NCBI GenBank assembly: GCA_041658885.1
Contig: JBAZZJ010000002.1
Span: 14,649 to 78,648 of the forward strand
DNA from: Minisyncoccota bacterium
Lineage (GTDB): Bacteria; Patescibacteriota; Minisyncoccia; Phycocordibacterales; 21-14-all-36-13
Direction of reading: 5' to 3'
Length of the DNA stretch: 64,000 nt
Part shown: positions 1 through 64,000 of the stretch, in pieces
How positions within the stretch are numbered: the stretch's first letter is position 1
How the letters are laid out: every line of letters starts with the position of its first letter
Program-made: the position numbers and the translations under genes
Notes under the pieces: model-generated
Seen by the model: only the letters and a program-made list of their open reading frames with translations
The model's database searches: none
What the model was told of the DNA's origin: nothing

Positions 1-695
1 TTTCTGAAATTGAAATGGCAATAGAGATTATAAAAAGTAATCAAAATATTTTTATTGAAGGAATATGTTCACATTTTGCAGATGCGGACGGGGATGATTC
101 TGGTTATACAATTGATCAAATAGAAAAATGGAATGAGATTGTAAAAATTTGGAAGGAGAATTTTTCAGAAACAATTTATTATCATATATCAGCAACGGCT
201 GGAAGTATGTTTTCTGGAAGTATTAACGCAAACGCAATGAGACTAGGTATCGGTTTATATGGGATAAACGTAAGTCTGGATGACAGATTAAATTTAAAAC
301 CTGTTTTAGAAATGAAATCAGTAATTAGTTCAATTAAAGAAATAAAAAAAGGCAACAAGGTGGGATATAACACGACTTTTACAGCGGAAAAAGATATGAA
401 GATTGCAAATATTCCGGTTGGATATTATGAAGGCGTTGATAGACGACTCTCAAATAATGGTTTTTTAAAAATTAAAAATAAATTTTGTCCCATTATAGGA
501 ATTGTAAGTATGAATATAACTACGATTGATGTTACAGATACAGAACAAGTTAAAATTGGTGATGAGGTTGTTATTATAAGTTCTAATAGTAATGATGAAA
601 ACTCCGTTACAAAAATTGCTAAAAAATGTAACACAATTCCTTATGAAATTTTAGTGCATATACCAGAACGACTCAAACGGATAGTCGCGGACTAA
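1..695 (+). CDS. alr: alanine racemase, C-terminal part (5' end lies outside the window)
   Basis: Frame is open from the window edge. Motifs ICSHFADAD, PVGYYEGVDRRLSN and SMNITTIDVT fit the end of the alanine racemase barrel and its C-terminal beta domain. Confidence 0.85.
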   Translation, partial: SEIEMAIEIIKSNQNIFIEGICSHFADADGDDSGYTIDQIEKWNEIVKIWKENFSETIYYHISATAGSMFSGSINANAMRLGIGLYGINVSLDDRLNLKPVLEMKSVISSIKEIKKGNKVGYNTTFTAEKDMKIANIPVGYYEGVDRRLSNNGFLKIKNKFCPIIGIVSMNITTIDVTDTEQVKIGDEVVIISSNSNDENSVTKIAKKCNTIPYEILVHIPERLKRIVAD

Positions 696-715
696 ACGCG
701 GACTCGCACAGATAA

Positions 716-739
716 AAATCACTAAATCACTAAATTATA
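716..739. repeat. 8-nt tandem repeat AAATCACT x3, just after the alr stop
   Basis: aaatcact aaatcact aaattata read directly. Same repeat type as at 4541, 35759 and 56391. Confidence 0.7.
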
Positions 740-977
740 AAAGCAAAACTATTTTCTAATTTAATTAAATAGTTGAATAGTTAAAAAACGAGAAAAATAG
801 AAACTAAAAAACCCCAGCGTATAGCTCGGGTTTCTTTTGACTAAATTAATAGTCAAAATTACTTTCTTTGTCTTTGTTCCACCACAGAGAATCTGATGAT
901 TTTTCACGGTTTGCAACAATTTTTTGTGACAAATCGTTTCTTTCTACCTTCTCACCATCTTGGGTTAGTTCATAAAT

Positions 978-1241
978 TTATAACCCATATTCATCAAATG
1001 AATAAAAAAGATTAGGTAAAATACTTTCAATTTCTTCTTCTGAAATATATTTTACCAAAATATCAGCGGAAAATTCTTGCTGGTACATTATTTTTATAAA
1101 GAACCACTTTTTCATTTTGCCCTCCCGAGCATTTAATTGAAAAATAATTGTTTTTGAATCTACATACATGATAGCATAATCTGATTTTTCTGTCAAGTAT
1201 TTTAATAAAATACGGCTTAAAATAAGCATATCTCTAAACAT
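978..1241 (-). CDS. hypothetical protein (87 aa)
   Basis: ORF only; no recognisable motif. A further 44 sense codons follow its TAA stop in the same frame down to about 846. Confidence 0.4.
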   Translation of the reverse strand: MFRDMLILSRILLKYLTEKSDYAIMYVDSKTIIFQLNAREGKMKKWFFIKIMYQQEFSADILVKYISEEEIESILPNLFYSFDEYGL

Positions 1242-1280
1242 AGTCCTATAATATTACCCAAACTTGGACACCGAGTGTCC

Positions 1281-1319
1281 AAAAAAAGACCACGGAGGCA
1301 ACGCCTCCGTGGTTTTTTC
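1281..1319. terminator. strong bidirectional intrinsic-terminator-like hairpin between divergent genes
   Basis: ACCACGGAGGC-AAC-GCCTCCGTGGT, an 11-bp GC-rich stem, with an A-run on the left and a T-run on the right. Confidence 0.6.
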
Positions 1320-1429
1320 TTTAAAAACTTGATTAAAATAAAATATAAGTATACTATTTTATTTTAGATGGTAGGTTATTTCAAATTTTTAATTTATTTT
1401 TTTTGAACCATAATTTCTAAGGAGGAAAA

Positions 1430-1699
1430 ATGGCACGGAATGCTTTAAAGATAGAATTTGAATTCTATCTTAGAAATCAAACGAGACTTGTTAAAAAATA
1501 TAGCGGAAGATATCTTCTCATAGTTAAAAGAAGAGTACGTGGAGATTTTGAAAATTATGGCTCCACTTATCTTTTCGGATTAAAAAAATATAAACTAGGT
1601 ACTTTTTTAATTCAAAAATGTTCGCCTGGTGACAAAGATTACACTGCTAATATCTTTTTACACAAGGCTTCGGTTAGAAAATCTAAATCTAGAAAATAA
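1430..1699 (+). CDS. hypothetical small protein (89 aa)
   Basis: AAGGAGG lies 6 nt upstream of the ATG and a hairpin terminator follows directly. Confidence 0.5.
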   Translation: MARNALKIEFEFYLRNQTRLVKKYSGRYLLIVKRRVRGDFENYGSTYLFGLKKYKLGTFLIQKCSPGDKDYTANIFLHKASVRKSKSRK

Positions 1700-1702
1700 C
1701 TT

Positions 1703-1736
1703 TTGCCACAGACTCATTCTGTGGCAATCTTTTTGT
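1703..1736 (+). terminator. intrinsic terminator
   Basis: TTGCCACAGA-ctcat-TCTGTGGCAA followed by a T-rich run. Confidence 0.7.
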
Positions 1737-1787
1737 TTATATTTCATAATTTATCAAAACCATTTCAAAATGTTATATTAAAAGGCA

Positions 1788-2471
1788 ATGAAACAATTTT
1801 TTATTATAGCCACGCCAATAGGAAATCTTGAGGACATAACCCTTAGGGCAATTCGTACTCTAAAAGAGGTTGATTTGGTTTTGTGTGAAGATACACGAGT
1901 TACCAAAAAACTACTTGATAAGTATGAAATTAAAACTCCCACAATGAGTTATCACTCACAAAGTAAATTATCAAAAATTGATAAAATTTTAGATTTAATT
2001 GAAGAAAGAAAAACATTAGCACTTGTTTCTGATGCAGGCACGCCGTGCATCTCTGACCCAGGTTCACTTCTTGTTTCTAAAATTAAAGAAAAATTTTTAG
2101 AAGATATACAAATAATTCCGATACCCGGACCGAGTGCAGTTATTTCAGCTCTTTCTGGTGCAGGAGTTCCGGTGTCAGATTTTTTATTTTTAGGATTTTT
2201 ACCGCATAAGAAGGGAAGAGAAACATTGTTTAAAGAAATTTCCGAATCAAAAAGAACAGTTGTTTTTTTTGAATCACCTCACAGGATTTTAAAGACATTA
2301 GAATCTCTAAAAAAATATTTAAAAGACAATAAGAAAATAACAATTGCTCGTGAACTTACAAAAATCTATGAACAAATTATTTCAGGAGATTCGGAAGAAC
2401 TTCTAAGTTATTTTAATAAAAATAAAGATAAAATTAAGGGTGAATTTGTTGTAATTATTTCAAAAAATTAA
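1788..2471 (+). CDS. rsmI: 16S rRNA (cytidine1402-2'-O)-methyltransferase
   Basis: IATPIGNLEDITLRAIRTLKEVDLVLCEDTR, SDAGTPCISDPG and FFESPHR are characteristic of the RsmI tetrapyrrole-methylase fold. Confidence 0.9.
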   Translation: MKQFFIIATPIGNLEDITLRAIRTLKEVDLVLCEDTRVTKKLLDKYEIKTPTMSYHSQSKLSKIDKILDLIEERKTLALVSDAGTPCISDPGSLLVSKIKEKFLEDIQIIPIPGPSAVISALSGAGVPVSDFLFLGFLPHKKGRETLFKEISESKRTVVFFESPHRILKTLESLKKYLKDNKKITIARELTKIYEQIISGDSEELLSYFNKNKDKIKGEFVVIISKN

Positions 2472-2527
2472 CTATCACATTACAATTGGTACAATACAAT
2501 ATTTAACCAATTGTAATCTTGTGGTAG
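2472..2527. repeat. hairpin directly after the rsmI stop
   Basis: ATTACAATTGGT (2479-2490) and ACCAATTGTAAT (2506-2517) are a perfect 12-bp inverted repeat, extended by imperfect pairing. Confidence 0.65.
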
Positions 2528-2529
2528 TT

Positions 2530-2662
2530 AAACCCAGCACTATTTTTACAAAACAATTTCTTACTCAATGGTTTAAAAGAGTTTTGTGAATATTGAAAAT
2601 AATTTTTAGTCTTTCAAACTAAAAATTGTGGGAGCTTATCTCGTAAAAATAGTGCTGGGTTT
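2530..2662. repeat. inverted-repeat element, family D copy 1 (CCAGCAC-TATTTTT type)
   Basis: AAACCCAGCACTATTTTTAC (2530-2549) is the perfect reverse complement of GTAAAAATAGTGCTGGGTTT (2643-2662). Related termini occur at 35301-35412 and 35908-35992. Confidence 0.75.
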
Positions 2663-2729
2663 ATTATCCGCTTGCCATATTTATATATTACTGTAAACAA
2701 TGGTATATAAATTATGGGCGGATAATAAA
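2660..2729. repeat. nested hairpin element
   Basis: TTTATTATCCGC (2660-2671) pairs with GCGGATAATAAA (2718-2729). There is an inner ATATTTATATA / TATATAAAT pairing. Confidence 0.6.
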
Positions 2730-2761
2730 GTTTAAAAAACATTGAAAATAGTGTATAATTT

Positions 2762-2820
2762 ACCCCGTGGAATATGATGCTTTAGTATCATAAAACCTGA
2801 AGGTTTTTATTTCACAGGGT
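2762..2820 (+). ncRNA. three-way-junction RNA motif, family B copy 1 (paralog of the groES leader element)
   Basis: Closing stem ACCCCGTGGAAT / ATTTCACAGGGT encloses hairpins TGATGC-TTTA-GTATCA and AAAACC-TGA-GGTTTT. It is homologous to 55968-56026, with compensatory changes. Confidence 0.5.
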
Positions 2821-2830
2821 AAATATTAAT

Positions 2831-3000
2831 ATGAATCCCCACACTAATCTTGATTTCGTTTGAAACAGATTAGTCTATAAAATAAGGGTGAATGGTGGAT
2901 TTTGAAGCAGGTAAAGAAACCACAGTAGTAGAGCAAAGCTCACTACGTGGCAAGCAAATGAGGTCAATATTATTAAAATTAAGATTAGTATAGGGATGAA
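2831..3000 (+). mobile_element. MITE-like inverted-repeat element, family A copy 1 (coordinates include the flanking ATGAA repeats)
   Basis: ATGAA-T-CCCCACACTAATCTTGATTT ... AAATTAAGATTAGTATAGGG-ATGAA. About 20-bp terminal inverted repeat, an internal hairpin CCACAGTAGTAGAGC-AAA-GCTCACTACGTGG, and the 3' ATG is the start of the next ORF. Confidence 0.6.
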
Positions 3001-3274
3001 CAGAAAAAGAAAATTATTTATGACATTGGGAATTATAATTGCTTTAATTCCTCTTTTTAGCATCCCGGTTGGTTTTAAGTACTTTTTTATAATAATTTTA
3101 TCACTTTGGATTGTTGGTTCCGCATTCCTTTCCGACAGAACGTTAAGTGATTTTGTTGCAAAGAAAATAGGGATAAGAATTCATAAAAAGAAATTAACTA
3201 TAAAAAAAGCCGAAAGTTTACTTTTTAGAGAAGATAAAAATGAAGAAAAAAAGGAAGAAGTAGAACAACCATAA
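2996..3274 (+). CDS. small membrane protein (92 aa, two hydrophobic helices, acidic/basic tail)
   Basis: ORF with LFMTLGIIIALIPLF and YFFIIILSLWIVGSAF hydrophobic segments. Confidence 0.5.
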   Translation: MNRKRKLFMTLGIIIALIPLFSIPVGFKYFFIIILSLWIVGSAFLSDRTLSDFVAKKIGIRIHKKKLTIKKAESLLFREDKNEEKKEEVEQP

Positions 3275-3298
3275 AAACTCAGATTACAAAAATTAAAA

Positions 3299-4540
3299 AT
3301 GTTTAAACGAAAAAACAATACCTCAAAAAAAACACAACATTTATTGTTGTCGTTTTTTTTGTTGGTTTTTTTTGTGGTTCTTTTTTTTGTTGTTCCAATG
3401 GTGATTCCTACGAAATATAACTCCCCGAGTGCCAATAAAAAACAGATACAAACTAAAGAGGAAAATGTTTTTAAGGCAACACACATTAAAACCCCAGAAA
3501 TTGTAAAAGCTTTGTATATGACGAGCTGGGTTGCTGGAACCCCAAGTTTTAGAAAAAAAGTTATAGATATTATTGATAGAACTGAAATAAACTCAATTGT
3601 TATAGACATAAAAGACTACACCGGGAAAATATCTTTTGAAGTTGAAGATCCTTTTCTGAAAGAAGTTGGTTCGTCGGAAAATAGAATTCCTGATATAAAA
3701 GAATTTATAAAAACACTACATGACAAAAATATTTATGTAATAGGAAGAGTTTCTGTTTTTCAAGACCATGAATTAGTTTCAAAACGACCAGAACTTGCGG
3801 TTAAGAGAGCTTCAAATGGGGCTGTCTGGAAAGATCATAAAGGAATAAGCTGGTTAGACGCTGGTTCAAAAGAGGTTTGGGATTATGCTGTTGCAATCGG
3901 GAAAGAAAGTTATAGAATCGGATTTGATGAATTAAATTTTGATTATATAAGATTTCCTTCCGATGGAAATATGAACGACATTAGTTATCCGTTTAGTGAA
4001 GAAAAAATTTTGGCCGACAAAGAAAACGGAAAGACGGTTATTATGGAAAACTTTTTTAGATATTTATCAAACAAACTTAAAAAAGAAACAAATGCACCAA
4101 TTTCGGCAGATTTGTTTGGGATGGTGACAACTAATTCTGATGATTTAAATATAGGACAAGTTTTAGAAAGAGCGTTACCATATTTTGATTTTATAGCACC
4201 AATGGTTTATCCGTCTCATTACCCAAAAACTTTCATAGGTCTTTCTAACCCAGCATCATATCCATACGAGGTAGTTAAATATTCAATGGATTTTGCGGTC
4301 AAACGTGCGATCGCACTTGATAATGTTGGGATCGCGACGACCACGCTTCCATTTAACAAGACTACAAGTAAAAGTGTAAAAAAACTTCGTCCATGGCTTC
4401 AAGACTTTGATTTAGGTGCTACATACACGGCAGAAATGGTAAGAAAACAAATTCAGGCGACATACGATTCTGGTTTAACTTCGTGGATGTTGTGGGACGC
4501 TGCAAATACTTACACGGAATCAGCCTTGCTCAAAGAATAA
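3299..4540 (+). CDS. membrane-anchored putative glycoside hydrolase (DUF4015 / COG1306-like TIM barrel)
   Basis: N-terminal TM helix. VKALYMTSWVAGTP...EINSIVIDIKDYTGKISF and FDELNFDYIRFPSDG resemble the DUF4015 putative glycosyl hydrolase family. Confidence 0.65.
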   Translation: MFKRKNNTSKKTQHLLLSFFLLVFFVVLFFVVPMVIPTKYNSPSANKKQIQTKEENVFKATHIKTPEIVKALYMTSWVAGTPSFRKKVIDIIDRTEINSIVIDIKDYTGKISFEVEDPFLKEVGSSENRIPDIKEFIKTLHDKNIYVIGRVSVFQDHELVSKRPELAVKRASNGAVWKDHKGISWLDAGSKEVWDYAVAIGKESYRIGFDELNFDYIRFPSDGNMNDISYPFSEEKILADKENGKTVIMENFFRYLSNKLKKETNAPISADLFGMVTTNSDDLNIGQVLERALPYFDFIAPMVYPSHYPKTFIGLSNPASYPYEVVKYSMDFAVKRAIALDNVGIATTTLPFNKTTSKSVKKLRPWLQDFDLGATYTAEMVRKQIQATYDSGLTSWMLWDAANTYTESALLKE

Positions 4541-4628
4541 AATCACCAAATCACTAAATCACTAAATCATTAAATCACTAAATCACTAAATCACTAAATC
4601 ACTAAAAACATAAAAACATAAAAACATA
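4541..4628. repeat. 8-nt tandem repeats starting at the first base after a stop codon
   Basis: AATCACTA x8 (4541-4604, two variant units) then AAAACATA x3 (4605-4628), counted unit by unit. Confidence 0.9.
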
Positions 4629-4630
4629 AA

Positions 4631-4668
4631 ACCACTTTCTAATTCGTGCGAATTAGAAAGTGGTTTTT
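4631..4668 (+). terminator. intrinsic terminator
   Basis: ACCACTTTCTAATTCG-tg-CGAATTAGAAAGTGGT (16-bp perfect stem) followed by TTTT. Confidence 0.85.
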
Positions 4669-4731
4669 AAATTCTAATCATTTTCTACTCAACCATTCAA
4701 TTGAATTAGAGAATAGATTGAAAATAAAAAA

Positions 4732-4759
4732 TTGACAAAATTATTGAATAATATATAAT
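4732..4759 (+). promoter_or_regulatory. sigma70-type promoter
   Basis: TTGACA (4732-4737), 16-nt spacer, TATAAT (4754-4759). Confidence 0.6.
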
Positions 4760-4805
4760 ATATACGAAAATTAGTTCAATAATAAATTAAAAATAGGAGG
4801 TTAAG

Positions 4806-5210
4806 GTGTTTACTCACGAACTTCAGTCTGGCATTTTAGTTATTGTTATCTTTTGTTTATTTTTCCAAATAACAGGCATATATTGGATATTCTCAAAGAA
4901 AAACAAGTTACAAAATGGGTTAGAAGATAATCTTATTTCTGATAATTTTGAAGAATTACCAATGATATCTATTGCTATCGGATTTATTTCAGGAATAATG
5001 TTGGTATCAGTTATTCTTTACTCATTTTACCCGGGTATATTGGCAATTAAAACAACCGACATCTCCACTTTTTTAATGTGTGTAATGCTTATAATGTATG
5101 GATGTGGAATTTTTTTTATGACTTGCACAAGTTGGGGAATTTTTAGGTTTTTTATAGAACAAATATTTCCGGAGGCAGATGTAGCAAGTTGGGATTCTAT
5201 AACAATATAA
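4806..5210 (+). CDS. integral membrane protein (134 aa, GTG start)
   Basis: TAGGAGG lies 6 nt upstream of the GTG. Four hydrophobic segments; a terminator follows. Confidence 0.55.
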   Translation: MFTHELQSGILVIVIFCLFFQITGIYWIFSKKNKLQNGLEDNLISDNFEELPMISIAIGFISGIMLVSVILYSFYPGILAIKTTDISTFLMCVMLIMYGCGIFFMTCTSWGIFRFFIEQIFPEADVASWDSITI

Positions 5211-5216
5211 GTATAG

Positions 5217-5249
5217 AAAGCCGTTCTGTGTCCCAGAACGGCTTTTTTT
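5217..5249 (+). terminator. intrinsic terminator
   Basis: AAAGCCGTTCTG-tgtcc-CAGAACGGCTTT followed by a T-run. It lies inside the N-terminal extension of the track ORF 5189, so the start at 5279 is preferred. Confidence 0.8.
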
Positions 5250-5278
5250 ATTTCTCTAAACATTCTATAATTAACACA

Positions 5279-7312
5279 ATGGCAAATGGAGATAAAATTA
5301 CATATTTTGCTGAAACTGATTACAGAAACAAAAAGACAAGATTTGGCATAAAAGGAAAAGATAGATTAAGACACGTCTATGTAATAGGAAAAACTGGAAC
5401 AGGCAAATCTACTCTTCTTGAAAATATGGCTATCCAAGACATACAGGATGGCAATGGTATTGCCTTTGTTGACCCTCACGGAAAGTCAGCAGAACTTCTG
5501 CTTGATTATGTTTCTGAAAACAGAATAAACGATGTTCTTTATTTTGCTCCATTTGATTTGGACAACCCAATCTCTTTTAATGTTATGGAAGATGTTGGCA
5601 TGGACAAAAGACATCTTGTTGCAAACGGATTAATGAGCGCGTTTAAAAAAATATGGATTGATTCTTGGTCCGCAAGAATGGAATATATTTTGAATAATAT
5701 ATTACTTGCTCTTCTTGAATATCCAGAAGCAACACTTCTTGGTGTTAATAGAATGTTGGCAGACAAAGAATACAGAAAGATAGTAGTTGATAATGTGACA
5801 GATGTTTCGGTGAAGGCGTTTTGGCAAGATGAATTTGCAAAATATGGAGAAAGATATATGCAAGAGGCTGGAGCGGCAATACAAAATAAGGTTGGACAAT
5901 TTATTTCAAATCCTTTGATAAGAAACATCATAGGACAGCCCCACTCTTCTTTTGATTTCAGAGATATAATGGATAATAAAAAGATAGTTATAATTAACTT
6001 ATCAAAAGGGAGAGTCGGAGAGGCAAACGCAAGCTTGCTTGGAGGAATGCTCATAACAAAAATTTATCTTTCCTCTATGTCACGTGCGGATGTTTCTGAA
6101 GAGGGATTAAAAAAACTTCCAAACTTTTATTTATATGTTGATGAATTTCAATCTTTTGCCAATGAATCGTTTGCAGATATTTTATCAGAAGCAAGAAAAT
6201 ATAAATTAAATTTAACAATAGCCCATCAATATATAGAACAGATGGTTGATGAAGTTAAGGCGGCGGTTTTTGGAAATATTGGTACAATGATAGTTTTTAG
6301 AATAGGAGCAAATGATGCAAAAGAGTTAGAAAAAGAATTTGCTCCCCAATTTATCCCAGAAGATTTGGTAAATCTTGGTTTCGCTCAAGTATATTTGAAA
6401 TTGTTAATAGACGGCATAGGTTCGCCACCTTTTTCAGCCAGAACGCTTCCGCCAATAGAGGCTCCAGAGGTTTCTTTTAAAGAAAGAATAATTGAGAGTT
6501 CCAGAAAGAAGTTTGGTAGACCTCGTGCGGAAGTTGAGAGTTATATTATTGATTGGCATACAAACACTTATAAAGTTAATAAGAGAGATGATAGCGCTTC
6601 CAGTTTTAAACAAGAAATTAAACCGAACAAAAATAATAATTTTTCAAAAAATAAAGAAAATTTTAATAGTGAAAAAAATAAAAATTTTGGAAACAATTTT
6701 AAACAAAATAATTATAAAAATAATCAGTATTCAAACCGACAAGAGAATCAACAGACAAGTCAACAGACAAGTCAACAGACAAGTCAACAGACAACAAACC
6801 AACAAACCTCACAACCTATATTGCAACGACCAAATCAACAAATAGATGAACAAAAAAATCGAAGAAATAGAACTTATCAAAATAATACTTTCCATAAACC
6901 ATTTAAGACACAAAATAATGAGGAAGAATTTAGAAAGGCCATCTCACTTAATTATTTGAAACCAGTTGATGATACAAAAAAACCAATTGAAAGAAAGAAG
7001 AAAATGTCAGAGGAAAATGTTTTTGCTCTTAGAGAAGCATTAAGTGAGATTCTTAGTGAAACTAAAAAAAATGGAGAAACATCAACCTTGATTAGTTCTA
7101 ATGGGAGTAAGAGTACTCAAAATACAAACACAGATACAAAAAAAACAGAAGAAGACACAAAAATAGCATCAAAGACCGAACCTTCTCCAGATAAAATTAT
7201 TGATGATGAAGGAGAAAAACAAAAAGAAATACCGGAAGAGGTTTTAAGGAATATATTAGTTGTAGAAGATGAAAAATTAGATAGTAAGGAACACAAAGAA
7301 GATAAGAAATAA
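5279..7312 (+). CDS. P-loop ATPase of the TraD/VirD4 (type IV coupling protein-like, FtsK/HerA superfamily) type with a long disordered K/N/Q/E-rich C-terminus
   Basis: Walker A VIGKTGTGKST, Walker B FYLYVDEFQSF and KYKLNLTIAHQYIEQM. There is no N-terminal TM segment. The last about 250 aa are low complexity. Confidence 0.65.
   Translation: MANGDKITYFAETDYRNKKTRFGIKGKDRLRHVYVIGKTGTGKSTLLENMAIQDIQDGNGIAFVDPHGKSAELLLDYVSENRINDVLYFAPFDLDNPISFNVMEDVGMDKRHLVANGLMSAFKKIWIDSWSARMEYILNNILLALLEYPEATLLGVNRMLADKEYRKIVVDNVTDVSVKAFWQDEFAKYGERYMQEAGAAIQNKVGQFISNPLIRNIIGQPHSSFDFRDIMDNKKIVIINLSKGRVGEANASLLGGMLITKIYLSSMSRADVSEEGLKKLPNFYLYVDEFQSFANESFADILSEARKYKLNLTIAHQYIEQMVDEVKAAVFGNIGTMIVFRIGANDAKELEKEFAPQFIPEDLVNLGFAQVYLKLLIDGIGSPPFSARTLPPIEAPEVSFKERIIESSRKKFGRPRAEVESYIIDWHTNTYKVNKRDDSASSFKQEIKPNKNNNFSKNKENFNSEKNKNFGNNFKQNNYKNNQYSNRQENQQTSQQTSQQTSQQTTNQQTSQPILQRPNQQIDEQKNRRNRTYQNNTFHKPFKTQNNEEEFRKAISLNYLKPVDDTKKPIERKKKMSEENVFALREALSEILSETKKNGETSTLISSNGSKSTQNTNTDTKKTEEDTKIASKTEPSPDKIIDDEGEKQKEIPEEVLRNILVVEDEKLDSKEHKEDKK
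6749..6796 (+). repeat. 12-nt in-frame tandem repeat (QQTS)n
   Basis: CAACAGACAAGT x3 plus one variant unit. Confidence 0.85.
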
Positions 7313-7316
7313 CAAA

Positions 7317-8798
7317 ATGAAGTATTATTTTTATCTTTTTATATTAATATTCGCGTTAGCATTACCGTGTTATGTTCACGCGGATATTTTTATTACAGAG
7401 ATAATGTATGACAACTCTGGTTCGGATACTGGAAGGGAATGGATTGAAATTTTTAATTCTGGTGGTGAATTGGTTGATATTACTGATTGGAAATTTTTTG
7501 ATGATTCTAACCATGTTTTGAATGAACCACCAAAAAACGCTAGCAGGGGCTCTCTTTTGTTAAGCTCTGGAGTATATATCATTTTGACCGGTGATGCGTC
7601 TCTCTTTATTTCGGAAAATTCATCATATTATGGTTCTGTTATAGATACCGTAATGAGTTTGAAAAATACTTCAGGGCAGGTTGGAATTTTAAATGCCGAA
7701 GGAACAGAAGTTGATAAGGTTTTATATGGTCAGGAAATTGGCGCGAATGGGGATGGAAACTCTCTACAAAAAACAAGCTCGGGATGGACGGCTTCTTCCC
7801 CAACCCTTGGTTCATCAGCATTTTCAATTTCGATAAATCAAAATAATAATTCTAACAACTCTTCAAATCAAAATATCTCAAGCAATCAAGCCACAAGTAG
7901 CAACAATACACGACCAGACTTAAGGCCTCAAATGTATGCTTTTGCTGGGGAAGATAAAACAGTTATTGTTGGGGCAGATACTTTTTTTGAAGGGAAGGCT
8001 TTTGGTTTAGAAAATAAAAAACTTGAGAATGCAGATTTTTTATGGAATTTTGGTGATGGTTCTATTAAAAAAGGAGAAAAGGTTTTGCATTCATATAATT
8101 ATCCAGGAAAATATGTAATTTTTTTAGATGTTTCGTCTGGGGAATTTTCAACAACAGATAGAATAAATGTAAATGCACTTCCTGCAGATATTATTATTTC
8201 AAATATAGGAAGAACTGATAAAGATAATTTTGTTGAAATTTACAATAAAACCAATAGAGAACTGGATTTATCATGGTGGCGGTTGCAGGTTGATAATAAT
8301 TTTTTTACATTACCAAAAAATACAATAATTTTACCGAACCAAAAAATCATTTTTTCTAAAAATACAACAAATTTAATTACAAAAGAAAACTCAATTGTAA
8401 ATCTTCTTTATCCAAACGGTAGTTTAGCTGTTTCTTTTAATAAAAACGAAGATATTGGTTCAAAAATTTCATACCAGAATAGTAATGTGACACAAACAAA
8501 CAAAAATTTATTAAATTTGAATGAAGAAGCAAACAAGAGTGTGAATATTGTAGCTGAAATGAAGAAAAATTCAAACGAGGCAAATAATTCTGCGTCAGTA
8601 GTAAATTCTGAAATTATTGAAAACACGGCTTCAAATAAGGATATTTTCAAGTGGGTGATAGCCTTATTTTCTGTGATATTATTATCAATTGTGAGTTATC
8701 TGTATGTCAGAAAAAATTCAACGAGGGGAGAACAAAAAGACCAAGAAGACATAGAAAAAATCTCAAACGAAATAGAAATTTTTGAGTCCCCACACTAA
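7317..8798 (+). CDS. lamin-tail-domain (LTD) x2 / PKD-domain protein with signal peptide and C-terminal TM anchor
   Basis: ITEIMYDNSGSDTGREWIEIFNSG (LTD), FLWNFGDGSIKKGEKVLHSYNYPGKYVIFLDV (PKD), a second LTD (FVEIYNKTNRELDLSWWRL) and the C-terminal helix WVIALFSVILLSIVSYLYV. Confidence 0.8.
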   Translation: MKYYFYLFILIFALALPCYVHADIFITEIMYDNSGSDTGREWIEIFNSGGELVDITDWKFFDDSNHVLNEPPKNASRGSLLLSSGVYIILTGDASLFISENSSYYGSVIDTVMSLKNTSGQVGILNAEGTEVDKVLYGQEIGANGDGNSLQKTSSGWTASSPTLGSSAFSISINQNNNSNNSSNQNISSNQATSSNNTRPDLRPQMYAFAGEDKTVIVGADTFFEGKAFGLENKKLENADFLWNFGDGSIKKGEKVLHSYNYPGKYVIFLDVSSGEFSTTDRINVNALPADIIISNIGRTDKDNFVEIYNKTNRELDLSWWRLQVDNNFFTLPKNTIILPNQKIIFSKNTTNLITKENSIVNLLYPNGSLAVSFNKNEDIGSKISYQNSNVTQTNKNLLNLNEEANKSVNIVAEMKKNSNEANNSASVVNSEIIENTASNKDIFKWVIALFSVILLSIVSYLYVRKNSTRGEQKDQEDIEKISNEIEIFESPH

Positions 8799-8952
8799 TC
8801 TTAATTTCGTTTGAAACAGATTAGTTTGTAAAATAGGGTAAAAACGGTGAGTTTTGAGATAGATAAAGAAACCACAGTAGTAGAGCAAAGCTCACTACGT
8901 GGCAAGCAAACAAGGTCAATGTTATTAAAATTAAGATTAGTGTGGGGATGAA
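8783..8952 (+). mobile_element. MITE-like element, family A copy 2
   Basis: TTGAG-T-CCCCACACTAATCTTAATTT ... AAATTAAGATTAGTGTGGGG-ATGAA with perfect 20-bp termini and the same internal hairpin as copy 1. It supplies the last codons and the stop of the LTD gene. Confidence 0.6.
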
Positions 8953-8957
8953 TAAAA

Positions 8958-9974
8958 ATGAATCAAAAAATAAAAATATTAATAACAACCGGGATTTACC
9001 CACCAAAAGTTGGTGGACCATCACAATATGCAAAAGAATTAGAGGAGGAATATAAAAGAAAAGAGCATACTGTAAAAGTAATAACGTATAAAATTGAACA
9101 CAAACTACCAATTGTTATTAGACACATAGCTTTTTTCTTTAAAGCAGTCTTTAATTTATTTGGTAAAAATTTTATAATATCTCTCGATACATTTAGCACC
9201 GGTTTCCCAACAATTCTCGCGTGTATTTTGTTTAGAAAAAAAAATGTAATAAGAATAGGTGGTGACTTTTTGTGGGAATCTTATGTAGAACGAACTGGGC
9301 ACATGATTCCATTGAATATTTTTTATTTCGGACATAAAAAGTTTTCTATAAAAGAAAAAATCATTTACTTTTTAACAAAATTTGTTTTAAATAATTCTGG
9401 TTCACTAGCATTTAACACAAAGTGGCAAAAGGATATTTTTGTTAGAGATTATAAACTTTCAGACAAGAAAAATATTTATGTAATAGAAAATTTTATTGGA
9501 GAAAAAGAAAAGTCCGAAAAATACAAAGAAAAGAACTTTCTTTGGTTTGTAAGAGATATTAAGTTGAAAAACGGCGATTTATTAAAAAAGGCCTTTTCAG
9601 AAGCAAAAGAAAAAAACGAGGAGATAATTTTAGAAACGGGAAATCTTTCTCACGAAAAATTGTTTGAAAAAATCAAGAGTTGTTATGTGGTAATATTACC
9701 CTCTTTAAGTGATATAGGGCCAAATTATATACTTGACGCTATAAGGTTTAATAAACCGTTTATACTGACAAAATATAGCGATTATTACGAGAAGTTCAAA
9801 AATATAGGCATTTTTGTTGATCCTTTAGACAAAGGAGACATAAAGAATAAAATACTTTATTTGGCAGACGAGAAAAATTATTTAAAACAACAAGAAAAAA
9901 TAAAACAATACAATTCCTCTCATACATGGTCAGAAATAGCAGAGGAATTTTTAAATATTTATAAGAAATTATGA
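8958..9974 (+). CDS. glycosyltransferase, GT4/GT1 (GT-B) family
   Basis: KILITTGIYPPKVGGPSQYAKEL N-terminus typical of GT4 enzymes. Confidence 0.75.
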   Translation: MNQKIKILITTGIYPPKVGGPSQYAKELEEEYKRKEHTVKVITYKIEHKLPIVIRHIAFFFKAVFNLFGKNFIISLDTFSTGFPTILACILFRKKNVIRIGGDFLWESYVERTGHMIPLNIFYFGHKKFSIKEKIIYFLTKFVLNNSGSLAFNTKWQKDIFVRDYKLSDKKNIYVIENFIGEKEKSEKYKEKNFLWFVRDIKLKNGDLLKKAFSEAKEKNEEIILETGNLSHEKLFEKIKSCYVVILPSLSDIGPNYILDAIRFNKPFILTKYSDYYEKFKNIGIFVDPLDKGDIKNKILYLADEKNYLKQQEKIKQYNSSHTWSEIAEEFLNIYKKL

Positions 9975-11119
9975 TTTTACTTAGCATAGGAACAGAAAGA
10001 AGAATTTTTGATATAGAAAGTGAAGCTCACTCACGAATTTTTTCCTACAGCAAACTTTTCGATGAAATGTATGTAATTGTTTTTAATACTAAAAAAAATT
10101 TAAATATAAATTTTAATCAAAAAAAATTTGGAGAAAAATTATTTGTTTACCCAACCAATTCAATAAATAGATGGTTTTATGTTTTGGATGCAATAAAAAT
10201 AGGGTTAAGAATAATAAAAGAAAAAAAACTAAATAAAAATAATTCTTATATAACAGCACAAGATCCATTTGAGACCGGTCTAGTCGGATGGTTTTTATCT
10301 TTTAGGTCAAAAATAAAATTGAATATTCAGATTCATACTGACATTTTCAGTTCATATTTTAAAAAGGGACACATTTTAAATTTATTAAGAATTCCAATAT
10401 CTAACTTTGTAATACCAAAAGCTGATTCTATAAGAGTTGTATCAGAAAGTATTAAAAATTTAATTATAAAAAAATTTAATGTAGATAAAAATAAAATTAC
10501 AATACTTCCAATTGTTGTTGATGAACAAAAAATTATAAACTCTGAAATAACCACTGATTTACACAAAAAATATTCTCAATTTGATTTTATATTTTTAATT
10601 ATTTCACGGCTTGAAAAAGAAAAAAATATTCCAACAATTATAGAATCTTTTAAAGAAGCGTTAAAACAGAATCCAAAAACCGGCCTTATAATAATAGGGG
10701 ATGGAAATTGTAAAAAACTATTGGAAGAGTTCGTTAAAAAACATAATTTACAAAAAAATATTATTTTTGAAGGCTGGAGCAATAATATTCACACTTATTT
10801 AAAAACTGCGGACGCATTTGTTTCATCTTCTTTTTATGAAGGGTATGGGATGGTATTTATTGAGGCGGTTTTATGCAATTGTCCAATTATTTCCTCAAAT
10901 GTTGGAATTATAAAAGAAGGGTTCAAAGATGAAGAAAATGCCATGATTTGTAATGCAGACGACAAAGAATGTTTTTCTAAAAAAATGACAAAGATTGTTA
11001 ATAATAATATTTTAAGAAATAAATTAATTAAAAATGCTACAAAAGTTTTGGAAAATAATAATATTATTCTCAACTCAGATAAATATTTGGTGAATTATAA
11101 AAAACTTTTTGAATTATGA
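9971..11119 (+). CDS. glycosyltransferase family 4
   Basis: ISRLEKEKN, EGYGMVFIEAVLCNCPIISSNVG (the E-x7-E region). ATGA overlap with the upstream gene. Confidence 0.85.
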   Translation: MILLSIGTERRIFDIESEAHSRIFSYSKLFDEMYVIVFNTKKNLNINFNQKKFGEKLFVYPTNSINRWFYVLDAIKIGLRIIKEKKLNKNNSYITAQDPFETGLVGWFLSFRSKIKLNIQIHTDIFSSYFKKGHILNLLRIPISNFVIPKADSIRVVSESIKNLIIKKFNVDKNKITILPIVVDEQKIINSEITTDLHKKYSQFDFIFLIISRLEKEKNIPTIIESFKEALKQNPKTGLIIIGDGNCKKLLEEFVKKHNLQKNIIFEGWSNNIHTYLKTADAFVSSSFYEGYGMVFIEAVLCNCPIISSNVGIIKEGFKDEENAMICNADDKECFSKKMTKIVNNNILRNKLIKNATKVLENNNIILNSDKYLVNYKKLFEL

Positions 11120-11997
11120 AAAAATTAAAAAACAAAAATAAATTAAATATAGGTTTTATAGGACAAGGATATATAGGCAAGAATTATGCTAATGACTTTG
11201 AAAACAGAGGATTTAGTGTAGTTAGATATTCTGCCGAAGAAGCACACAAACACAATAAAGAAAAAATAAAAGAATGCGACATTGTTTTTATAGCAGTCCC
11301 AGCGCCAACTACCCCAAAAGGATTTGATGACAGTATAATAAAAGAGGCCTTAAAACTCATTGGTAAAAATAAAACAGCTATTATTAAGTCAACAATTCCA
11401 GTTGGTAAAACAGAGGAACTTCAGAAAAAAAATAGGAATATTTATATTTTTCACTCACCCGAATTTTTGACAGAAGCAACTGCGTCATATGATGCGGCAC
11501 ACCCAGATAGAAATATAATAGGATTGCCTGTTTGGAATAATATCTATAAAAAAAAAGCAGATAAAATCTTAAAAACACTTCCCAAATCACCATACAACCT
11601 GATTTGCAATTCAAAAGACGCAGAACTTATAAAGTATGGAGGAAATTGTATGTCTTATACAAAAGTAATATTTGTTAATATCTTTTATGATTTAGTTTCA
11701 AACTCTGGCGCTAATTGGGACATAGTTAAAGAAGCAATAACAGCTGATCCAAGAATAGGGAAACATCACATTGAACCAATTCACAAAAGCGGAAGAGGTG
11801 CCGGCGGTCATTGTTTTATAAAAGATTTTGCCATGTTTTCAAAAATGTATGATGAATTTGTTGGAAATAAATATGGTAAAAATGTTTTAAAAAGTTTAGA
11901 GGAAAAAAACAGACATCTTCTAACCAAAACAAAAAAAGACATAGATTTACTTAAAATGGTATATGGACACGACAAAAAAAGAAAAAGTAAAAAATGA
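11116..11997 (+). CDS. UDP-glucose/GDP-mannose dehydrogenase family protein (short form lacking the C-terminal nucleotide-sugar domain)
   Basis: IGFIGQGYIGKNYA Rossmann motif, FHSPEFLTEATASYDAAHPDRNIIG and GGHCFIKD. Confidence 0.65.
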   Translation: MKKLKNKNKLNIGFIGQGYIGKNYANDFENRGFSVVRYSAEEAHKHNKEKIKECDIVFIAVPAPTTPKGFDDSIIKEALKLIGKNKTAIIKSTIPVGKTEELQKKNRNIYIFHSPEFLTEATASYDAAHPDRNIIGLPVWNNIYKKKADKILKTLPKSPYNLICNSKDAELIKYGGNCMSYTKVIFVNIFYDLVSNSGANWDIVKEAITADPRIGKHHIEPIHKSGRGAGGHCFIKDFAMFSKMYDEFVGNKYGKNVLKSLEEKNRHLLTKTKKDIDLLKMVYGHDKKRKSKK

Positions 11998-12166
11998 AAT
12001 TACGATAAAAACTTTTAATTTTTCATTTTTAAAAGGAATCGAAAGTTCAGCAATATTGTCACAAATTAAATTAATTGATGCAAAGAGATTAAGTCGTCAT
12101 GTGGGTAATATATCTGAAGATGATTTTAGTAAATTAAAACAAAAACTCAAGGAATTATTACCTTGA
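11963..12166 (+). pseudogene. 3' remnant of a PemK/MazF-like toxin gene (paralog of 58926-59312)
   Basis: SSAILSQIKLIDAKRLSRHVGNISEDDFSKLKQKLKELL aligns with AFAIISQIRLIDTKRLANKIGMLDKTQFETIKKAVKDLI of the intact gene. The N-terminal two thirds are missing and the ORF overlaps the preceding gene. Confidence 0.6.
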
Positions 12167-12176
12167 GTGTTTTTTC

Positions 12177-12215
12177 CTCTGTCTTTCGACAGAGTCGGGC
12201 CGAAGCCATTTGTAA
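12177..12215 (+). ncRNA. conserved structured element 3' of the MazF-like remnant
   Basis: CTCTGTC-tttc-GACAGAG, then GGC-CGAA-GCC, then CATTTGT. It is homologous to 59331-59370 with compensatory stem changes. Confidence 0.4.
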
Positions 12216-12242
12216 ATTCAATGTTATACTACTCTTGGTGAT

Positions 12243-13325
12243 ATGTCAATGAAATTACTAATAATAACTCAAAAAGTAGATAAAAATGACCCAATATTAG
12301 GGTTTTTTCACGGTTGGGTGGAAGAATTTTCCAAAAACGTTGAAAAGCTTACTGTGATTTGTTTAGGGGCTGGTGAACATGATTTGCCACAAAATGTCCA
12401 AGTTTTTTCTTTAGGAAAGCCAACCCAAGGTTGGCCAGCCTCGGGCCGGGAAAGATTATTTTGTAAGCTAAAAGCCTTGGCAATTTTTTATAAATACATA
12501 TTCAAATTACGAAAAGAATATGATGTAGTGTTTGTGCACATGAACAAAGAATATGTATTTCTCGGAGGATTGTTTTGGAAGTTGTGGAATAAAAAAATCG
12601 CATTATGGTACAACCACTCGTTCGGAGATTTTATGGTAAAAATTTCTGTTTTTTTATCTGATAATGTTTTTTATACATCTCCACAGGCGTTTACTTCAAA
12701 ACATAAAAAATCTAAGCAAATGTCAGCAGGAATAGATACAAATCTTTTTAAAAAAATAGAAAATATAGAAAAAAAGAAAAACTCGTTATTATTTTTAGGA
12801 AGAATTTCTCCAATAAAAAATTTAGATTTGCTTATAGATTCTGTAATTTCAATTAATAAATTTGGAAATGACTTGAAATTAGATATATTTGGCGGACCAG
12901 CAAACCCGGGTGACTATTCTTATGCAGACGAATTAAAAAAGAGAACAAAGGAACAAAATAAATTCATAATATTTAATGGGCCAGTAGCAAATTATAAAAC
13001 CCCGCAAATATTTAACGAACATGAAGTTTTTGTAAATTTAACTCCAAGTGGGAGCTTAGACAAAACAACGCTTGAAGCAATGTCATGCGAGACACTGGTT
13101 CTGACATCAAATAGATATTTTGAAGACGTGTTAGAAAATGATTTGAAAAAAATAATCTTATTTAAAGAAAAAAATCGTGATGACTTAATTATTAAAATAA
13201 AACAAATTTTTAAATTAAAAAACGATGAAAAGAAAAAAATATCAAAAGAATTAAGAAAAATTGTAATTCAAAAACATAGTTTGTTATTTTTGGTAAAAGA
13301 TGTGATTGAAACTCTATCAAAATAG
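12243..13325 (+). CDS. glycosyltransferase family 1/4
   Basis: FLGRISPIKNLDLLI and GSLDKTTLEAMSCETLVLTSN, the GT-B C-terminal domain signature. Confidence 0.8.
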   Translation: MSMKLLIITQKVDKNDPILGFFHGWVEEFSKNVEKLTVICLGAGEHDLPQNVQVFSLGKPTQGWPASGRERLFCKLKALAIFYKYIFKLRKEYDVVFVHMNKEYVFLGGLFWKLWNKKIALWYNHSFGDFMVKISVFLSDNVFYTSPQAFTSKHKKSKQMSAGIDTNLFKKIENIEKKKNSLLFLGRISPIKNLDLLIDSVISINKFGNDLKLDIFGGPANPGDYSYADELKKRTKEQNKFIIFNGPVANYKTPQIFNEHEVFVNLTPSGSLDKTTLEAMSCETLVLTSNRYFEDVLENDLKKIILFKEKNRDDLIIKIKQIFKLKNDEKKKISKELRKIVIQKHSLLFLVKDVIETLSK

Positions 13326-13332
13326 TTTTTAT

Positions 13333-13466
13333 ATGAATCCCCCCGCTAATCTTAATTTCGTTTAAAACAAATTGGTATATAAAACAGGGCAAGTGGTAAA
13401 TTTTAAAATAAACAAAGAAACAAACAAGGTCAATATTATTAAAATTAAGGCTAGTGTAAAGATGAA
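13333..13466 (+). mobile_element. MITE-like element, family A copy 3 (shorter, degenerate arms)
   Basis: ATGAA-T-CCCCCCGCTAATCTTAATTT ... AAATTAAGGCTAGTGTAAAG-ATGAA. It lacks the internal hairpin and the arm substitutions are not compensatory. Confidence 0.55.
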
Positions 13467-14631
13467 CAAAAAAAAAATAATTTATTTAACCAATACAAGA
13501 CTACCAACGGAAAAAGCGCATGGTTTAGCCACGGTTAAAATATGTGAAGCGTTTGCCGATTTAGACTACGAAGTTACCATAATCTCACCTATTTTATGGA
13601 GAAAAAACCAAAAAGATGTTTTTTCTTATTATGATATAAAGAAAAATTTTAAAATCATTAAAATTTTTTCAATAGACTTAATTCCTTTTAAATTTTTTCA
13701 AAGAATTACATTTTTAATTCAAGTATTTTCTTTTTCAATATTTTCATTTTTTTATATTTTATTTAAGTATTGGAAATCATTGAATGATATTGTGTTTTTC
13801 TCGCACGACCACATTCCGCTATTTTTTATTTCGTTCATATCAAAAAATATTTTTTATGATATACACCATTTTCCAGATAGAAACTTTCTATATAAAAGAA
13901 TTTTGAAAAAAGCGTTTGGTTTTGGGACACAAACAAAATGGAAGATGAATATGTTAAAAGAAAAATTTGGCATCAATTTTAATAAAATAATATATTGGCC
14001 AAACGGTACTGATATAAAAAAATTTATGTTGAGTATTTCTCAAGATGAAGCAAGAAAAAAACTCAAACTACCAGAAAAACAGAAAATCGTTCTTTACGTT
14101 GGATCTTTAATTAGTTGGAAGGGGGTGGATTCTCTGGTCGGTACAATAAATTTTTTATCAGAAGATATATTCATATACATAGTCGGTTCTTCCCCAGAAG
14201 ATATAAAGAGATTTAAAAAAGAATTTCCGATAGCAAATCACGAAAGAGTAATATTTATTCCTTTTCAACACACAAATATAATTCCGATTTGGTATAAATC
14301 GGCAGACGTATTAATTCTTCCAAATACTGGTAAACAAAAAGTTTCTACTTTTTATACATCACCGATGAAACTTTTTGAATACATGACTTCTGGTGTGCCT
14401 ATTATTGCGTCCAAAATTTTATCTATAGAAGAAATTGTGAATGAAAATTTAATTACATTTGCAGAAGCCGATAATCCAAAATCTTTCGCAAATATGATAG
14501 AATCAGTACTTAAAAACGAAAATGTATCTAGAAATAAGGCCTTATTAGCACAAAAGAAAGTTTTTGAGTATACGTGGTTAAAAAGAGCTGAAAAAATAAC
14601 AGATTACATAAATAATTTTAAATTTTTTTAA
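13462..14631 (+). CDS. glycosyltransferase family 4
   Basis: Start moved from track position 13372 (inside the repeat element) to the ATG at the element's 3' end, by analogy with the other copies. Motifs EKAHGLATVKICEAFADLDYEVTI and YTSPMKLFEYMTSGVPIIAS. Confidence 0.75.
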   Translation: MNKKKIIYLTNTRLPTEKAHGLATVKICEAFADLDYEVTIISPILWRKNQKDVFSYYDIKKNFKIIKIFSIDLIPFKFFQRITFLIQVFSFSIFSFFYILFKYWKSLNDIVFFSHDHIPLFFISFISKNIFYDIHHFPDRNFLYKRILKKAFGFGTQTKWKMNMLKEKFGINFNKIIYWPNGTDIKKFMLSISQDEARKKLKLPEKQKIVLYVGSLISWKGVDSLVGTINFLSEDIFIYIVGSSPEDIKRFKKEFPIANHERVIFIPFQHTNIIPIWYKSADVLILPNTGKQKVSTFYTSPMKLFEYMTSGVPIIASKILSIEEIVNENLITFAEADNPKSFANMIESVLKNENVSRNKALLAQKKVFEYTWLKRAEKITDYINNFKFF

Positions 14632-16028
14632 TGAATCCAATTAAAAATAAAACAATTTTTTTTAGTGTCGCATCAAAGTTTATAATGAGAAACTTCTTTT
14701 TTGTTAAAGATGGCATTTTTGATATTTTAAAAAATAACAAAAATTTAAAAATAGTTTTATTGATGAGCGAAGCTCTTTATAAAAAAAATGAAGATTTTTT
14801 TAAGAAAAATTCCTTACCAAATGTTGTTATAGAAAAAATAGAAACAACTTATCATATGGTGGGAGAAAATATATTACAAAAATTATTTATATTTTTTTAT
14901 TCATATCTTATTTTTACACCAACTACACGACTTCTTGCATCAAAAGGAGCAAGAGCCGATATATCGGTTTCAAAGTATGCACATTATTTTTATCTTTTTA
15001 AGTGGCTAAACTATCAAATATTTGGTCATTTCTTCTTTATAAAAAAATCATTAGTTTCAAAACTTTACCCTTTAATTTTTAAGAAAAGACAATATAAATA
15101 TCTATTTGATAAATATAAACCTGACTTATTATTTATTCCTAACATTGCACATAATCCAGATTTGAAACTTTTAGATGAAGCAAAAAGACAAGGAATAAAA
15201 ACAATTGGAATGTGCGGGAGTTGGGATCATTTTAATAAATATTTTGTTCCAATAAGATCCGATGTACTTTTGGCTTGGAATGATCCACTAAAAGAAGAAG
15301 CAATAGAGTATGAAGGATATGATTCAAAACAAATAGAAATGGTAGGTTTTCCTCAGTTTGATTCGTATGTTAAAAATGATTTTCTAATTTCAAAGGAGGA
15401 GTTTTATAAAAAAATTGGATTTGAAAAAGATAAAAAAATAATATTTTTTGTTTCAGAAGGGGCATATTCTTTAGATGGTAAAGATATTATAGACATGATG
15501 ATTAAATGGATAGAACAAAGGAAATTATCAAAGGATTCAAGAATAATATTAAGGCTGTACCCGGGTGTAAATTCTGAAGAAGAAACGTATAAAGAATTTT
15601 TTAACAATAAATTTGTTTTTGTTGATAGAGTAGACAACTGGAGTACCAAAGATAATTTTTATAATTTTATAAACACTATGTATTATTCGGATATAGTTAT
15701 AAGTACATACTCAACAATTTCTGTTGAAGGATGTGTTTTTGATAAACCGCTTATAAATATAAACTTTGATGGATATTCAAAAAGACCAGCAAATAAGACG
15801 GTTAAACGATTAAGGGCGCTTTCTCACTTTAAACATGTTTCCGATACAGGAGCACTTTCAAATGTTTCTTCTGAAGAAGAACTTTTAAACACAATAAACA
15901 AATATTTAAAAAATTCTGAATTTAAATCAGAACAAAGAAGAAAAATGATAGACAGAATGTGTTTTAGATTAGACGGGAAATCATCCGAAAGAATTGTTAA
16001 AAGTATAACTAAAAGTTTAAATAAATAA
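14631..16028 (+). CDS. GT-B fold protein, TagB/TagF (CDP-glycerol glycerophosphotransferase)-like, paralog 1 of 4
   Basis: Block KYKPDLLFIP..EAKRQGIKTIGMCGSWDHFN..LLAWND..KEEAI..VGFPQFDSY..IIFFVSEG..STYSTISVEGCVFDKPLININFDG..FRLDGKSSERIV is shared with 17409, 20081 and 21452. The family assignment is tentative. Confidence 0.45.
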   Translation: MNPIKNKTIFFSVASKFIMRNFFFVKDGIFDILKNNKNLKIVLLMSEALYKKNEDFFKKNSLPNVVIEKIETTYHMVGENILQKLFIFFYSYLIFTPTTRLLASKGARADISVSKYAHYFYLFKWLNYQIFGHFFFIKKSLVSKLYPLIFKKRQYKYLFDKYKPDLLFIPNIAHNPDLKLLDEAKRQGIKTIGMCGSWDHFNKYFVPIRSDVLLAWNDPLKEEAIEYEGYDSKQIEMVGFPQFDSYVKNDFLISKEEFYKKIGFEKDKKIIFFVSEGAYSLDGKDIIDMMIKWIEQRKLSKDSRIILRLYPGVNSEEETYKEFFNNKFVFVDRVDNWSTKDNFYNFINTMYYSDIVISTYSTISVEGCVFDKPLININFDGYSKRPANKTVKRLRALSHFKHVSDTGALSNVSSEEELLNTINKYLKNSEFKSEQRRKMIDRMCFRLDGKSSERIVKSITKSLNK

Positions 16029-17419
16029 TGAACGAAGAAAATAATAATAAAAATTCTTTTTCTAAATCTTTTTTAAAAGGAGAAACATCTTTTGGCTCTT
16101 GGAATATTTTATCTAAATTGATGGGTTTTGTTGCATCCATTATCGTAATTAAATATATAACTCTTTATGAATACGGTGTTTATCAGTTAGTCTTGGCTTT
16201 TAGTGGTCTTGTTGGAAGTCTATTTTTAAAATTACTCACGGATGTTTCTCTAAACGACATTATTAGATTTATTAGTGAGAAAAAAGAAAGTTTTGCAAAA
16301 AAACTTTTTCATCAATATGCATTTTTTAAAATTTCTATAGGGGCAGTATCTTTTGTTGTGATTTTTCTAGGAGCTGAAATCATTTCTAAATACTATGATG
16401 AAAATATCGCTGGCTTATTTAGGTTGGTATCTTTTTTAATTTTGATTGATTCAATTTACAATGTAATGAAAATTGTTTTAGAGATAAGATTAAAATTTAA
16501 TGCAATAGCATCTAGACCTGTTATATATCAATTTTTGAGGATAAGTCTGGTTATAGGAGTTCTTCTTTTGTTTGGATTAAATGTAGAAAAAATATTAATA
16601 GTAAATATAATAGCATCAACTCTTGCAACTGTGATATTTATTCCTCTCTTTTTGAAGAATTATTATATTTGGAAAAATATTGATAGAGAAAAAGAAAATG
16701 TTCTTTTTTCAATCATAAAAAATCACGGAAAATGGTCAATGATAAGACCAGCTATTGCTAGTATTCCAAATAATATACAACCGTGGTTAATTAAAATTTT
16801 TGTTGGAACGGAGGCGGTTGGAATCTTTAATCTGGCTTCTATGTTGTTTGCGACAATAAAAAGCTTCCTCCCATTAAATACACTAACATATTTGATTCCA
16901 TTAGAACTTTCAAATAAAGAACGCTCACAAAAAATATTTTCATATTCTGTCAAATATATAACTATTTTTTCAATATTTCTTTGGGTTGTATCATTTGTCG
17001 GTGGGTATTTATTTATTGGCACTATATTACCTAAATATGCAGAATCTCTCCCATTATTTTATATAATGCTTCTATCGCTACCTTTTTCTGCATTTGGTTC
17101 TGTCATAACCAGTTTCTTGATTGCTATGAGAAAACAAAAATATTTATTTATTCAAATGATAGTAAAAATGATTTTTTCAACCGCTATGTTTTTAATTCTT
17201 TTGCCAATATTTGGTTTGGTTGGTTTAGCAATAGAACAAATTTTAACCGCCATTTTTATTTCCACACTCATTTTAATATATTTACATAAAATAAAGGTAG
17301 GATTAAAAGTAGAATGGAATATAGTTTTTTCATTTAAAAAAGAAGATAAAATATTTATTAAAAACCTATATACAGATATAAGAAAAAAATTTAAAAATAA
17401 AATATTGTTTGCAAAATAA
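16028..17419 (+). CDS. Wzx-like polysaccharide/oligosaccharide flippase (MOP superfamily)
   Basis: 463 aa with about 12 hydrophobic helices, placed inside a glycan locus. Confidence 0.65.
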   Translation: MNEENNNKNSFSKSFLKGETSFGSWNILSKLMGFVASIIVIKYITLYEYGVYQLVLAFSGLVGSLFLKLLTDVSLNDIIRFISEKKESFAKKLFHQYAFFKISIGAVSFVVIFLGAEIISKYYDENIAGLFRLVSFLILIDSIYNVMKIVLEIRLKFNAIASRPVIYQFLRISLVIGVLLLFGLNVEKILIVNIIASTLATVIFIPLFLKNYYIWKNIDREKENVLFSIIKNHGKWSMIRPAIASIPNNIQPWLIKIFVGTEAVGIFNLASMLFATIKSFLPLNTLTYLIPLELSNKERSQKIFSYSVKYITIFSIFLWVVSFVGGYLFIGTILPKYAESLPLFYIMLLSLPFSAFGSVITSFLIAMRKQKYLFIQMIVKMIFSTAMFLILLPIFGLVGLAIEQILTAIFISTLILIYLHKIKVGLKVEWNIVFSFKKEDKIFIKNLYTDIRKKFKNKILFAK

Positions 17420-18779
17420 AATGAATAAAACAATAACAATTTTTATAACAAGTTTTCATGGACTTCTATCGAGAGTTCTTAGTGGCGGTGTTTTAGAAGG
17501 TTTGTTGAAAGATAAAAAAGTGAGAATTATTATTTTTTGTTTGGATTTTAAAAAAGATTATTATGAAAAGGAGTTCGGTTCCGAAAAAGTCATTATAGAA
17601 CCAATAGATTCTAAGATACTCCCTTTTGGGGCTTTATTGTTTCAAAAAATTGCATTTAAACTACTTTTAACAAAAACAACCAAAATACAGACATACAATG
17701 ATCTAGTAGAAAAAAAAGAATACTTACAATTTGTATCACGAAGAATTCTGTCTTTTTTGGGTAGTTTTAAATTAATGAGAAAATTATTCCGTTTTATTTA
17801 TTTTTATTTTTCTAAAAATAATTTTTTTTCAGAATATTTTGACAAATATAAACCAGGTCTAATATTTTTAATGGATTGTAAACATATGTTTGATTCACAA
17901 CTGATGCTTGAAGCAAAAAAAAGAAAAATTAAAACAATAGGAATGATAAGATCTTGGGATAATTTAACTGCAAAGGGCATTCTAAAAATCATCCCAGATA
18001 ATTTAATTGTTTATAACGAAACAATTAAAAAAGAGGCAATTAAATATTCTGATGTTGATTCCGGTTTAATATACATATCAGGTATTTCTAATTATGATAT
18101 ATATACAAATGAAAAAAGAACTCCAAGAAAAAAGTTTTTAGAAAAAATTAAGATAAATGACACCCAAAAAATAATTCTTTTTGCTCCGACGGGTAATCAC
18201 TATAGCAAAACAGACTCACAAATAATGGAAATTTTAGATAATTCAATTAAAAAAGATCTCATTCCAAATAATCCTCACGTCATAGTTAGATTTCCTCCAG
18301 GAGATTTCGTAGATACAAAAAACTTTCAACCAGGAGTAAATTTTTCGTATGATTTTGTCGTTCCAGATACAAAACTTGATAATATAAAAGATAATGAAAT
18401 GACACTTGAAAAGTCCATTTACCTTGCTGATTTGATCTATCATAGTGACGTTATTGTTGCCGGCCCGTCAACTATTTTAGTAGACGCTATAGCATTAAAT
18501 AAACCATCAATCGCGATTGGTTTTGATGGTTTTGAAAATAAAAAATATTATGAGAGCATTGGGCGTCTTTTTGATTACTCACACATGAGTAATCTGATAT
18601 CCACCGGAGCAGTAAAATTAGCAAAAAGTGAGTTAGAATTGATAAAATTTATTAACGAATATCTAAAAAATCCAGATTTAAACAAAAAAGAAAGGCAAGA
18701 CGCTGTTAACCAACAATGTTTTAAATTAGATGGAAAATCTAGTGAGAGAGTATCTAAATATATTTTGAGTAAAATATAA
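17409..18779 (+). CDS. TagB/TagF-like GT-B protein, paralog 2 of 4
   Basis: KYKPGLIFL..EAKKRKIKTIGMIRSWDNLTAKG..IILFAPTGNHYS..FKLDGKSSERVSKYI. The true start may be the ATG at 17421. Confidence 0.45.
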   Translation: MQNKMNKTITIFITSFHGLLSRVLSGGVLEGLLKDKKVRIIIFCLDFKKDYYEKEFGSEKVIIEPIDSKILPFGALLFQKIAFKLLLTKTTKIQTYNDLVEKKEYLQFVSRRILSFLGSFKLMRKLFRFIYFYFSKNNFFSEYFDKYKPGLIFLMDCKHMFDSQLMLEAKKRKIKTIGMIRSWDNLTAKGILKIIPDNLIVYNETIKKEAIKYSDVDSGLIYISGISNYDIYTNEKRTPRKKFLEKIKINDTQKIILFAPTGNHYSKTDSQIMEILDNSIKKDLIPNNPHVIVRFPPGDFVDTKNFQPGVNFSYDFVVPDTKLDNIKDNEMTLEKSIYLADLIYHSDVIVAGPSTILVDAIALNKPSIAIGFDGFENKKYYESIGRLFDYSHMSNLISTGAVKLAKSELELIKFINEYLKNPDLNKKERQDAVNQQCFKLDGKSSERVSKYILSKI

Positions 18780-18789
18780 TATTTATTAT

Positions 18790-19929
18790 ATGAAAGAATA
18801 TAAAATAAAAATAAGAAATATTTTTATTATACTTATAACGCTTATATTAAGTCCTTTCTTATTTTTTTTAATAAACAGAAAAAAAAATAATGAAAATAAA
18901 GATTTAAAAATTTTAATTATTCCACAACTAACAAGAATAGGCGACTTGATTTGTTCTACGCCCGTTTTCAGAGCTATTAAATTGTCATATCCTGAAAGTC
19001 ATTTATCTGTTCTTGTTTCGAATAAAGCAAGTGGAATCATAAAAGACAACACAAGAATTAATGAAATTATAATTTATGAAGATTATTCATTTTGGGCGCT
19101 CACAAAAAAAATCAGAAGAGAAAATTTTAATTGGGGTTTTTCTCTCTCTGCTACATCCGTAAGTACCATTTTATTTTTTTTAGGACTTATTAAAAACAGA
19201 GTTAAAACAACAAGAGAAAATAAGCCAATAACAGAAAAAATAACTGACTGGCTCAATAATTTTAAATTGTTATATAAAAATTACACTTATTTACCAAAAC
19301 ACCATCTCGATTTGCTAAAATTTATAAATATCACTAATCCAGAAGAAAAAAAAGAGATATTTTTTTCTCATGAAGGGAATAAAAAGATGGTAGCATTTTT
19401 AAAAGAAAATAATGTTTTAGAAAGAGATAAATTGGTTGGAATTAGTATTTCTGCTGGAAATAAAATAAAAGAATGGGGAGATGGAAAATTTTTATCTCTA
19501 GCTGAAACAATAATAAACAAATATAAAGTAAAAATATTTTTTTTGGGATCTAAAAAAGACGAATACAGAATTAAAAAATTATTAGAAAATAAAATAAGAG
19601 ATAAAAATTATGTAATTGCGACAAACTTTTCTCTTGAAGACCTGCCGTCTCTTATTAAAAGCTTTTCACTCTTTATGTCTGCTGATACCGGTCCGCTTTA
19701 TATTGCAAACGCAATTAATATTCCAACAATAAATATTATTGGTCCAGTTGATCCAAGAGAACAACCACCAAAAGAAGACCAAAACACTCTTCGTGTTCTC
19801 CCAACAAACAACATAGAACCAACAAGTTTTGTTTTTAAGGAGGGAAACAAAGAAAAATCAAAGGAGGCGGTTGAATCAATAAGCATTGAAATGGTTTTAG
19901 ACGCGGTTGATAAACTACTAAAAATCTAA
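18790..19929 (+). CDS. glycosyltransferase family 9 (heptosyltransferase-like)
   Basis: ILIIPQLTRIGDLICSTPVFRAIKLSYPESHLSVLV and SADTGPLYIANAINIPTINIIGP are GT9 hallmarks. Confidence 0.7.
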   Translation: MKEYKIKIRNIFIILITLILSPFLFFLINRKKNNENKDLKILIIPQLTRIGDLICSTPVFRAIKLSYPESHLSVLVSNKASGIIKDNTRINEIIIYEDYSFWALTKKIRRENFNWGFSLSATSVSTILFFLGLIKNRVKTTRENKPITEKITDWLNNFKLLYKNYTYLPKHHLDLLKFINITNPEEKKEIFFSHEGNKKMVAFLKENNVLERDKLVGISISAGNKIKEWGDGKFLSLAETIINKYKVKIFFLGSKKDEYRIKKLLENKIRDKNYVIATNFSLEDLPSLIKSFSLFMSADTGPLYIANAINIPTINIIGPVDPREQPPKEDQNTLRVLPTNNIEPTSFVFKEGNKEKSKEAVESISIEMVLDAVDKLLKI

Positions 19930-20080
19930 TAATATTAGCGAATTGCTTATCCCGTTAGAGATAAAACACGAGATACACATACAAAATAAGTAAAATGAGA
20001 ACGATAGCATTAAACAAAAATTATAAGTTAAAAAATTATGGATTGAAAAGTCCATTTAGGACTTTTCAATTTCTAATGAG

Positions 20081-21448
20081 ATGAAAACGATTTTTCTTTT
20101 TATATATCATCACTCCCATATATCTGACCTATTGAATACAAAATACATTGAATACCTTAGTTCAAAATATAAGATTGTTGTTATCTTGCCCAAAAGGGAA
20201 GGTGAAACTTCTGCAAAGAGTGGTAATTATTTTAAAAATAATAATATAGAATATGAAGAATATTCAATGGTTAATGTTAAGTGGTGGTATAGGTTTAAAC
20301 TTTTAAGAGCGTCTTGCGTAAGAAAATTTGATTATCTTCTCCATTCAAAAATAAATTATACAAGAAACAAATCAAAAGACGAAAGAAGAATCGTATTAAG
20401 AATAATTTCTCGTTTGTTGCCGATGAAATTTACAGACCCAAAGGTTTTTACATTTCTTGAAAAAATATTTACAAAGAAATCAAAACAATTTGATGAATAT
20501 GTTAAAAAATATAAACCATCATTAATTTTGACAGCCACTCCCGGGTTTACATTTTTTGAAGCGGAAGTAATTATTCTTGCTAAAAAAGCCAAAATACCAA
20601 CCACCGCCATTAACTTTACTTGGGACAACCTTACTTCAAACGGTAAGTTAATAAGAAAAACTGATTATTTAATTGTTTGGAATAATATTATTAAAAAAGA
20701 AGCAAAAGATTTTCATAATTATCCTCTTGAAAATGTTTTTATTTCTGGAAGCTTACGATTTGATTGTTATTTTGAAAAAATGAATGGCGAATTGAAAAAA
20801 GAAGAATTTTTAAAAAGCAAAAATCTTGACCCGAAACTCAAAACTATTTTTATAGCGACAATGTCGCAAAATAATTATCCAGCTCACACAGAACTGATAG
20901 AAGATATTTTAAAATTTAGAGATGAAAAAAAGATAAAAGAGAATGTAAATATTTTTGTTAGGGTTCATCCTAAAGACAGCGTTTCACTTTACGAACATCT
21001 AATAGATAAAAATATCAAAAATTTTCATATTGAAATTGCTGGTACACAAATAAAAAAAGACGGAGCTAAAGGACAAAAAATACAAATGGACGAAGAAGAT
21101 ATTTTAAATCTTAAAAATACTTTGATGAATATAGACATATCAATAAATCCTTTTTCAACGATGTCTTTGGAATCAATGATTTTTGATAAACCAGTTATAA
21201 ATATAGGACTCATAAAAGAATATAGACCAGCTTTGTATTATTTACACTACAAGCCACTTTTAGATGCAAAATCTGTAAGAGTTGCTTTTGATAAGAGACA
21301 GCTGGTTAAACATATAAATGCATATCTTGAAAACCCAAAACTTGATTCTGATAACAGAAAAAAAATAGTAAATGACTTTGTATGTTTTACAGATGGACTA
21401 TCATACAAAAGAAATGTTGATTTTTTGGATGAAATTTTAAAAAGATAA
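20081..21448 (+). CDS. TagB/TagF-like GT-B protein, paralog 3 of 4 (most divergent)
   Basis: KYKPSLILTA..AKKAKIPTTAINFTWDNLTSNG..LIVWNN..KKEA..FDKPVINIG..FTDGLSYKRNV. Confidence 0.4.
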   Translation: MKTIFLFIYHHSHISDLLNTKYIEYLSSKYKIVVILPKREGETSAKSGNYFKNNNIEYEEYSMVNVKWWYRFKLLRASCVRKFDYLLHSKINYTRNKSKDERRIVLRIISRLLPMKFTDPKVFTFLEKIFTKKSKQFDEYVKKYKPSLILTATPGFTFFEAEVIILAKKAKIPTTAINFTWDNLTSNGKLIRKTDYLIVWNNIIKKEAKDFHNYPLENVFISGSLRFDCYFEKMNGELKKEEFLKSKNLDPKLKTIFIATMSQNNYPAHTELIEDILKFRDEKKIKENVNIFVRVHPKDSVSLYEHLIDKNIKNFHIEIAGTQIKKDGAKGQKIQMDEEDILNLKNTLMNIDISINPFSTMSLESMIFDKPVINIGLIKEYRPALYYLHYKPLLDAKSVRVAFDKRQLVKHINAYLENPKLDSDNRKKIVNDFVCFTDGLSYKRNVDFLDEILKR

Positions 21449-21451
21449 AAC

Positions 21452-22819
21452 ATGAAAATAAAAACAATACTCATCCCAATTTTTCAGGGTGTTGAAGCAA
21501 GAAATATCTTACGTACGGATATATTTAAAAAACTAAGAGAACAAAAAGACATCAAAATAGTTCTGCTTGTTTCTAATGAATACAAGCTTGAATACTACAA
21601 AAAAGAATTTGGTGAAGACAATTTATTAAAATTTGAAATATTTGATGATTTTAAAAAATCTTTTTTAGAAAAACTATTTTCTAAATTTAAAATATACCTT
21701 CTCAATACGGAAACAATGGATATAAAAAGAAAATTAAGATTACACGACTCTAAAAATTATCCGAGATATCTTGTTAGTTTTGTTTTTAACAGAATTATTG
21801 CAAGACCATTTTTTATAAAGGTTGCTCGTTTTCTTGATTATTATTTGATTAAAGATAATAATTTTAAAAATCTATTTGATAAATATAATCCCAACTTAGT
21901 TTTCTTAGCGCATCTTTTTGGTGATATAGAGATATCAATACTTCGTGAAGCAAAAAAAAGAAACATTAAAACAGTTGGTTTTATAAACTCATGGGATAAA
22001 TTAACTTCAAGATGTATTTTAAGAATTTCTCCAGATTGGCTTATTGTTCCAAACGAAATTACAAAAAAGGAGGCGATAAAATATCAAAATATAGATGAAA
22101 AAAGTATTTTTGTAAGTGGACCGCCTCAGTTTGATATTTATAAACAATATGCAAATTATTCTAAAAGAGAAGATTTTTGTAAAAAACACAATATAGACCC
22201 ATCCAAAAAAATAATTTTGTTTTGTCCTCTCGGAAGTACATTTAGTAATTTTGATTGGTTGACTATAGAAATGTTAAATGATTTATATCAAAACAGAGAA
22301 ATCCCACAAGACATTCATTTTATTGTTCGTTTTCCACCAAATGATATTGTCAATATAAAAGATAATATAGATAAATCAATTTTTTCATTTCAAACCCCAG
22401 GGATAAGATTTAGTTCTAAAAGAGGAATTGATTGGGATATGAATGAAGAAGATGTGAAATTATTAATTGACACCGTGCATCATAGTTCATTGGTTATTTG
22501 TTTTCCTTCAACAATAAGTATAGATGCATCTATTCTGGACAGGCCAGTAATGAATGTTAATTTTTTATATGATAAAAGATTTAATATGGAAGGTCTTTTT
22601 CATTACTATCAAATGACACACTATAAAGAACTTTTAAAACATAATGGTATAAAGTTAGTTAAAAATAAAGAAGAATTAACTGATACAATAAATAAATACT
22701 TAGAAAACCCTAATTTGAATAAAGAAGGAAGAATGAGTATAGTTAATGAACAAGTTTGGAAGTTTGACGGTAAAGCTGGTGAAAGAGTAGCTAATTTTTT
22801 AGTTAAATTAATAAAATAA
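21452..22819 (+). CDS. TagB/TagF-like GT-B protein, paralog 4 of 4
   Basis: KYNPNLVFLA..EAKKRNIKTVGFINSWDKLTSR..IILFCPLGSTFS..WKFDGKAGERVANFL. Confidence 0.45.
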   Translation: MKIKTILIPIFQGVEARNILRTDIFKKLREQKDIKIVLLVSNEYKLEYYKKEFGEDNLLKFEIFDDFKKSFLEKLFSKFKIYLLNTETMDIKRKLRLHDSKNYPRYLVSFVFNRIIARPFFIKVARFLDYYLIKDNNFKNLFDKYNPNLVFLAHLFGDIEISILREAKKRNIKTVGFINSWDKLTSRCILRISPDWLIVPNEITKKEAIKYQNIDEKSIFVSGPPQFDIYKQYANYSKREDFCKKHNIDPSKKIILFCPLGSTFSNFDWLTIEMLNDLYQNREIPQDIHFIVRFPPNDIVNIKDNIDKSIFSFQTPGIRFSSKRGIDWDMNEEDVKLLIDTVHHSSLVICFPSTISIDASILDRPVMNVNFLYDKRFNMEGLFHYYQMTHYKELLKHNGIKLVKNKEELTDTINKYLENPNLNKEGRMSIVNEQVWKFDGKAGERVANFLVKLIK

Positions 22820-22824
22820 AATAG

Positions 22825-23808
22825 ATGCTTACAACACTTATAGCAGAATCACATAATTATTCAGATAAGGCGCTTAAAGTTTATAAGTCGCTCGGGCGAG
22901 TTTTGTTGGTCAAGAAAGACAATAAGGTTTCTAAGAAAAAACAAATTTTAAATGATATAAATATACTTGTTATAAGAAATTTGACACAGGTAGATAAAAA
23001 ATTAATTAATTTAATGCCAAAGTTAAAAGTACTTGCTTCACCCACAACCGGACTAAATCATATAGATGTAAATTATTTAAATAAAAAAAATATTAAATTG
23101 ATTTCTCTTAGAGGACAGACAAAATTTTTGGAAACGATACCTTCTACCGCCGAGCATACCATGGCTCTTTTATTATCATTAGTAAGACATATTCCATGGT
23201 CTTTTGATGAGGTTAAAAAGGGGAATTGGCCAAGGGATGAATTTATAGGAAACCAGCTCAAAAATAAAACAATAGGAATATTAGGGTATGGGAGGCTTGG
23301 TAAAATAGTAGCAAAATATTGCAAAGCTTTTGATATGAATATAATTTCTTGCGATCCAAACGTGAGCAAAGAAGTAATATTAAAAAACGGAGTTAAAAAA
23401 GTTGGATTTGATGAATTATTTAAAAAATCTGACATTGTTTCTATTCATGTACTATTAACTGAAAATACAAAAAATCTAATAAAAGAAAAACATTTTCGTA
23501 TGATGAAAAGAGATTCAATATTTATTAACACTTCAAGAGGTGAAATAATAGAAAAAAATGCTCTATATAATGCTCTAAAAGAGAAATTTATTAAAGCCGC
23601 CGCTGTTGATGTAATGTGGGACGAGAGAAAGAACGGGAACCATTTAAAAAGAGACCCACTTTGGAAATACGCAAAAACATATAAAAATTTATTAATATCA
23701 TCCCATCTCGGGGGTGTCAGCTATGAAGCAATGGAAGAAACAGAAAATTTTATAGCCGACTTAGTTAAAAAACATATTAAAAATAATAAATATACGGAGG
23801 AAAAATGA
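22825..23808 (+). CDS. D-isomer-specific 2-hydroxyacid dehydrogenase family protein
   Basis: GILGYGRLGKIVAKYCKAFDMNII (NAD site), FINTSRGEII and SSHLGG. Confidence 0.85.
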   Translation: MLTTLIAESHNYSDKALKVYKSLGRVLLVKKDNKVSKKKQILNDINILVIRNLTQVDKKLINLMPKLKVLASPTTGLNHIDVNYLNKKNIKLISLRGQTKFLETIPSTAEHTMALLLSLVRHIPWSFDEVKKGNWPRDEFIGNQLKNKTIGILGYGRLGKIVAKYCKAFDMNIISCDPNVSKEVILKNGVKKVGFDELFKKSDIVSIHVLLTENTKNLIKEKHFRMMKRDSIFINTSRGEIIEKNALYNALKEKFIKAAAVDVMWDERKNGNHLKRDPLWKYAKTYKNLLISSHLGGVSYEAMEETENFIADLVKKHIKNNKYTEEK

Positions 23809-24674
23809 ATATTTTTGAAAACAAATTTTTAAAAAAAATTATTAAAACAAACCCCGACATAAAAATTGTTGGTTTGGATAAAGATGGCAACCATAAATAC
23901 ATAATAACTGAAGAATGTTCCAATAAGGGTGAGAGGTATTTTCCAATAGTACTGGATGATAAAAACTGGGATCTTTCGGAACAAGAAAAAAGTGCCGATG
24001 AATTTAAAGATAAAATAAGAAGAATTCATGACCTTGAAAATATTGAACCCGGGAGAGAGGAAAGCATTAAAGACGACATCCGAAGAATTGAGATTATAGA
24101 GTCTATGGATTTTGGTAAACATGTTCTTGAGTTTGGGTGTTCAGATGGAACAGTGTCTATACACATTGCTAAAAATCCATCTGTCAAAAATATTGTTGGT
24201 GTAGATATAAGAAAATCCGCAATAAAAGATTCAAAAGAGAATCTAAAAAATCTTCTTGAGAATGGGTTCATATCTGAAAAAGAAAGCAAAAAGATTTCTT
24301 TTTTAAGAGGTGATATAAATAAAATTAAATTTCCTCACAAAAAATTTGACACTGTTTGTGCTTTTGAAGTTTTAGAGCACATTCATCCTTCTAATCTTGT
24401 CGGTATATTTAATAAACTATATGAACTTTTGGAAAAAAATGGCAATATGATGATTAGTTTGCCAAATCGTTATCCTAATGAAAAATATGTAAGAGAAAAC
24501 AGACACAGATGGCCGTGGCCTGACCACAAGAACTTTTTTTCCAAGATAAGTTTAGAACTCTTTCTTAGAGATTATTTTGAAAGTGTTGTTTTCTTCCCGC
24601 TTTATGGACACGAACAAGTCCACGAAAGTATTTATTTAATTTGTATATGTAATGGGAAGAAGAAGGCGCTGTAA
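23805..24674 (+). CDS. class I SAM-dependent methyltransferase with an about 100-aa N-terminal domain of unknown function
   Basis: VLEFGCSDGTVSIHIA (motif I), FDTVCAFEVLEHI. ATGA overlap with the upstream gene. Confidence 0.75.
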   Translation: MNIFENKFLKKIIKTNPDIKIVGLDKDGNHKYIITEECSNKGERYFPIVLDDKNWDLSEQEKSADEFKDKIRRIHDLENIEPGREESIKDDIRRIEIIESMDFGKHVLEFGCSDGTVSIHIAKNPSVKNIVGVDIRKSAIKDSKENLKNLLENGFISEKESKKISFLRGDINKIKFPHKKFDTVCAFEVLEHIHPSNLVGIFNKLYELLEKNGNMMISLPNRYPNEKYVRENRHRWPWPDHKNFFSKISLELFLRDYFESVVFFPLYGHEQVHESIYLICICNGKKKAL

Positions 24675-24694
24675 TACGGTGCCTTTTATTATTG

Positions 24695-24724
24695 TTGAAA
24701 GTAAGACGAAAATATGCTAAAAAT
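24695..24724 (+). promoter_or_regulatory. candidate promoter of neuC (paralogous to the one at 29337)
   Basis: TTGAAA, 17 nt, TAAAAAT. About 50 nt are homologous to the neuA upstream region. Confidence 0.45.
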
Positions 24725-24743
24725 AAGCAATCTACTCTAATTT

Positions 24744-25904
24744 ATGAAAAATCAGAAAAAAAGAAAAATTTGTTTTCTTATAACAAATCGTATCCATTAC
24801 GCCAGACAGAAACGGCTTTTAGATATTTTAAACAAGGACCCAAGATTTGATTTGCAATTAATTTTAGGAGGTTCAGTTGTTGTTCCTAAATATGGAGACA
24901 AGGTTTTTAAAGAGATAACAAACAACGGATACAATATTTCTGATACATTAAACACAATAGTTGAGGGTGGAAATAATATAGCAATGGCAAAGACAACGGG
25001 TATTTCTTTGATTGAGTTTGCATCTGCTATTGATAGATTAAATCCTGATATTGTTATTTTGCGCGGAGATAGATTTGAAGTTTTAGCTGGAGCTATTGCT
25101 GCGGCTTATTTAAATAAAACAATTGCTCACATAGAAGGAGGGGATGTTTCTGGAACGATAGATGAAAGTGTAAGACATGCAATAACAAAATTAGCTCACA
25201 TACATCTTACGACAAACGAAGATTCCTATAACAGGGTTTTGAGGATGGGTGAAAATCCAAAAAATGTTTTTAATGTTGGTTCTCTTGATGTAGAACATAT
25301 TTCCTCAACAAATAAAAAATTATCACAAAAAGTAATAGATAATACTGCGTCTGGGGCCTATTTGGATATAACAAAACCATTTATAACTGTTATGCAACAT
25401 CCAGTGACCACAGAAACAAATAATGGAGAAAATATTTTAGAAACGATTGAAGCGGTTAATAATCTAGGAATTCAGGTTTTATGGTTTTGGCCAAACGCTG
25501 ACGCGGGGACAGATAGTATTTCAAAATCTATAAGAATGTTTAGAGAACATAAAGATCCTAAAAATATAACTTTTATAAAAGAACTTTTGCCAGAAGATTT
25601 TTATGCCGTTCTTAGAAAAACATCTTGTTTGGTTGGAAATTCTTCGTGCGGAATAAAAGAATCATCATATATTGGAGTTCCCGTTGTAAACATAGGTACA
25701 AGACAAAACGGGAGAGTGAAAGCTAAAAATGTTTTAGACGTCAGGTACGATAGAAAAGAAATTAAAAACGCTATTAAATCTCAAATGAAAAATGGTTTTT
25801 ATGAACCATCTAATCTTTACTACAAACCGAACACAAGTAAAATGGTAGTTAAAATACTCGGGGAGATAGAGCCAGAAACCCAAAAAGCCTTTTTTGATTT
25901 GTAA
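24744..25904 (+). CDS. neuC: UDP-N-acetylglucosamine 2-epimerase (hydrolysing), NeuC/LegG type
   Basis: LRGDRFEVLAGAIAAAYLNKTIAHIEGGDVSGTIDESVRHAITKLAHIHLTTNE. Confidence 0.85.
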   Translation: MKNQKKRKICFLITNRIHYARQKRLLDILNKDPRFDLQLILGGSVVVPKYGDKVFKEITNNGYNISDTLNTIVEGGNNIAMAKTTGISLIEFASAIDRLNPDIVILRGDRFEVLAGAIAAAYLNKTIAHIEGGDVSGTIDESVRHAITKLAHIHLTTNEDSYNRVLRMGENPKNVFNVGSLDVEHISSTNKKLSQKVIDNTASGAYLDITKPFITVMQHPVTTETNNGENILETIEAVNNLGIQVLWFWPNADAGTDSISKSIRMFREHKDPKNITFIKELLPEDFYAVLRKTSCLVGNSSCGIKESSYIGVPVVNIGTRQNGRVKAKNVLDVRYDRKEIKNAIKSQMKNGFYEPSNLYYKPNTSKMVVKILGEIEPETQKAFFDL

Positions 25905-26820
25905 GAAAACAAATAATTATCATACTCTTAATATGGACGCGACATTAATTTTTCTTCTTTGTATATTACCAGCAACGGTGTTGCTTGGTGCCTACGAAGT
26001 ACTCATTAAAAAACTATTAAATACAGGGATAAACGAGAGATTTCTGTTAAGTCTTATTTTTGGTTTCGCGGGCGTAATTATTTTAATAGTATCCTCAATT
26101 GTTGGATTTCCTGAGATTAAAGATGGGTTTTTGATTGCGTTTATTGGGACATCAGTTTTAAACACATTTGCTATGTGGTTTTGGTATAGAGCTATTCAAC
26201 AGGAAAATGTTTCAATAATATCTCCTATAAGATTGATTTCTTCACCTCTGATCCTTTTAACTTCTTTTTTTATTTTAGGAGAAAAACCAAACATTTGGGG
26301 AATTGCTGGAGTTTTTATAATAGTAGTCGGTTTGTGGTTATTGCTAGATACTAGAATAGAAATAAAGAAAGTTAGTTTCAAAAAAATAGCAAAGTATTCT
26401 GGTATTTGGTTTGCATTTCTTGGAGCAATTCTCTTTGCATTTTCGTTTCCCTTAGATAAACAAGCCGTTGTTTCGTCGTCGTCTCTTTTTTCAGCCTCTC
26501 TTGTATTCATTACTGTTTCAATATTAAATTTTATAATCGGATATATAACAAGCAAAAATAAAAACAAATTTTGTATAATTCCAAAATCGGTTGGTTTTTT
26601 ATTACCACTAATAATTTTAGTTTTTGCTGTTGGAAGCGTTTTAGCTCTTGAATCACTCAACTACTCTCTAGCCGGATACGCATCAAGTGTTAAAAGATTG
26701 TCTGTATTATGGGCAGTTATATTTAGTGGTGTTTTCTTGCAAGAAAGAAAATATGAAAAAAGAATAATGGCTACTATAATTATGTTGTTAGGTTTATTTC
26801 TTATGGTTTTCTTTGGGTAG
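25894..26820 (+). CDS. EamA/DMT family transporter
   Basis: About 10 hydrophobic helices in a two-fold EamA-like arrangement. The real start may be the ATG at 25933. Confidence 0.7.
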   Translation: MICKKTNNYHTLNMDATLIFLLCILPATVLLGAYEVLIKKLLNTGINERFLLSLIFGFAGVIILIVSSIVGFPEIKDGFLIAFIGTSVLNTFAMWFWYRAIQQENVSIISPIRLISSPLILLTSFFILGEKPNIWGIAGVFIIVVGLWLLLDTRIEIKKVSFKKIAKYSGIWFAFLGAILFAFSFPLDKQAVVSSSSLFSASLVFITVSILNFIIGYITSKNKNKFCIIPKSVGFLLPLIILVFAVGSVLALESLNYSLAGYASSVKRLSVLWAVIFSGVFLQERKYEKRIMATIIMLLGLFLMVFFG

Positions 26821-26836
26821 ACCAAATTCTTAGAAT

Positions 26837-27932
26837 AGTCATGCACATTTCGGACACGAAAAAGGTATAGAATATTATTATTAAATAATTAAACCTCGTG
26901 TCATCATGTGAAATATCAAATATATACAACATTTCAAAAGAAAAACATTATTAATCAAGTAGAATCATCAAAGGACAAGAAAAGAGAATTAATCAAGTTA
27001 AATATATCAAGAAGTACATATTATGAATGGAAAAACAATAATGGAGAAACAAAAAGCAAAGCTCCAAACACAGTATGGAACAAGACTCCACAGAGTATTG
27101 AACAAACAATAGAAGAATATCGTTTGAGTGGAGAAAAAACAAAGAACTCTCCTATGAGAATAGTAGAGAACTTGGAAGAAAGAGAGGGATATGTAATGAG
27201 TGAATCAGGAGTTAGGTCAGTATTGAAAAGAAAGAAGTTAAATTCATTAATCAGAGTAAAAAAAAGATACTATCATATTAGACCAAAAGCGGAGAAGTTT
27301 CTTGATGTTGTATGTTTTGATGATGTTGAGTTCACAAGAAGTAAACCAAGAGATACATATATACTTAATTTTATTGATGAATCATCATATTTAGACTTAA
27401 AATCAATAGTTTTAGAACATAGAATAAACAGATGCGATATTACTAAAGGATTAAAGATCATTAAAAAGAAATATGGTAGATATCCTAAAACAGTTCGTTG
27501 TGATAATGCACAAGCACACAAGAGTATTTTGTTAAGAACATTTTGTTTAAAAAATAATATTAAGATAGATTACATAACAAGTGGATGTCCTGAGGAGAAC
27601 TGGCCCGTGGAATCATTTCACAGAAATCTTAATCAAGATATTATCTATCAGAATGGATTTAGAGATATTAAAGAATGGCAGAGAGTTATTGATAATTACA
27701 CAGAATTTCATAATAAACAAAAAAGATTAAGGTTTGATCCAATACAGAGAACTCCACATGAAATTGCCTTTGCCTATACAACCAAACTCACGCAATTTAG
27801 ATTAAAAACCAAGCTTCAGAGAAAATTACACGGACAAACCTCTGTACAGAAATGGGTGGATAAGAAAATTTTAAGTGATTATCAAAATGTTATTAGTTTA
27901 AGCCATATACCGTGTCCGAAATGTGCATGACT
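26837..27932 (+). mobile_element. insertion sequence with one DDE (rve/integrase-type) transposase, IS481/IS3-like
   Basis: Perfect 22-bp terminal inverted repeats AGTCATGCACATTTCGGACACG (26837-26858) and CGTGTCCGAAATGTGCATGACT (27911-27932). The right repeat encodes the transposase C-terminus. No clear target duplication seen. Confidence 0.8.
26908..27930 (+). CDS. DDE transposase (integrase core domain), GTG start
   Basis: N-terminal HTH-like region, VVCFDDVEF, NFIDESSY, VRCDNAQAHKS and NWPVESFHRNLNQD (D, D, 35-residue spacing, E). Confidence 0.8.
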   Translation: MKYQIYTTFQKKNIINQVESSKDKKRELIKLNISRSTYYEWKNNNGETKSKAPNTVWNKTPQSIEQTIEEYRLSGEKTKNSPMRIVENLEEREGYVMSESGVRSVLKRKKLNSLIRVKKRYYHIRPKAEKFLDVVCFDDVEFTRSKPRDTYILNFIDESSYLDLKSIVLEHRINRCDITKGLKIIKKKYGRYPKTVRCDNAQAHKSILLRTFCLKNNIKIDYITSGCPEENWPVESFHRNLNQDIIYQNGFRDIKEWQRVIDNYTEFHNKQKRLRFDPIQRTPHEIAFAYTTKLTQFRLKTKLQRKLHGQTSVQKWVDKKILSDYQNVISLSHIPCPKCA

Positions 27933-28017
27933 TAACTATCAGTTGACAAACACATAAATACCTGTATTATATATGACGAAACGTAGTTCTTAAACAAATT
28001 GAGGAGGACAACAAAAA

Positions 28018-28332
28018 ATGTCGTATTCAACTGCTTTAGAGGAATTAAGGGATAAAGTAGAAGATAAGATGGTAAAAAGACTATCTTTGTCTGAAAAACA
28101 AAAACAGCAATTATACCCGTGTTTTCAGAATATGTTTTCTTATTTTCCAATTAAATTCGAAAACTTTAGTTCCTTCAAATTTTCAAAAGTTGTGGAAGAT
28201 TCAATAAATATGTTGGATCTCTCCAAACAACAGAAAAGTGCTTTGGGTCATGTTGTAGCAGAGATTGTAGAAATAACAGAAAGTTATTTAAAACAAGCTC
28301 AGACAATGATGTCACTTGTCAACATGATGTAG
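28018..28332 (+). CDS. hypothetical protein (104 aa)
   Basis: GAGGAGG upstream of the ATG and a terminator downstream. Confidence 0.5.
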   Translation: MSYSTALEELRDKVEDKMVKRLSLSEKQKQQLYPCFQNMFSYFPIKFENFSSFKFSKVVEDSINMLDLSKQQKSALGHVVAEIVEITESYLKQAQTMMSLVNMM

Positions 28333-28344
28333 CTATTTCTTTTT

Positions 28345-28372
28345 AAAAACCAGCATAAAAGCTGGTTTTTTT
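28345..28372 (+). terminator. intrinsic terminator
   Basis: AAAACCAGC-ataaaa-GCTGGTTTT followed by a T-run. Confidence 0.75.
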
Positions 28373-28459
28373 ATTATTAGACCATCTTGATTTTTATTTT
28401 GGAAAGGAGTAGTGTCTATTTAGATAATAATTCTTTGAATAATATAAAGGAGGTGTCTA

Positions 28460-29299
28460 ATGACACATAAAACCAAAATAATTGTTGAAATTGCTTCTAG
28501 TCATAATGGAGACATTGAACTTGCAAAGGCAATGGTTAAAACGGCTTCATTTTGTGGGGCTGATATTGTTAAGTTTCAGTCATGGCAAGCAAAAAATGTA
28601 TCTTTAAATGACCCAGACAGAAAGAGATATGAGCATCTTGAATTAAGTGATGAAGATCATTTTATTCTTATGGAAGAATGCCGAAAATGTGGAGTTGAAT
28701 TTTTAACTACATGTTTTGATATTGGTAGAATTCCTTTTTTGAAAAGTTTGGGACTTAAAAGAATAAAAGTTCCCAGCGTTTCTCTTAAGGAAACAAAACT
28801 TCTTTCAGAGCTCGGTAAGAATTTTGACCATGTAATTGTTTCTTCAGGTATGAGTACTGCCGAAGAAATAAAAAATGCCGTAAAAACACTTTCTTTTGTA
28901 GATTTTACAATTATGCATTGTGTTGCGATTTATCCAACACCACTGCATAAGGCTAATTTAGAAAAAATAAATTGGCTGAAGAAATTTGTTCCGTCAGTTG
29001 GTTACTCTGACCACACTCTTGGCACAGAGGTTCCAATTGTTGCGATGAGTATGGGAATTGATTTTCTCGAAAAGCATTTTACATTGAGTAGACATCTCCC
29101 ACAGGAAACTCATACAACAGCTGTTGGTGGTAAGCAAATAACTACCCATCAAATTGCTGCTGAGCCACACGAGATTTTTGAGATCTGCCAGTGGAGAGAT
29201 TTTATTGAAAAAACAAAAGGAAATCTCCGATTAAAAATGTATTCTGACGAAATCAAAACTCGTAAAAAATATACCGGTCGTCTAGGGAACAACAAATAA
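28460..29299 (+). CDS. neuB: N-acetylneuraminate (nonulosonate) synthase family protein, short form without the C-terminal SAF domain
   Basis: IIVEIASSHNGDIELAKAMVKTASFCGADIVKFQ, GYSDHTLG. AAGGAGG upstream. Confidence 0.8.
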   Translation: MTHKTKIIVEIASSHNGDIELAKAMVKTASFCGADIVKFQSWQAKNVSLNDPDRKRYEHLELSDEDHFILMEECRKCGVEFLTTCFDIGRIPFLKSLGLKRIKVPSVSLKETKLLSELGKNFDHVIVSSGMSTAEEIKNAVKTLSFVDFTIMHCVAIYPTPLHKANLEKINWLKKFVPSVGYSDHTLGTEVPIVAMSMGIDFLEKHFTLSRHLPQETHTTAVGGKQITTHQIAAEPHEIFEICQWRDFIEKTKGNLRLKMYSDEIKTRKKYTGRLGNNK

Positions 29300-29305
29300 T
29301 TTCCG

Positions 29306-29332
29306 CCGCACTTTAAAAAGTGCGGTGTTTTT
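29306..29332 (+). terminator. intrinsic terminator
   Basis: CCGCAC-tttaaaaa-GTGCGG followed by TGTTTTT. Confidence 0.65.
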
Positions 29333-29336
29333 ATTG

Positions 29337-29365
29337 TTGAAATATAGTCAAAAATATGTAAAAAT
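29337..29365 (+). promoter_or_regulatory. candidate promoter of neuA (paralogous to the one at 24695)
   Basis: TTGAAA, 16 nt, TAAAAAT. Confidence 0.45.
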
Positions 29366-29380
29366 GGCTAATAAGATTTT

Positions 29381-30103
29381 ATGACAAAGATCCCAAAATA
29401 TAATATTTTAGCCGTTATAACGGCAAGGGGTGGCTCAAAGGGCATACCTAGAAAGAACATAATTAAATTTATAGGCAAACCACTTTTAGCCCACGTTCTT
29501 CAAAAAGCTCTAAAAAGTAAATATATAACAAGAGTTGTTGTTTCATCAGAGGATAATGAAATTCTATCTGTCGCAAAAAAATATGGAGGTAAAGAAGTTA
29601 TTTTAAAAAGACCAGAAGAATTAGCTAGAGATAACTCATTATCTCTGCCAGTTGTTCAACATGCAGTAAAAGAAGTTGAAAAGAAAGATAAGGTAAAATT
29701 TGATTTTATAATTTTACTTCAGCCAACGACACCGCTTATGACAATAGAAGATATTGATAATGCAATTGAAAAATTAATAAAAACAAAGGCAGATACGGTT
29801 GTTAGCGTGTGTGAAATAAACGATGCCCACCCAATTAAGATTAAAAAAATAGTTAATGACAAACTTGTTCAGTATGTTGATTCTATGAAAGAAAATATTT
29901 TTAGAAGACAAGATATGCCGAAGGCATATAAAAGGAATGGTGGAATTTATGCAAACAAAAGAAATGTTGTTATGAAAGAAAATTCTTTGTACGGAATAGA
30001 AAAAGATTGCAGGGCATATATTATGCCAAGAGAAAGGTCTATAGATATAAATTCAATAGAAGATCTTTATTTGGCTGAAATTATTTATAAAAAATATTCT
30101 TAA
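29381..30103 (+). CDS. neuA: acylneuraminate (CMP-nonulosonate) cytidylyltransferase
   Basis: ILAVITARGGSKGIPRKNI, LLQPTTPL and YKRNGGIY. Confidence 0.9.
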   Translation: MTKIPKYNILAVITARGGSKGIPRKNIIKFIGKPLLAHVLQKALKSKYITRVVVSSEDNEILSVAKKYGGKEVILKRPEELARDNSLSLPVVQHAVKEVEKKDKVKFDFIILLQPTTPLMTIEDIDNAIEKLIKTKADTVVSVCEINDAHPIKIKKIVNDKLVQYVDSMKENIFRRQDMPKAYKRNGGIYANKRNVVMKENSLYGIEKDCRAYIMPRERSIDINSIEDLYLAEIIYKKYS

Positions 30104-30147
30104 TAACAAAAAGAAGTAACTTGTGAATTTGTTTTTAATTGTTTTAT

Positions 30148-30588
30148 ATGGCAATAACAAAGATACATAAAGCAAACGGTAAACATTTTGAGTTTGAGAC
30201 TCATATAAATGAGTTCTTAATTTCTAGAGAAAAAACTAAATCTTCAGAGACATTTTTAGTAATTATAAAACCGGATAAATACACCCATATGCATATTCAC
30301 CCCGATGTCGAACAGACCTTTTACATTATCAGCGGGAAAGGCATAGTCTGGACTAAAAAGAGTGTTAGTGGTAAGCTAAAAAAAGCTTGTTCCATAAAAA
30401 CAGGGGACTTGGTGTTTATTCCTTTAAACAACTGGCATCAAATAAAGTCAGTTGAAAAATCAAGACTGGAATATATTTGCTTTAATTCTTTTCCGAAGGG
30501 TTTTCTGCCAGGTGAAAAAACCGCTCTGTCTCACGCTAAGAATATTAAAAAAGCACTGATAAAGAAAAAAATGAAAAATGAGAAATAA
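30148..30588 (+). CDS. cupin domain protein
   Basis: HMHIHPDVEQTFYIISGKG ... FIPLNNWHQIKS. ATG at 30148 preferred to the TTG at 30139. Confidence 0.7.
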   Translation: MAITKIHKANGKHFEFETHINEFLISREKTKSSETFLVIIKPDKYTHMHIHPDVEQTFYIISGKGIVWTKKSVSGKLKKACSIKTGDLVFIPLNNWHQIKSVEKSRLEYICFNSFPKGFLPGEKTALSHAKNIKKALIKKKMKNEK

Positions 30589-31762
30589 AAAATACATCAT
30601 ATTAAATTTTACGCACGGAAATGCTCCTTATTTGAGAACGACGGAGTTGGCTCTGGCGGTCAATGATTTACTCGAAGAGGCGGGTTTTAATAGATTAGGA
30701 ATTATAGTTCCTTGGGTTTATAAGACCAGACAGATATCCATAATGAAAGATAATTTTGGCAAGGTTATAAAAAAGAAACGCGGGGAGATATTATTAGATA
30801 AAAATATTGGGGAATATCTCAACTCCGTTTTTTATGGCGAAGAAACTTTTGAAAAATCTTTGGAGAATCTTATTGAAAAACACAAAGATGTAAATAAAAA
30901 AATAGAGGATTATTTTTCAGAAGGATTAAAAACAGAAGATTTTTTTGGTAATGAAGTAGTTGTTAATAGAGAAGATATTATTATGGAAATCAATCGTTGT
31001 CCAGTAGTTAGTTTTGGAATAAAACCCTCTTATTACACAAGTTTTGCATACATGTCAGAAATTCTTGAAAATTCGTTAGGCAAGACTGATATTATTAACA
31101 TTCAAGAAAATCTACTAAGAAAATCAGCAGACTATTATTTCGAATTGGAGAAAAAACAAGATTTACGTTTTATAGCTGAACCGGGAACATTTTATTATTT
31201 AAATAAAAAAGAAAAGCACAAATCGCAATTTTATACTCCTCCGAACACAAGACAAATTCCTAGAACCCCCTTTTTTAGTTTTTTTAGAAAAGGGATTTAT
31301 GTAAATGTGACAGGCATAGTCGGTTTTAATAAACATCTTTTTGAAGAGACCAATAGTTTTGGATTAAAAATATATACTAACAAACCGGGACTAATATTTT
31401 CTGGTAAAAAAGCAAAACCGGATGTTATTTCGAGTAAAAATATAGTTTTTCACTATGCCAGAGCGGGATGGGGTTCTATATGGCTCTCGTATTTCACCAA
31501 AACGCCTTTTATTGCAATGCCATATAATCCAGATGATGATCCGGAGATTTACTTCAACAATATTTGCATTGAAAAAATTGGTTTAGGAAAAATCTATACA
31601 GGACAACCAATAGGTGAATTATTAAAATTTGCGGAAGAATATAAAAATAATGTAGAATTAATAAATAATCAATTACTTAATAAATATGGGACCCTTGATG
31701 GAGTAGGATACACCGCAAGACATATAGTAGAGCATTTTTTGAGTAGTAACAAATTGTCTTAA
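30578..31762 (+). CDS. hypothetical protein, possibly a divergent GT-B (GT28/MurG-like C-terminal half) transferase
   Basis: FHYARAGWGSIWLSYFTKTPFIAMPY...NNICIEKIGLG weakly recalls the GT28 C-terminal domain. Context is directly downstream of neuA. Confidence 0.3.
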   Translation: MRNKKYIILNFTHGNAPYLRTTELALAVNDLLEEAGFNRLGIIVPWVYKTRQISIMKDNFGKVIKKKRGEILLDKNIGEYLNSVFYGEETFEKSLENLIEKHKDVNKKIEDYFSEGLKTEDFFGNEVVVNREDIIMEINRCPVVSFGIKPSYYTSFAYMSEILENSLGKTDIINIQENLLRKSADYYFELEKKQDLRFIAEPGTFYYLNKKEKHKSQFYTPPNTRQIPRTPFFSFFRKGIYVNVTGIVGFNKHLFEETNSFGLKIYTNKPGLIFSGKKAKPDVISSKNIVFHYARAGWGSIWLSYFTKTPFIAMPYNPDDDPEIYFNNICIEKIGLGKIYTGQPIGELLKFAEEYKNNVELINNQLLNKYGTLDGVGYTARHIVEHFLSSNKLS

Positions 31763-31772
31763 ATACAAAACA

Positions 31773-34007
31773 ATGAATTTAAATAAAATATTAAAATATA
31801 TTATAAACACAGGAGTATTTTTAGTGCCGTTTATACCCCTTGTTGTGACTGGTTCATTATTTTTTCCATTTATCTCTGGGAAAAATTTTTTGTTTAGAAT
31901 CATTGTAGAAATAATATTTGGAGCATGGGCAATTCTCGCCATAAAAAACAGGGAATACAGGCCAAAACATTCTTGGATTCTCTGGTCTGTTTTTGGCTTC
32001 GTGGGAATAATTGGTGTAGCAGATTTGTTTGGAGTTAATGTGATGAAAAGTTTTTGGAGTAATTTTGAAAGAATGGAGGGGTGGATAACTTTAATTCATT
32101 TGCTCGGATATTTTTTGGTTGTTAGTACAATTCTTAACACACAAAAACTCTGGAATAGATTTTTTAATACATCTATATGTGTGAGCATAATAGTTGGTTT
32201 TTACGGGATTCTACAACTTCTTGGAGTTCTTACGATAAATCAAGGAGGAGTTCGTCTTGATTCAACGTTTGGAAATGCAACGTATCTCGCTATATACATG
32301 GTCTTTAATATTTTTCTAGTAATGATGTTTCTTTTTAGAAGATTGAACGATAGATATAAAAACGGGGGAAAGATTGTTGCGTTTAATTGGCCAGATTTGT
32401 TTTATATATTTGCAATATTAATTCAAGTTTTTATTTTATATCATACAGCAACAAGGGGAGCGATACTTGGTTTAATAGGAGGTTTAATTATTACTTTTGT
32501 GTTGTTAATAATATTTGACGAAAAGGGAGGAATTCTTAGAAAAATTTCTAAATATAAACTCATTGCACTTTTTGTTTTGATTCTAGTATTTTTTGCTATA
32601 AAAAATACAGACATAATTAAAAATAGTCCGTCTCTATCAAGAATTGCATCAATTTCAATTGATGAGGCAACGACGGCTCGTTTTCCAGTTTGGAATATGG
32701 CGCTGAAAGGTTTTCAAGAAAGACCAATTTTAGGCTGGGGACAAGAGAATTTCAATTATGTCTTCAATAAGAATTATGAACCAAAAATGTATAGCCAAGA
32801 GCAGTGGTTTGATAGGGCACATAATATTGTAATGGATTGGCTTGTTGCAGGCGGGATTCTTGGTTTGTTGTCTTATCTGTCGCTTTTCTTTTTTGGATTA
32901 TTTTGTTTGTGGAAGAAAGAGAGAATTGAAAATAACAATGAAATTTCAAAAAACAATTTTTCTTTGTCTGACAAGGCAATTTTGACCGGATTACTTGCTG
33001 GGTACTTTTTTAGCAACCTTTTTGTTTTTGATAACATAACGAGTTACATTTTATTTTTTTCTGTCCTCTCTTTCATATATGTTTTTAGTTTTAATAAAAA
33101 AATTGAACGAGACAAACCTATAAACGTTCATAATGATTGGCTAAAAAATGTAGCAGTTGCATTTGTGACCATTTTAACGATTGGTTCAATTTACTTTTTT
33201 AATGCAAACGGGATCATGACTGGTAGATCTTTAATAGATGCACTTAAAAACAGGAATAATCCAGAATTAAGTTTAGAAAGTTTTAACAAAGCTTTTTCTT
33301 ATGGTTATCTTGGAAAAACTGAAGCGAGAGAACAAATTGTTCAAACCTCTGCTTCTATGGCAGATGTAAATATAGATTTGAATGTAAAACAAAAGTTTTT
33401 TGATTTAGCAAATTCAGAAATGTTGGAACAGATAAAAGAAGACCAAGAAAATGCTAGGCATGAAGTATTCTTAGCCACATTTTTAAATAGATACAGATTT
33501 TATGATAATGCTATTCCTCATTTTGAAAGGGCGCTTGAACTTTCTCCAAACAAACAGTCAACAATGTTTGAGTTAGGTGCAAGTTATTTAAATAAAGGAG
33601 AAAAAGTAAAAGCTTTAAAATTGTTGAAAAAAGCTTTTGAATCCGATGAAAGTTACTTAGATGCAAGAAAAATATATGCGGTTGGTGCGATTTATAACAA
33701 TAACGAAAAATTACTTGAAGAACTTTTGATACCTACTTATGGCACAGTTCTTGTTCCAGACGACATAATAATTAAGGCTTATTTTGATACAAACCAATTT
33801 GAAAAAGTAATCACAATAGAAAAAGAAAATATTAAAAAAGATCCTGGGAATATTCAGAATAGGTTATATTTAGTATCTTCTTATTTAAAACAGGGAAGAA
33901 CGAGTGATGCCATAAAAGAAGTTGAAAAAGCAATACAAGATATTCCCGCATTCAAAACGCAAGGAGAATCAGTGATTAAAGATATAAAAAACGGCTTATA
34001 TAAATAA
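31773..34007 (+). CDS. O-antigen ligase/polymerase-like (Wzy_C) membrane protein with C-terminal TPR repeats
   Basis: Multiple TM helices, LYHTATRGAILGLIGGL, DRAHNIVMDWLVAGGILG, then TPR-like repeats in the last about 250 aa. Confidence 0.75.
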   Translation: MNLNKILKYIINTGVFLVPFIPLVVTGSLFFPFISGKNFLFRIIVEIIFGAWAILAIKNREYRPKHSWILWSVFGFVGIIGVADLFGVNVMKSFWSNFERMEGWITLIHLLGYFLVVSTILNTQKLWNRFFNTSICVSIIVGFYGILQLLGVLTINQGGVRLDSTFGNATYLAIYMVFNIFLVMMFLFRRLNDRYKNGGKIVAFNWPDLFYIFAILIQVFILYHTATRGAILGLIGGLIITFVLLIIFDEKGGILRKISKYKLIALFVLILVFFAIKNTDIIKNSPSLSRIASISIDEATTARFPVWNMALKGFQERPILGWGQENFNYVFNKNYEPKMYSQEQWFDRAHNIVMDWLVAGGILGLLSYLSLFFFGLFCLWKKERIENNNEISKNNFSLSDKAILTGLLAGYFFSNLFVFDNITSYILFFSVLSFIYVFSFNKKIERDKPINVHNDWLKNVAVAFVTILTIGSIYFFNANGIMTGRSLIDALKNRNNPELSLESFNKAFSYGYLGKTEAREQIVQTSASMADVNIDLNVKQKFFDLANSEMLEQIKEDQENARHEVFLATFLNRYRFYDNAIPHFERALELSPNKQSTMFELGASYLNKGEKVKALKLLKKAFESDESYLDARKIYAVGAIYNNNEKLLEELLIPTYGTVLVPDDIIIKAYFDTNQFEKVITIEKENIKKDPGNIQNRLYLVSSYLKQGRTSDAIKEVEKAIQDIPAFKTQGESVIKDIKNGLYK

Positions 34008-34010
34008 TTC

Positions 34011-34964
34011 ATGCACGATTTAAAAGGTAAAAAAATAGTTGTAACTGGCGGGGCTGGATTTATAGGCTCAAATATAGTTGAAGAACTTCTTGATAGGGAG
34101 GCGGATGTTATTGTTATTGATAATTTAAGTACTGGGCGAATTGAAAACATAAAACCATTTTTAGATAAAATAACTTTTATTGAAAAATCTATAACAGATT
34201 TAGACATGCTCTTGGAAGAATTTAAGAATGTTGATTATGTTCTTCATCAAGCCGCAATCCCCTCAATACCGAGAAGTATAGAAGACCCAATAGGAACAAA
34301 TAATGCAAACATAAACGGAACACTGAACGTTTTTTATGCAGCACATAAAACTGGAGTCAAAAGAGTTATATATGCATGTTCTAGTTCTACATACGGCGAT
34401 GTGGAGAAAATGCCAGTTCATGAAAACATGCCACTCAATCCAATATCACCTTACGCGGTTCAAAAAACAGTTAAGGAAATGTATGGAAAATTGTTTCATA
34501 GAATTTATGGTTTAGATACAATCGGTTTGAAATATTTTAATGTGTTTGGTCCTAAACAAGATCCAAATTCTAAATATTCCGCGGTTATCCCCATTTTTAT
34601 TAAAAGTATTTTAAAAGACGAAAGGCCAACTATAAACGGAGACGGAACAACGACAAGAGATTTCACCTATGTTAAAAATGTTGTGAACGCAAATTTGTTA
34701 GCATGTTTAGCGCCGGAAATAGGGGGCCATGTTTTCAATGTTTCCTCTGGAAAAAAAGTTTCAATTAATGAATTGGTTCAAAAAATAAATGAAATATTAA
34801 AAAAAGATATAAAACCGGAATATATTGATTTTAGAAAAGGTGACATATTACATAGTTATGCAAACATAAGTAAGGCACAAAAAATGTTGAATTATAGTGT
34901 TGAAGTTGATTTTGATGAAGGTTTAAGAAGGGTTATTGAGCACTATATTAAGGAACTGGGTTAA
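34011..34964 (+). CDS. NAD-dependent nucleotide-sugar epimerase (WbpP/TviC-like SDR)
   Basis: VTGGAGFIGSN, catalytic SPYAVQK (YxxxK) and TTRDFTYVKNVVNAN. Confidence 0.85.
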   Translation: MHDLKGKKIVVTGGAGFIGSNIVEELLDREADVIVIDNLSTGRIENIKPFLDKITFIEKSITDLDMLLEEFKNVDYVLHQAAIPSIPRSIEDPIGTNNANINGTLNVFYAAHKTGVKRVIYACSSSTYGDVEKMPVHENMPLNPISPYAVQKTVKEMYGKLFHRIYGLDTIGLKYFNVFGPKQDPNSKYSAVIPIFIKSILKDERPTINGDGTTTRDFTYVKNVVNANLLACLAPEIGGHVFNVSSGKKVSINELVQKINEILKKDIKPEYIDFRKGDILHSYANISKAQKMLNYSVEVDFDEGLRRVIEHYIKELG

Positions 34965-34993
34965 CTTCAAAAGCTCAAAATAAGCTTTTGAAG
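34965..34993 (+). terminator. hairpin at the end of the glycan locus (no T-run)
   Basis: CTTCAAAAGCT-caaaata-AGCTTTTGAAG, an 11-bp perfect stem. Confidence 0.45.
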
Positions 34994-35022
34994 ATGGGTG
35001 CTTGATTTTTAATCCGTTTCCC

Positions 35023-35050
35023 TTGATTTTGTTTTTAGTTGTGATATACT
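35023..35050 (+). promoter_or_regulatory. candidate extended -10 promoter
   Basis: TTGATT, 16 nt, TGaTATACT. Confidence 0.45.
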
Positions 35051-35056
35051 GCATTG

Positions 35057-35125
35057 TAATGTGAGTGCGTAAATACGCGCGCTTCCAAACAAAGTTCGCA
35101 CTGAACCCCGCTTCGCGGGGTTTTG
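35057..35125 (+). ncRNA. candidate small RNA 1 (about 70 nt)
   Basis: Lies between the promoter at 35023-35050 and the terminator CCCCGCTTCGCGGGG-TTTT (35106-35124). Has internal AGTGCG/CGCACT pairing. Confidence 0.3.
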
Positions 35126-35131
35126 TGTTTA

Positions 35132-35260
35132 CCCCGTTAGAAGTTTTGTACTAAATACGGTTAAAAAATATACGGAGCCGTAAGACCCGCCAAGAGCGGA
35201 CAGGCGAATTCTATCTCAAATATTATTAAAGTGTTTGTTCTAAAGGAACTTCTAATGGGG
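35132..35260. repeat. inverted-repeat element, family C copy 1 (CCCGTTAGAAG type)
   Basis: CCCCGTTAGAAGTT ... AACTTCTAATGGGG termini. The interior contains a GAGCCGTAAG...GGCGAATTC block related to the other copies. Confidence 0.7.
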
Positions 35261-35265
35261 TTTCC

Positions 35266-35299
35266 CAAAAAATAAGAAGCGAAGAGACTATATTTTTTG
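35266..35299. repeat. short hairpin, family E (CAAAAAATA ... TATTTTTTG with a GAAGCGAAGAGA loop)
   Basis: Read directly. Relatives occur at 35413-35445 and 36210-36252. Confidence 0.55.
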
Positions 35300-35300
35300 A

Positions 35301-35412
35301 GGACCCAGCTCTACTTTTGTAGCTTATGTACATATTAAATTATTAAACACAAGAAAGTTAACTTAATTTGAAAATATATTTAGAATCGGAAACAAAAATA
35401 GGGCTGGGTTCC
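35301..35412. repeat. inverted-repeat element, family D copy 2
   Basis: GGACCCAGCTCTACTTTTGTAG ... AACAAAAATAGGGCTGGGTTCC (imperfect). Confidence 0.6.
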
Positions 35413-35472
35413 GATAAGAAGCGAAGCGACTATATTTTTGTTTTTCTTTTTTATGCATGATATATTGTATTC

Positions 35473-35599
35473 AGTTGTTTTTAACTACGGTCAGCGGCTG
35501 CACTCACATAGAACTTAACATGGAGCTCGCACCCGCTGGCCTTAATTGAATGAAACTAACGCAGACAAAAATCATTCCAGTTAACTGGAATGATTTTTA
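35473..35599 (+). ncRNA. candidate small RNA 2 (about 125 nt)
   Basis: TTGTTT-17-TGaTATATT promoter (35438-35466), stem GGTCAGCGG/CCGCTGGCC (35489-35541), and perfect terminator ATCATTCCAG-TTAA-CTGGAATGAT followed by TTTT. Confidence 0.3.
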
Positions 35600-35670
35600 G
35601 TTTATAATAATATTTTTTTGAATTCATTTTTTTAAATTTTAAATTGTAATTTTTAATTTTTAGGAGCTCG

Positions 35671-35745
35671 CCCCGTTAGAAGTTTAATATTAGATGCGAT
35701 TTAATAATAAACAAAGCCGTTAGGCGAATTCGTTTTCGTTCTCTA
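35671..35745. repeat. family C copy 2, 5' half only
   Basis: CCCCGTTAGAAGTTTAATATTAGATGCGATTTAATAATAAACAAAGCCGTTAGGCGAATTCGTTTTCG aligns with 58194-58260. No 3' arm is present. Confidence 0.6.
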
Positions 35746-35758
35746 AAAAATATTTTTT

Positions 35759-35790
35759 GTTTTTATGTTTTTATGATTTTGTGTTTTTAT
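35759..35790. repeat. 8-nt tandem repeat GTTTTTAT x4 (reverse complement of the ATAAAAAC-type post-stop repeats)
   Basis: gtttttat gtttttat gattttgt gtttttat. Confidence 0.75.
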
Positions 35791-35800
35791 GAACACAGAG

Positions 35801-35809
35801 TTATCCACA
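35801..35809 (+). promoter_or_regulatory. perfect DnaA-box consensus TTATCCACA
   Basis: Exact 9-mer. One of three in the window, all intergenic and all on the + strand. Confidence 0.4.
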
Positions 35810-35907
35810 AAATTTCAAAAAAATTCTTGTTTTTACTTTCTTTATATAAGATAATTAATACATATTAAAGTTGTGATGTTGTTAATTTATGCGAAATATT
35901 TTTTAAT

Positions 35908-35992
35908 CCAGCACTTATTTTTGTAACCAATTATTTTTCCACTATTAATTTTTTATAATATTTTTTGAATGGGAAACAAAAATAAGTGCTGG
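35908..35992. repeat. inverted-repeat element, family D copy 3
   Basis: CCAGCACTTATTTTTGT (35908-35924) is the perfect reverse complement of ACAAAAATAAGTGCTGG (35976-35992). Confidence 0.75.
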
Positions 35993-36057
35993 AAAAAAAT
36001 AAGGTCGGACATCTTCAACTAAAATACTTTGACATTAAGTTAAAGTAAAAAATAAAA

Positions 36058-36150
36058 ATGAAAAAAAGAAAAGTAGCAAAGAAAAAAGTAGTAAAGAAAG
36101 CTCCAAAAAGAAAAACGACAAAGAAATCAGCAAAGAAAAGAAAAAAATAA
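36058..36150 (+). CDS. 30-aa extremely basic peptide MKKRKVAKKKVVKKAPKRKTTKKSAKKRKK
   Basis: Below the ORF-track cutoff and translated by hand. A strong terminator follows immediately. No obvious SD. Confidence 0.4.
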   Translation: MKKRKVAKKKVVKKAPKRKTTKKSAKKRKK

Positions 36151-36163
36151 CATCAGCATAAAA

Positions 36164-36205
36164 AATAACCGCTAAAATCCTCAAGATTTAAGCGGTTATT
36201 TTTAT
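36164..36205 (+). terminator. intrinsic terminator
   Basis: AATAACCGCTAAAATC-ctcaa-GATTTAAGCGGTTATT followed by TTTT. Confidence 0.75.
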
Positions 36206-36209
36206 TTTC

Positions 36210-36252
36210 CAAAATATACAGATGAGCCGATAGGCGAAGAGAATATATTTTG
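36210..36252. repeat. short hairpin, family E
   Basis: CAAAATATA ... TATATTTTG with a GAGCCGATAGGCGAAGAGAA loop. Confidence 0.5.
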
Positions 36253-36256
36253 AGAA

Positions 36257-36397
36257 CCCCTTCATCAATTTTGATTCGGTTTATTGTTTAATTCTGTATA
36301 AGTATGAGATTTATATTCTCTCGCAACGCAGAGCTGGAATAAGCCGAGCGTTAGCGAGTGCGTTGCCACGAGAATATTGTTCAAAATTGATGTGGGG
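36257..36397 (+). promoter_or_regulatory. long nested hairpin in the secA upstream region
   Basis: Outer stem CCCC-TT-CATCAATTTTGA / TCAAAATTGATG-T-GGGG. Inner stem ATATTCTCTCGCAACGCA / TGCGTTGCCACGAGAATAT. It ends 57 nt before the secA ATG. Confidence 0.5.
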
Positions 36398-36454
36398 TGG
36401 GGTGAAAATATTTGGATTTTGTGTTAAAATACCACGACAAAATAAGACAAAACA

Positions 36455-38950
36455 ATGGCCATAAATCTAATAAGTAAAATTTTTAAAGACGAAAACACAA
36501 AATCTCTCCAAAAAATAGAGCTGATTGTAAAAAAGATAAATTCTCTTGAAAAAGAGGTTTCTTCTTTGTCTGATGAGAAATTAAAAGACAAAACGAAAGA
36601 ATTTAAGAAAAAACTTAAAGAAGGGCAAACTCTTGATGATTTGTTGCCTGAAGCATTTGCTGTCGTTAGAGAAGTCTCAAAAAGGACCCTCAAACAAAGA
36701 CACTTTGATGTTCAGTTGATGGGTGGAATTATTTTACACAATGGAAGCATCGTCGAGATGAAAACAGGAGAAGGGAAAACTCTCGCGGCGACACTCCCAA
36801 CATATTTAAATGCACTTACAGAAAAAGGAGTTCATGTTGTTACGGTTAACGACTATCTCGCAAGAAGAGATGCTGTTTGGATGGGTCAAATATATTCTTT
36901 TTTGGGTTTGAGCATTGGAATTATAAACAACGGAGCGTCTTATTTGTATGATTCAAAATATGAAAAGAAAGAAGACGACCAAGAAAGAGATGAATTTGGA
37001 TACTTTAAAATCTCTCATAGTTTTTTAAGACCATGTGAGAGAAAAGATGTTTATAAAGCAGATATTACTTACGGAACAAATAATGAATACGGGTTTGATT
37101 ATTTGAGAGACAATATTGCTTATAAAAAAGAAGAATTAAGACAAAGGGAATTCAATTATGCGATTGTTGACGAAATTGACTCTATCTTAATTGATGAGGC
37201 GAGGACACCTCTCATTATTTCTGCTCCGACTATAGAGTCCGAAGACTTGTACAGAAAATTTTCAGACATAGCCAACAAATTAAAAAAAGATGAAGACTAC
37301 GAAGTTGACGAAAAATTAAAAGCCACAACTCTCACAGATAACGGAATTGAAAAGGCCGAAAAATTTCTTGGTATTGAAAATATTTACACAGAAATGGGAA
37401 TAAAATATGTTCATCATTTGGAAACTGCCATTCGTGCGAAAGCCCTATTTGCTAAAGACAAAGATTATGTTGTTCGTGACGGACAGGTTTTAATAGTTGA
37501 CCAATTTACAGGGAGAATTCTTCTGGGAAGAAGATACTCGGAAGGGATACATCAAGCAATTGAAGCAAAAGAAAAAGTTTTTGTTCAAAGAGAATCTCGC
37601 ACATTTGCATCAATAACATTCCAAAATTATTTTAGATTGTATAAAAAACTATCTGGTATGACAGGTACTGCAATGACATCGGCAGAAGAATTTAGAAAAG
37701 TTTACGGATTAGACACAATTAACATTCCAACAAATCAACCAATAAAAAGAGAAGACAGACAAGATTTAATATTTCAGACAGAACAAGGGAAATTTAAAGC
37801 AGTAGCAAACAAAATAAAAGAATTAAACCAGAGTGGTCAGCCGGTTCTCATAGGCACAGTTTCAATAGAAAGAAATGAGCTCCTTTCGGAATATCTTTCT
37901 ATACAAGGAGTAAAACATAATATATTGAACGCTAAAAATCACGAAAAAGAGGGAGAAATAATTGCCGAAGCAGGCAAAAAAGGATTTGTAACAATTGCCA
38001 CAAACATGGCTGGTAGAGGAGTTGACATTAAATTGGGTGGGCAGTCGGCTACAGAAGAAGAATACAATGAAGTCAGAAATCTTGGTGGGCTTTTTGTATT
38101 AGGGACCGAAAGGCACGAGGCAAGAAGAATTGATAATCAGTTAAGAGGTCGTTCGGGTAGACAGGGAGATTCAGGAGAAACCCAGTTTTTTGTTTCACTA
38201 GAAGATGATTTGATGAGGGTTTTTGCTTCAGATTCAATTAAAAAAATGATGAATAGATTTGGCATTCCAGAGGATCAACCTATTGAAAATAAAATGATAA
38301 CGAAGGCTCTTGAATCTGCACAGACAAAAATAGAAGGTTTTAACTTTGATTCTAGAAGACATATTCTTGAATTTGATGATGTTATGAATCATCAAAGAAG
38401 AACAATCTATGAAAGAAGAAGAAAGATATTGTTTGCAGATAATATTTTTTTGAAAGAGTTTTTGGAAGAGAGAACCGATGATTTAATTGAATTTAAAAAG
38501 ACGTTTGAAGAAAAGCTGTTGTTATTAGGTGAAAAAGATTTTTTTGAAACAGTAAGACAAATAATTTTACAAACAATTGATATGTTTTGGGTTGAACATT
38601 TGGAGATGATGGATTACATGCGTTCAAGTGTTAATTTGAGAGCGTATGGTCAAAGAGACCCTCTTGTTGAATACAAAAGAGAAGGGCTTTCAATGTTTAA
38701 ACAAATGGAATTTAATATAGATGAACAAATTTTTCAACTTTTTCCAAGAATAGGAGAAGGAATGAAATTAAACGAGAAGGAAAGAGAATTAAATGAAATA
38801 CATGAAAGCGGTAAGATAATAGGAGAATCTGATAAAAATTCCTCGACTACGCTCGGAACAGGCAAAAGTGTGGATGGACATAAGATAGGAAGAAATGATC
38901 CATGTCCGTGTGGTAGTGGTAAAAAATATAAAAAGTGTCATGGACAATAA
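36455..38950 (+). CDS. secA: preprotein translocase ATPase SecA
   Basis: MKTGEGKTLAATLP, VDEIDSILIDEARTPLIIS, TNMAGRGVDIKLGG and the C-terminal zinc motif CPCGSGKKYKKCHG. Confidence 0.97.
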   Translation: MAINLISKIFKDENTKSLQKIELIVKKINSLEKEVSSLSDEKLKDKTKEFKKKLKEGQTLDDLLPEAFAVVREVSKRTLKQRHFDVQLMGGIILHNGSIVEMKTGEGKTLAATLPTYLNALTEKGVHVVTVNDYLARRDAVWMGQIYSFLGLSIGIINNGASYLYDSKYEKKEDDQERDEFGYFKISHSFLRPCERKDVYKADITYGTNNEYGFDYLRDNIAYKKEELRQREFNYAIVDEIDSILIDEARTPLIISAPTIESEDLYRKFSDIANKLKKDEDYEVDEKLKATTLTDNGIEKAEKFLGIENIYTEMGIKYVHHLETAIRAKALFAKDKDYVVRDGQVLIVDQFTGRILLGRRYSEGIHQAIEAKEKVFVQRESRTFASITFQNYFRLYKKLSGMTGTAMTSAEEFRKVYGLDTINIPTNQPIKREDRQDLIFQTEQGKFKAVANKIKELNQSGQPVLIGTVSIERNELLSEYLSIQGVKHNILNAKNHEKEGEIIAEAGKKGFVTIATNMAGRGVDIKLGGQSATEEEYNEVRNLGGLFVLGTERHEARRIDNQLRGRSGRQGDSGETQFFVSLEDDLMRVFASDSIKKMMNRFGIPEDQPIENKMITKALESAQTKIEGFNFDSRRHILEFDDVMNHQRRTIYERRRKILFADNIFLKEFLEERTDDLIEFKKTFEEKLLLLGEKDFFETVRQIILQTIDMFWVEHLEMMDYMRSSVNLRAYGQRDPLVEYKREGLSMFKQMEFNIDEQIFQLFPRIGEGMKLNEKERELNEIHESGKIIGESDKNSSTTLGTGKSVDGHKIGRNDPCPCGSGKKYKKCHGQ

Positions 38951-39326
38951 AGCAACTATAAAACACATAGAATTCTGGACTTCTGATTTAGATCGTTCAA
39001 TTAAGTTTTATGAAGACATTTTTGGGCTAATTGGGTGGGAAAAAATTGAGGCAAATGCCTTTAGTAATGGAGAAACCAAGATTTATTTCATTCAACAGCA
39101 TGTTAAATCAGAAAAAACGGTTGGTCCTAGACACTTATGTTTTTTGGCAAATTCGCAGCGGGTCGTGGACGAGGTTGCTAATTTTCTTCTGAAAGTTAAG
39201 GCCGATATAATTCGTGGCCCAGTAAAATCGAAGTACAATGGTAATGAGTCGTATACCATAGATTTTAGAGATCCGGATGGATATATTATTGAAGTGGCAA
39301 CTAAGTCGGAGCTCCTGCGGGAATAG
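38940..39326 (+). CDS. VOC (glyoxalase/bleomycin-resistance) family protein
   Basis: IKHIEFWTSDLDRSIKFYEDIFGL...DPDGYIIEV. Start taken at the ATG that overlaps the secA stop by 11 nt. Confidence 0.7.
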   Translation: MDNKATIKHIEFWTSDLDRSIKFYEDIFGLIGWEKIEANAFSNGETKIYFIQQHVKSEKTVGPRHLCFLANSQRVVDEVANFLLKVKADIIRGPVKSKYNGNESYTIDFRDPDGYIIEVATKSELLRE

Positions 39327-39540
39327 TAATAAGTCGAAGAAATGTCACGGTAAATAAGCCTCAAAATAAGGCCTCCAACGAAGTAATAACTCATTTTAGG
39401 TGTTTAAAATGCCAAAAATGGTGGTCTGTGAGCTCAATACCGAAAAACAAGAAAAAATGGTATTGTCCATGGTGCGGGGAAGAGCAGAAATAGACTATTT
39501 TTTTTAAATTAAGCTATAATATTACTACCTACATATCTCA

Positions 39541-40965
39541 ATGGCTAAAAAATATGAACCAACAATAGGGCTTGAAATTCACACTGAATTAAAGACAAAT
39601 ACAAAGATGTTTTGTAGTTGTAAAAATGACCTTGAAGAAAAAAGACCTAATATTAATGTATGTCCTGTGTGTATGGCACACCCAGGAACTTTGCCTGTTA
39701 TGAATAAGGAGGCAATAAAAAGTGTTTTGAAGGTTGGTATGGCTTTGGATGGTAGAATTGCTGACTATACAGAATTTGATAGAAAGAATTATTTCTATCC
39801 CGACATACCAAAAGGATATCAAATAAGTCAGTATAAACACCCACTTGTTTTAGGTGGAGAACTTGTTGGAGTAAAAATAACAAGAATTCATCTTGAAGAA
39901 GATACAGCAAAATCTGTTCATGACAGAGGAGACTTTAGTTTGATTGATTACAACAGAGCTGGAGTACCACTGATGGAACTTGTTACTGAACCAGTAATTA
40001 AAGACGGAGCAACTGCTGTAAAATTTGCAAAAGAACTCCAATTAATTTTGAGATATTTAAATGTGAGTGATGCAGATATGGAAAAAGGTCAGATGCGTTT
40101 GGAGACGAATATTTCTGTTTCAGAAAATAAAAATAAATTAGGAACGAAAGTTGAAGTAAAAAATTTAAACTCATTTAGGTCAGTCGGACTTGCGATTGAT
40201 TATGAAATAAAAAGACAGACAGATGTGTTGGAGAGGGGAGAGGAGATAAAACAGGAGACGAGAGGTTGGAATGAAAACAAACAAGAAACTTTTTCTCAAA
40301 GAGAAAAAGAATCTTCTCACGACTACAGATATTTTCCCGAACCAGATTTACCAAAATTAAAAATAAGTGAGATAGAAGAATTTTCAAAAAAATCTCTCTC
40401 AAAAGAAATTCCAGAACTTCCATCAGAGAAAAGAGAAAGATACAAAAAAGAATATGGAATCAAAGATGAAAATATAGAAATTTATATTACAAATGAGAAG
40501 TTAAGAAGTCTTTTTGAAGAAACAATTAAAGAATTTAAAAATAATAAAAATCTTATCAAGTTGGTATCAAATTATATTACATCGGACATTGTTGGTTTTT
40601 CAAAAGGAGAGAATGGTGTGGTTGGGAAAATAGAGCCAAAAAATTTAGCAAGAATGATTGAAATGATTGAGGAAAGTCTAATTTCATCAAGAGGAGCAAA
40701 AGACGTTTTATTAATGATGTATGAAAAAGGTGGAAATCCGAAGGAAATTGCAAAAAGTAAGAATTTGCTTCAAGTTAGCGACGAAAACAGGCTAAAAAAA
40801 ATAGTAGAAAAAGTCATAAAAAACAACCAAAAAGTAATAGAAACCTATAAAAATGGGAATGAGGCTTCATTACAATACCTTGTAGGGCAAGGAATGAAGG
40901 AAAGTGGAGGATCTGCTAATCCAAATGCTCTTAAAAAGCTTATAATCTCGGCCCTATCTAGTTAA
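39541..40965 (+). CDS. gatB: Asp-tRNA(Asn)/Glu-tRNA(Gln) amidotransferase subunit B
   Basis: YEPTIGLEIHTELKTNTKMFCSC, NINVCPVCMAHPGTLPV, RIHLEEDTAK and DYRYFPEPDLP. Confidence 0.97.
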   Translation: MAKKYEPTIGLEIHTELKTNTKMFCSCKNDLEEKRPNINVCPVCMAHPGTLPVMNKEAIKSVLKVGMALDGRIADYTEFDRKNYFYPDIPKGYQISQYKHPLVLGGELVGVKITRIHLEEDTAKSVHDRGDFSLIDYNRAGVPLMELVTEPVIKDGATAVKFAKELQLILRYLNVSDADMEKGQMRLETNISVSENKNKLGTKVEVKNLNSFRSVGLAIDYEIKRQTDVLERGEEIKQETRGWNENKQETFSQREKESSHDYRYFPEPDLPKLKISEIEEFSKKSLSKEIPELPSEKRERYKKEYGIKDENIEIYITNEKLRSLFEETIKEFKNNKNLIKLVSNYITSDIVGFSKGENGVVGKIEPKNLARMIEMIEESLISSRGAKDVLLMMYEKGGNPKEIAKSKNLLQVSDENRLKKIVEKVIKNNQKVIETYKNGNEASLQYLVGQGMKESGGSANPNALKKLIISALSS

Positions 40966-41029
40966 TAGGGGATTTAAAAATATTTTAAATTAAAAACCAA
41001 GTTTGGGCTTTTTTTTGTTTAAATTCTCT

Positions 41030-41127
41030 GTGAAACATTAAATAGATTTTGACGAGATAAACGAGATATTCTTATTTTGAAATCTTTTTTAGAATTTCTC
41101 GTATAAATATTTTTTTAATGTTTCACA
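41030..41127. repeat. nested hairpin element upstream of the giant gene
   Basis: TGTGAAACATTAAA (41030-41043) is the perfect reverse complement of TTTAATGTTTCACA (41114-41127). There is an inner GAGATATTCT/AGAATTTCTC pairing. Confidence 0.65.
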
Positions 41128-41534
41128 CATTGGTTTTTATATCAGTTTTTTTAAATGGTTTTAAAAGTTTAAATTTTGTTTTTATTTGCATCTCTAATTA
41201 AAGCTATTCTGGTGGTGGCCTCTAATTTAATCAAATTTGATTCAGGTGAAGTCTATTTTTAGTACTCGGTCTTTTTTGTTTGTAATAAAAATATTTTATT
41301 GACATTTTTAACCTCATAATGACAAATTAAAAATGTATTTTTATATCAAACTATCTACTATAAAAAACCAATAAAATTTTTTATTAAAAAATTACTAATT
41401 TTGTATTCATTTTTTGTCACAAAAATGATGTTTTTGGGAGTTTCACACCAATCTCGGTTCTTTCTCGTCTAAGTTTTTTAAATTTAGCTTAAACAAAAAA
41501 CATCTCGTCTCTCTTTTTCTTGTTTAGACGAGAT

Positions 41535-41543
41535 TTATCCACA
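41535..41543 (+). promoter_or_regulatory. perfect DnaA-box consensus TTATCCACA, 60 nt upstream of the giant gene
   Basis: Exact 9-mer directly abutting the hairpin ATCTCGTCT-N15-AGACGAGAT (41502-41534). Confidence 0.4.
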
Positions 41544-41602
41544 GTTTTATTAATGTTTTTGGCATTTTGAATGTAAAATATAAGTAGTAAAAATTACTGA
41601 AA

Positions 41603-44600
41603 ATGAAAGACGAAATTTTCATAAAAGGGGAGAAATATATTACTACTAAATCTGCATCTGAATTGACCAACTACACGAGTGATTATGTAGGTCAACTTTC
41701 TCGTTCAAATAAAATCAAATCAACGATGATAGGGCATACAAGATATGTGTGTGAAGACGATATTTTGAATTATGGTGAAAATGGAGGTGTTTTAATTAAT
41801 GACAAAAAATATATATCTACAAAAAAAGCTTCTGAATTGACGGGCTATACAAGTGATTATGTAGGACAGATATCTCGTAGTGGAATAATAAAATCTAAAT
41901 TAGTTGGAAAAACTAAATTTGTTGAAGAAATTGAAATTTTAGAATACGCAAAAAAATTTGGTAGAACAAATTTTATAGAGAATAATTTAAACGAAGAAGA
42001 AAAAGATACTTTAGCAAAAAAAATAATTGGTGATAAAAAAGAAAAAAATTTTGTTAAAACAAAAGATGTAAAATATTTTGACGATAATTTCTCTCTAATT
42101 CCAGAATTAAAAAAAGACAGGGAAGGTTTTTCAAAAGAAAAATATTTATCTGAGCAGACAAAAAAAATAATTTCTCCATTTGAAAAACCAACATCGTTTG
42201 CAAGCGATGCACTCTTTAAAAAAGTTGTAGCACTTTGTTTGGCAATAACTGTGATTCTTGGACCATATGCTTTTATGCAAACTCCGTACGCGGAAGCTTC
42301 ACAGGAAAAATTAAAATCTCTCGCAAATAATGTTTATGAAATTGGAAGTGAAGTTATAGAAAAGATAAATAATGATGGAGTAATAATTTTAATAACAGAC
42401 TCAATTGCTTATACTAAAAATGTTTTAAAAGACAAAACAAAATCACTTGCTGTAAATACAGCGAGTGTGATTTTATCAGCAAATGTTCAAAAAACGAGTT
42501 TCTCAATTAAGAATTTTGCTAAGAAAATTTACGTATCTATAAACTCGCTTTTTGGAAAAAATGAAATAGATGAAAATATAGAATTAGTTCAATCAGATAA
42601 CTTGGTGTCTAAGACACCAAGTTCACCAAGTTCACCAAGTTCACCAAGTTTGTCAGATTTACCATTAACAAAAACAGTTGTAATTGAAGGCCCAACAAGG
42701 ATTGTAGAGAGAATATTGGAAAAACAATCAATTGTCAGTGGTATTTCAAAAGAAGAATTAGAAAGTAAGATTCAACAATTAGACAACAAATTAAGCTCAA
42801 AAATATATGCAGTTTCTTCTGGGACTCCAAATAGTGTCCAGACCGTTTACCAAATGGTGTCTCAAACGAACAAAATTGATAAATTAGTAAGCGGGGTTGA
42901 AATAGTTTCTCCAGCAATAACGGGGGGTACACTAAAAGACACAATAGTAACAGGTTCAACCTTTTCCGGAACCACAATGAGCGGTTCCACACTAACATTA
43001 ACCGGCGGAGCAACAGTTGGAGGCCAATTAATAGTTTCTGGAATATCAACGTCAACAATCGCAGGTGATACAAATTTTGATACAGGCACATTATTTATTG
43101 ATTCTTTGAATAATAGAATTGGAATAGGGACATCAACGCCACAATATGCGTTAGATATTGTCGGAACTTTAAATGTTTCAAGTATTGTGACATCTGCAGG
43201 AGAAACAATAGGCGGGAACCTTGATATAACGGGCAACACAACGCTCGGAAATGCTACAACTTCTGATAAAACATATTTCAACTCAAGAATAGGAACATCA
43301 CTAATACCAACAATAGATAATGTATTAGATATCGGAGATAGTTCAAATTGGTTGAGATGGAGGTCGGGATTTTTTGGAACATCTGTTGGAATCGGAGGAA
43401 CATCTACATCAACGGGCTCATCTCTCCTTTCATCTGGAGTTTACACAATTGATTCTATAAATGGGATTCTTTTTAATACAACAAACAATGCTTCAACCAC
43501 TTTTGGTACAGGTCTTGTGACTCTTCCAAATCTTTCTGGTACAAACGCAACAACGACCAACTCGACTTCGACGAACCTCTATTCGTCTACGCTCGTTGCA
43601 GGAAATGCAACTACTACGAACTTCTATACTTCTATATTTAATGCAGTATCTGGTATCTTTTCAAATTTAATCACAACAACATTCACAGCAACAAATTCAA
43701 CAACAACAAACGCCACAAGCACAACACTTGCAATAACAAACACAGCGACAACAAGCAATCTTATTGTTTCAAATGACACAACAATCTCATCTCTAACACC
43801 GTCAAGGTTAGTGTCTCTAAACAGTTCAAGAAAACTAACTAACACAGATTTATTCTCTTGGGTTTCAGGAACGACAAATCAAATTACAATCACAGACGAT
43901 TCTGATGGAACAATTACACTTTCACTTCCGCAAAATATTCACACATCAGCAAATCCAACATTTAATAATCTAACTCTCACAGGAACTCTAAACACAACAG
44001 GTTTATCATCTTTCACACAGGCGTCAACTACACGACTTTCTGTTTTTGATACTTTGTATGTTGGAGGAACTTCAACAACTACAATCACACAATCTGCAAT
44101 CAACATTCCAACAGGAGGAAATTATCAAATCAACGGAACAAGTGTTCTTTCCGCGACAGTACTTGGTTCAGGAGTTTTGTCCTCATCTCTCACAAGTGTC
44201 GGGACGCTCTCTTCTCTTACCATTGGAGGAACATTAGCAATGGGAGCAAACAATATTACATCTACTGGTTCACTAGGTGCTACCGGTGCCAGAATATTAA
44301 AAGGTTGGTTTACTGATTTAGAAAGTACCAATGCAATTGTAGGTTCTATTACTGGCAACGCCGCTACTGTCACTACTAATGCTAACTTGACTGGTCCAAT
44401 AACTTCTGTTGGTAATGCAACAGCGATTGCTTCACAAACAGGAACTGGAACAAAGTTTGTAGTAGATACTTCTCCAACTTTAATAACTCCTCAATTAGGT
44501 TATGCTTCATCTACTCAACTAAGTATCGGCTCGGACTACATAACAGATATAAATGGAACCGGATTAACACTTTCTGCCGGCGGAGTGCTTTCTCTTAACG

Positions 44601-47600
44601 CAACAGGAAACTGGACAGGTACATTTGATAATCAAGAGGGAAGTTATTATCTAGATGCAAGAAATTTAACAAACTTCGGAAGTCCCTTTTATACATATTT
44701 TAGTGCAACAACAACAGATGCATTAACTCAAGGTTCAACTAATAAATACTGGTCTCAAACTTTATTTGATAATGCCCTTACTGCGACAACAACTCTACCC
44801 AAAATTACTGCATTAACTTCGTTGTCAATCACAAAGAGTCAAGTCAGTGATTTTGGAACATATGAAAATCCACTAACATTTAATTATCCATTATCAAGAA
44901 GTGTTAATGCAATTTCAACAGTAGCAACTTCATCACTCGGACTTTTGGTAGGTTCTTTTGCCTCACCAAACATCTCACAATGGACAAATAATTCAAATTA
45001 TATAGCTTTGACTAATTTATCCGCCACAAATCCTATAACCTACAATAATGGAACTGGTGCAATAGGGTGGACTAATTCAAATAACTATATTGCTCTTACA
45101 GATTTGTCGGCAACCTATCCAATTATAAAAACAAGTGGAGTGTTCAGCACGGGTTTTGGAACAACAACAACAAATATTTTTTCTGCATTAAACACTTTTG
45201 CTAATGCTACCACCACTCTTTTAACTGCACCCGATGTTTGGATTACAAAACTTCGCAATCTTACCTCTAATGGTTTTATAAAAACATCTGGTGGCGACGG
45301 GACATTAAGTATTGATACAAATACATATCTAACAACGGTAGGTTCGGGAACAAACGGAAATTTAGCTTATTGGAATGGGACTAATACTTTAACAGGAGTA
45401 GCTACGACCACACTCACAGCAACGGCACCAATGACACTATCTCAACCAATTTCTGTTATAGGTTCAAGTGCTTCAGTTTTAACTTGTGCCACTGCCTCTG
45501 GTTCAGTGTCGGGATGTCTTTCATCAACAGATTGGACTACATTTAATAATAAAGGAAGTGGAACCATTACCTCAATAGCTACTAATAATGGATTGACAGG
45601 TGGAACTATTACAACATCAGGAACGATAGGATTAAATACTGCAGGATTTTCTACAAATGCTCTTCTAACTTGGAATGGTTCAAATCTCGTAGCAACGGGA
45701 ACACCTGCATTGACGGCTGGATACTTTATAGCTACGACAACAACTGCGACATCAACATTTGCTGGGGGACTAACCGCAGGTTCTAATTCCGCACTTGTTG
45801 TTGAAAGTGGAGCTACCGCCAATAGTTTATATGTTAAAACAAATGGCAACGTCGGTATCGGGACGGTGAGTCCTGGAGAGAAGTTGGATGTTGTTGGAGT
45901 AGTTAAGATTGAAACCGGGACTGGTGCAACTACTTATGCTAATAGAGAAGCAGTGTTGAACTTCGGTGCAGCAAACTACCTCACTACATATCGGAATAGA
46001 ATAACGAATAGTATTTCCTCTACACTTGCAGATGCGACGATGAATTTTGAAGTTACAAATGGTGCTTCAACATATGCTTCTGTTATGACTTTAACAGGAG
46101 CTGGCAACGTCGGCATCGGGACGACCAGTCCATACGCAAAACTATCAATTGAAGGAACATCTGCTTTAGGAAACTCCGCACTTGCTGGATATTTCATTGC
46201 GACTACAACAACTGCTACATCAACTTTTGCAGGAGGTTTAACTGCGGGAACGAACAATGCTTTAACAGTTGAAGGTGGTGCTACTGCTAATAGTTTATAT
46301 GTTAAGACAAATGGAAATGTCGGCATCGGGACGACGGTTCCTGGTCTAATTCTTGAAGTTAAAGCAGGAACAGGAAGTAACTATCCTGCTGGTTTCACTA
46401 CGAGTGATTGGGTCTCTGGGACAACAGGATCGCGCTTAGCATTCGGATTCGGGGCGAATACTGGGAACACATACGCAACACTTAATGCGCAAACAGCAGG
46501 GGGCTCAGTCTCAACGGGGAGTCTTGTGTTAGCGAATCTCGGAGGCAACGTCGGCATCGGGACGACGGCTCCAGGGTATCAACTGACAGTCAAAGCACCA
46601 GTAACGCAGGATACAAATATCTCTTTAGATAATACGAGTTCTGGTAGCCGATGGTTAGTTCAACAAAAAGTGAGCGGAGATTTTGCCATTGTGGGTGCTG
46701 GTGAATACTTACGGATTTTAAATACTTCCGGCAACGTCGGCATCGGGGATGCGGCTCCATCGTTTAAATTGGATGTAGAATCAAGTTTAGATAATTGGGT
46801 AGCAAGCATAAAAAATACAAGAACAAGTGATATTTACGGAAGAGGACTTTATGTTGAAGGAGGGAGTACTAGTACAGATTTTTTGTTTCAGGTAAATGCA
46901 GCTGGTACGGAAAGATTAGTAATAAAGGGCAACGGCAACGTCGGCATCGGGACGACGACACCTATCTCCACCCTCTCAGTTCAAGGTTCATTGTGTGTTC
47001 GTGATACAGGAAGTTGTGGTACAACCGCAGGAACTATTTATGCGACAACAGCTACAATAACAGACATAGACCTTGCTGAAAATTATTTAACCAATGACCA
47101 AACAATTGAAGCAGGTGAAATTGTATCTTTGGACTTAAGTAATCCTGAATTTATAAAAAGAGCAGAAACAGGAGAAAAATTACTTGGGGTAATTTCAACA
47201 AAGCCAGGTATACTTCTCGGACAAGAAATTAAAAATGGAAAGCCGATAGCTCTAAAGGGTAGAGTGCCAGTAAAAGTAAATTCAGATGGAGGAGATATAT
47301 TTATAGGAGATAAAATTACAATATCGAGTGTTTCAGGGGTTGGTATGAAGGCAAACAAAACTTCTCAGACGATAGGCACCGCTCTAGAACCGTTTATTGG
47401 AGGTGGAACAAGTTCAATTATGGTAAATGTTGAAAATGAATTCACTTTCTCTCAATTAGATTTCTTTGTTGATTCCAACGGCAACGTCGGTATCGGCACA
47501 TCAACTCCAGAATACAAATTGCATGTTGTCGGAGAAATAGCGGCGCAGTCATTTATAAACATTTCAACTCGCGATGAAAAAGAGGACATTTCATACTACG

Positions 47601-48661
47601 ATGATTCTGATTATGAATCAGCGCTTGAAAAAATTTCAGGAATGAAAGTTGCAACATACAATTATAAAAAAGGTCCTTATGGGAGTGAGATGGTTAGAAA
47701 TGGTTTTGGTTTTGGATTTGGATTTGACGGAAATATAGGAATGGGTGATAGCGCTGGTGCTATCGTTAACACAGAAACAGGAGAAACTATTAATTTAGAA
47801 ACAGGAATGATGACAACCCGCTATCTCGGTTTGATTGCAGAAGAAGCTCCGGCGGAAGTTTTGTCAGTAGACGGAAAAGGGGTTGATTTATATAAATTAA
47901 CAACGCTCACACTTTCGGCCGTGAAAGCACTGGACATTCGTTTAGACGAACTCTCGGCTCGTATGAATGCTTTTGGTTTTGGAGAAGCAACTTCAACAGA
48001 TTCAGTTAGTTCAGGCTCAACGATAATTGACTCACTTCTCGCATTTCTTGAAAAGTTGGGTGTGAAGATTACAGACGGACTTGCTTCTTTCAAAGGGCTT
48101 GTTGTAAATACACTCAAGGTTGGTTCAAAAGAATTGCCGAGCGGTATTACACTTTATGACGAGAAGACAGGCGAACCGTATTGTTTGAAAATTAAAAATG
48201 GAGTAGTGGTTTCTTCAGCGGGGGAATGTGCTAATTCTGCTTCTGCTTCTGCTTCCAGCGGTTCAACCGTTGATATTAATTCCGACGGCTCCGCCTCTGG
48301 CTCCGCCGGACAAAGTACGACAACTCCTGTAATTACACTTATCGGAAACAATCCTGCAGAGATTGAAAAGGGAACAACATTCGTAGACCCTGGAGCAACA
48401 GCTGTAGATTCAAAAGGACAATCATTAATGCCAGACATAATTGAAAACACAGTTGATACGTCGATGACCGGTGAATATAAAGTTGTTTGGTCAGTTAATG
48501 ACAGCGAATCAAATTATGCAAGTACGACCAGAAGGGTAATTGTTATTGACCCAAATACGACAGAAAATACGACAGAAACTACCACAACAACCTCGATAAA
48601 TCCAGAGCAAGCCACTTCGACAAGTTCAGAGCAAACAGCAACATCAACAGAATCTCAATAA
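41603..48661 (+). CDS. giant (2352 aa) membrane-anchored fibre protein: N-terminal tandem HTH-like repeats, one TM helix, tail-fibre-like repeat region, endosialidase-chaperone (peptidase S74)-like segment, terminal Ig-like domain
   Basis: YITTKSASELTNYTSDYVGQLSRS / YISTKKASELTGYTSDYVGQISRS; TM helix VVALCLAITVILGPYAF; seven NGNVGIGT-type motifs; YLGLIAEEAPAEV...LYKLTTLTLSAVKALDIRLDEL; PVITLIGNNPAEIEKGTTFVDPGATAVD. Confidence 0.85.
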   Translation: MKDEIFIKGEKYITTKSASELTNYTSDYVGQLSRSNKIKSTMIGHTRYVCEDDILNYGENGGVLINDKKYISTKKASELTGYTSDYVGQISRSGIIKSKLVGKTKFVEEIEILEYAKKFGRTNFIENNLNEEEKDTLAKKIIGDKKEKNFVKTKDVKYFDDNFSLIPELKKDREGFSKEKYLSEQTKKIISPFEKPTSFASDALFKKVVALCLAITVILGPYAFMQTPYAEASQEKLKSLANNVYEIGSEVIEKINNDGVIILITDSIAYTKNVLKDKTKSLAVNTASVILSANVQKTSFSIKNFAKKIYVSINSLFGKNEIDENIELVQSDNLVSKTPSSPSSPSSPSLSDLPLTKTVVIEGPTRIVERILEKQSIVSGISKEELESKIQQLDNKLSSKIYAVSSGTPNSVQTVYQMVSQTNKIDKLVSGVEIVSPAITGGTLKDTIVTGSTFSGTTMSGSTLTLTGGATVGGQLIVSGISTSTIAGDTNFDTGTLFIDSLNNRIGIGTSTPQYALDIVGTLNVSSIVTSAGETIGGNLDITGNTTLGNATTSDKTYFNSRIGTSLIPTIDNVLDIGDSSNWLRWRSGFFGTSVGIGGTSTSTGSSLLSSGVYTIDSINGILFNTTNNASTTFGTGLVTLPNLSGTNATTTNSTSTNLYSSTLVAGNATTTNFYTSIFNAVSGIFSNLITTTFTATNSTTTNATSTTLAITNTATTSNLIVSNDTTISSLTPSRLVSLNSSRKLTNTDLFSWVSGTTNQITITDDSDGTITLSLPQNIHTSANPTFNNLTLTGTLNTTGLSSFTQASTTRLSVFDTLYVGGTSTTTITQSAINIPTGGNYQINGTSVLSATVLGSGVLSSSLTSVGTLSSLTIGGTLAMGANNITSTGSLGATGARILKGWFTDLESTNAIVGSITGNAATVTTNANLTGPITSVGNATAIASQTGTGTKFVVDTSPTLITPQLGYASSTQLSIGSDYITDINGTGLTLSAGGVLSLNATGNWTGTFDNQEGSYYLDARNLTNFGSPFYTYFSATTTDALTQGSTNKYWSQTLFDNALTATTTLPKITALTSLSITKSQVSDFGTYENPLTFNYPLSRSVNAISTVATSSLGLLVGSFASPNISQWTNNSNYIALTNLSATNPITYNNGTGAIGWTNSNNYIALTDLSATYPIIKTSGVFSTGFGTTTTNIFSALNTFANATTTLLTAPDVWITKLRNLTSNGFIKTSGGDGTLSIDTNTYLTTVGSGTNGNLAYWNGTNTLTGVATTTLTATAPMTLSQPISVIGSSASVLTCATASGSVSGCLSSTDWTTFNNKGSGTITSIATNNGLTGGTITTSGTIGLNTAGFSTNALLTWNGSNLVATGTPALTAGYFIATTTTATSTFAGGLTAGSNSALVVESGATANSLYVKTNGNVGIGTVSPGEKLDVVGVVKIETGTGATTYANREAVLNFGAANYLTTYRNRITNSISSTLADATMNFEVTNGASTYASVMTLTGAGNVGIGTTSPYAKLSIEGTSALGNSALAGYFIATTTTATSTFAGGLTAGTNNALTVEGGATANSLYVKTNGNVGIGTTVPGLILEVKAGTGSNYPAGFTTSDWVSGTTGSRLAFGFGANTGNTYATLNAQTAGGSVSTGSLVLANLGGNVGIGTTAPGYQLTVKAPVTQDTNISLDNTSSGSRWLVQQKVSGDFAIVGAGEYLRILNTSGNVGIGDAAPSFKLDVESSLDNWVASIKNTRTSDIYGRGLYVEGGSTSTDFLFQVNAAGTERLVIKGNGNVGIGTTTPISTLSVQGSLCVRDTGSCGTTAGTIYATTATITDIDLAENYLTNDQTIEAGEIVSLDLSNPEFIKRAETGEKLLGVISTKPGILLGQEIKNGKPIALKGRVPVKVNSDGGDIFIGDKITISSVSGVGMKANKTSQTIGTALEPFIGGGTSSIMVNVENEFTFSQLDFFVDSNGNVGIGTSTPEYKLHVVGEIAAQSFINISTRDEKEDISYYDDSDYESALEKISGMKVATYNYKKGPYGSEMVRNGFGFGFGFDGNIGMGDSAGAIVNTETGETINLETGMMTTRYLGLIAEEAPAEVLSVDGKGVDLYKLTTLTLSAVKALDIRLDELSARMNAFGFGEATSTDSVSSGSTIIDSLLAFLEKLGVKITDGLASFKGLVVNTLKVGSKELPSGITLYDEKTGEPYCLKIKNGVVVSSAGECANSASASASSGSTVDINSDGSASGSAGQSTTTPVITLIGNNPAEIEKGTTFVDPGATAVDSKGQSLMPDIIENTVDTSMTGEYKVVWSVNDSESNYASTTRRVIVIDPNTTENTTETTTTTSINPEQATSTSSEQTATSTESQ
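42615..42650 (+). repeat. 9-nt in-frame tandem repeat (PSS)n
   Basis: CACCAAGTT x4. Confidence 0.85.
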
Positions 48662-48670
48662 TTAACACCC

Positions 48671-48693
48671 TGTCAAACACCCGGTGTTTGACA
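48671..48693. repeat. REP-like palindrome P1
   Basis: TGTCAAACACC-C-GGTGTTTGACA, followed by a partial copy of the promoter cassette. Confidence 0.85.
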
Positions 48694-48765
48694 ATTTTGC
48701 GATAGTTGATAAAAGAAAAATTTTTTCTGATACGCGTGATTTAAAAAGATTTATGTTAAACACCA

Positions 48766-48788
48766 TGTCAAACACCGGGTGTTTGACA
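48766..48788. repeat. REP-like palindrome P2
   Basis: TGTCAAACACC-G-GGTGTTTGACA (the central base is flipped relative to P1 and P3). Confidence 0.85.
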
Positions 48789-48812
48789 ATTTTGCGATAA
48801 AAGAAATATAAT
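48783..48812 (+). promoter_or_regulatory. consensus sigma70 promoter upstream of hicB, with its -35 inside palindrome P2
   Basis: TTGACA, 18 nt, TATAAT. Confidence 0.6.
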
Positions 48813-48848
48813 ATATGTTATGATATGATATAATATAAATATAAATAT

Positions 48849-49097
48849 ATGAAAAAGATTAAAACACAAATTAAGACTGACTACGGAATATTTCTCTGCA
48901 CATTTACACCAGATGAAGTAGGATATGTTACATTATGTCCTTCTGTTGAGGGGGTGGTAAGTTGGGGAAAGAATTTGTCCGAGGCAAAAAAAATGGTTAA
49001 AGAAGCCATTGAATTATGTATCGAAGCAAAGGTTGAAGACAATATAAAAAATGGAGTTGCCTCCAAGAGCGTCTCAATAAAAACATTAGTAGCATGA
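48849..49097 (+). CDS. hicB: HicB-family antitoxin (short form, no obvious DNA-binding domain)
   Basis: FLCTFTPDEVGYVTLCPSVEGVVSWGKNLSEAKKMVKEAIELCIE. ATGA overlap with hicA. Confidence 0.7.
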   Translation: MKKIKTQIKTDYGIFLCTFTPDEVGYVTLCPSVEGVVSWGKNLSEAKKMVKEAIELCIEAKVEDNIKNGVASKSVSIKTLVA

Positions 49098-49321
49098 GCA
49101 TTGTTCCCATCATAGTTGCAAGAGTTGTCATAACAACACTTGTTCGAGCAGGTTTTGTTGTTTTGCGTCAAAAAGGAAGTCATGTGTTTCTAAAAAACTC
49201 TATAACTCGAAAAATAACCTCTGTCCCAATGCATTCTGGAACACTCAAAAAAAGAACGCTTCTTGCTATTATTAAACAAGCCGGACTGACACTTGAGCAA
49301 TTTATTAAACTTTTACACTAA
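49094..49321 (+). CDS. hicA: HicA-family mRNA interferase toxin
   Basis: LVRAGFVVLRQKGSHVFLKN...VPMHSGTLKKRTLLAIIKQAGLTLEQF. Confidence 0.8.
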   Translation: MSIVPIIVARVVITTLVRAGFVVLRQKGSHVFLKNSITRKITSVPMHSGTLKKRTLLAIIKQAGLTLEQFIKLLH

Positions 49322-49369
49322 TTAGACTATAGATAAGAATATGGCTTGTAGCATATCAAACATCTTGTA

Positions 49370-49392
49370 TGTCAAACACCCGGTGTTTGACA
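49370..49392. repeat. REP-like palindrome P3
   Basis: TGTCAAACACC-C-GGTGTTTGACA. Confidence 0.85.
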
Positions 49393-49416
49393 ATTTTGTG
49401 ATAAAAGAAATATAAT
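49387..49416 (+). promoter_or_regulatory. consensus sigma70 promoter of the Y1 transposase gene
   Basis: TTGACA, 18 nt, TATAAT. The ATG lies only 7 nt after the -10, so the mRNA would be leaderless or nearly so. Confidence 0.6.
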
Positions 49417-49423
49417 ATATGTT

Positions 49424-50092
49424 ATGAATAGAGAAAATATCTCAGTAGATGAGCATTATCATATTTATAATAGGGGAGTTGGCAAAAAGATAATTTTCAA
49501 AGACGAAAGAGATCGGATTAGGTTTCTTTTTATAATTTTGTATTTTCAAGCAGAAAATTATTTTCCCCAAATTTCTAGAATTATTTCTTCATATGTCAAA
49601 CACCGGGTGTTTGACATAGATGATGATGTTAAAAGTCAGATAATTAAAGAAAGATTTGTGGAATTAGTTGGTTTTGTTTTAATGCCCAACCATTTTCATC
49701 TTATTGTAAAAGAAGTAAAAGAAGGAGGAATGGGTAAATATATGCAACGAGTTTTAAATTCTTATGCAAAATATTTTAATGCTCGCTATGGTGTATCTGG
49801 ACATCTTTTTGAAAGTCCCTATAAAGCAGTGCATGTTGAGGATAATGAACAGCTTTTATATCTTTCTGCTTATGTACATTTAAATCCAAAAGAATTAAAT
49901 TTGTGGAATGGGAAGGAAGACATTTTTCCTTGGTCAAGTTATCAAGATTATGTTAGAGAAAATCGTTGGGATGAAATTTTAAAAACGGAAATTATTTTTG
50001 AACAATTTAAAAACAAAGGAGAATACAAAAGTTTTGTTCAAACCAGTGGTGCAAAAGAAAAGAACGAAGAATTCAGTTTAGATTTAGATTAA
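49424..50092 (+). CDS. IS200/IS605-like Y1 (HUH) transposase of the REP-associated (RAYT) type
   Basis: YHIYNRGVGKKIIF, HUH motif LMPNHFHLIV, GHLFESPYKAV and catalytic-Tyr region LSAYVHLNP. Confidence 0.8.
   Translation: MNRENISVDEHYHIYNRGVGKKIIFKDERDRIRFLFIILYFQAENYFPQISRIISSYVKHRVFDIDDDVKSQIIKERFVELVGFVLMPNHFHLIVKEVKEGGMGKYMQRVLNSYAKYFNARYGVSGHLFESPYKAVHVEDNEQLLYLSAYVHLNPKELNLWNGKEDIFPWSSYQDYVRENRWDEILKTEIIFEQFKNKGEYKSFVQTSGAKEKNEEFSLDLD
49593..49617. repeat. REP-like palindrome P4, inside the transposase coding sequence
   Basis: ATGTCAAACACC-G-GGTGTTTGACAT, a perfect 25-nt palindrome translated in frame as YVKHRVFDI. Confidence 0.85.
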
Positions 50093-50099
50093 AAATAAA

Positions 50100-50152
50100 T
50101 GTCAAACACCGGTGTTTGACAAGTGTTTGACAAGTTTGACAACAATTTGACA
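50100..50152. repeat. REP-like palindrome P5 plus an array of TTTGACA half-sites
   Basis: TGTCAAACACCGGTGTTTGACA (50100-50121), with TTTGACA at 50115, 50126, 50135 and 50146 (spacings 11, 9, 11). Confidence 0.8.
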
Positions 50153-50153
50153 T

Positions 50154-50176
50154 AAAAGCCCCTATTAGGGGCTTTT
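50154..50176. terminator. bidirectional terminator between convergent genes
   Basis: AAAAGCCCCTA-T-TAGGGGCTTTT. Confidence 0.8.
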
Positions 50177-50180
50177 AAAG

Positions 50181-51368
50181 TTAATTCGTGTCTTTTATTG
50201 AGAGGGAATATTTTAGTCCGAGCAGAACAAAAATTCCAGTGGCTAAAAATATATATTTTAAATCAAAAAATATTAAAAATACACTTCCAAATATCGGAGC
50301 GATTAGATAAGCAATTGGTCCGGCCATTCTAAAAAAAGTTAGAATATCAGTATCGGAACTATCTGTATTTTTAAAAAAGTAAGTTTCACTCATTGATTCT
50401 ATCATCGCGGCTCCGATTCGCGTGCTGAACAAAACTAATGACCAAACAATTAAACTCGAACTAGTTATATAAGAAACAATCATCGTTGTAATCGCTAAAA
50501 TAATAAAACCAATGTTTAGGATTTCTTTTTCCCCGAATTTGCTGTCAGATAATTTACCAAGAGGGTATTCCAAAAGCAGGTAGGCAAACATTGCTACGGT
50601 TAACATAATACCCATTGAATTGAAATTGAAACCTATATGATTAAGCAAATACATTGGGGTATATATAACCATTATTGCAAAAAATACTCTCATTATTATA
50701 CTAACTACAAAAATATTTTTTATATCTTTGTTTTTTCTAAATCGCCCAAATGTCTTCCAAAATTTTAATCTTTTATATTCTGGATCTCTAAACTTTCTGA
50801 AATTTGAACTGAGTAAAAATACTACAGGGATAAGAAAGACAAGAGATATCAAATATGCTTTCCAGTAATATCCTTTTCCAACTAAAAACCCAGCCAAAAC
50901 AGGAACAATTACCCAGGCAAGATTGTTCATAGTTAAATACGCTCCTCTTATGGCACCGGTTTTTTGATCTTTTGAATTGTGCTCAAGCAGAACATCTACA
51001 TTCATTCCGAATGTAAGATTAAAGATAAAGTGCACAAAAAAAGCCAGAATTATAAAAATCAATTTATTGAAAACAACCATACCAACAATTGCGAATATTT
51101 CAAGAAGAATCAAAGACATCATCGTTCTATAATCGCCGAATTTTTCAATAGACTTTGTTGCGGCTATAATTCCAAGAATTGCCAAAAAAGATCCTACCGC
51201 AAATACAATTCCAACAAACTGTTCACCTATAAAACCAGAGAGAAATGAAGAATTTATATATAAAGGTATCCCAATATGTAAGACCAAAAATATTGCAATC
51301 AGATTTATTATCCAAAGAGAATTCTTCTTTAAATCCCTGAAATCAAAGTTTTTTATTATTTCTTTCAT
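50181..51368 (-). CDS. MFS transporter
   Basis: 395 aa with about 12 hydrophobic helices in a 6+6 arrangement and a basic central loop. Confidence 0.75.
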   Translation of the reverse strand: MKEIIKNFDFRDLKKNSLWIINLIAIFLVLHIGIPLYINSSFLSGFIGEQFVGIVFAVGSFLAILGIIAATKSIEKFGDYRTMMSLILLEIFAIVGMVVFNKLIFIILAFFVHFIFNLTFGMNVDVLLEHNSKDQKTGAIRGAYLTMNNLAWVIVPVLAGFLVGKGYYWKAYLISLVFLIPVVFLLSSNFRKFRDPEYKRLKFWKTFGRFRKNKDIKNIFVVSIIMRVFFAIMVIYTPMYLLNHIGFNFNSMGIMLTVAMFAYLLLEYPLGKLSDSKFGEKEILNIGFIILAITTMIVSYITSSSLIVWSLVLFSTRIGAAMIESMSETYFFKNTDSSDTDILTFFRMAGPIAYLIAPIFGSVFLIFFDLKYIFLATGIFVLLGLKYSLSIKDTN

Positions 51369-51487
51369 CCCGTTAGAAGCAGGTCGCGGTCAGCTATATT
51401 CTGCTAGATTAAATTGTTAATTTGAAATACTTTTTTCCTTATTATTATAAGTCCTGTTTTGAAACCGTGACCGCGGCTTCTAACGGG
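51369..51487 (-). repeat. inverted-repeat element, family C copy 3, filling the rnj-MFS intercistronic gap
   Basis: CCCGTTAGAAGCAGGTCGCGGTC ... GACCGCGGCTTCTAACGGG. On the coding (-) strand it reads ATGGA-T-CCCG...CGGG-ATGAA, with the last ATG being the MFS start. Confidence 0.7.
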
Positions 51488-51495
51488 ATCCATAT

Positions 51496-53484
51496 TTATA
51501 CAGCCAACACAACGGGAATTACTAACGGTTTTTTATCAGTCTGTTGAAGTAAAAATTTTCTTACACTATCTGTTATGTTTGTCTTTATGTAATCAAAGTT
51601 TATAGGGTATGAACCCGCGGTTGATTCCTCAACAACCTTTTTTATTATTAAGCGAGTTTGCTGAAGTAATTCTTGTGATTCTCGTAAATAAACGAAACCC
51701 CTTGAAATTATATCAGGAGATTTTCTTAATTTACCAGTTCGTGCATTTATTGTTGCCACAATAATAAATATACCATCTTCTGCGAGCAGTCGTCTGTCTC
51801 TTATAACAACATCTTGCATATTTCCAATTGAAAATCCGTCAACCATAACTGGGTCAGAAGGGGCTTTTTCTTTTCTCATACTAATTTTTTTGCCGTGTTC
51901 TGTTATTTCAATTACCGAACCGTTATCCGGAATCACTATATTACTTTTTGGTAGACCGAGACTCTCTGCAAGTTCTGCATGAATACGAAGCATAAAATGA
52001 TAACCATGAAGTGGGATAAAAAATCTATGCGGAATTTGTTTGTGTATCCATTCCAATTCCCCACGATTTCCATGCCCGCTTGCGTGAACGTCTGAATCAG
52101 CATAAGTTATTATTTTTGCATTTTGTCTATAAAGATTATCTTTAAGTCTCGTGATAGATCTTTCATTCCCTGGAATTGCAGATGCAGAAAACAAAATCGT
52201 ATCTGACGGTTCCAATTTTATAAATTTATGTGTTTTACTTGCGATTCTATCAAAAACAGAATATTCCTCACCTTGAGCTCCTGTTGCAATTACTACAACT
52301 TTATTTGAAGGATAATTTTTCATCTCTTCAATAGGAATAATGTTATCTAACTTTACCAAGTTAAGTAGGCGAACAATCTCTATGTTTGTTTTCATACTTC
52401 GCCCATCAATTACAACTTTTTTGTTATAATGTTGAGACATTTTTATAAATTCCATAATACGCTCAACTTGTGAAGCAAACGTTCCAATAATAAGTCGCCC
52501 CGGAACATTTTTCATTATTTCATTTATTGTTTCAATTACACGAGATTCAGGAATAGAAAACCCGGGTTTTTCAACGCTTGTAGAATCCATAGTTAACAAA
52601 AGCATCTCCTCGTTTTTAAATTGCGCGTAGCGTTTAATTTCCTTTTCAGTAGGGACTCCATTTATATGTTCCAGCCTCACGTCTTCTATAAATGCAATTT
52701 TGCCGACAGGTGTTTCTATAATTAATCCCATTGAATCTGGTATTGCGTGTGAAATAGCAAAGAAACTTATTTTAAAATGTTTCCCGATTGTCATTGTTTC
52801 GTCACCTTGAATTATATTCATATTCAAAGTAGGTAAGTCAGGAAATTCTGCTTGTCTTTTTTCTATTGTATATGCGCCAAATTGTCTTGAATAAATAGGC
52901 GGATTTCCAATTCTATCTACTATATAGGGGATAGCCCCAATATGGTCGTAGTGTCCGTGTGTTATGAAAATGGCCTTTATTTTTTTCTTCATTTTTTCCA
53001 AATATGAAATGTTTGGAAGAAGAAAATCTATACCAGGCGTTTCTGCCTCACTAAATTGAAAACCACAATCAACAACAATTATATCGTCCCCATATTCAAT
53101 AACCGTCATGTTTTTTCCAATCTCTTCAACCCCACCAAGAGGAACAATTCTAAGAACCCCGTCTTTTATTGGCGGAACACGACTCTCGCTGGTTATATTT
53201 TTATTCTTTTGGCTTTGTTCAAAGTTTGATTCAAAAACAGTATCTTCAAAACCTTCATTATAGACCTTTCTTTTTTCAGGAATTTTAATTTTTCTTTCCG
53301 TCTTTTTGTTATGTTTTGTTTTTAAATACGCGGGTGTGAAAGTATCTTTTTCTACGACGCTCCCTGTAATATCAGGAAGAAGATGCGTTACTTCTCTCTT
53401 ATCTTTATTTTTTGAAGAAGAAAAATGTCTATGAAAATTTTTTCCGCCTCGTTTTCTATTTTTATTTTTTTGTTCGTCGTTCAT
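51496..53484 (-). CDS. rnj: ribonuclease J with an about 100-aa basic N-terminal extension
   Basis: LRIVPLGGVEEIGKNM, FITHGHYDHIGAIPY and SGHGNRGEL (beta-CASP). Confidence 0.9.
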   Translation of the reverse strand: MNDEQKNKNRKRGGKNFHRHFSSSKNKDKREVTHLLPDITGSVVEKDTFTPAYLKTKHNKKTERKIKIPEKRKVYNEGFEDTVFESNFEQSQKNKNITSESRVPPIKDGVLRIVPLGGVEEIGKNMTVIEYGDDIIVVDCGFQFSEAETPGIDFLLPNISYLEKMKKKIKAIFITHGHYDHIGAIPYIVDRIGNPPIYSRQFGAYTIEKRQAEFPDLPTLNMNIIQGDETMTIGKHFKISFFAISHAIPDSMGLIIETPVGKIAFIEDVRLEHINGVPTEKEIKRYAQFKNEEMLLLTMDSTSVEKPGFSIPESRVIETINEIMKNVPGRLIIGTFASQVERIMEFIKMSQHYNKKVVIDGRSMKTNIEIVRLLNLVKLDNIIPIEEMKNYPSNKVVVIATGAQGEEYSVFDRIASKTHKFIKLEPSDTILFSASAIPGNERSITRLKDNLYRQNAKIITYADSDVHASGHGNRGELEWIHKQIPHRFFIPLHGYHFMLRIHAELAESLGLPKSNIVIPDNGSVIEITEHGKKISMRKEKAPSDPVMVDGFSIGNMQDVVIRDRRLLAEDGIFIIVATINARTGKLRKSPDIISRGFVYLRESQELLQQTRLIIKKVVEESTAGSYPINFDYIKTNITDSVRKFLLQQTDKKPLVIPVVLAV

Positions 53485-53654
53485 CCTGTTAGAAATTGAA
53501 AAATTTGTTTAAGACTTTTCAATCCATAATTTTAACTTATAATTTTTGAATTTGTATTGTAAATATTAAACGCCAGATTAAAACAGAAAATATTAAGGGT
53601 TAAAATGCTCTCCCAGAGATTTTCAAATATGGATGAAAATCTGGCACTACTCTT

Positions 53655-53677
53655 AAAAACCTCTCCCAGAGGTTTTT
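53655..53677 (-). terminator. intrinsic terminator (bidirectional shape)
   Basis: AAAAACCTCT-CCC-AGAGGTTTTT, just past the stop of 53681-55435. Confidence 0.7.
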
Positions 53678-53680
53678 AAG

Positions 53681-55435
53681 TTAATTTACAAATATATTCC
53701 AAACTCTTTGCGTGTTTACATACCACCTGTGAACATCTAAAAATCTTTCAGCTGAAGTTGTAACAACACCCAATTCAATGCCTTTGAGGTTTTTAGGTAT
53801 TACATATATAAAATCTGGAGAATAAAGAAAGATTGCAGGTGTATCTTTCTTTATCTCTTCTATGAATTGAATATATTTTTCGTACTTTTCTTTCTCGTCG
53901 GAATTTTTTCTTATGTCTTCAAGAATTTTATCTATTTTTACATTTGTATATGAAGCAATGTTAAGTCCGGGGTCGTTTCTTTGAGATGAATGCCAAAATG
54001 CAAATAAATCCATATCTCTTCCAACTATTTCTCCAAAGAGTAACGCGTCATATTTTCTAGGTCTTATAATTTCCTGATTTAAATTATTTGTTTCAAAAAA
54101 TTGTAAGTTTACCTTTGCTCCTATTTCAGATAATCTTTTTTGAATTATTATTGCAGTATTTTTAAGTTCGGGAATATTTGAAGTAGAAATGGTAAATTCA
54201 AGATATTCCACCTTCTTGCCTTTTTTCTTTGCTCTTACACCAGCCTTTTCATCAAATTTCCATCCGTTTTTTTCTAATATTTCTATGGCCGTGATGATTC
54301 TTTCTTTCTCGGTTAACAGACTTTCTGATTGATAGTCAGAATTTTTAAATCTGATTGATCCCGGTGGTATTGGGTTATTTGCGACCTCTCCATAGTTATT
54401 TAAAATTTCTTTAACAATATATTTTTTATCAATTGCAATATCTATGGCCTGTCTCACTTCTTTATTTATAAATATTTGTGCTTGGTTTTGGTTAAAAAAT
54501 ATTCCAAACACCCTTGGTAGAGGATATGTCTCTATTCTATTACCAGCATCTTTTAATTCTTTTGCTACAACGGTTGAAATTGTATTTATAGAGTCAATAG
54601 AATTTTTCTCATATGCTTTTATAAGAGCCTCTTCATTTGAATAAAATTTAATTTCTATATCGGAAATAAAAGGTTCCCCCAAAGAATAATTTTTAAAAGG
54701 TTCAAGAATATAACTTTCAGAAATACCAGCCGAGTTTCTACTAATGCTTTTAATTTTATAAGGGCCAGAACCAATGGGCTCAACATTAAATTTACTAAAC
54801 ACAAACTGTTCAGAATCTATTCCTGACCAAATATGTTTTGGTAATATTCCAAGTGTCGTATTTTCCAAAAACGGTGAGTAGGGCTGTTTAAGGGTAAATT
54901 TAATTTCTTTTTCTCCTATTTTTTCAACACTTACTCCATCCCAGGCTGCTCTTTTTGGGCTTTTTATTATATTGTCTAAACCTTTTTGTATTGTAAATAA
55001 AACATCGTCAGCCGTAACCGGCGTGTCATCATGAAAAATTGCGTCGTTTCTTATTTTGAATATATAAATTAAACCATCTTCTGAAATACTATAACTTTCA
55101 GCCAAATCTTTTATTATTCTTCCGTCTGGCGTTGCTTTCATTAAGCCAGAATATAAAAGTATAGAAAGGTCTCTATCAGCGTCAGAAATTGCTAATACTG
55201 GATTTATAAAACGCGGGAATCCTATAACTCCTTCAACTATTTTTCCACCACTTACAGGAACCTCTGTTGATATGTGGTCGTTTATTTTCCAAAGTATAGA
55301 TATTGTGCTTAAAGAAAGTAAAACAGCAAAAAAATAAAAAATCAATTTTTCTATAAAAGAGAAAGATTGAAATGTTTTTGTTAGTTTTTCAATAAGAGGA
55401 ACATCAAAACTTTTTCTAAGATCTATTTTAGACAT
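53681..55435 (-). CDS. ABC transporter substrate-binding protein, family 5 (peptide/nickel type), membrane anchored
   Basis: 584 aa with an N-terminal TM helix, IGSGPYKIKS, and SBP_bac_5-like organisation. Confidence 0.75.
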   Translation of the reverse strand: MSKIDLRKSFDVPLIEKLTKTFQSFSFIEKLIFYFFAVLLSLSTISILWKINDHISTEVPVSGGKIVEGVIGFPRFINPVLAISDADRDLSILLYSGLMKATPDGRIIKDLAESYSISEDGLIYIFKIRNDAIFHDDTPVTADDVLFTIQKGLDNIIKSPKRAAWDGVSVEKIGEKEIKFTLKQPYSPFLENTTLGILPKHIWSGIDSEQFVFSKFNVEPIGSGPYKIKSISRNSAGISESYILEPFKNYSLGEPFISDIEIKFYSNEEALIKAYEKNSIDSINTISTVVAKELKDAGNRIETYPLPRVFGIFFNQNQAQIFINKEVRQAIDIAIDKKYIVKEILNNYGEVANNPIPPGSIRFKNSDYQSESLLTEKERIITAIEILEKNGWKFDEKAGVRAKKKGKKVEYLEFTISTSNIPELKNTAIIIQKRLSEIGAKVNLQFFETNNLNQEIIRPRKYDALLFGEIVGRDMDLFAFWHSSQRNDPGLNIASYTNVKIDKILEDIRKNSDEKEKYEKYIQFIEEIKKDTPAIFLYSPDFIYVIPKNLKGIELGVVTTSAERFLDVHRWYVNTQRVWNIFVN

Positions 55436-55502
55436 ACGTTATTTGAGTAGAGTGACTCTGTAGAGTTTTATTAGATTTAATTTTAGGTGCAAAAGATTAT
55501 TA

Positions 55503-55736
55503 CTAAAGAGTAAGAGACAAGAGAGCGGTAATTATAAATAGAATAGCTATTATTATAGAACCATTAAATAATATTTTCTCAAAACCTCTTCTTGTATGTT
55601 GCATTCCACCAGCATCATTACCACCACCAAAAACAGAACCAAGAGTGGCGTCCGACTGTTGCATTAATATTCCGATTACCAACAAAACAGATAATACTAT
55701 TTGTATGTAAGGTAATATATTTACTAAAGATTCCAT
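55503..55736 (-). CDS. secG: preprotein translocase subunit SecG
   Basis: MESLVNILPYIQIVLSVLLVIGILMQQSDATLGSVFGGG...RRGFEKIL. The internal ATG at 55736 is preferred to the track start. Confidence 0.8.
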   Translation of the reverse strand: MESLVNILPYIQIVLSVLLVIGILMQQSDATLGSVFGGGNDAGGMQHTRRGFEKILFNGSIIIAILFIITALLSLTL

Positions 55737-55772
55737 TTCAAAACATGATATCACAATAATAAAAATTAAACA

Positions 55773-55872
55773 ATCCCCCACTTTTGCACCAGAAAACAAA
55801 TTTAAGGTGCGTTTTGTTTAATAGTTTAAAGTCAAATTTCATGTAGAATTCTAAGATTAAAAAAGTGGGGGA
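55773..55872. repeat. hairpin element in the secG-groES divergent region
   Basis: TCCCCCACTTTT (55773-55784) is the perfect reverse complement of AAAAGTGGGGGA (55861-55872). Confidence 0.65.
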
Positions 55873-55877
55873 TAAAT

Positions 55878-55906
55878 TTGACATTTGACAAAAATACAAA
55901 TATAAT
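55878..55906 (+). promoter_or_regulatory. consensus sigma70 promoter of groESL
   Basis: TTGACA, 17 nt, TATAAT. A second overlapping TTGACA lies 7 nt downstream. Confidence 0.6.
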
Positions 55907-55967
55907 CTTATATAATATACAATAATCATTTAAAAGGTCTTTTTAATAACAAAAAAGGTTTTAATTC

Positions 55968-56026
55968 ACTCCGTGAAATATGATGCTTTAGCATCATAAA
56001 AACTAAAGTTTTTTATTTCACAGGGT
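55968..56026 (+). ncRNA. three-way-junction RNA motif, family B copy 2, in the groES 5' leader (candidate translational control element / RNA thermometer)
   Basis: Closing stem ACTCCGTGAAAT / ATTTCACAGGGT encloses TGATGC-TTTA-GCATCA and AAAAAC-TAAA-GTTTTT. The GGG of the 3' arm lies 8 nt before the groES ATG. Confidence 0.5.
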
Positions 56027-56033
56027 AAAAAAC

Positions 56034-56399
56034 ATGTCTAAGAAAAACAAAAAAGTTATTCCTACGGAAAAATTATCAAAAAAGGACAAAGTAAGTAAAA
56101 ATTCAGAAATTATTCCTTTGTCTGATAGGGTTTTAATTAAAGAACTTAATCAAGATGAAAAAGACAGAAAAACGAGTTCTGGAATAATAATTCCTGATTC
56201 TGTTCATGAAGACAAAGGATCAAAAAAGGGGAAAGTTGTTGCTGTTGGAGAAGGAAAATACGAAGATGGAAAATTGGTTCCAATGAAAGTAAAAATTGGA
56301 GACATTGTTTTATTTTCTTGGGGAGATGAAATAAAAATTGATGGAGAAGAATATCAAATCGTAAATGAATCAAGCATACTCGCAATCTTAAAATCATAA
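56034..56399 (+). CDS. groES: co-chaperonin GroES with an about 27-aa Lys-rich N-terminal extension
   Basis: IIPLSDRVLIKELNQDEKDRKTSSGIIIPDS...GKVVAVGEG...GDIVLF. Confidence 0.9.
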   Translation: MSKKNKKVIPTEKLSKKDKVSKNSEIIPLSDRVLIKELNQDEKDRKTSSGIIIPDSVHEDKGSKKGKVVAVGEGKYEDGKLVPMKVKIGDIVLFSWGDEIKIDGEEYQIVNESSILAILKS

Positions 56400-56438
56400 A
56401 AACATAAAATCATAAAATCATAAAATCAAAAAACCAAA
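56391..56438. repeat. 8-nt tandem repeat overlapping the groES stop
   Basis: aaatcata aaaacata aaatcata aaatcata aaatcaaa aaaccaaa. Confidence 0.8.
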
Positions 56439-56459
56439 AATTATTAATTCAATTTTTAA

Positions 56460-58100
<1,641 letters not shown>

Positions 58101-58110
58101 AAAGCAAGAA

Positions 58111-58142
58111 AAAAGTTCAGATTTTAAAATCTGAACTTTTTT
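58111..58142 (+). terminator. intrinsic terminator of groESL
   Basis: AAAAGTTCAGATTT-taa-AATCTGAACTTTT followed by TT. Confidence 0.85.
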
Positions 58143-58193
58143 GTTATAATACCTACATTATAAAATAATTTATCTGCGTTTAGTCTGCGCTCG

Positions 58194-58306
58194 CCCCGTT
58201 AGAAATTTGGTAGAAAATATAAATTTAATAAATAAAGAAAGCCGTTAGGCGATTTCGTTTTCATAAACTATTGAAAGTATATAATCTTAATGAACTTCTA
58301 ACGGGG
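58194..58306. repeat. inverted-repeat element, family C copy 4
   Basis: CCCCGTTAGAAATT ... GAACTTCTAACGGGG. The interior AAAGCCGTTAGGCGATTTCGTTTTC matches copy 2. Confidence 0.7.
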
Positions 58307-58335
58307 TAAATCCGCATTCTAATCCGCGTCTTTAT

Positions 58336-58923
58336 ATGGAACAAGAAAAAACATTTGTACAAAAAAATTTGTGGCAGATTATATTAATAGTTGTTGTAGT
58401 TGCAATAATCGGTTGGGGAATTTCAAAGTACAATTCTTTTGTTGTAATGAACGAAGGAATTACTTCACAGTGGTCTCAAGTTGAAAATCAATATCAGAGA
58501 AGATTTGATTTAATCCCCAATATAGTTAATACGGTAAAAGGCGTTGCCGGACAGGAACAAAAAGTTTTTGGCGACATTGCAGAAGCACGAACAAGATATA
58601 GCGGAGCAGTATCAACAGATGAAAAAGCACAAGCCGCTAGTCAAGTTGAATCAGCTCTCGGAAGACTTTTAGTAATAGCTGAAAATTATCCTGTTCTACA
58701 ATCATCACAAGCTTATAGAGATTTAATAGTTTCTCTTGAGGGAACAGAAAACAGAATTTCAGTTGAGAGAATGAAATATAATGATATGGTCAAAGTTCTC
58801 AATGCAGGTATAAAAGTATTTCCGTCATCAATTATCGCTGGAATTTTTGGAGTAGCTGAAAGAACTTATTTTGAAGTACCAGAAGAAAATCAAGTAGTGC
58901 CAAAGGTTGATTTTACAGAGTAA
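58336..58923 (+). CDS. lemA: LemA family protein
   Basis: N-terminal TM helix, QWSQVENQYQRRFDLIPNIVNTVKG and ENYPVLQSSQAYRDL. Confidence 0.9.
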   Translation: MEQEKTFVQKNLWQIILIVVVVAIIGWGISKYNSFVVMNEGITSQWSQVENQYQRRFDLIPNIVNTVKGVAGQEQKVFGDIAEARTRYSGAVSTDEKAQAASQVESALGRLLVIAENYPVLQSSQAYRDLIVSLEGTENRISVERMKYNDMVKVLNAGIKVFPSSIIAGIFGVAERTYFEVPEENQVVPKVDFTE

Positions 58924-58925
58924 AA

Positions 58926-59312
58926 ATGCACAAAGATTTTGATAGTTGGAATAATCAGAAAAAATCTATTCATTCAGATGGTGAAAATAAGTTTTATCAT
59001 TCTCGCGAGATGTGGTGGTGTTCTCTCGGTGTTAATGTTGGATTTGAACAAGATGGAACCGGCGAAGAAAATCAACGGCCTGTTCTGATTCTTAAGGGTT
59101 TTAATAAAAATGTTTGTCTGATAGTTCCATTGACAACATCACACAAAAAGAACATTTATAATATTTCTGTTGGAGTAGTAGACAAGAAAAAAGCTTTCGC
59201 TATAATTTCACAGATTAGATTAATTGATACAAAAAGATTAGCAAATAAAATAGGAATGTTAGATAAAACTCAGTTTGAGACAATTAAAAAAGCTGTCAAG
59301 GATTTAATCTGA
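58926..59312 (+). CDS. PemK/MazF-like toxin domain protein with no adjacent protein antitoxin gene
   Basis: FDSWNNQKKSIH...REMWWCSLGVNVGFEQDG...QRPVLILKGFNKNVCLIVPLTT...ISQIRLIDTKRL. Confidence 0.65.
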   Translation: MHKDFDSWNNQKKSIHSDGENKFYHSREMWWCSLGVNVGFEQDGTGEENQRPVLILKGFNKNVCLIVPLTTSHKKNIYNISVGVVDKKKAFAIISQIRLIDTKRLANKIGMLDKTQFETIKKAVKDLI

Positions 59313-59330
59313 CAGTTTTTAATTTTTCTT

Positions 59331-59370
59331 CCCCTCAATAAAGAGGGGACAAGCCCGAAGGCATTTGTGC
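59331..59370 (+). ncRNA. conserved structured element 3' of the MazF-like gene
   Basis: CCCCTC-aataaa-GAGGGG, then GCC-CGAA-GGC, then CATTTGT. Both stems covary with 12177-12215. Confidence 0.4.
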
Positions 59371-59406
59371 AAGCATTATATCACAAATTAATTTAAAAAG
59401 TCAATA

Positions 59407-60303
59407 ATGAATATTAATTACAAAAAATTATCAATCGTGGCTTTATTCCTAACTATTTTACCACTCGTTTCTTGGGCTTTTGTTGTGCCTGAAAAACCAT
59501 CCAGTTTTGTTTCTGATTACGCTGGTATGTTGAAGCCGGACGAAAAAACAATTTTGGAAAATAAACTTTCGGAACTTGAAAAACAAACAACAAATGAAAT
59601 TGGAGTTGTAATAATAAAATCATTGGGCGGAGATACAATAGAAAATGTTGCGCAAGAAATTTTTACTCAATGGGGGATTGGAAAGAAAGAAAAAAATAAC
59701 GGAGTTCTTCTTTTGATTTCTCTTGATGACAGACAAACCCGTATACACACAGGCTATGGGGTTGAACCTTATCTTACAGATATAGGAACTTCTTATATTC
59801 AAAGTGATGTTATTACGCCGGCGTTCAAACAAGGAAATTATTTTGGTGGGATAGATGGGGCTGTTGATAAAATGATTGAAGCACTTGGTGGCCAACAAAT
59901 AATTCCTGAAGGATATTCTGAAAATTCTGACGGACCAAAACTCAATTTTAATTTTATTTTTTTTATACTGATAATTTCTCAATGGATTATAGCTGTTCTT
60001 GCTAGGTCAAAATCGTGGTGGGCAGGAGGAATTTTCGGGGGGGCTGTTGGCCTCGTAATCACATTCTTTTTTGTTGGTCTTACTTTGATTGCAATACCAA
60101 TAATTCTTTTCTTCACTGGGTTTGGATTGTTTCTGGATTTTATAGTTTCCCGCGCATACGAAAAATTTAAAAGGGGTGGAGGAACTCCTCCGTGGTTTTT
60201 AGGTGGCGGAGGATTTGGAGGAGGAAGTGGACACGGAGGCGGTGGCTTCAGTGGTTTTGGTGGAGGAATGTCTGGAGGAGGTGGGTCAAGCGGAAGGTGG
60301 TAG
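59407..60303 (+). CDS. TPM-domain (YgcG-like) membrane protein with a Gly-rich tail
   Basis: FVSDYAGMLKPDEKTILENKLSELEKQTTNEIGVVII, WGIGKKEKNNGVLLLISLDDRQTRIHTGYG, then TM helices and a GGGGFGGGSGHGGGG tail. Confidence 0.85.
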   Translation: MNINYKKLSIVALFLTILPLVSWAFVVPEKPSSFVSDYAGMLKPDEKTILENKLSELEKQTTNEIGVVIIKSLGGDTIENVAQEIFTQWGIGKKEKNNGVLLLISLDDRQTRIHTGYGVEPYLTDIGTSYIQSDVITPAFKQGNYFGGIDGAVDKMIEALGGQQIIPEGYSENSDGPKLNFNFIFFILIISQWIIAVLARSKSWWAGGIFGGAVGLVITFFFVGLTLIAIPIILFFTGFGLFLDFIVSRAYEKFKRGGGTPPWFLGGGGFGGGSGHGGGGFSGFGGGMSGGGGSSGRW

Positions 60304-60365
60304 ATTTCAATCTTAAAGCTCAAATCTCAAATCTAAAATCTGTAGAAAATTGAAATATTAAATAT

Positions 60366-60451
60366 GGAGAGGTGGCAGAGTGGTCCCCAGTATCATCAGC
60401 CTTTGACTGAGCTACCTGCCTACCGTAGGCAGGCGGAGCAGGCTAATGCAC
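60366..60451 (+). pseudogene. tRNA-Ser 5' fragment split by a 58-nt insertion
   Basis: GGAGAGGTGGCAGAGTGGT (60366-60384) and CTAATGCAC (60443-60451) are identical to nt 1-28 of the intact tRNA-Ser. The downstream sequence cannot form anticodon or T arms or a matching acceptor strand. Confidence 0.6.
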
Positions 60452-60515
60452 AAGATTGTTCCCAATTTGTTCAAGAGCGTAGCGATTGAATACAAATCGC
60501 AATCCCCCATATGGC

Positions 60516-60605
60516 GGAGAGGTGGCAGAGTGGTCTAATGCACATGCTTGGAGAGCATGAGTTCGGGAAACCGGACCGCAGGTTCAAATCCTGTCCTCTC
60601 CGCCA
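60516..60605 (+). tRNA. tRNA-Ser (anticodon GGA), class II, CCA encoded
   Basis: Acceptor GGAGAGG/CCTCTCC, 3-bp D stem, anticodon stem CATGC/GCATG with loop TTGGAGA, long variable arm GTTCGG-GAAA-CCGGAC, T loop TTCAAAT, G73, CCA. Confidence 0.85.
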
Positions 60606-60611
60606 TGTGGG

Positions 60612-60669
60612 GGAGAGAGCATGGGTCCATTAACGCGGATTGCAGGTTTAAATCCCATACCTTCCGCAA
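60612..60669 (+). pseudogene. degenerate tRNA-Ser 3' half (anticodon loop to 3' end)
   Basis: GAGAGCATGGGTCCATTAACGCGGATTGCAGGTTTAAATCCCATACCTTCCGCA aligns with GAGAGCATGAGTTCGGGAAACCGGACCGCAGGTTCAAATCCTGTCCTCTCCGCC of the intact gene. The T stem no longer pairs. Confidence 0.6.
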
Positions 60670-60683
60670 CGATTTTTTAAAAA

Positions 60684-61703
60684 TTAAAGCACATATCTTT
60701 CGTATTTGTGTTTGCACGGATTAGCCCAAGCGACATCCATCCATTTTTCTTTTGGGTTCATTATTATTGATGCGATTGTAACTCCAAAGTTTGAATGCTT
60801 TTTATTGTCATGACCACATATTCCTGTTCTGTGCTCTTTCAATATTTTTCTTAGTCCGTCCAAATTTTTATTTTTTTCTTTTTCTAAAAATTTTTTCACT
60901 CTTTGATATCTTTCCAAAGATTCTTTTTCTGTGTTTTCTTCATTTTGTTCTTTCTTTATAAGTGGGTGATTAGTATGAATAAGGAAATCTTTACCATAGA
61001 AAAAATTATCATGATTAAAAAAATCTTCTACATCCAAAATTTTTAAATCTTTTGATGCATAGATAGTATTGCTATTTATACTACTCTCAAACAAATCTTC
61101 CCTCACTGCGTCTCTAACTGATTTTGAAGTTAGTATTGCGCGCATCTGAAAATTTTTTGGTATTCCATATCTAAACTTTCCAGAGCCGATTGAATTTCCA
61201 GTAAAACAAAAACCAAAAGAATTTAATCCGCAACTTGAACCCGGTAATGTCCCAATATAATTTAAACTTAGAAAGCTTATATCATTAATTTTACATTTGA
61301 GAACATAAAGACCGTTCGTTCTATATTCTTTCAACCAGTCTTCATTATGTCCTAACAATATTTCTTTTTCATTTTTTATAGCTATGCTTGTGCATTTATT
61401 CATTTTAAACTCCAATAATTCTTCCTCGCAAATTAAAACCATCAATTCTGTAAGTTTTATTTCAGCCCCATCGCTCATACCTTGAGCTTCTTCAACAAGA
61501 ACTGGGAAAAATTTCATTGTTTCTGGCAAAAAATTCAAAGCCGTTCTTTCCAATTCTTTAAAATCAACATCTTTTATTTCACGATATATTTTTTTATTTG
61601 AAGCAAGTCGTTTTCTAATCTGATTTTTCAGAATTTTTCCTATTTGATAACCGAGGTCATAATTATTTTTTGCTTCTATGTTTATAAAGGGAATTTTTTC
61701 CAT
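60684..61703 (-). CDS. peptidase C45 / acyl-CoA:6-aminopenicillanic-acid acyltransferase-like Ntn hydrolase
   Basis: NKCTSIAIKNEKEILLGHNEDW (nucleophile Cys and HNEDW region). Confidence 0.65.
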   Translation of the reverse strand: MEKIPFINIEAKNNYDLGYQIGKILKNQIRKRLASNKKIYREIKDVDFKELERTALNFLPETMKFFPVLVEEAQGMSDGAEIKLTELMVLICEEELLEFKMNKCTSIAIKNEKEILLGHNEDWLKEYRTNGLYVLKCKINDISFLSLNYIGTLPGSSCGLNSFGFCFTGNSIGSGKFRYGIPKNFQMRAILTSKSVRDAVREDLFESSINSNTIYASKDLKILDVEDFFNHDNFFYGKDFLIHTNHPLIKKEQNEENTEKESLERYQRVKKFLEKEKNKNLDGLRKILKEHRTGICGHDNKKHSNFGVTIASIIMNPKEKWMDVAWANPCKHKYERYVL

Positions 61704-61757
61704 ATATTAATTTAATAATTGTAGCATTTTTTAAAATACAAATATTCACACAAATTA

Positions 61758-61785
61758 TTGACAAGTTACATTTTTTTGATAATAT
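61758..61785 (+). promoter_or_regulatory. extended -10 promoter with no annotated gene immediately downstream
   Basis: TTGACA, 16 nt (ending in TGa), TAATAT. Confidence 0.5.
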
Positions 61786-61954
61786 ATAAACACCAATATG
61801 AATATATTAGGTAGAAAATTTAATCATCATAAAGGAAACCTCTAAAAGGGGCCCTTTTGTGTGTTGATTACAATTTTCAATTAAACCCAAAACTGACCTC
61901 TTTTAAGGGGTTTTTTTGTTTTGGGATTTTTTGTTATTTGAAATGGAGGTTTTT

Positions 61955-62023
61955 ATGAAAAGAAAGAATTTCCATCGTTCTTTTGGAGGAACAGGTCCAC
62001 ACATGTTTGGTAATGTTTCTTAA
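61955..62023 (+). CDS. candidate 22-aa peptide MKRKNFHRSFGGTGPHMFGNVS
   Basis: GGAGG lies 5 nt upstream of the ATG. Translated by hand; below the ORF-track cutoff. Confidence 0.3.
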   Translation: MKRKNFHRSFGGTGPHMFGNVS

Positions 62024-62072
62024 ATCGTTGTCATGGTGGGCATAACACATAAAAAATATGCCCACTTTGTAT

Positions 62073-62148
62073 GGTCATCGTAGCTCAATGGAAGAGCGCT
62101 CGTTTGTGAAGCGAGTGGTTGGGGGTTCGAATCCCCTCGGTGACCCCA
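62073..62148 (+). tRNA. tRNA-His (anticodon GTG) with encoded G-1 and CCA
   Basis: G-1 pairs with C73, acceptor GTCATCG/CGGTGAC, D arm TAGCTCAATGG, anticodon loop TTGTGAA, T loop GGTTCGAATCC. Confidence 0.9.
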
Positions 62149-62205
62149 AAAAATAATAAATGCAATGCATAGCATTTTGAAATAATATTTTTTGAAGTAA
62201 TTTTT

Positions 62206-63165
62206 ATGAGTTACAAAAGTAAAAAAAGAAAAAAAACAAGAGCGTCAAAATTACAACGCGACTTTGTGATTTTTCTAAAAAAGTTCTTTGTAAAATTTAG
62301 TAGAAAAATAGAAAAGTTCTTTGAAATAAAAAATAAAAATGAGGAGAATAAAATGAGATTTCCACAAACAAAAATTATTATGGAACAGCTTCGTGAGAAA
62401 GCTAAAAGAATTCGTCCAAACAATTTAAAAATAAATGAATGGATAGATGATTATATTGATAGTTGTATTTTAGAAGGTAAACAAATAGAAATTATTACTC
62501 AATATTGTCTTTCTAAAGATTTAGAATTTCGTTATCAAAAACAAGGCAATAAGTTTGTTCCACTACCAGCAGAAAGGAACATGTTTGAAAAAACGATTCC
62601 AGAAATTATTTCTTTGTTTGAAAAAAATGGTTTGACTCTAAATTGGTATGTAACATTTAACGATTCTTTTTTGGATAGAGGGCGGGTTTCTTCTGACATA
62701 AAAAGTATTTATATGTGCATGATTAAAAATCTTGCTGAAGAAATAAAATCGTTAGAACAATCAATAATCTTTTTAGACTGGGAGCTTGATGTTCTAGGAA
62801 AGCAGTCAGGACCAAATATGGAAGTAACAAATTATTTTGATTCCCTTGTTCCTAAAGAAGCCTTCAATTTAGATATGAAAAATCTTTTGAAAAGGGTTAA
62901 AGAATATAAGGATTTTTCAAAAACAGAGGATGATCTTAAAAGAGAAACAAAATTTAAAATTTCTTGTGAAGCCGAAGAAGGAAGATTTATGTTAAGCCAG
63001 GAATCCCCATTTTCTAATGGGAATTTCATTCTTGTTCCTTTAGAGTTTCCAGAGAGATATGTATTTTTTGAAATTCTTGCTCCAAACTTTCAGAAACGAC
63101 TCGCTTCCATTATAAAACCATATCCTTGGAGAATGGATGCTGATAATTTGAGGTACGAAATGTGA
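62206..63165 (+). CDS. hypothetical protein
   Basis: ORF only. A GAGGAG 8 nt before the internal ATG at 62353 suggests the real start may be there (270 aa). Confidence 0.5.
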   Translation: MSYKSKKRKKTRASKLQRDFVIFLKKFFVKFSRKIEKFFEIKNKNEENKMRFPQTKIIMEQLREKAKRIRPNNLKINEWIDDYIDSCILEGKQIEIITQYCLSKDLEFRYQKQGNKFVPLPAERNMFEKTIPEIISLFEKNGLTLNWYVTFNDSFLDRGRVSSDIKSIYMCMIKNLAEEIKSLEQSIIFLDWELDVLGKQSGPNMEVTNYFDSLVPKEAFNLDMKNLLKRVKEYKDFSKTEDDLKRETKFKISCEAEEGRFMLSQESPFSNGNFILVPLEFPERYVFFEILAPNFQKRLASIIKPYPWRMDADNLRYEM

Positions 63166-63177
63166 TTTTTTGAGACT

Positions 63178-63206
63178 AATGACTGCCGGTTAAAGGCAGT
63201 CATTTT
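63178..63206 (+). terminator. intrinsic terminator
   Basis: AATGACTGCC-ggttaaa-GGCAGTCATT followed by TT. Confidence 0.7.
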
Positions 63207-63340
63207 ACTTTTTACCCCCCCATATTAATTTTTGTAAAAAATCTCTCACTTTTAATGCCCAATCCTCAACGTCTTTCAATTTGTTTTTATTTCCCATTTT
63301 ACAACTCTCAAAATTTATTTTTTGGTGTTGATTTTTAACG

Positions 63341-63349
63341 TTATCCACA
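63341..63349 (+). promoter_or_regulatory. perfect DnaA-box consensus TTATCCACA upstream of the ribonucleotide reductase gene
   Basis: Exact 9-mer, about 350 nt before the RNR ATG. Confidence 0.4.
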
Positions 63350-63563
63350 GAGCTTTAGTAAATTTTTTGTTGTAAAATTAAAATCCACTAGAAAACTATT
63401 AGTTTTTTATAAAAACATGCCAGAAAATCAGAAAAAAGTTGAAAAAAATATTGAAAAAGTAAAAAATTTTGATGTTTTTGTAAAAAAGTATTAAAAAGAG
63501 ACGGATTAATCGCCTCTTTTAATATGAATGTGTTTAAAATTTATTGAAAGAACAAAAAAATAA

Positions 63564-63702
63564 ATGAATCCCCACACTAATCTTAATTTCGTTTAAAACA
63601 GATTAGTTTATAAAATAGAATGAGTGGTGGACTGTTGAGTAAATAGACAAAAATAACAAACAAGGTCAATATTATTAAAATTAAGATTAGTGTAGGGATG
63701 AA
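63564..63702 (+). mobile_element. MITE-like element, family A copy 4
   Basis: ATGAA-T-CCCCACACTAATCTTAATTT ... AAATTAAGATTAGTGTAGGG-ATGAA. The 3' ATG is the RNR start. Confidence 0.6.
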
Positions 63703-64000
63703 AAAAACAGAAACCCTAAAAAAATCTGCAGTAAAAACTTCTAGAATGTCAAAAAAGATTTCTCATATTCAAAAAAGAGATGGGCGCGTTGTTTTGTTTG
63801 ATTCTAATAAAATTTATTCTGTTATTTTTAAAGCCTTTTTAGCTGTTAGAGAAAAAAATGGTCCTATAGTTGGAAAAATTTCAAAAAAAGTTATTTTTAA
63901 TTTGGAAAAATCTTTTTCAGGTAAAATTCCAAATGTTGAAGAAATTCAGGACACAATAATAAATGTTTTAAGGGATGAAGACTTTAGCGATGTTGCCGAA
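63698..64000 (+). CDS. ribonucleotide reductase catalytic subunit, N-terminal ATP-cone (3' end outside the window)
   Basis: Translated by hand; open to the window edge (101 codons). ISHIQKRDGRVVLFDSNKIYSVIFKAF...VEEIQDTIINVL is an ATP-cone. The RNR class cannot be decided from this fragment. Confidence 0.7.
   Translation, partial: MKKTETLKKSAVKTSRMSKKISHIQKRDGRVVLFDSNKIYSVIFKAFLAVREKNGPIVGKISKKVIFNLEKSFSGKIPNVEEIQDTIINVLRDEDFSDVAE

Follow-up and report, generated by a model that had tools for sequence, protein, structure and literature searches.

A tRNA-Ser(GGA) gene nested within the split relic of a cognate gene in a Minisyncoccota bacterium: a probable self-compensating replacement cassette

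MITEs and mobile insertion cassettes are non-autonomous inverted-repeat elements that carry cargo. When an integrase uses a tRNA gene as attachment (att) site, only the 3' part of the tRNA is duplicated, and the element is large and encodes the integrase. Paquin et al. are said to have described, in 1994 and 2000, an Allomyces mitochondrial atp6 gene of which the 3' end was replaced by a mobile endonuclease ORF together with a gene fragment, with double-hairpin elements nearby. In the tRNA gene cluster of phage T4, the free-standing GIY-YIG homing endonuclease SegB breaks the tRNA region of a naive genome and is copied into it together with flanking tRNA sequence (PMC2330249; see also PMC13096335). 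Bacterial rRNA genes can contain intervening sequences that are cut out by RNase III, and inserts also occur in CPR rRNA (PMC11270868). The disrupted tRNA genes of archaea comprise non-canonical introns and split and permuted tRNAs (PMC4090602, PMC3978253), and the REP/REPIN sequences associated with RAYT are dispersed short palindromes, some with GCGNAGC loops (PMC2817692). Our literature searches returned no account of a bacterial tRNA gene that lies within a cognate one.

In the window, by which we mean the whole stretch of 64,000 nucleotides that was analysed, positions 60366-60668 are one former tRNA-Ser(GGA) gene that has been split between G34 (60458) and G35 (60615), and exactly between these two anticodon nucleotides lies a non-coding insert of 156 nt (60459-60614, TTCCC...GGGA), hereafter the cassette. 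It consists of a hairpin module of approximately 45 nt, a 13-bp stem in continuation of the acceptor stem (the clamp), and a complete tRNA-Ser(GGA) gene inside this stem (Table 1). This inner gene is the only Ser(GGA) gene detected by ARAGORN and Rfam in the whole 674-kb assembly, which answers in the affirmative a question put forward in the first-pass annotation of this DNA. Leader and trailer form 13 contiguous pairs (one of them T.G), which together with the 7-bp acceptor stem make a helix of 20 pairs that buries the discriminator and the encoded CCA; the first-pass annotation had recognized this continuous helix, at a length of 19 pairs that is corrected here to 20 (13 + 7). The predicted RNA fold of 60456-60625 is a cloverleaf-plus-stem of -82.5 kcal/mol (z = -6.7), and none of 200 shuffles was equally good. 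Leader-trailer pairing of at least 6 contiguous pairs is found in only 4 of the 40 tRNA genes of the genome. Because the encoded CCA is absent from 2 of 9 aligned cassettes and from that of locus L002, its burial is not a conserved feature. When 9 cassettes were compared, compensatory changes were present in 6 of 9 aligned pairs of the clamp, and the helix formed by clamp and acceptor stem was 98.6% paired, with changes on both sides in 8 of 16 pairs. The covariation score was reached by 0 of 500 shuffles, and controls in which the alignment was slid were 33-46% paired. The stem thus covaries, which indicates that it is kept as structure. On the sense strand there were 7 G.U cells versus 1 A.C cell, an excess that comes largely from one column and is not phylogenetically independent. 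The cassette arms keep their pairing although they vary in sequence, as is typical of a structure under selection and not of a transposase binding site.

Table 1. Features of the nested tRNA-Ser(GGA) locus and corresponding loci in other genomes.
Feature	Coordinates	Strand	Evidence
Outer (old) tRNA-Ser gene, positions 1-20	60366..60385	+	20/20 identical to inner gene
D-loop insert, 57 nt, two dispersed repeat pieces, one being the hairpin CCTGCCTACCGTAGGCAGG	60386..60442	.	blastn copies
Outer gene, positions 20-29 (CTAATGCACA)	60443..60452	+	10/10 identical to inner gene
Junction hexamer AGATTG; TTG = outer loop positions 32-34	60453..60458	+	recurrent junction in relatives
Hairpin module: variable covarying stem, conserved loop CAAGAGCGTAGCGATTG at 60472-60488	60459..60502	+	42/401 genomes
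Clamp left arm, 13-bp stem prolonging acceptor stem	60503..60515	+	leader, TCCCCCATATGGC; pairing and fold
Live tRNA-Ser(GGA), CCA encoded	60516..60605	+	ARAGORN; Rfam RF00005, 60.2 bits
Clamp right arm, overlapping discriminator and CCA; cassette end ...GGGA at 60614	60602..60614	+	trailer, GCCATGTGGGGGA
Outer gene from G35 to 3' end, decayed relic	60615..60668	+	41/56 identical to inner 3' half
T-run 3' of relic	60673..60678	+	read from sequence; terminator scan made no call
Composite loci elsewhere: L002, L005, L012, L023, L026, L028, L029, L032, L033, L035, L176, L183			

The hairpin module occurs in 42 of the 401 genomes of the order, in copies that are up to 98% identical. Because these are dispersed, in either orientation and also far from tRNA genes, the module may have hitch-hiked or been inserted separately and need not be a working part of the cassette. 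Both sides have changed in 5 of the 9 pairs of its stem, and the strand comparison across 78 copies gave 10 A.C versus 3 G.U. When all species genomes were scanned for the 17-nt loop, there were at least 120 matches versus approximately 140 expected by chance, and only multi-copy, stem-flanked families were therefore counted. In 59500-62500, Rfam at E values up to 10 had no match to the module, the clamp or the 57-nt insert of the outer D-loop and returned only the tRNA and chance matches; at the gathering threshold, 12 module-bearing loci likewise gave only tRNA and chance matches, with nothing on the module. Two other identities for the module were considered and dropped: that of a promoter, as the sigma-70 scan was negative and both orientations relative to tRNA genes are found, and that of a TIGR or CRISPR-like repeat, as the copies are dispersed, not arrayed, and their variable parts pair with each other.

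The first 20 nucleotides of the outer gene directly follow an AT-rich TATTAAATAT stretch, at the place where the uninterrupted gene begins in same-genus genomes. The perfect repeats seen upstream by the first-pass annotation are real, with extents refined to gene positions 1-20 and 20-29. They are separated by an insert that contains the hairpin CCTGCCTA-CCG-TAGGCAGG and of which the size is given as 57-58 nt because one C is common to both flanking fragments. Partial copies of this insert were found by blastn elsewhere in the genome (C4:2256, C3:2900, C3:11236, C13:2927, C10:11079 and C6:21048). The same-genus genome G003 has approximately 10 copies, and G001 has others; the insert is a separate dispersed repeat that stands outside the tRNA history. 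The outer fragments of L029, L026 and L183 likewise bear hairpin inserts in the D-loop. A hammerhead-like CUGAUGA on the minus strand of the 57-nt insert was discarded, since the order and spacing of its parts do not fit and Rfam is silent. Further downstream, the AGA of the junction hexamer takes the position of the 5' strand of the anticodon stem and is unable to pair with GCATG at 60619-60623, and the acceptor strand of the 3' relic (ACCTTCC) is unpaired with GGAGAGG. This relic is the diverged downstream copy reported in the first pass, which had placed its start at 60612; it starts at gene position 35. The T-run behind it could mark where the old transcription unit ended. With a dispersed repeat in its D-loop, a broken anticodon stem and unpaired acceptor halves, the outer gene is dead, that is, a pseudogene.

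This bears on whether the insert could be an intron or intervening sequence, in which case the outer tRNA would still be made, from joined or split halves, and the inner tRNA would be a passenger. When ARAGORN was run with intron search across 60366-60510, it reported neither an intron-bearing nor a split tRNA, in agreement with the earlier view that the upstream fragment cannot be completed to a tRNA. In-silico excision scanned at the default ARAGORN threshold (a relaxed threshold gave hundreds of spurious calls) left no tRNA at the window locus or in 7 of 10 composite loci; excision does yield a valid outer tRNA in L005 and L026 and, with relaxed settings, in L033, and removal of the insert from the outer Thr(GGT) gene of the present genome has the same result. 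Pairing over 4-5 nt is possible between the cassette ends TTCCC...GGGA(G), whereas the clamp, which is the long repeat, is internal on the left side; rRNA is known to contain stem-bounded inserts that RNase III cuts. However, the fold has no bulge-helix-bulge: the helix is continuous, the junction bases are opposed, and there are no staggered 3-nt bulges. No match to group I or any other Rfam intron family was found in 59500-62500 with E values up to 10, and the 156 nt of the insert are mostly tRNA. In addition, no tRNA-splicing endonuclease is encoded (the EndA domain PF01974 is absent from the genome; archaeal controls were detected), and the anticodon itself is broken, because of which unjoined outer halves could not decode. 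We consider that an intron is scarcely credible.

Comparison of the locus across relatives, which the first-pass annotation had suggested, revealed that at least 13 of the 401 genomes of the order, which are distantly related, have this composite at an identical G34^G35 junction, and that same-genus genomes have empty sites. A strict pattern was matched in 11 of the 401 genomes, belonging to 11 genera, and its reversed control in 0. The insertion site is fixed: it reads TTG^TTCCC...GGGA^GA(A/G)A, which corresponds to G34^G35, in at least 12 loci, with ATG^ in L176. The junction is NAGATTG^TTCCC in L002, L012, L023, L027, L028, L029 and L032, and AGGTTG in L035; the non-functional flank AGATTG accompanies the cassette in 8 other lineages and AGGTTG in a ninth, and L005, L026 and L033 retain CACGCTTG^TTCCC at this place. 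L012 and L029, which belong to one genus, have different flanks and show nested layers and rearranged versions. The composite is absent from the nearest relatives, G001-G003. Beside syntenic flanking genes, G001 and G003 have the empty site, with an uninterrupted gene (GGAGGGT...CCCATACCCTCCGC); in G002 the gene is likewise uninterrupted but lies on the opposite strand, close to these neighbours. The last 19 nt of the 3' relic in the window are identical at 17 of 19 positions to the resident gene of the same genus versus 13 of 19 to the inner gene, and G003 retains a relic, CCTGTCCTCTCCGCA, that is identical to the 3' end of the inner gene. Because the relic in the window is of the same-genus resident type and that in G003 is of the inner type, the two allele types have replaced each other in opposite directions.

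These comparisons weigh heavily against an origin by decay of a local tandem duplication, or as an assembly artefact of strain variants at the tRNA locus. All compared genomes are metagenome bins, the present one with an estimated contamination of 5.7%, and the identity between the 5' fragment and the inner gene also speaks for such an origin. However, at least 13 independent assemblies agree in the junctions and in the order of the parts, and duplication does not produce the non-tRNA module, the covarying stem or a relic of another allele type. The tandem triplication entertained earlier leaves precisely these unexplained, and we hold duplication or artefact to be very improbable. Somewhat more weight, although still little, goes to att-site scars, according to which the fragments would have been left when an integrase inserted larger elements at the tRNA gene and excised them again. 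In this genome there are indeed repeated tRNA 3' ends next to Leu(TAA) (3 copies), Ala, Glu and Gly, and a series of Ser 3'-end relics lies downstream of the resident gene of G003. Integrases, however, duplicate only the segment 3' of the crossover, whereas this locus has a 5' fragment as well, and the break, which is inside the anticodon, contains the whole tRNA; these are features that integrase scars, another history proposed in the first pass, leave unexplained. The insert is merely 156 nt long, non-coding and conserved across families. No ORF of at least 60 amino acids is present in 60304-60683, that is, between the ORFs on either side, 59407-60303 and 60684-61703, each of which is conserved in a same-genus genome, and in none of the 13 loci is a large integrase-bearing element found between the fragments.

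The third history of the first-pass annotation, the entry of a tRNA-carrying hairpin element into an older tRNA-Ser gene, is the one supported by the clean junction, by the occupation of the same site in at least 13 genomes and by the empty sites. We favour the interpretation that the locus is a mobile self-compensating tRNA replacement cassette that moves by homology-dependent homing, and give this a probability of roughly 0.7. The same nested replacement could alternatively have been moved as single-stranded DNA by an HUH/Y1 transposase (REP-RAYT or IS200/IS605 PATE) that inserts 3' of the short target TTG without duplication, which we regard as unlikely while giving it real weight. Removing 60459-60614 restores the loop TTG^GAGA exactly, with no target-site duplication, as is also the case in L005 and L026. 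This clean junction after TTG (ATG in L176) is what such a transposase would leave, and dispersed module copies are mostly preceded by ...ATG or ...TG. The element is made of hairpins, with a GCGNAGC mini-hairpin in the loop, like some REPs (PMC2817692), and the genome has five RAYT-like Y1 genes (PF01797 matches in ORFs of 211-228 amino acids), one of them in the window at 49424-50092. Each of these genes, however, is flanked by its own distinct hairpins (TACGGAGGC..., TGTCAAACACC..., ATACATAGGAG... and others), none of which resembles the clamp or the module, and genome G053 has at least 9 module copies and no Y1 match. Moreover, only the module alone is dispersed, whereas the composite is single-copy and is always housed by a cognate tRNA, with no case at a neutral TTG, and AGATTG, a flank that is not part of the element, appears to have been co-transferred.

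In the favoured reading, homing of the cassette, mobile DNA would be tolerated in an essential single-copy gene, where it can live because it carries a working replacement along. Spread would occur by homology-dependent replacement, through gene conversion resembling homing or through recombination that follows DNA uptake, and the conserved halves of the tRNA would serve as homology arms. A trans-acting nuclease would probably help, the candidates being the small GIY-YIG nucleases encoded 5' of tRNA genes or in the 16S rRNA gene. Each new inner gene would re-create the target, so that repeated invasions and nested layers would follow. The inner tRNA is probably transcribed from the promoter of the old gene, within a precursor of approximately 310 nt; this promoter capture is a guess, because a simple sigma-70 scan detected no promoter at the locus. 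The covarying stem would keep the fold of the inner tRNA apart from the look-alike fragments and present RNase III with a duplex of approximately 20 bp; the ends would then be completed by RNase P and 3' trimming. Such processing of the stem by RNase III is plausible given the 20-bp helix, its covariation and the presence of rnc (C1:127352-127741). Under simple insertion, one is left with a 5' fragment identical to the inner gene and a 3' relic of the other type, which speaks against this reading; because of this combination, gene conversion or an earlier nested round must be assumed.

The arrangement is not restricted to Ser(GGA). At least 7 of the 40 tRNA genes of this genome lie inside relics of cognate genes, the other cases being Thr(GGT), Thr(TGT) twice, Ser(TGA), Pro(TGG) and Ile(GAT), and all clamped or nested tRNAs are in a cognate relic, 0 being in neutral intergenic DNA. 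Empty hairpin versions with the same arms exist here for the Thr and Ser(TGA) cassettes. Regarding enzymes, no nuclease or transposase gene is present in or adjoining the cassette in the window, and no GIY-YIG match was found at the locus. GIY-YIG ORFs adjoin tRNA 5' ends in L005, L006 and L007 and, in this genome, at Tyr and Thr-C13; one is near the composite in only 1 of approximately 13 loci (L005). Small GIY-YIG proteins of this genome are encoded, for instance, at C1:87341-87580 and C13:5144-5413. The GIY-YIG ORFs here are bounded by inverted repeats that also occur in short hairpin elements, examples being CCCTGTTAAAT... and the perfect 20-bp inverted repeat around the ORF that is located within the 16S rRNA gene. 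We propose, tentatively and at somewhat less than even odds, that the cassettes form a hitherto undescribed class, that of self-compensating homing elements in essential CPR tRNA genes, in which a non-coding, RNA-structured unit enters the anticodon or D-loop of the cognate gene, replaces the gene in place, borrows its promoter, is released via the covarying stem and re-creates the target, and that such drive-like horizontal replacement is a main mode of tRNA gene evolution in these genomes. Approximately one-fifth of the tRNA genes would then be affected, with repeated overwriting, nested layers and opposite allele replacement in sister species. If the reading of the locus is true, selfish DNA colonises a single-copy essential RNA gene and the host survives via the working copy that it carries, which would account for tRNA debris around the tRNA genes of reduced genomes and for tRNA sequences that conflict with species relationships. 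The stem would be a natural, covarying insulator by which a tRNA folds and is processed inside a long, repeat-laden precursor. For annotation, at least 7 of 40 tRNA genes here stand within pseudo-tRNA halves that gene finders ignore, and such fragments could be misread as split or intron-bearing tRNAs.

Compared with the known systems, the cassette shares with REP/REPIN-RAYT the dispersed palindromes and the presence of RAYT-like genes; unlike there, the RAYT genes here have other flanking hairpins, and no link to the clamp or module was found. Like the disrupted tRNA genes of archaea, it interrupts loops and pairs leader with trailer, but it has no bulge-helix-bulge and no splicing endonuclease, the outer gene is decayed, and the host is a bacterium, with a tmRNA in its genome. 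Like rRNA intervening sequences, it places a long stem in a loop of a structured RNA gene in a genome that encodes RNase III, although cleavage is putative here; rRNA functions in pieces after excision, whereas a tRNA cut in its anticodon cannot, and for this reason the cassette carries the functional product. As at integrase att sites, a tRNA gene is the landing site, is restored by sequence of the element and leaves displaced pieces behind; by contrast, the whole gene is within the break and both 5' and 3' relics are left. The cassette resembles MITEs and mobile insertion cassettes in being a small non-coding element with complementary arms and a passenger gene, of which empty hairpin versions exist for Thr and Ser(TGA), and differs in having no target-site duplication, in being single-copy and always in the cognate gene, and in having arms that vary yet pair. 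With SegB it shares a putative mobility among tRNA genes, small GIY-YIG genes adjoining tRNA genes in these genomes; unlike SegB, it has no adjoining endonuclease gene, the nucleases being candidates only, it is inserted inside the target tRNA and carries a whole replacement, and its host is bacterial. Finally, as in Allomyces atp6, an essential gene is hit, the displaced part is supplied, the old part remains as a downstream relic and GC-rich hairpins are associated; there, the 3' part of a protein gene is exchanged and an ORF is present, whereas here the cassette is non-coding and a whole tRNA gene is replaced.

The tRNA-Ser(GGA) gene of the window (inner gene) is the sole Ser(GGA) gene that ARAGORN and the Rfam tRNA model detect in the 674-kb G000 assembly (27 contigs, 32% G+C, tmRNA gene present), so that no second copy turned up when the uniqueness asked about in the first-pass annotation was checked. 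It lies within an older gene of the same kind (outer gene), and we read 60366-60668 as a single old tRNA-Ser(GGA) gene carrying two inserts. The large insert contains, in this order, a hairpin module, a left stem arm, a complete tRNA, and a right stem arm, and it interrupts the outer loop without a duplicated or lost base. The flanking fragments had been noticed earlier; the upstream ones are indeed perfect tRNA copies and the downstream one does run from the anticodon loop to the 3' end, but the extents and 57-nt spacing of the former are corrected in the table, and the latter begins at 60615 and not at 60612. The outer gene is dead, because AGA cannot pair with GCATG, its acceptor strands are mismatched (5' GGAGAGG vs 3' ACCTTCC), and ARAGORN found no tRNA at this locus either after in-silico removal of the large insert or, over the outer fragments, in intron mode. 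The valid intron-containing tRNA that had been held up as the contrary outcome was thus not obtained, and an intron or split tRNA was rejected because the outer gene is dead, the tRNA-splicing endonuclease EndA was not found in G000, and the break falls within the anticodon.

Features of the nested tRNA-Ser(GGA) locus and of related sites in G000 (bare coordinates are window positions, the window being C2:14649-78648; C, contig)
Feature	Position	Strand	Remarks
Outer gene, 5' part a	60366-60385		perfect copy of tRNA positions 1-20
Small insert, outer D-loop	60386-60442		57 nt between the two 5' copies
Outer gene, 5' part b	60443-60452		perfect copy of tRNA positions 20-29
AGA	60453-60455		in place of anticodon-stem 5' strand; unable to pair with GCATG
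Loop T32-T33-G34	60456-60458		directly left of large insert
Large insert TTCCC...GGGA	60459-60614		156 nt, between G34 and G35 of outer loop
Hairpin module	60459-60502		first part of large insert
Module loop CAAGAGCGWAGCGATTG	60472-60488		17 nt, almost invariant, GCGNAGC mini-hairpin core
Left stem arm	60503-60515		leader, pairs with trailer
Inner tRNA-Ser(GGA)	60516-60605		one call, ARAGORN and Rfam
Right stem arm	60602-60614		trailer, closes large insert
Loop G35-A36-G37-A38	60615-60618		directly right of large insert
Outer 3' part	60615-60668		starts exactly at anticodon position 35; 41/56 identical to 3' half of inner gene
RAYT-like Y1/HUH transposase ORF	49424-50092	+	222 aa; flanked on both sides by hairpin TGTCAAACACC(C)GGTGTTTGACA
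GIY-YIG ORF inside 16S rRNA gene	C2:11380-11730		before window; perfect 20-bp inverted repeat ccagcacttaattttgttta / taaacaaaattaagtgctgg
Ile(GAT) in cognate relics	C2:13893-14119		no tight stem; ~600 nt before window start
Thr(GGT) in D-loop of second Thr(GGT)	C1:8530-8700		outside window; arms CCCCGCCAGA/TCTGGCGGGG
Pro(TGG), nested	C8:9403-9594		
Ser(TGA), nested	C3:58080-58330		
Thr(TGT), nested	C1:40480-40760		
Thr(TGT), nested	C13:5068-5521		
Tyr	C1:87248-87640		
3'-end repeats, Leu(TAA)	C1:78151-78407		
3'-end repeats, Ala(TGC)	C1:115705-115907		
3'-end repeats, Glu(CTC)	C12:110-262		
3'-end repeats, Gly(TCC)	C8:3276-3294		

All genomes used, G000 included, are metagenome bins, the relatives apparently being candidate-phyla-radiation bacteria (Patescibacteria). 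In the same genus, the Ser(GGA) genes of G001 and G003 are uninterrupted and belong to a different sequence type (GGAGGGT...GGGTTCAAATCCCATACCCTCCGC), either one adjoining one of the syntenic neighbour genes; that of G002 is uninterrupted too, and lies close to these neighbours on the opposite strand. The last 19 nt of the 3' relic match this type at 17/19 positions vs 13/19 for the inner gene, which traces the relic, at minimum its end, to the old resident gene. A G003 relic adjoining the shared downstream gene, CCTGTCCTCTCCGCA, is identical to the 3' end of the G000 inner gene; in that genome (locus L050, G003:C23) it is one of two relics of displaced Ser 3' ends, which lie some 230 and 600 nt past the Ser(GGA) gene on its downstream side. 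Replacement between the two Ser(GGA) types has thus run in both directions among sister species.

Across the 401-genome order set, the same composite with the same junction was found at loci L002, L005, L012, L023, L026, L028, L029, L032, L033, L035, L176, and L183, its parts being ordered as outer 5' part, TTG, TTCCC-module-CAAT, stem arm, Ser(GGA), stem arm ending in GGGA, GAAA, and outer 3' part. The strict pattern matched 11 genomes from 11 different genera (reversed-pattern control, 0), and adding G293 and G026 brings the composite to at least 13 genomes. Duplication followed by decay and mis-assembly were rejected because the composite recurs in independent assemblies, and integrase scars because they would account for neither the 5' fragment nor a non-coding insert of 156 nt. 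Once the insert is excised in silico, the outer gene is a valid tRNA for ARAGORN in L005 and L026 and, at a relaxed threshold, in L033, and is dead in the remaining seven composite loci tested. L012 (G026:C83) contains nested layers of Ser(GGA) genes, and L029 (G140:C41), from the same genus, is rearranged, with the module cassette breaking the gene that is innermost in L012; the live gene of L029 appears chimeric between two of the layers. GC-hairpin inserts, each different, occupy the outer 5' D-loop in four composite loci (the window locus, L026, L029, and L183) and the relic T-loop in L023, and never occur in the live inner genes. Altogether, these results show an insert that brings a complete replacement gene and interrupts the anticodon of a cognate gene that is now dead, an arrangement that is patchy among genomes, fixed in position, and repeatable.

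The leader and trailer prolong the acceptor stem by 13 contiguous pairs, so the continuous helix of the first-pass annotation stands with 20 pairs (13 + 7) instead of 19. The discriminator and encoded CCA of the inner gene are both buried in it. Among the 40 tRNA genes of G000, only about 9 encode CCA, and at most 3' ends the discriminator is followed by CA (e.g., ...GC followed by ACAA) rather than by CCA or unrelated sequence; tRNA-Ser(GCT) was not found in the assembly by ARAGORN or the Rfam tRNA model, perhaps because the gene is disrupted or falls into a gap between contigs. RNA folding of 60456-60625 gave a cloverleaf prolonged by the stem (-82.5 kcal/mol, z = -6.7). When nine cassettes were aligned, pairing in the acceptor-plus-stem helix came to 98.6%, with both-sided changes in 8/16 helix pairs (6 of these among the nine aligned stem pairs); 0/500 shuffles covaried as strongly, and pairing fell to 33-46% when the partner was slid along. 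Because pairing is kept while the arm sequences vary freely, the arms are marked as a helix under selection and not as a repeat recognized by a protein, and the 7:1 ratio of G.U to A.C cells in the tRNA-sense strand (5/7 G.U in one column) hints at RNA-level structure. The module stem also covaries (CGATTTG:CAAATCG, CTGTTTG:CAAACAG, CAATTTAC:GTAAATTG, and others). Alone, the module is a dispersed repeat in 42/401 genomes, in both orientations and often but not always near tRNA fragments; it was not found in G001-G003 and matched no Rfam family. Its loop tops lineage-specific stems of multi-copy repeats in unrelated phyla (loci L052-L171; Brevundimonas, Ruminococcus and other Clostridia, Fibrobacter, Rickettsiales, Acidobacteria, Saccharibacteria), where the total match number is close to that expected by chance, unlike the stem-flanked multi-copy families.

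A long leader-trailer helix is present in only 4/40 tRNA genes of G000 (Ser(GGA), Thr(GGT), Ser(TGA), and Pro(TGG)), all sitting within a second gene of their own kind; with Ile(GAT) and both Thr(TGT) genes, all three nested likewise but without a tight stem, at least 7/40 therefore lie within cognate relics. Deleting the Thr(GGT) gene together with its two arms leaves an outer tRNA-Thr(GGT) that ARAGORN accepts at the default threshold; an 'empty' hairpin with arms as in this cassette, CCCCGCCAGAGGCGGGG, lies at C3:58367. The Tyr gene has a 5' fragment upstream. The last 17-19 nt of Leu(TAA) are repeated beside the gene (3 copies, 120-bp spacing), and similar repeats adjoin Ala(TGC) (2 copies), Glu(CTC) (2 copies), and Gly(TCC), resembling the pattern expected after serial 3'-end integration. 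Small GIY-YIG ORFs lie between tRNA fragment and live gene at Tyr and at Thr(TGT) on C13, and GIY-YIG genes end ~10-30 nt from tRNA 5' ends at L005, L006, L007, and two G000 loci; none is linked to 60366-60668. The GIY-YIG insert in the 16S rRNA gene looks like an RNase III-type intervening sequence. Further GIY-YIG ORFs of G000 are bounded by inverted repeats (CCCCCACTTTC/GAAAGTGGGGG and CCCTGTTAAATAA/TTATTTAACAGGG), ORF-less short hairpin elements with these same arms are dispersed in this genome, and the Thr(TGT) and Ser(TGA) cassette arms (CCCCGTTAGAAC, CCCCGTTATAA) are similar to one such family; the arms thus seem able to enclose a nuclease gene, a tRNA, or nothing.

All stem-bounded or nested tRNAs seen lie inside a cognate relic, with none in neutral DNA; AGATTG, a non-functional flank, accompanies the cassette in 8 other lineages (AGGTTG in a ninth); and same-genus loci differ by exchange among tRNA-like segments. 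These three observations favour spread by homology-dependent replacement over transposition to a short target. Alternatively, a Y1/HUH transposase could move the cassette as single-stranded DNA, given that the junction is clean after TTG, the cassette is built of hairpins, and G000 has five RAYT-like genes; however, these genes are flanked by other hairpins and the distribution is cognate-only. The four RAYT-like genes besides the one in the window each have their own flanking hairpin. Interruption of an essential tRNA gene present in one copy would be survivable only through the identical tRNA that the insert provides, and the inner gene would re-create the target, allowing re-invasion and explaining the nested layers. 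A nuclease acting in trans would turn replacement into drive, the candidates being the small GIY-YIG genes near tRNA 5' ends. A promoter scan inside the 60366-60668 locus gave no promoter-like site, and the outer fragment starts right after an AT-rich TATA-like stretch, as do the uninterrupted genes of the genus; thus, the inner tRNA is probably excised from a ~310 nt precursor. Within such a precursor the 3' acceptor strand could pair with the upstream fragment instead; the stem would prevent this, and the 20-bp stem is a predicted substrate of the RNase III encoded in G000. RNase P RNA was weakly detected as two pieces (26 and 17 bits, cut-off 100) at C2:80827-81286, just past the window end, and may be very divergent or interrupted. 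The mover, promoter, and processing steps of the cassette are what we infer.

Literature searches on nested tRNA genes turned up no bacterial tRNA gene placed inside a cognate one. The cassette works most like a homing element carrying its own victim: the two are alike in function, carrying what they destroy, but the cassette lacks the encoded nuclease that membership of this class calls for. The Allomyces atp6 case is one homing element of this kind. Intron-less homing of the SegB type, in the tRNA region of T4, is another (PMC2330249). The cassette also looks similar to a cargo-bearing MITE, but is single-copy and without target duplication, and its stem recalls rRNA intervening sequences (PMC11270868).
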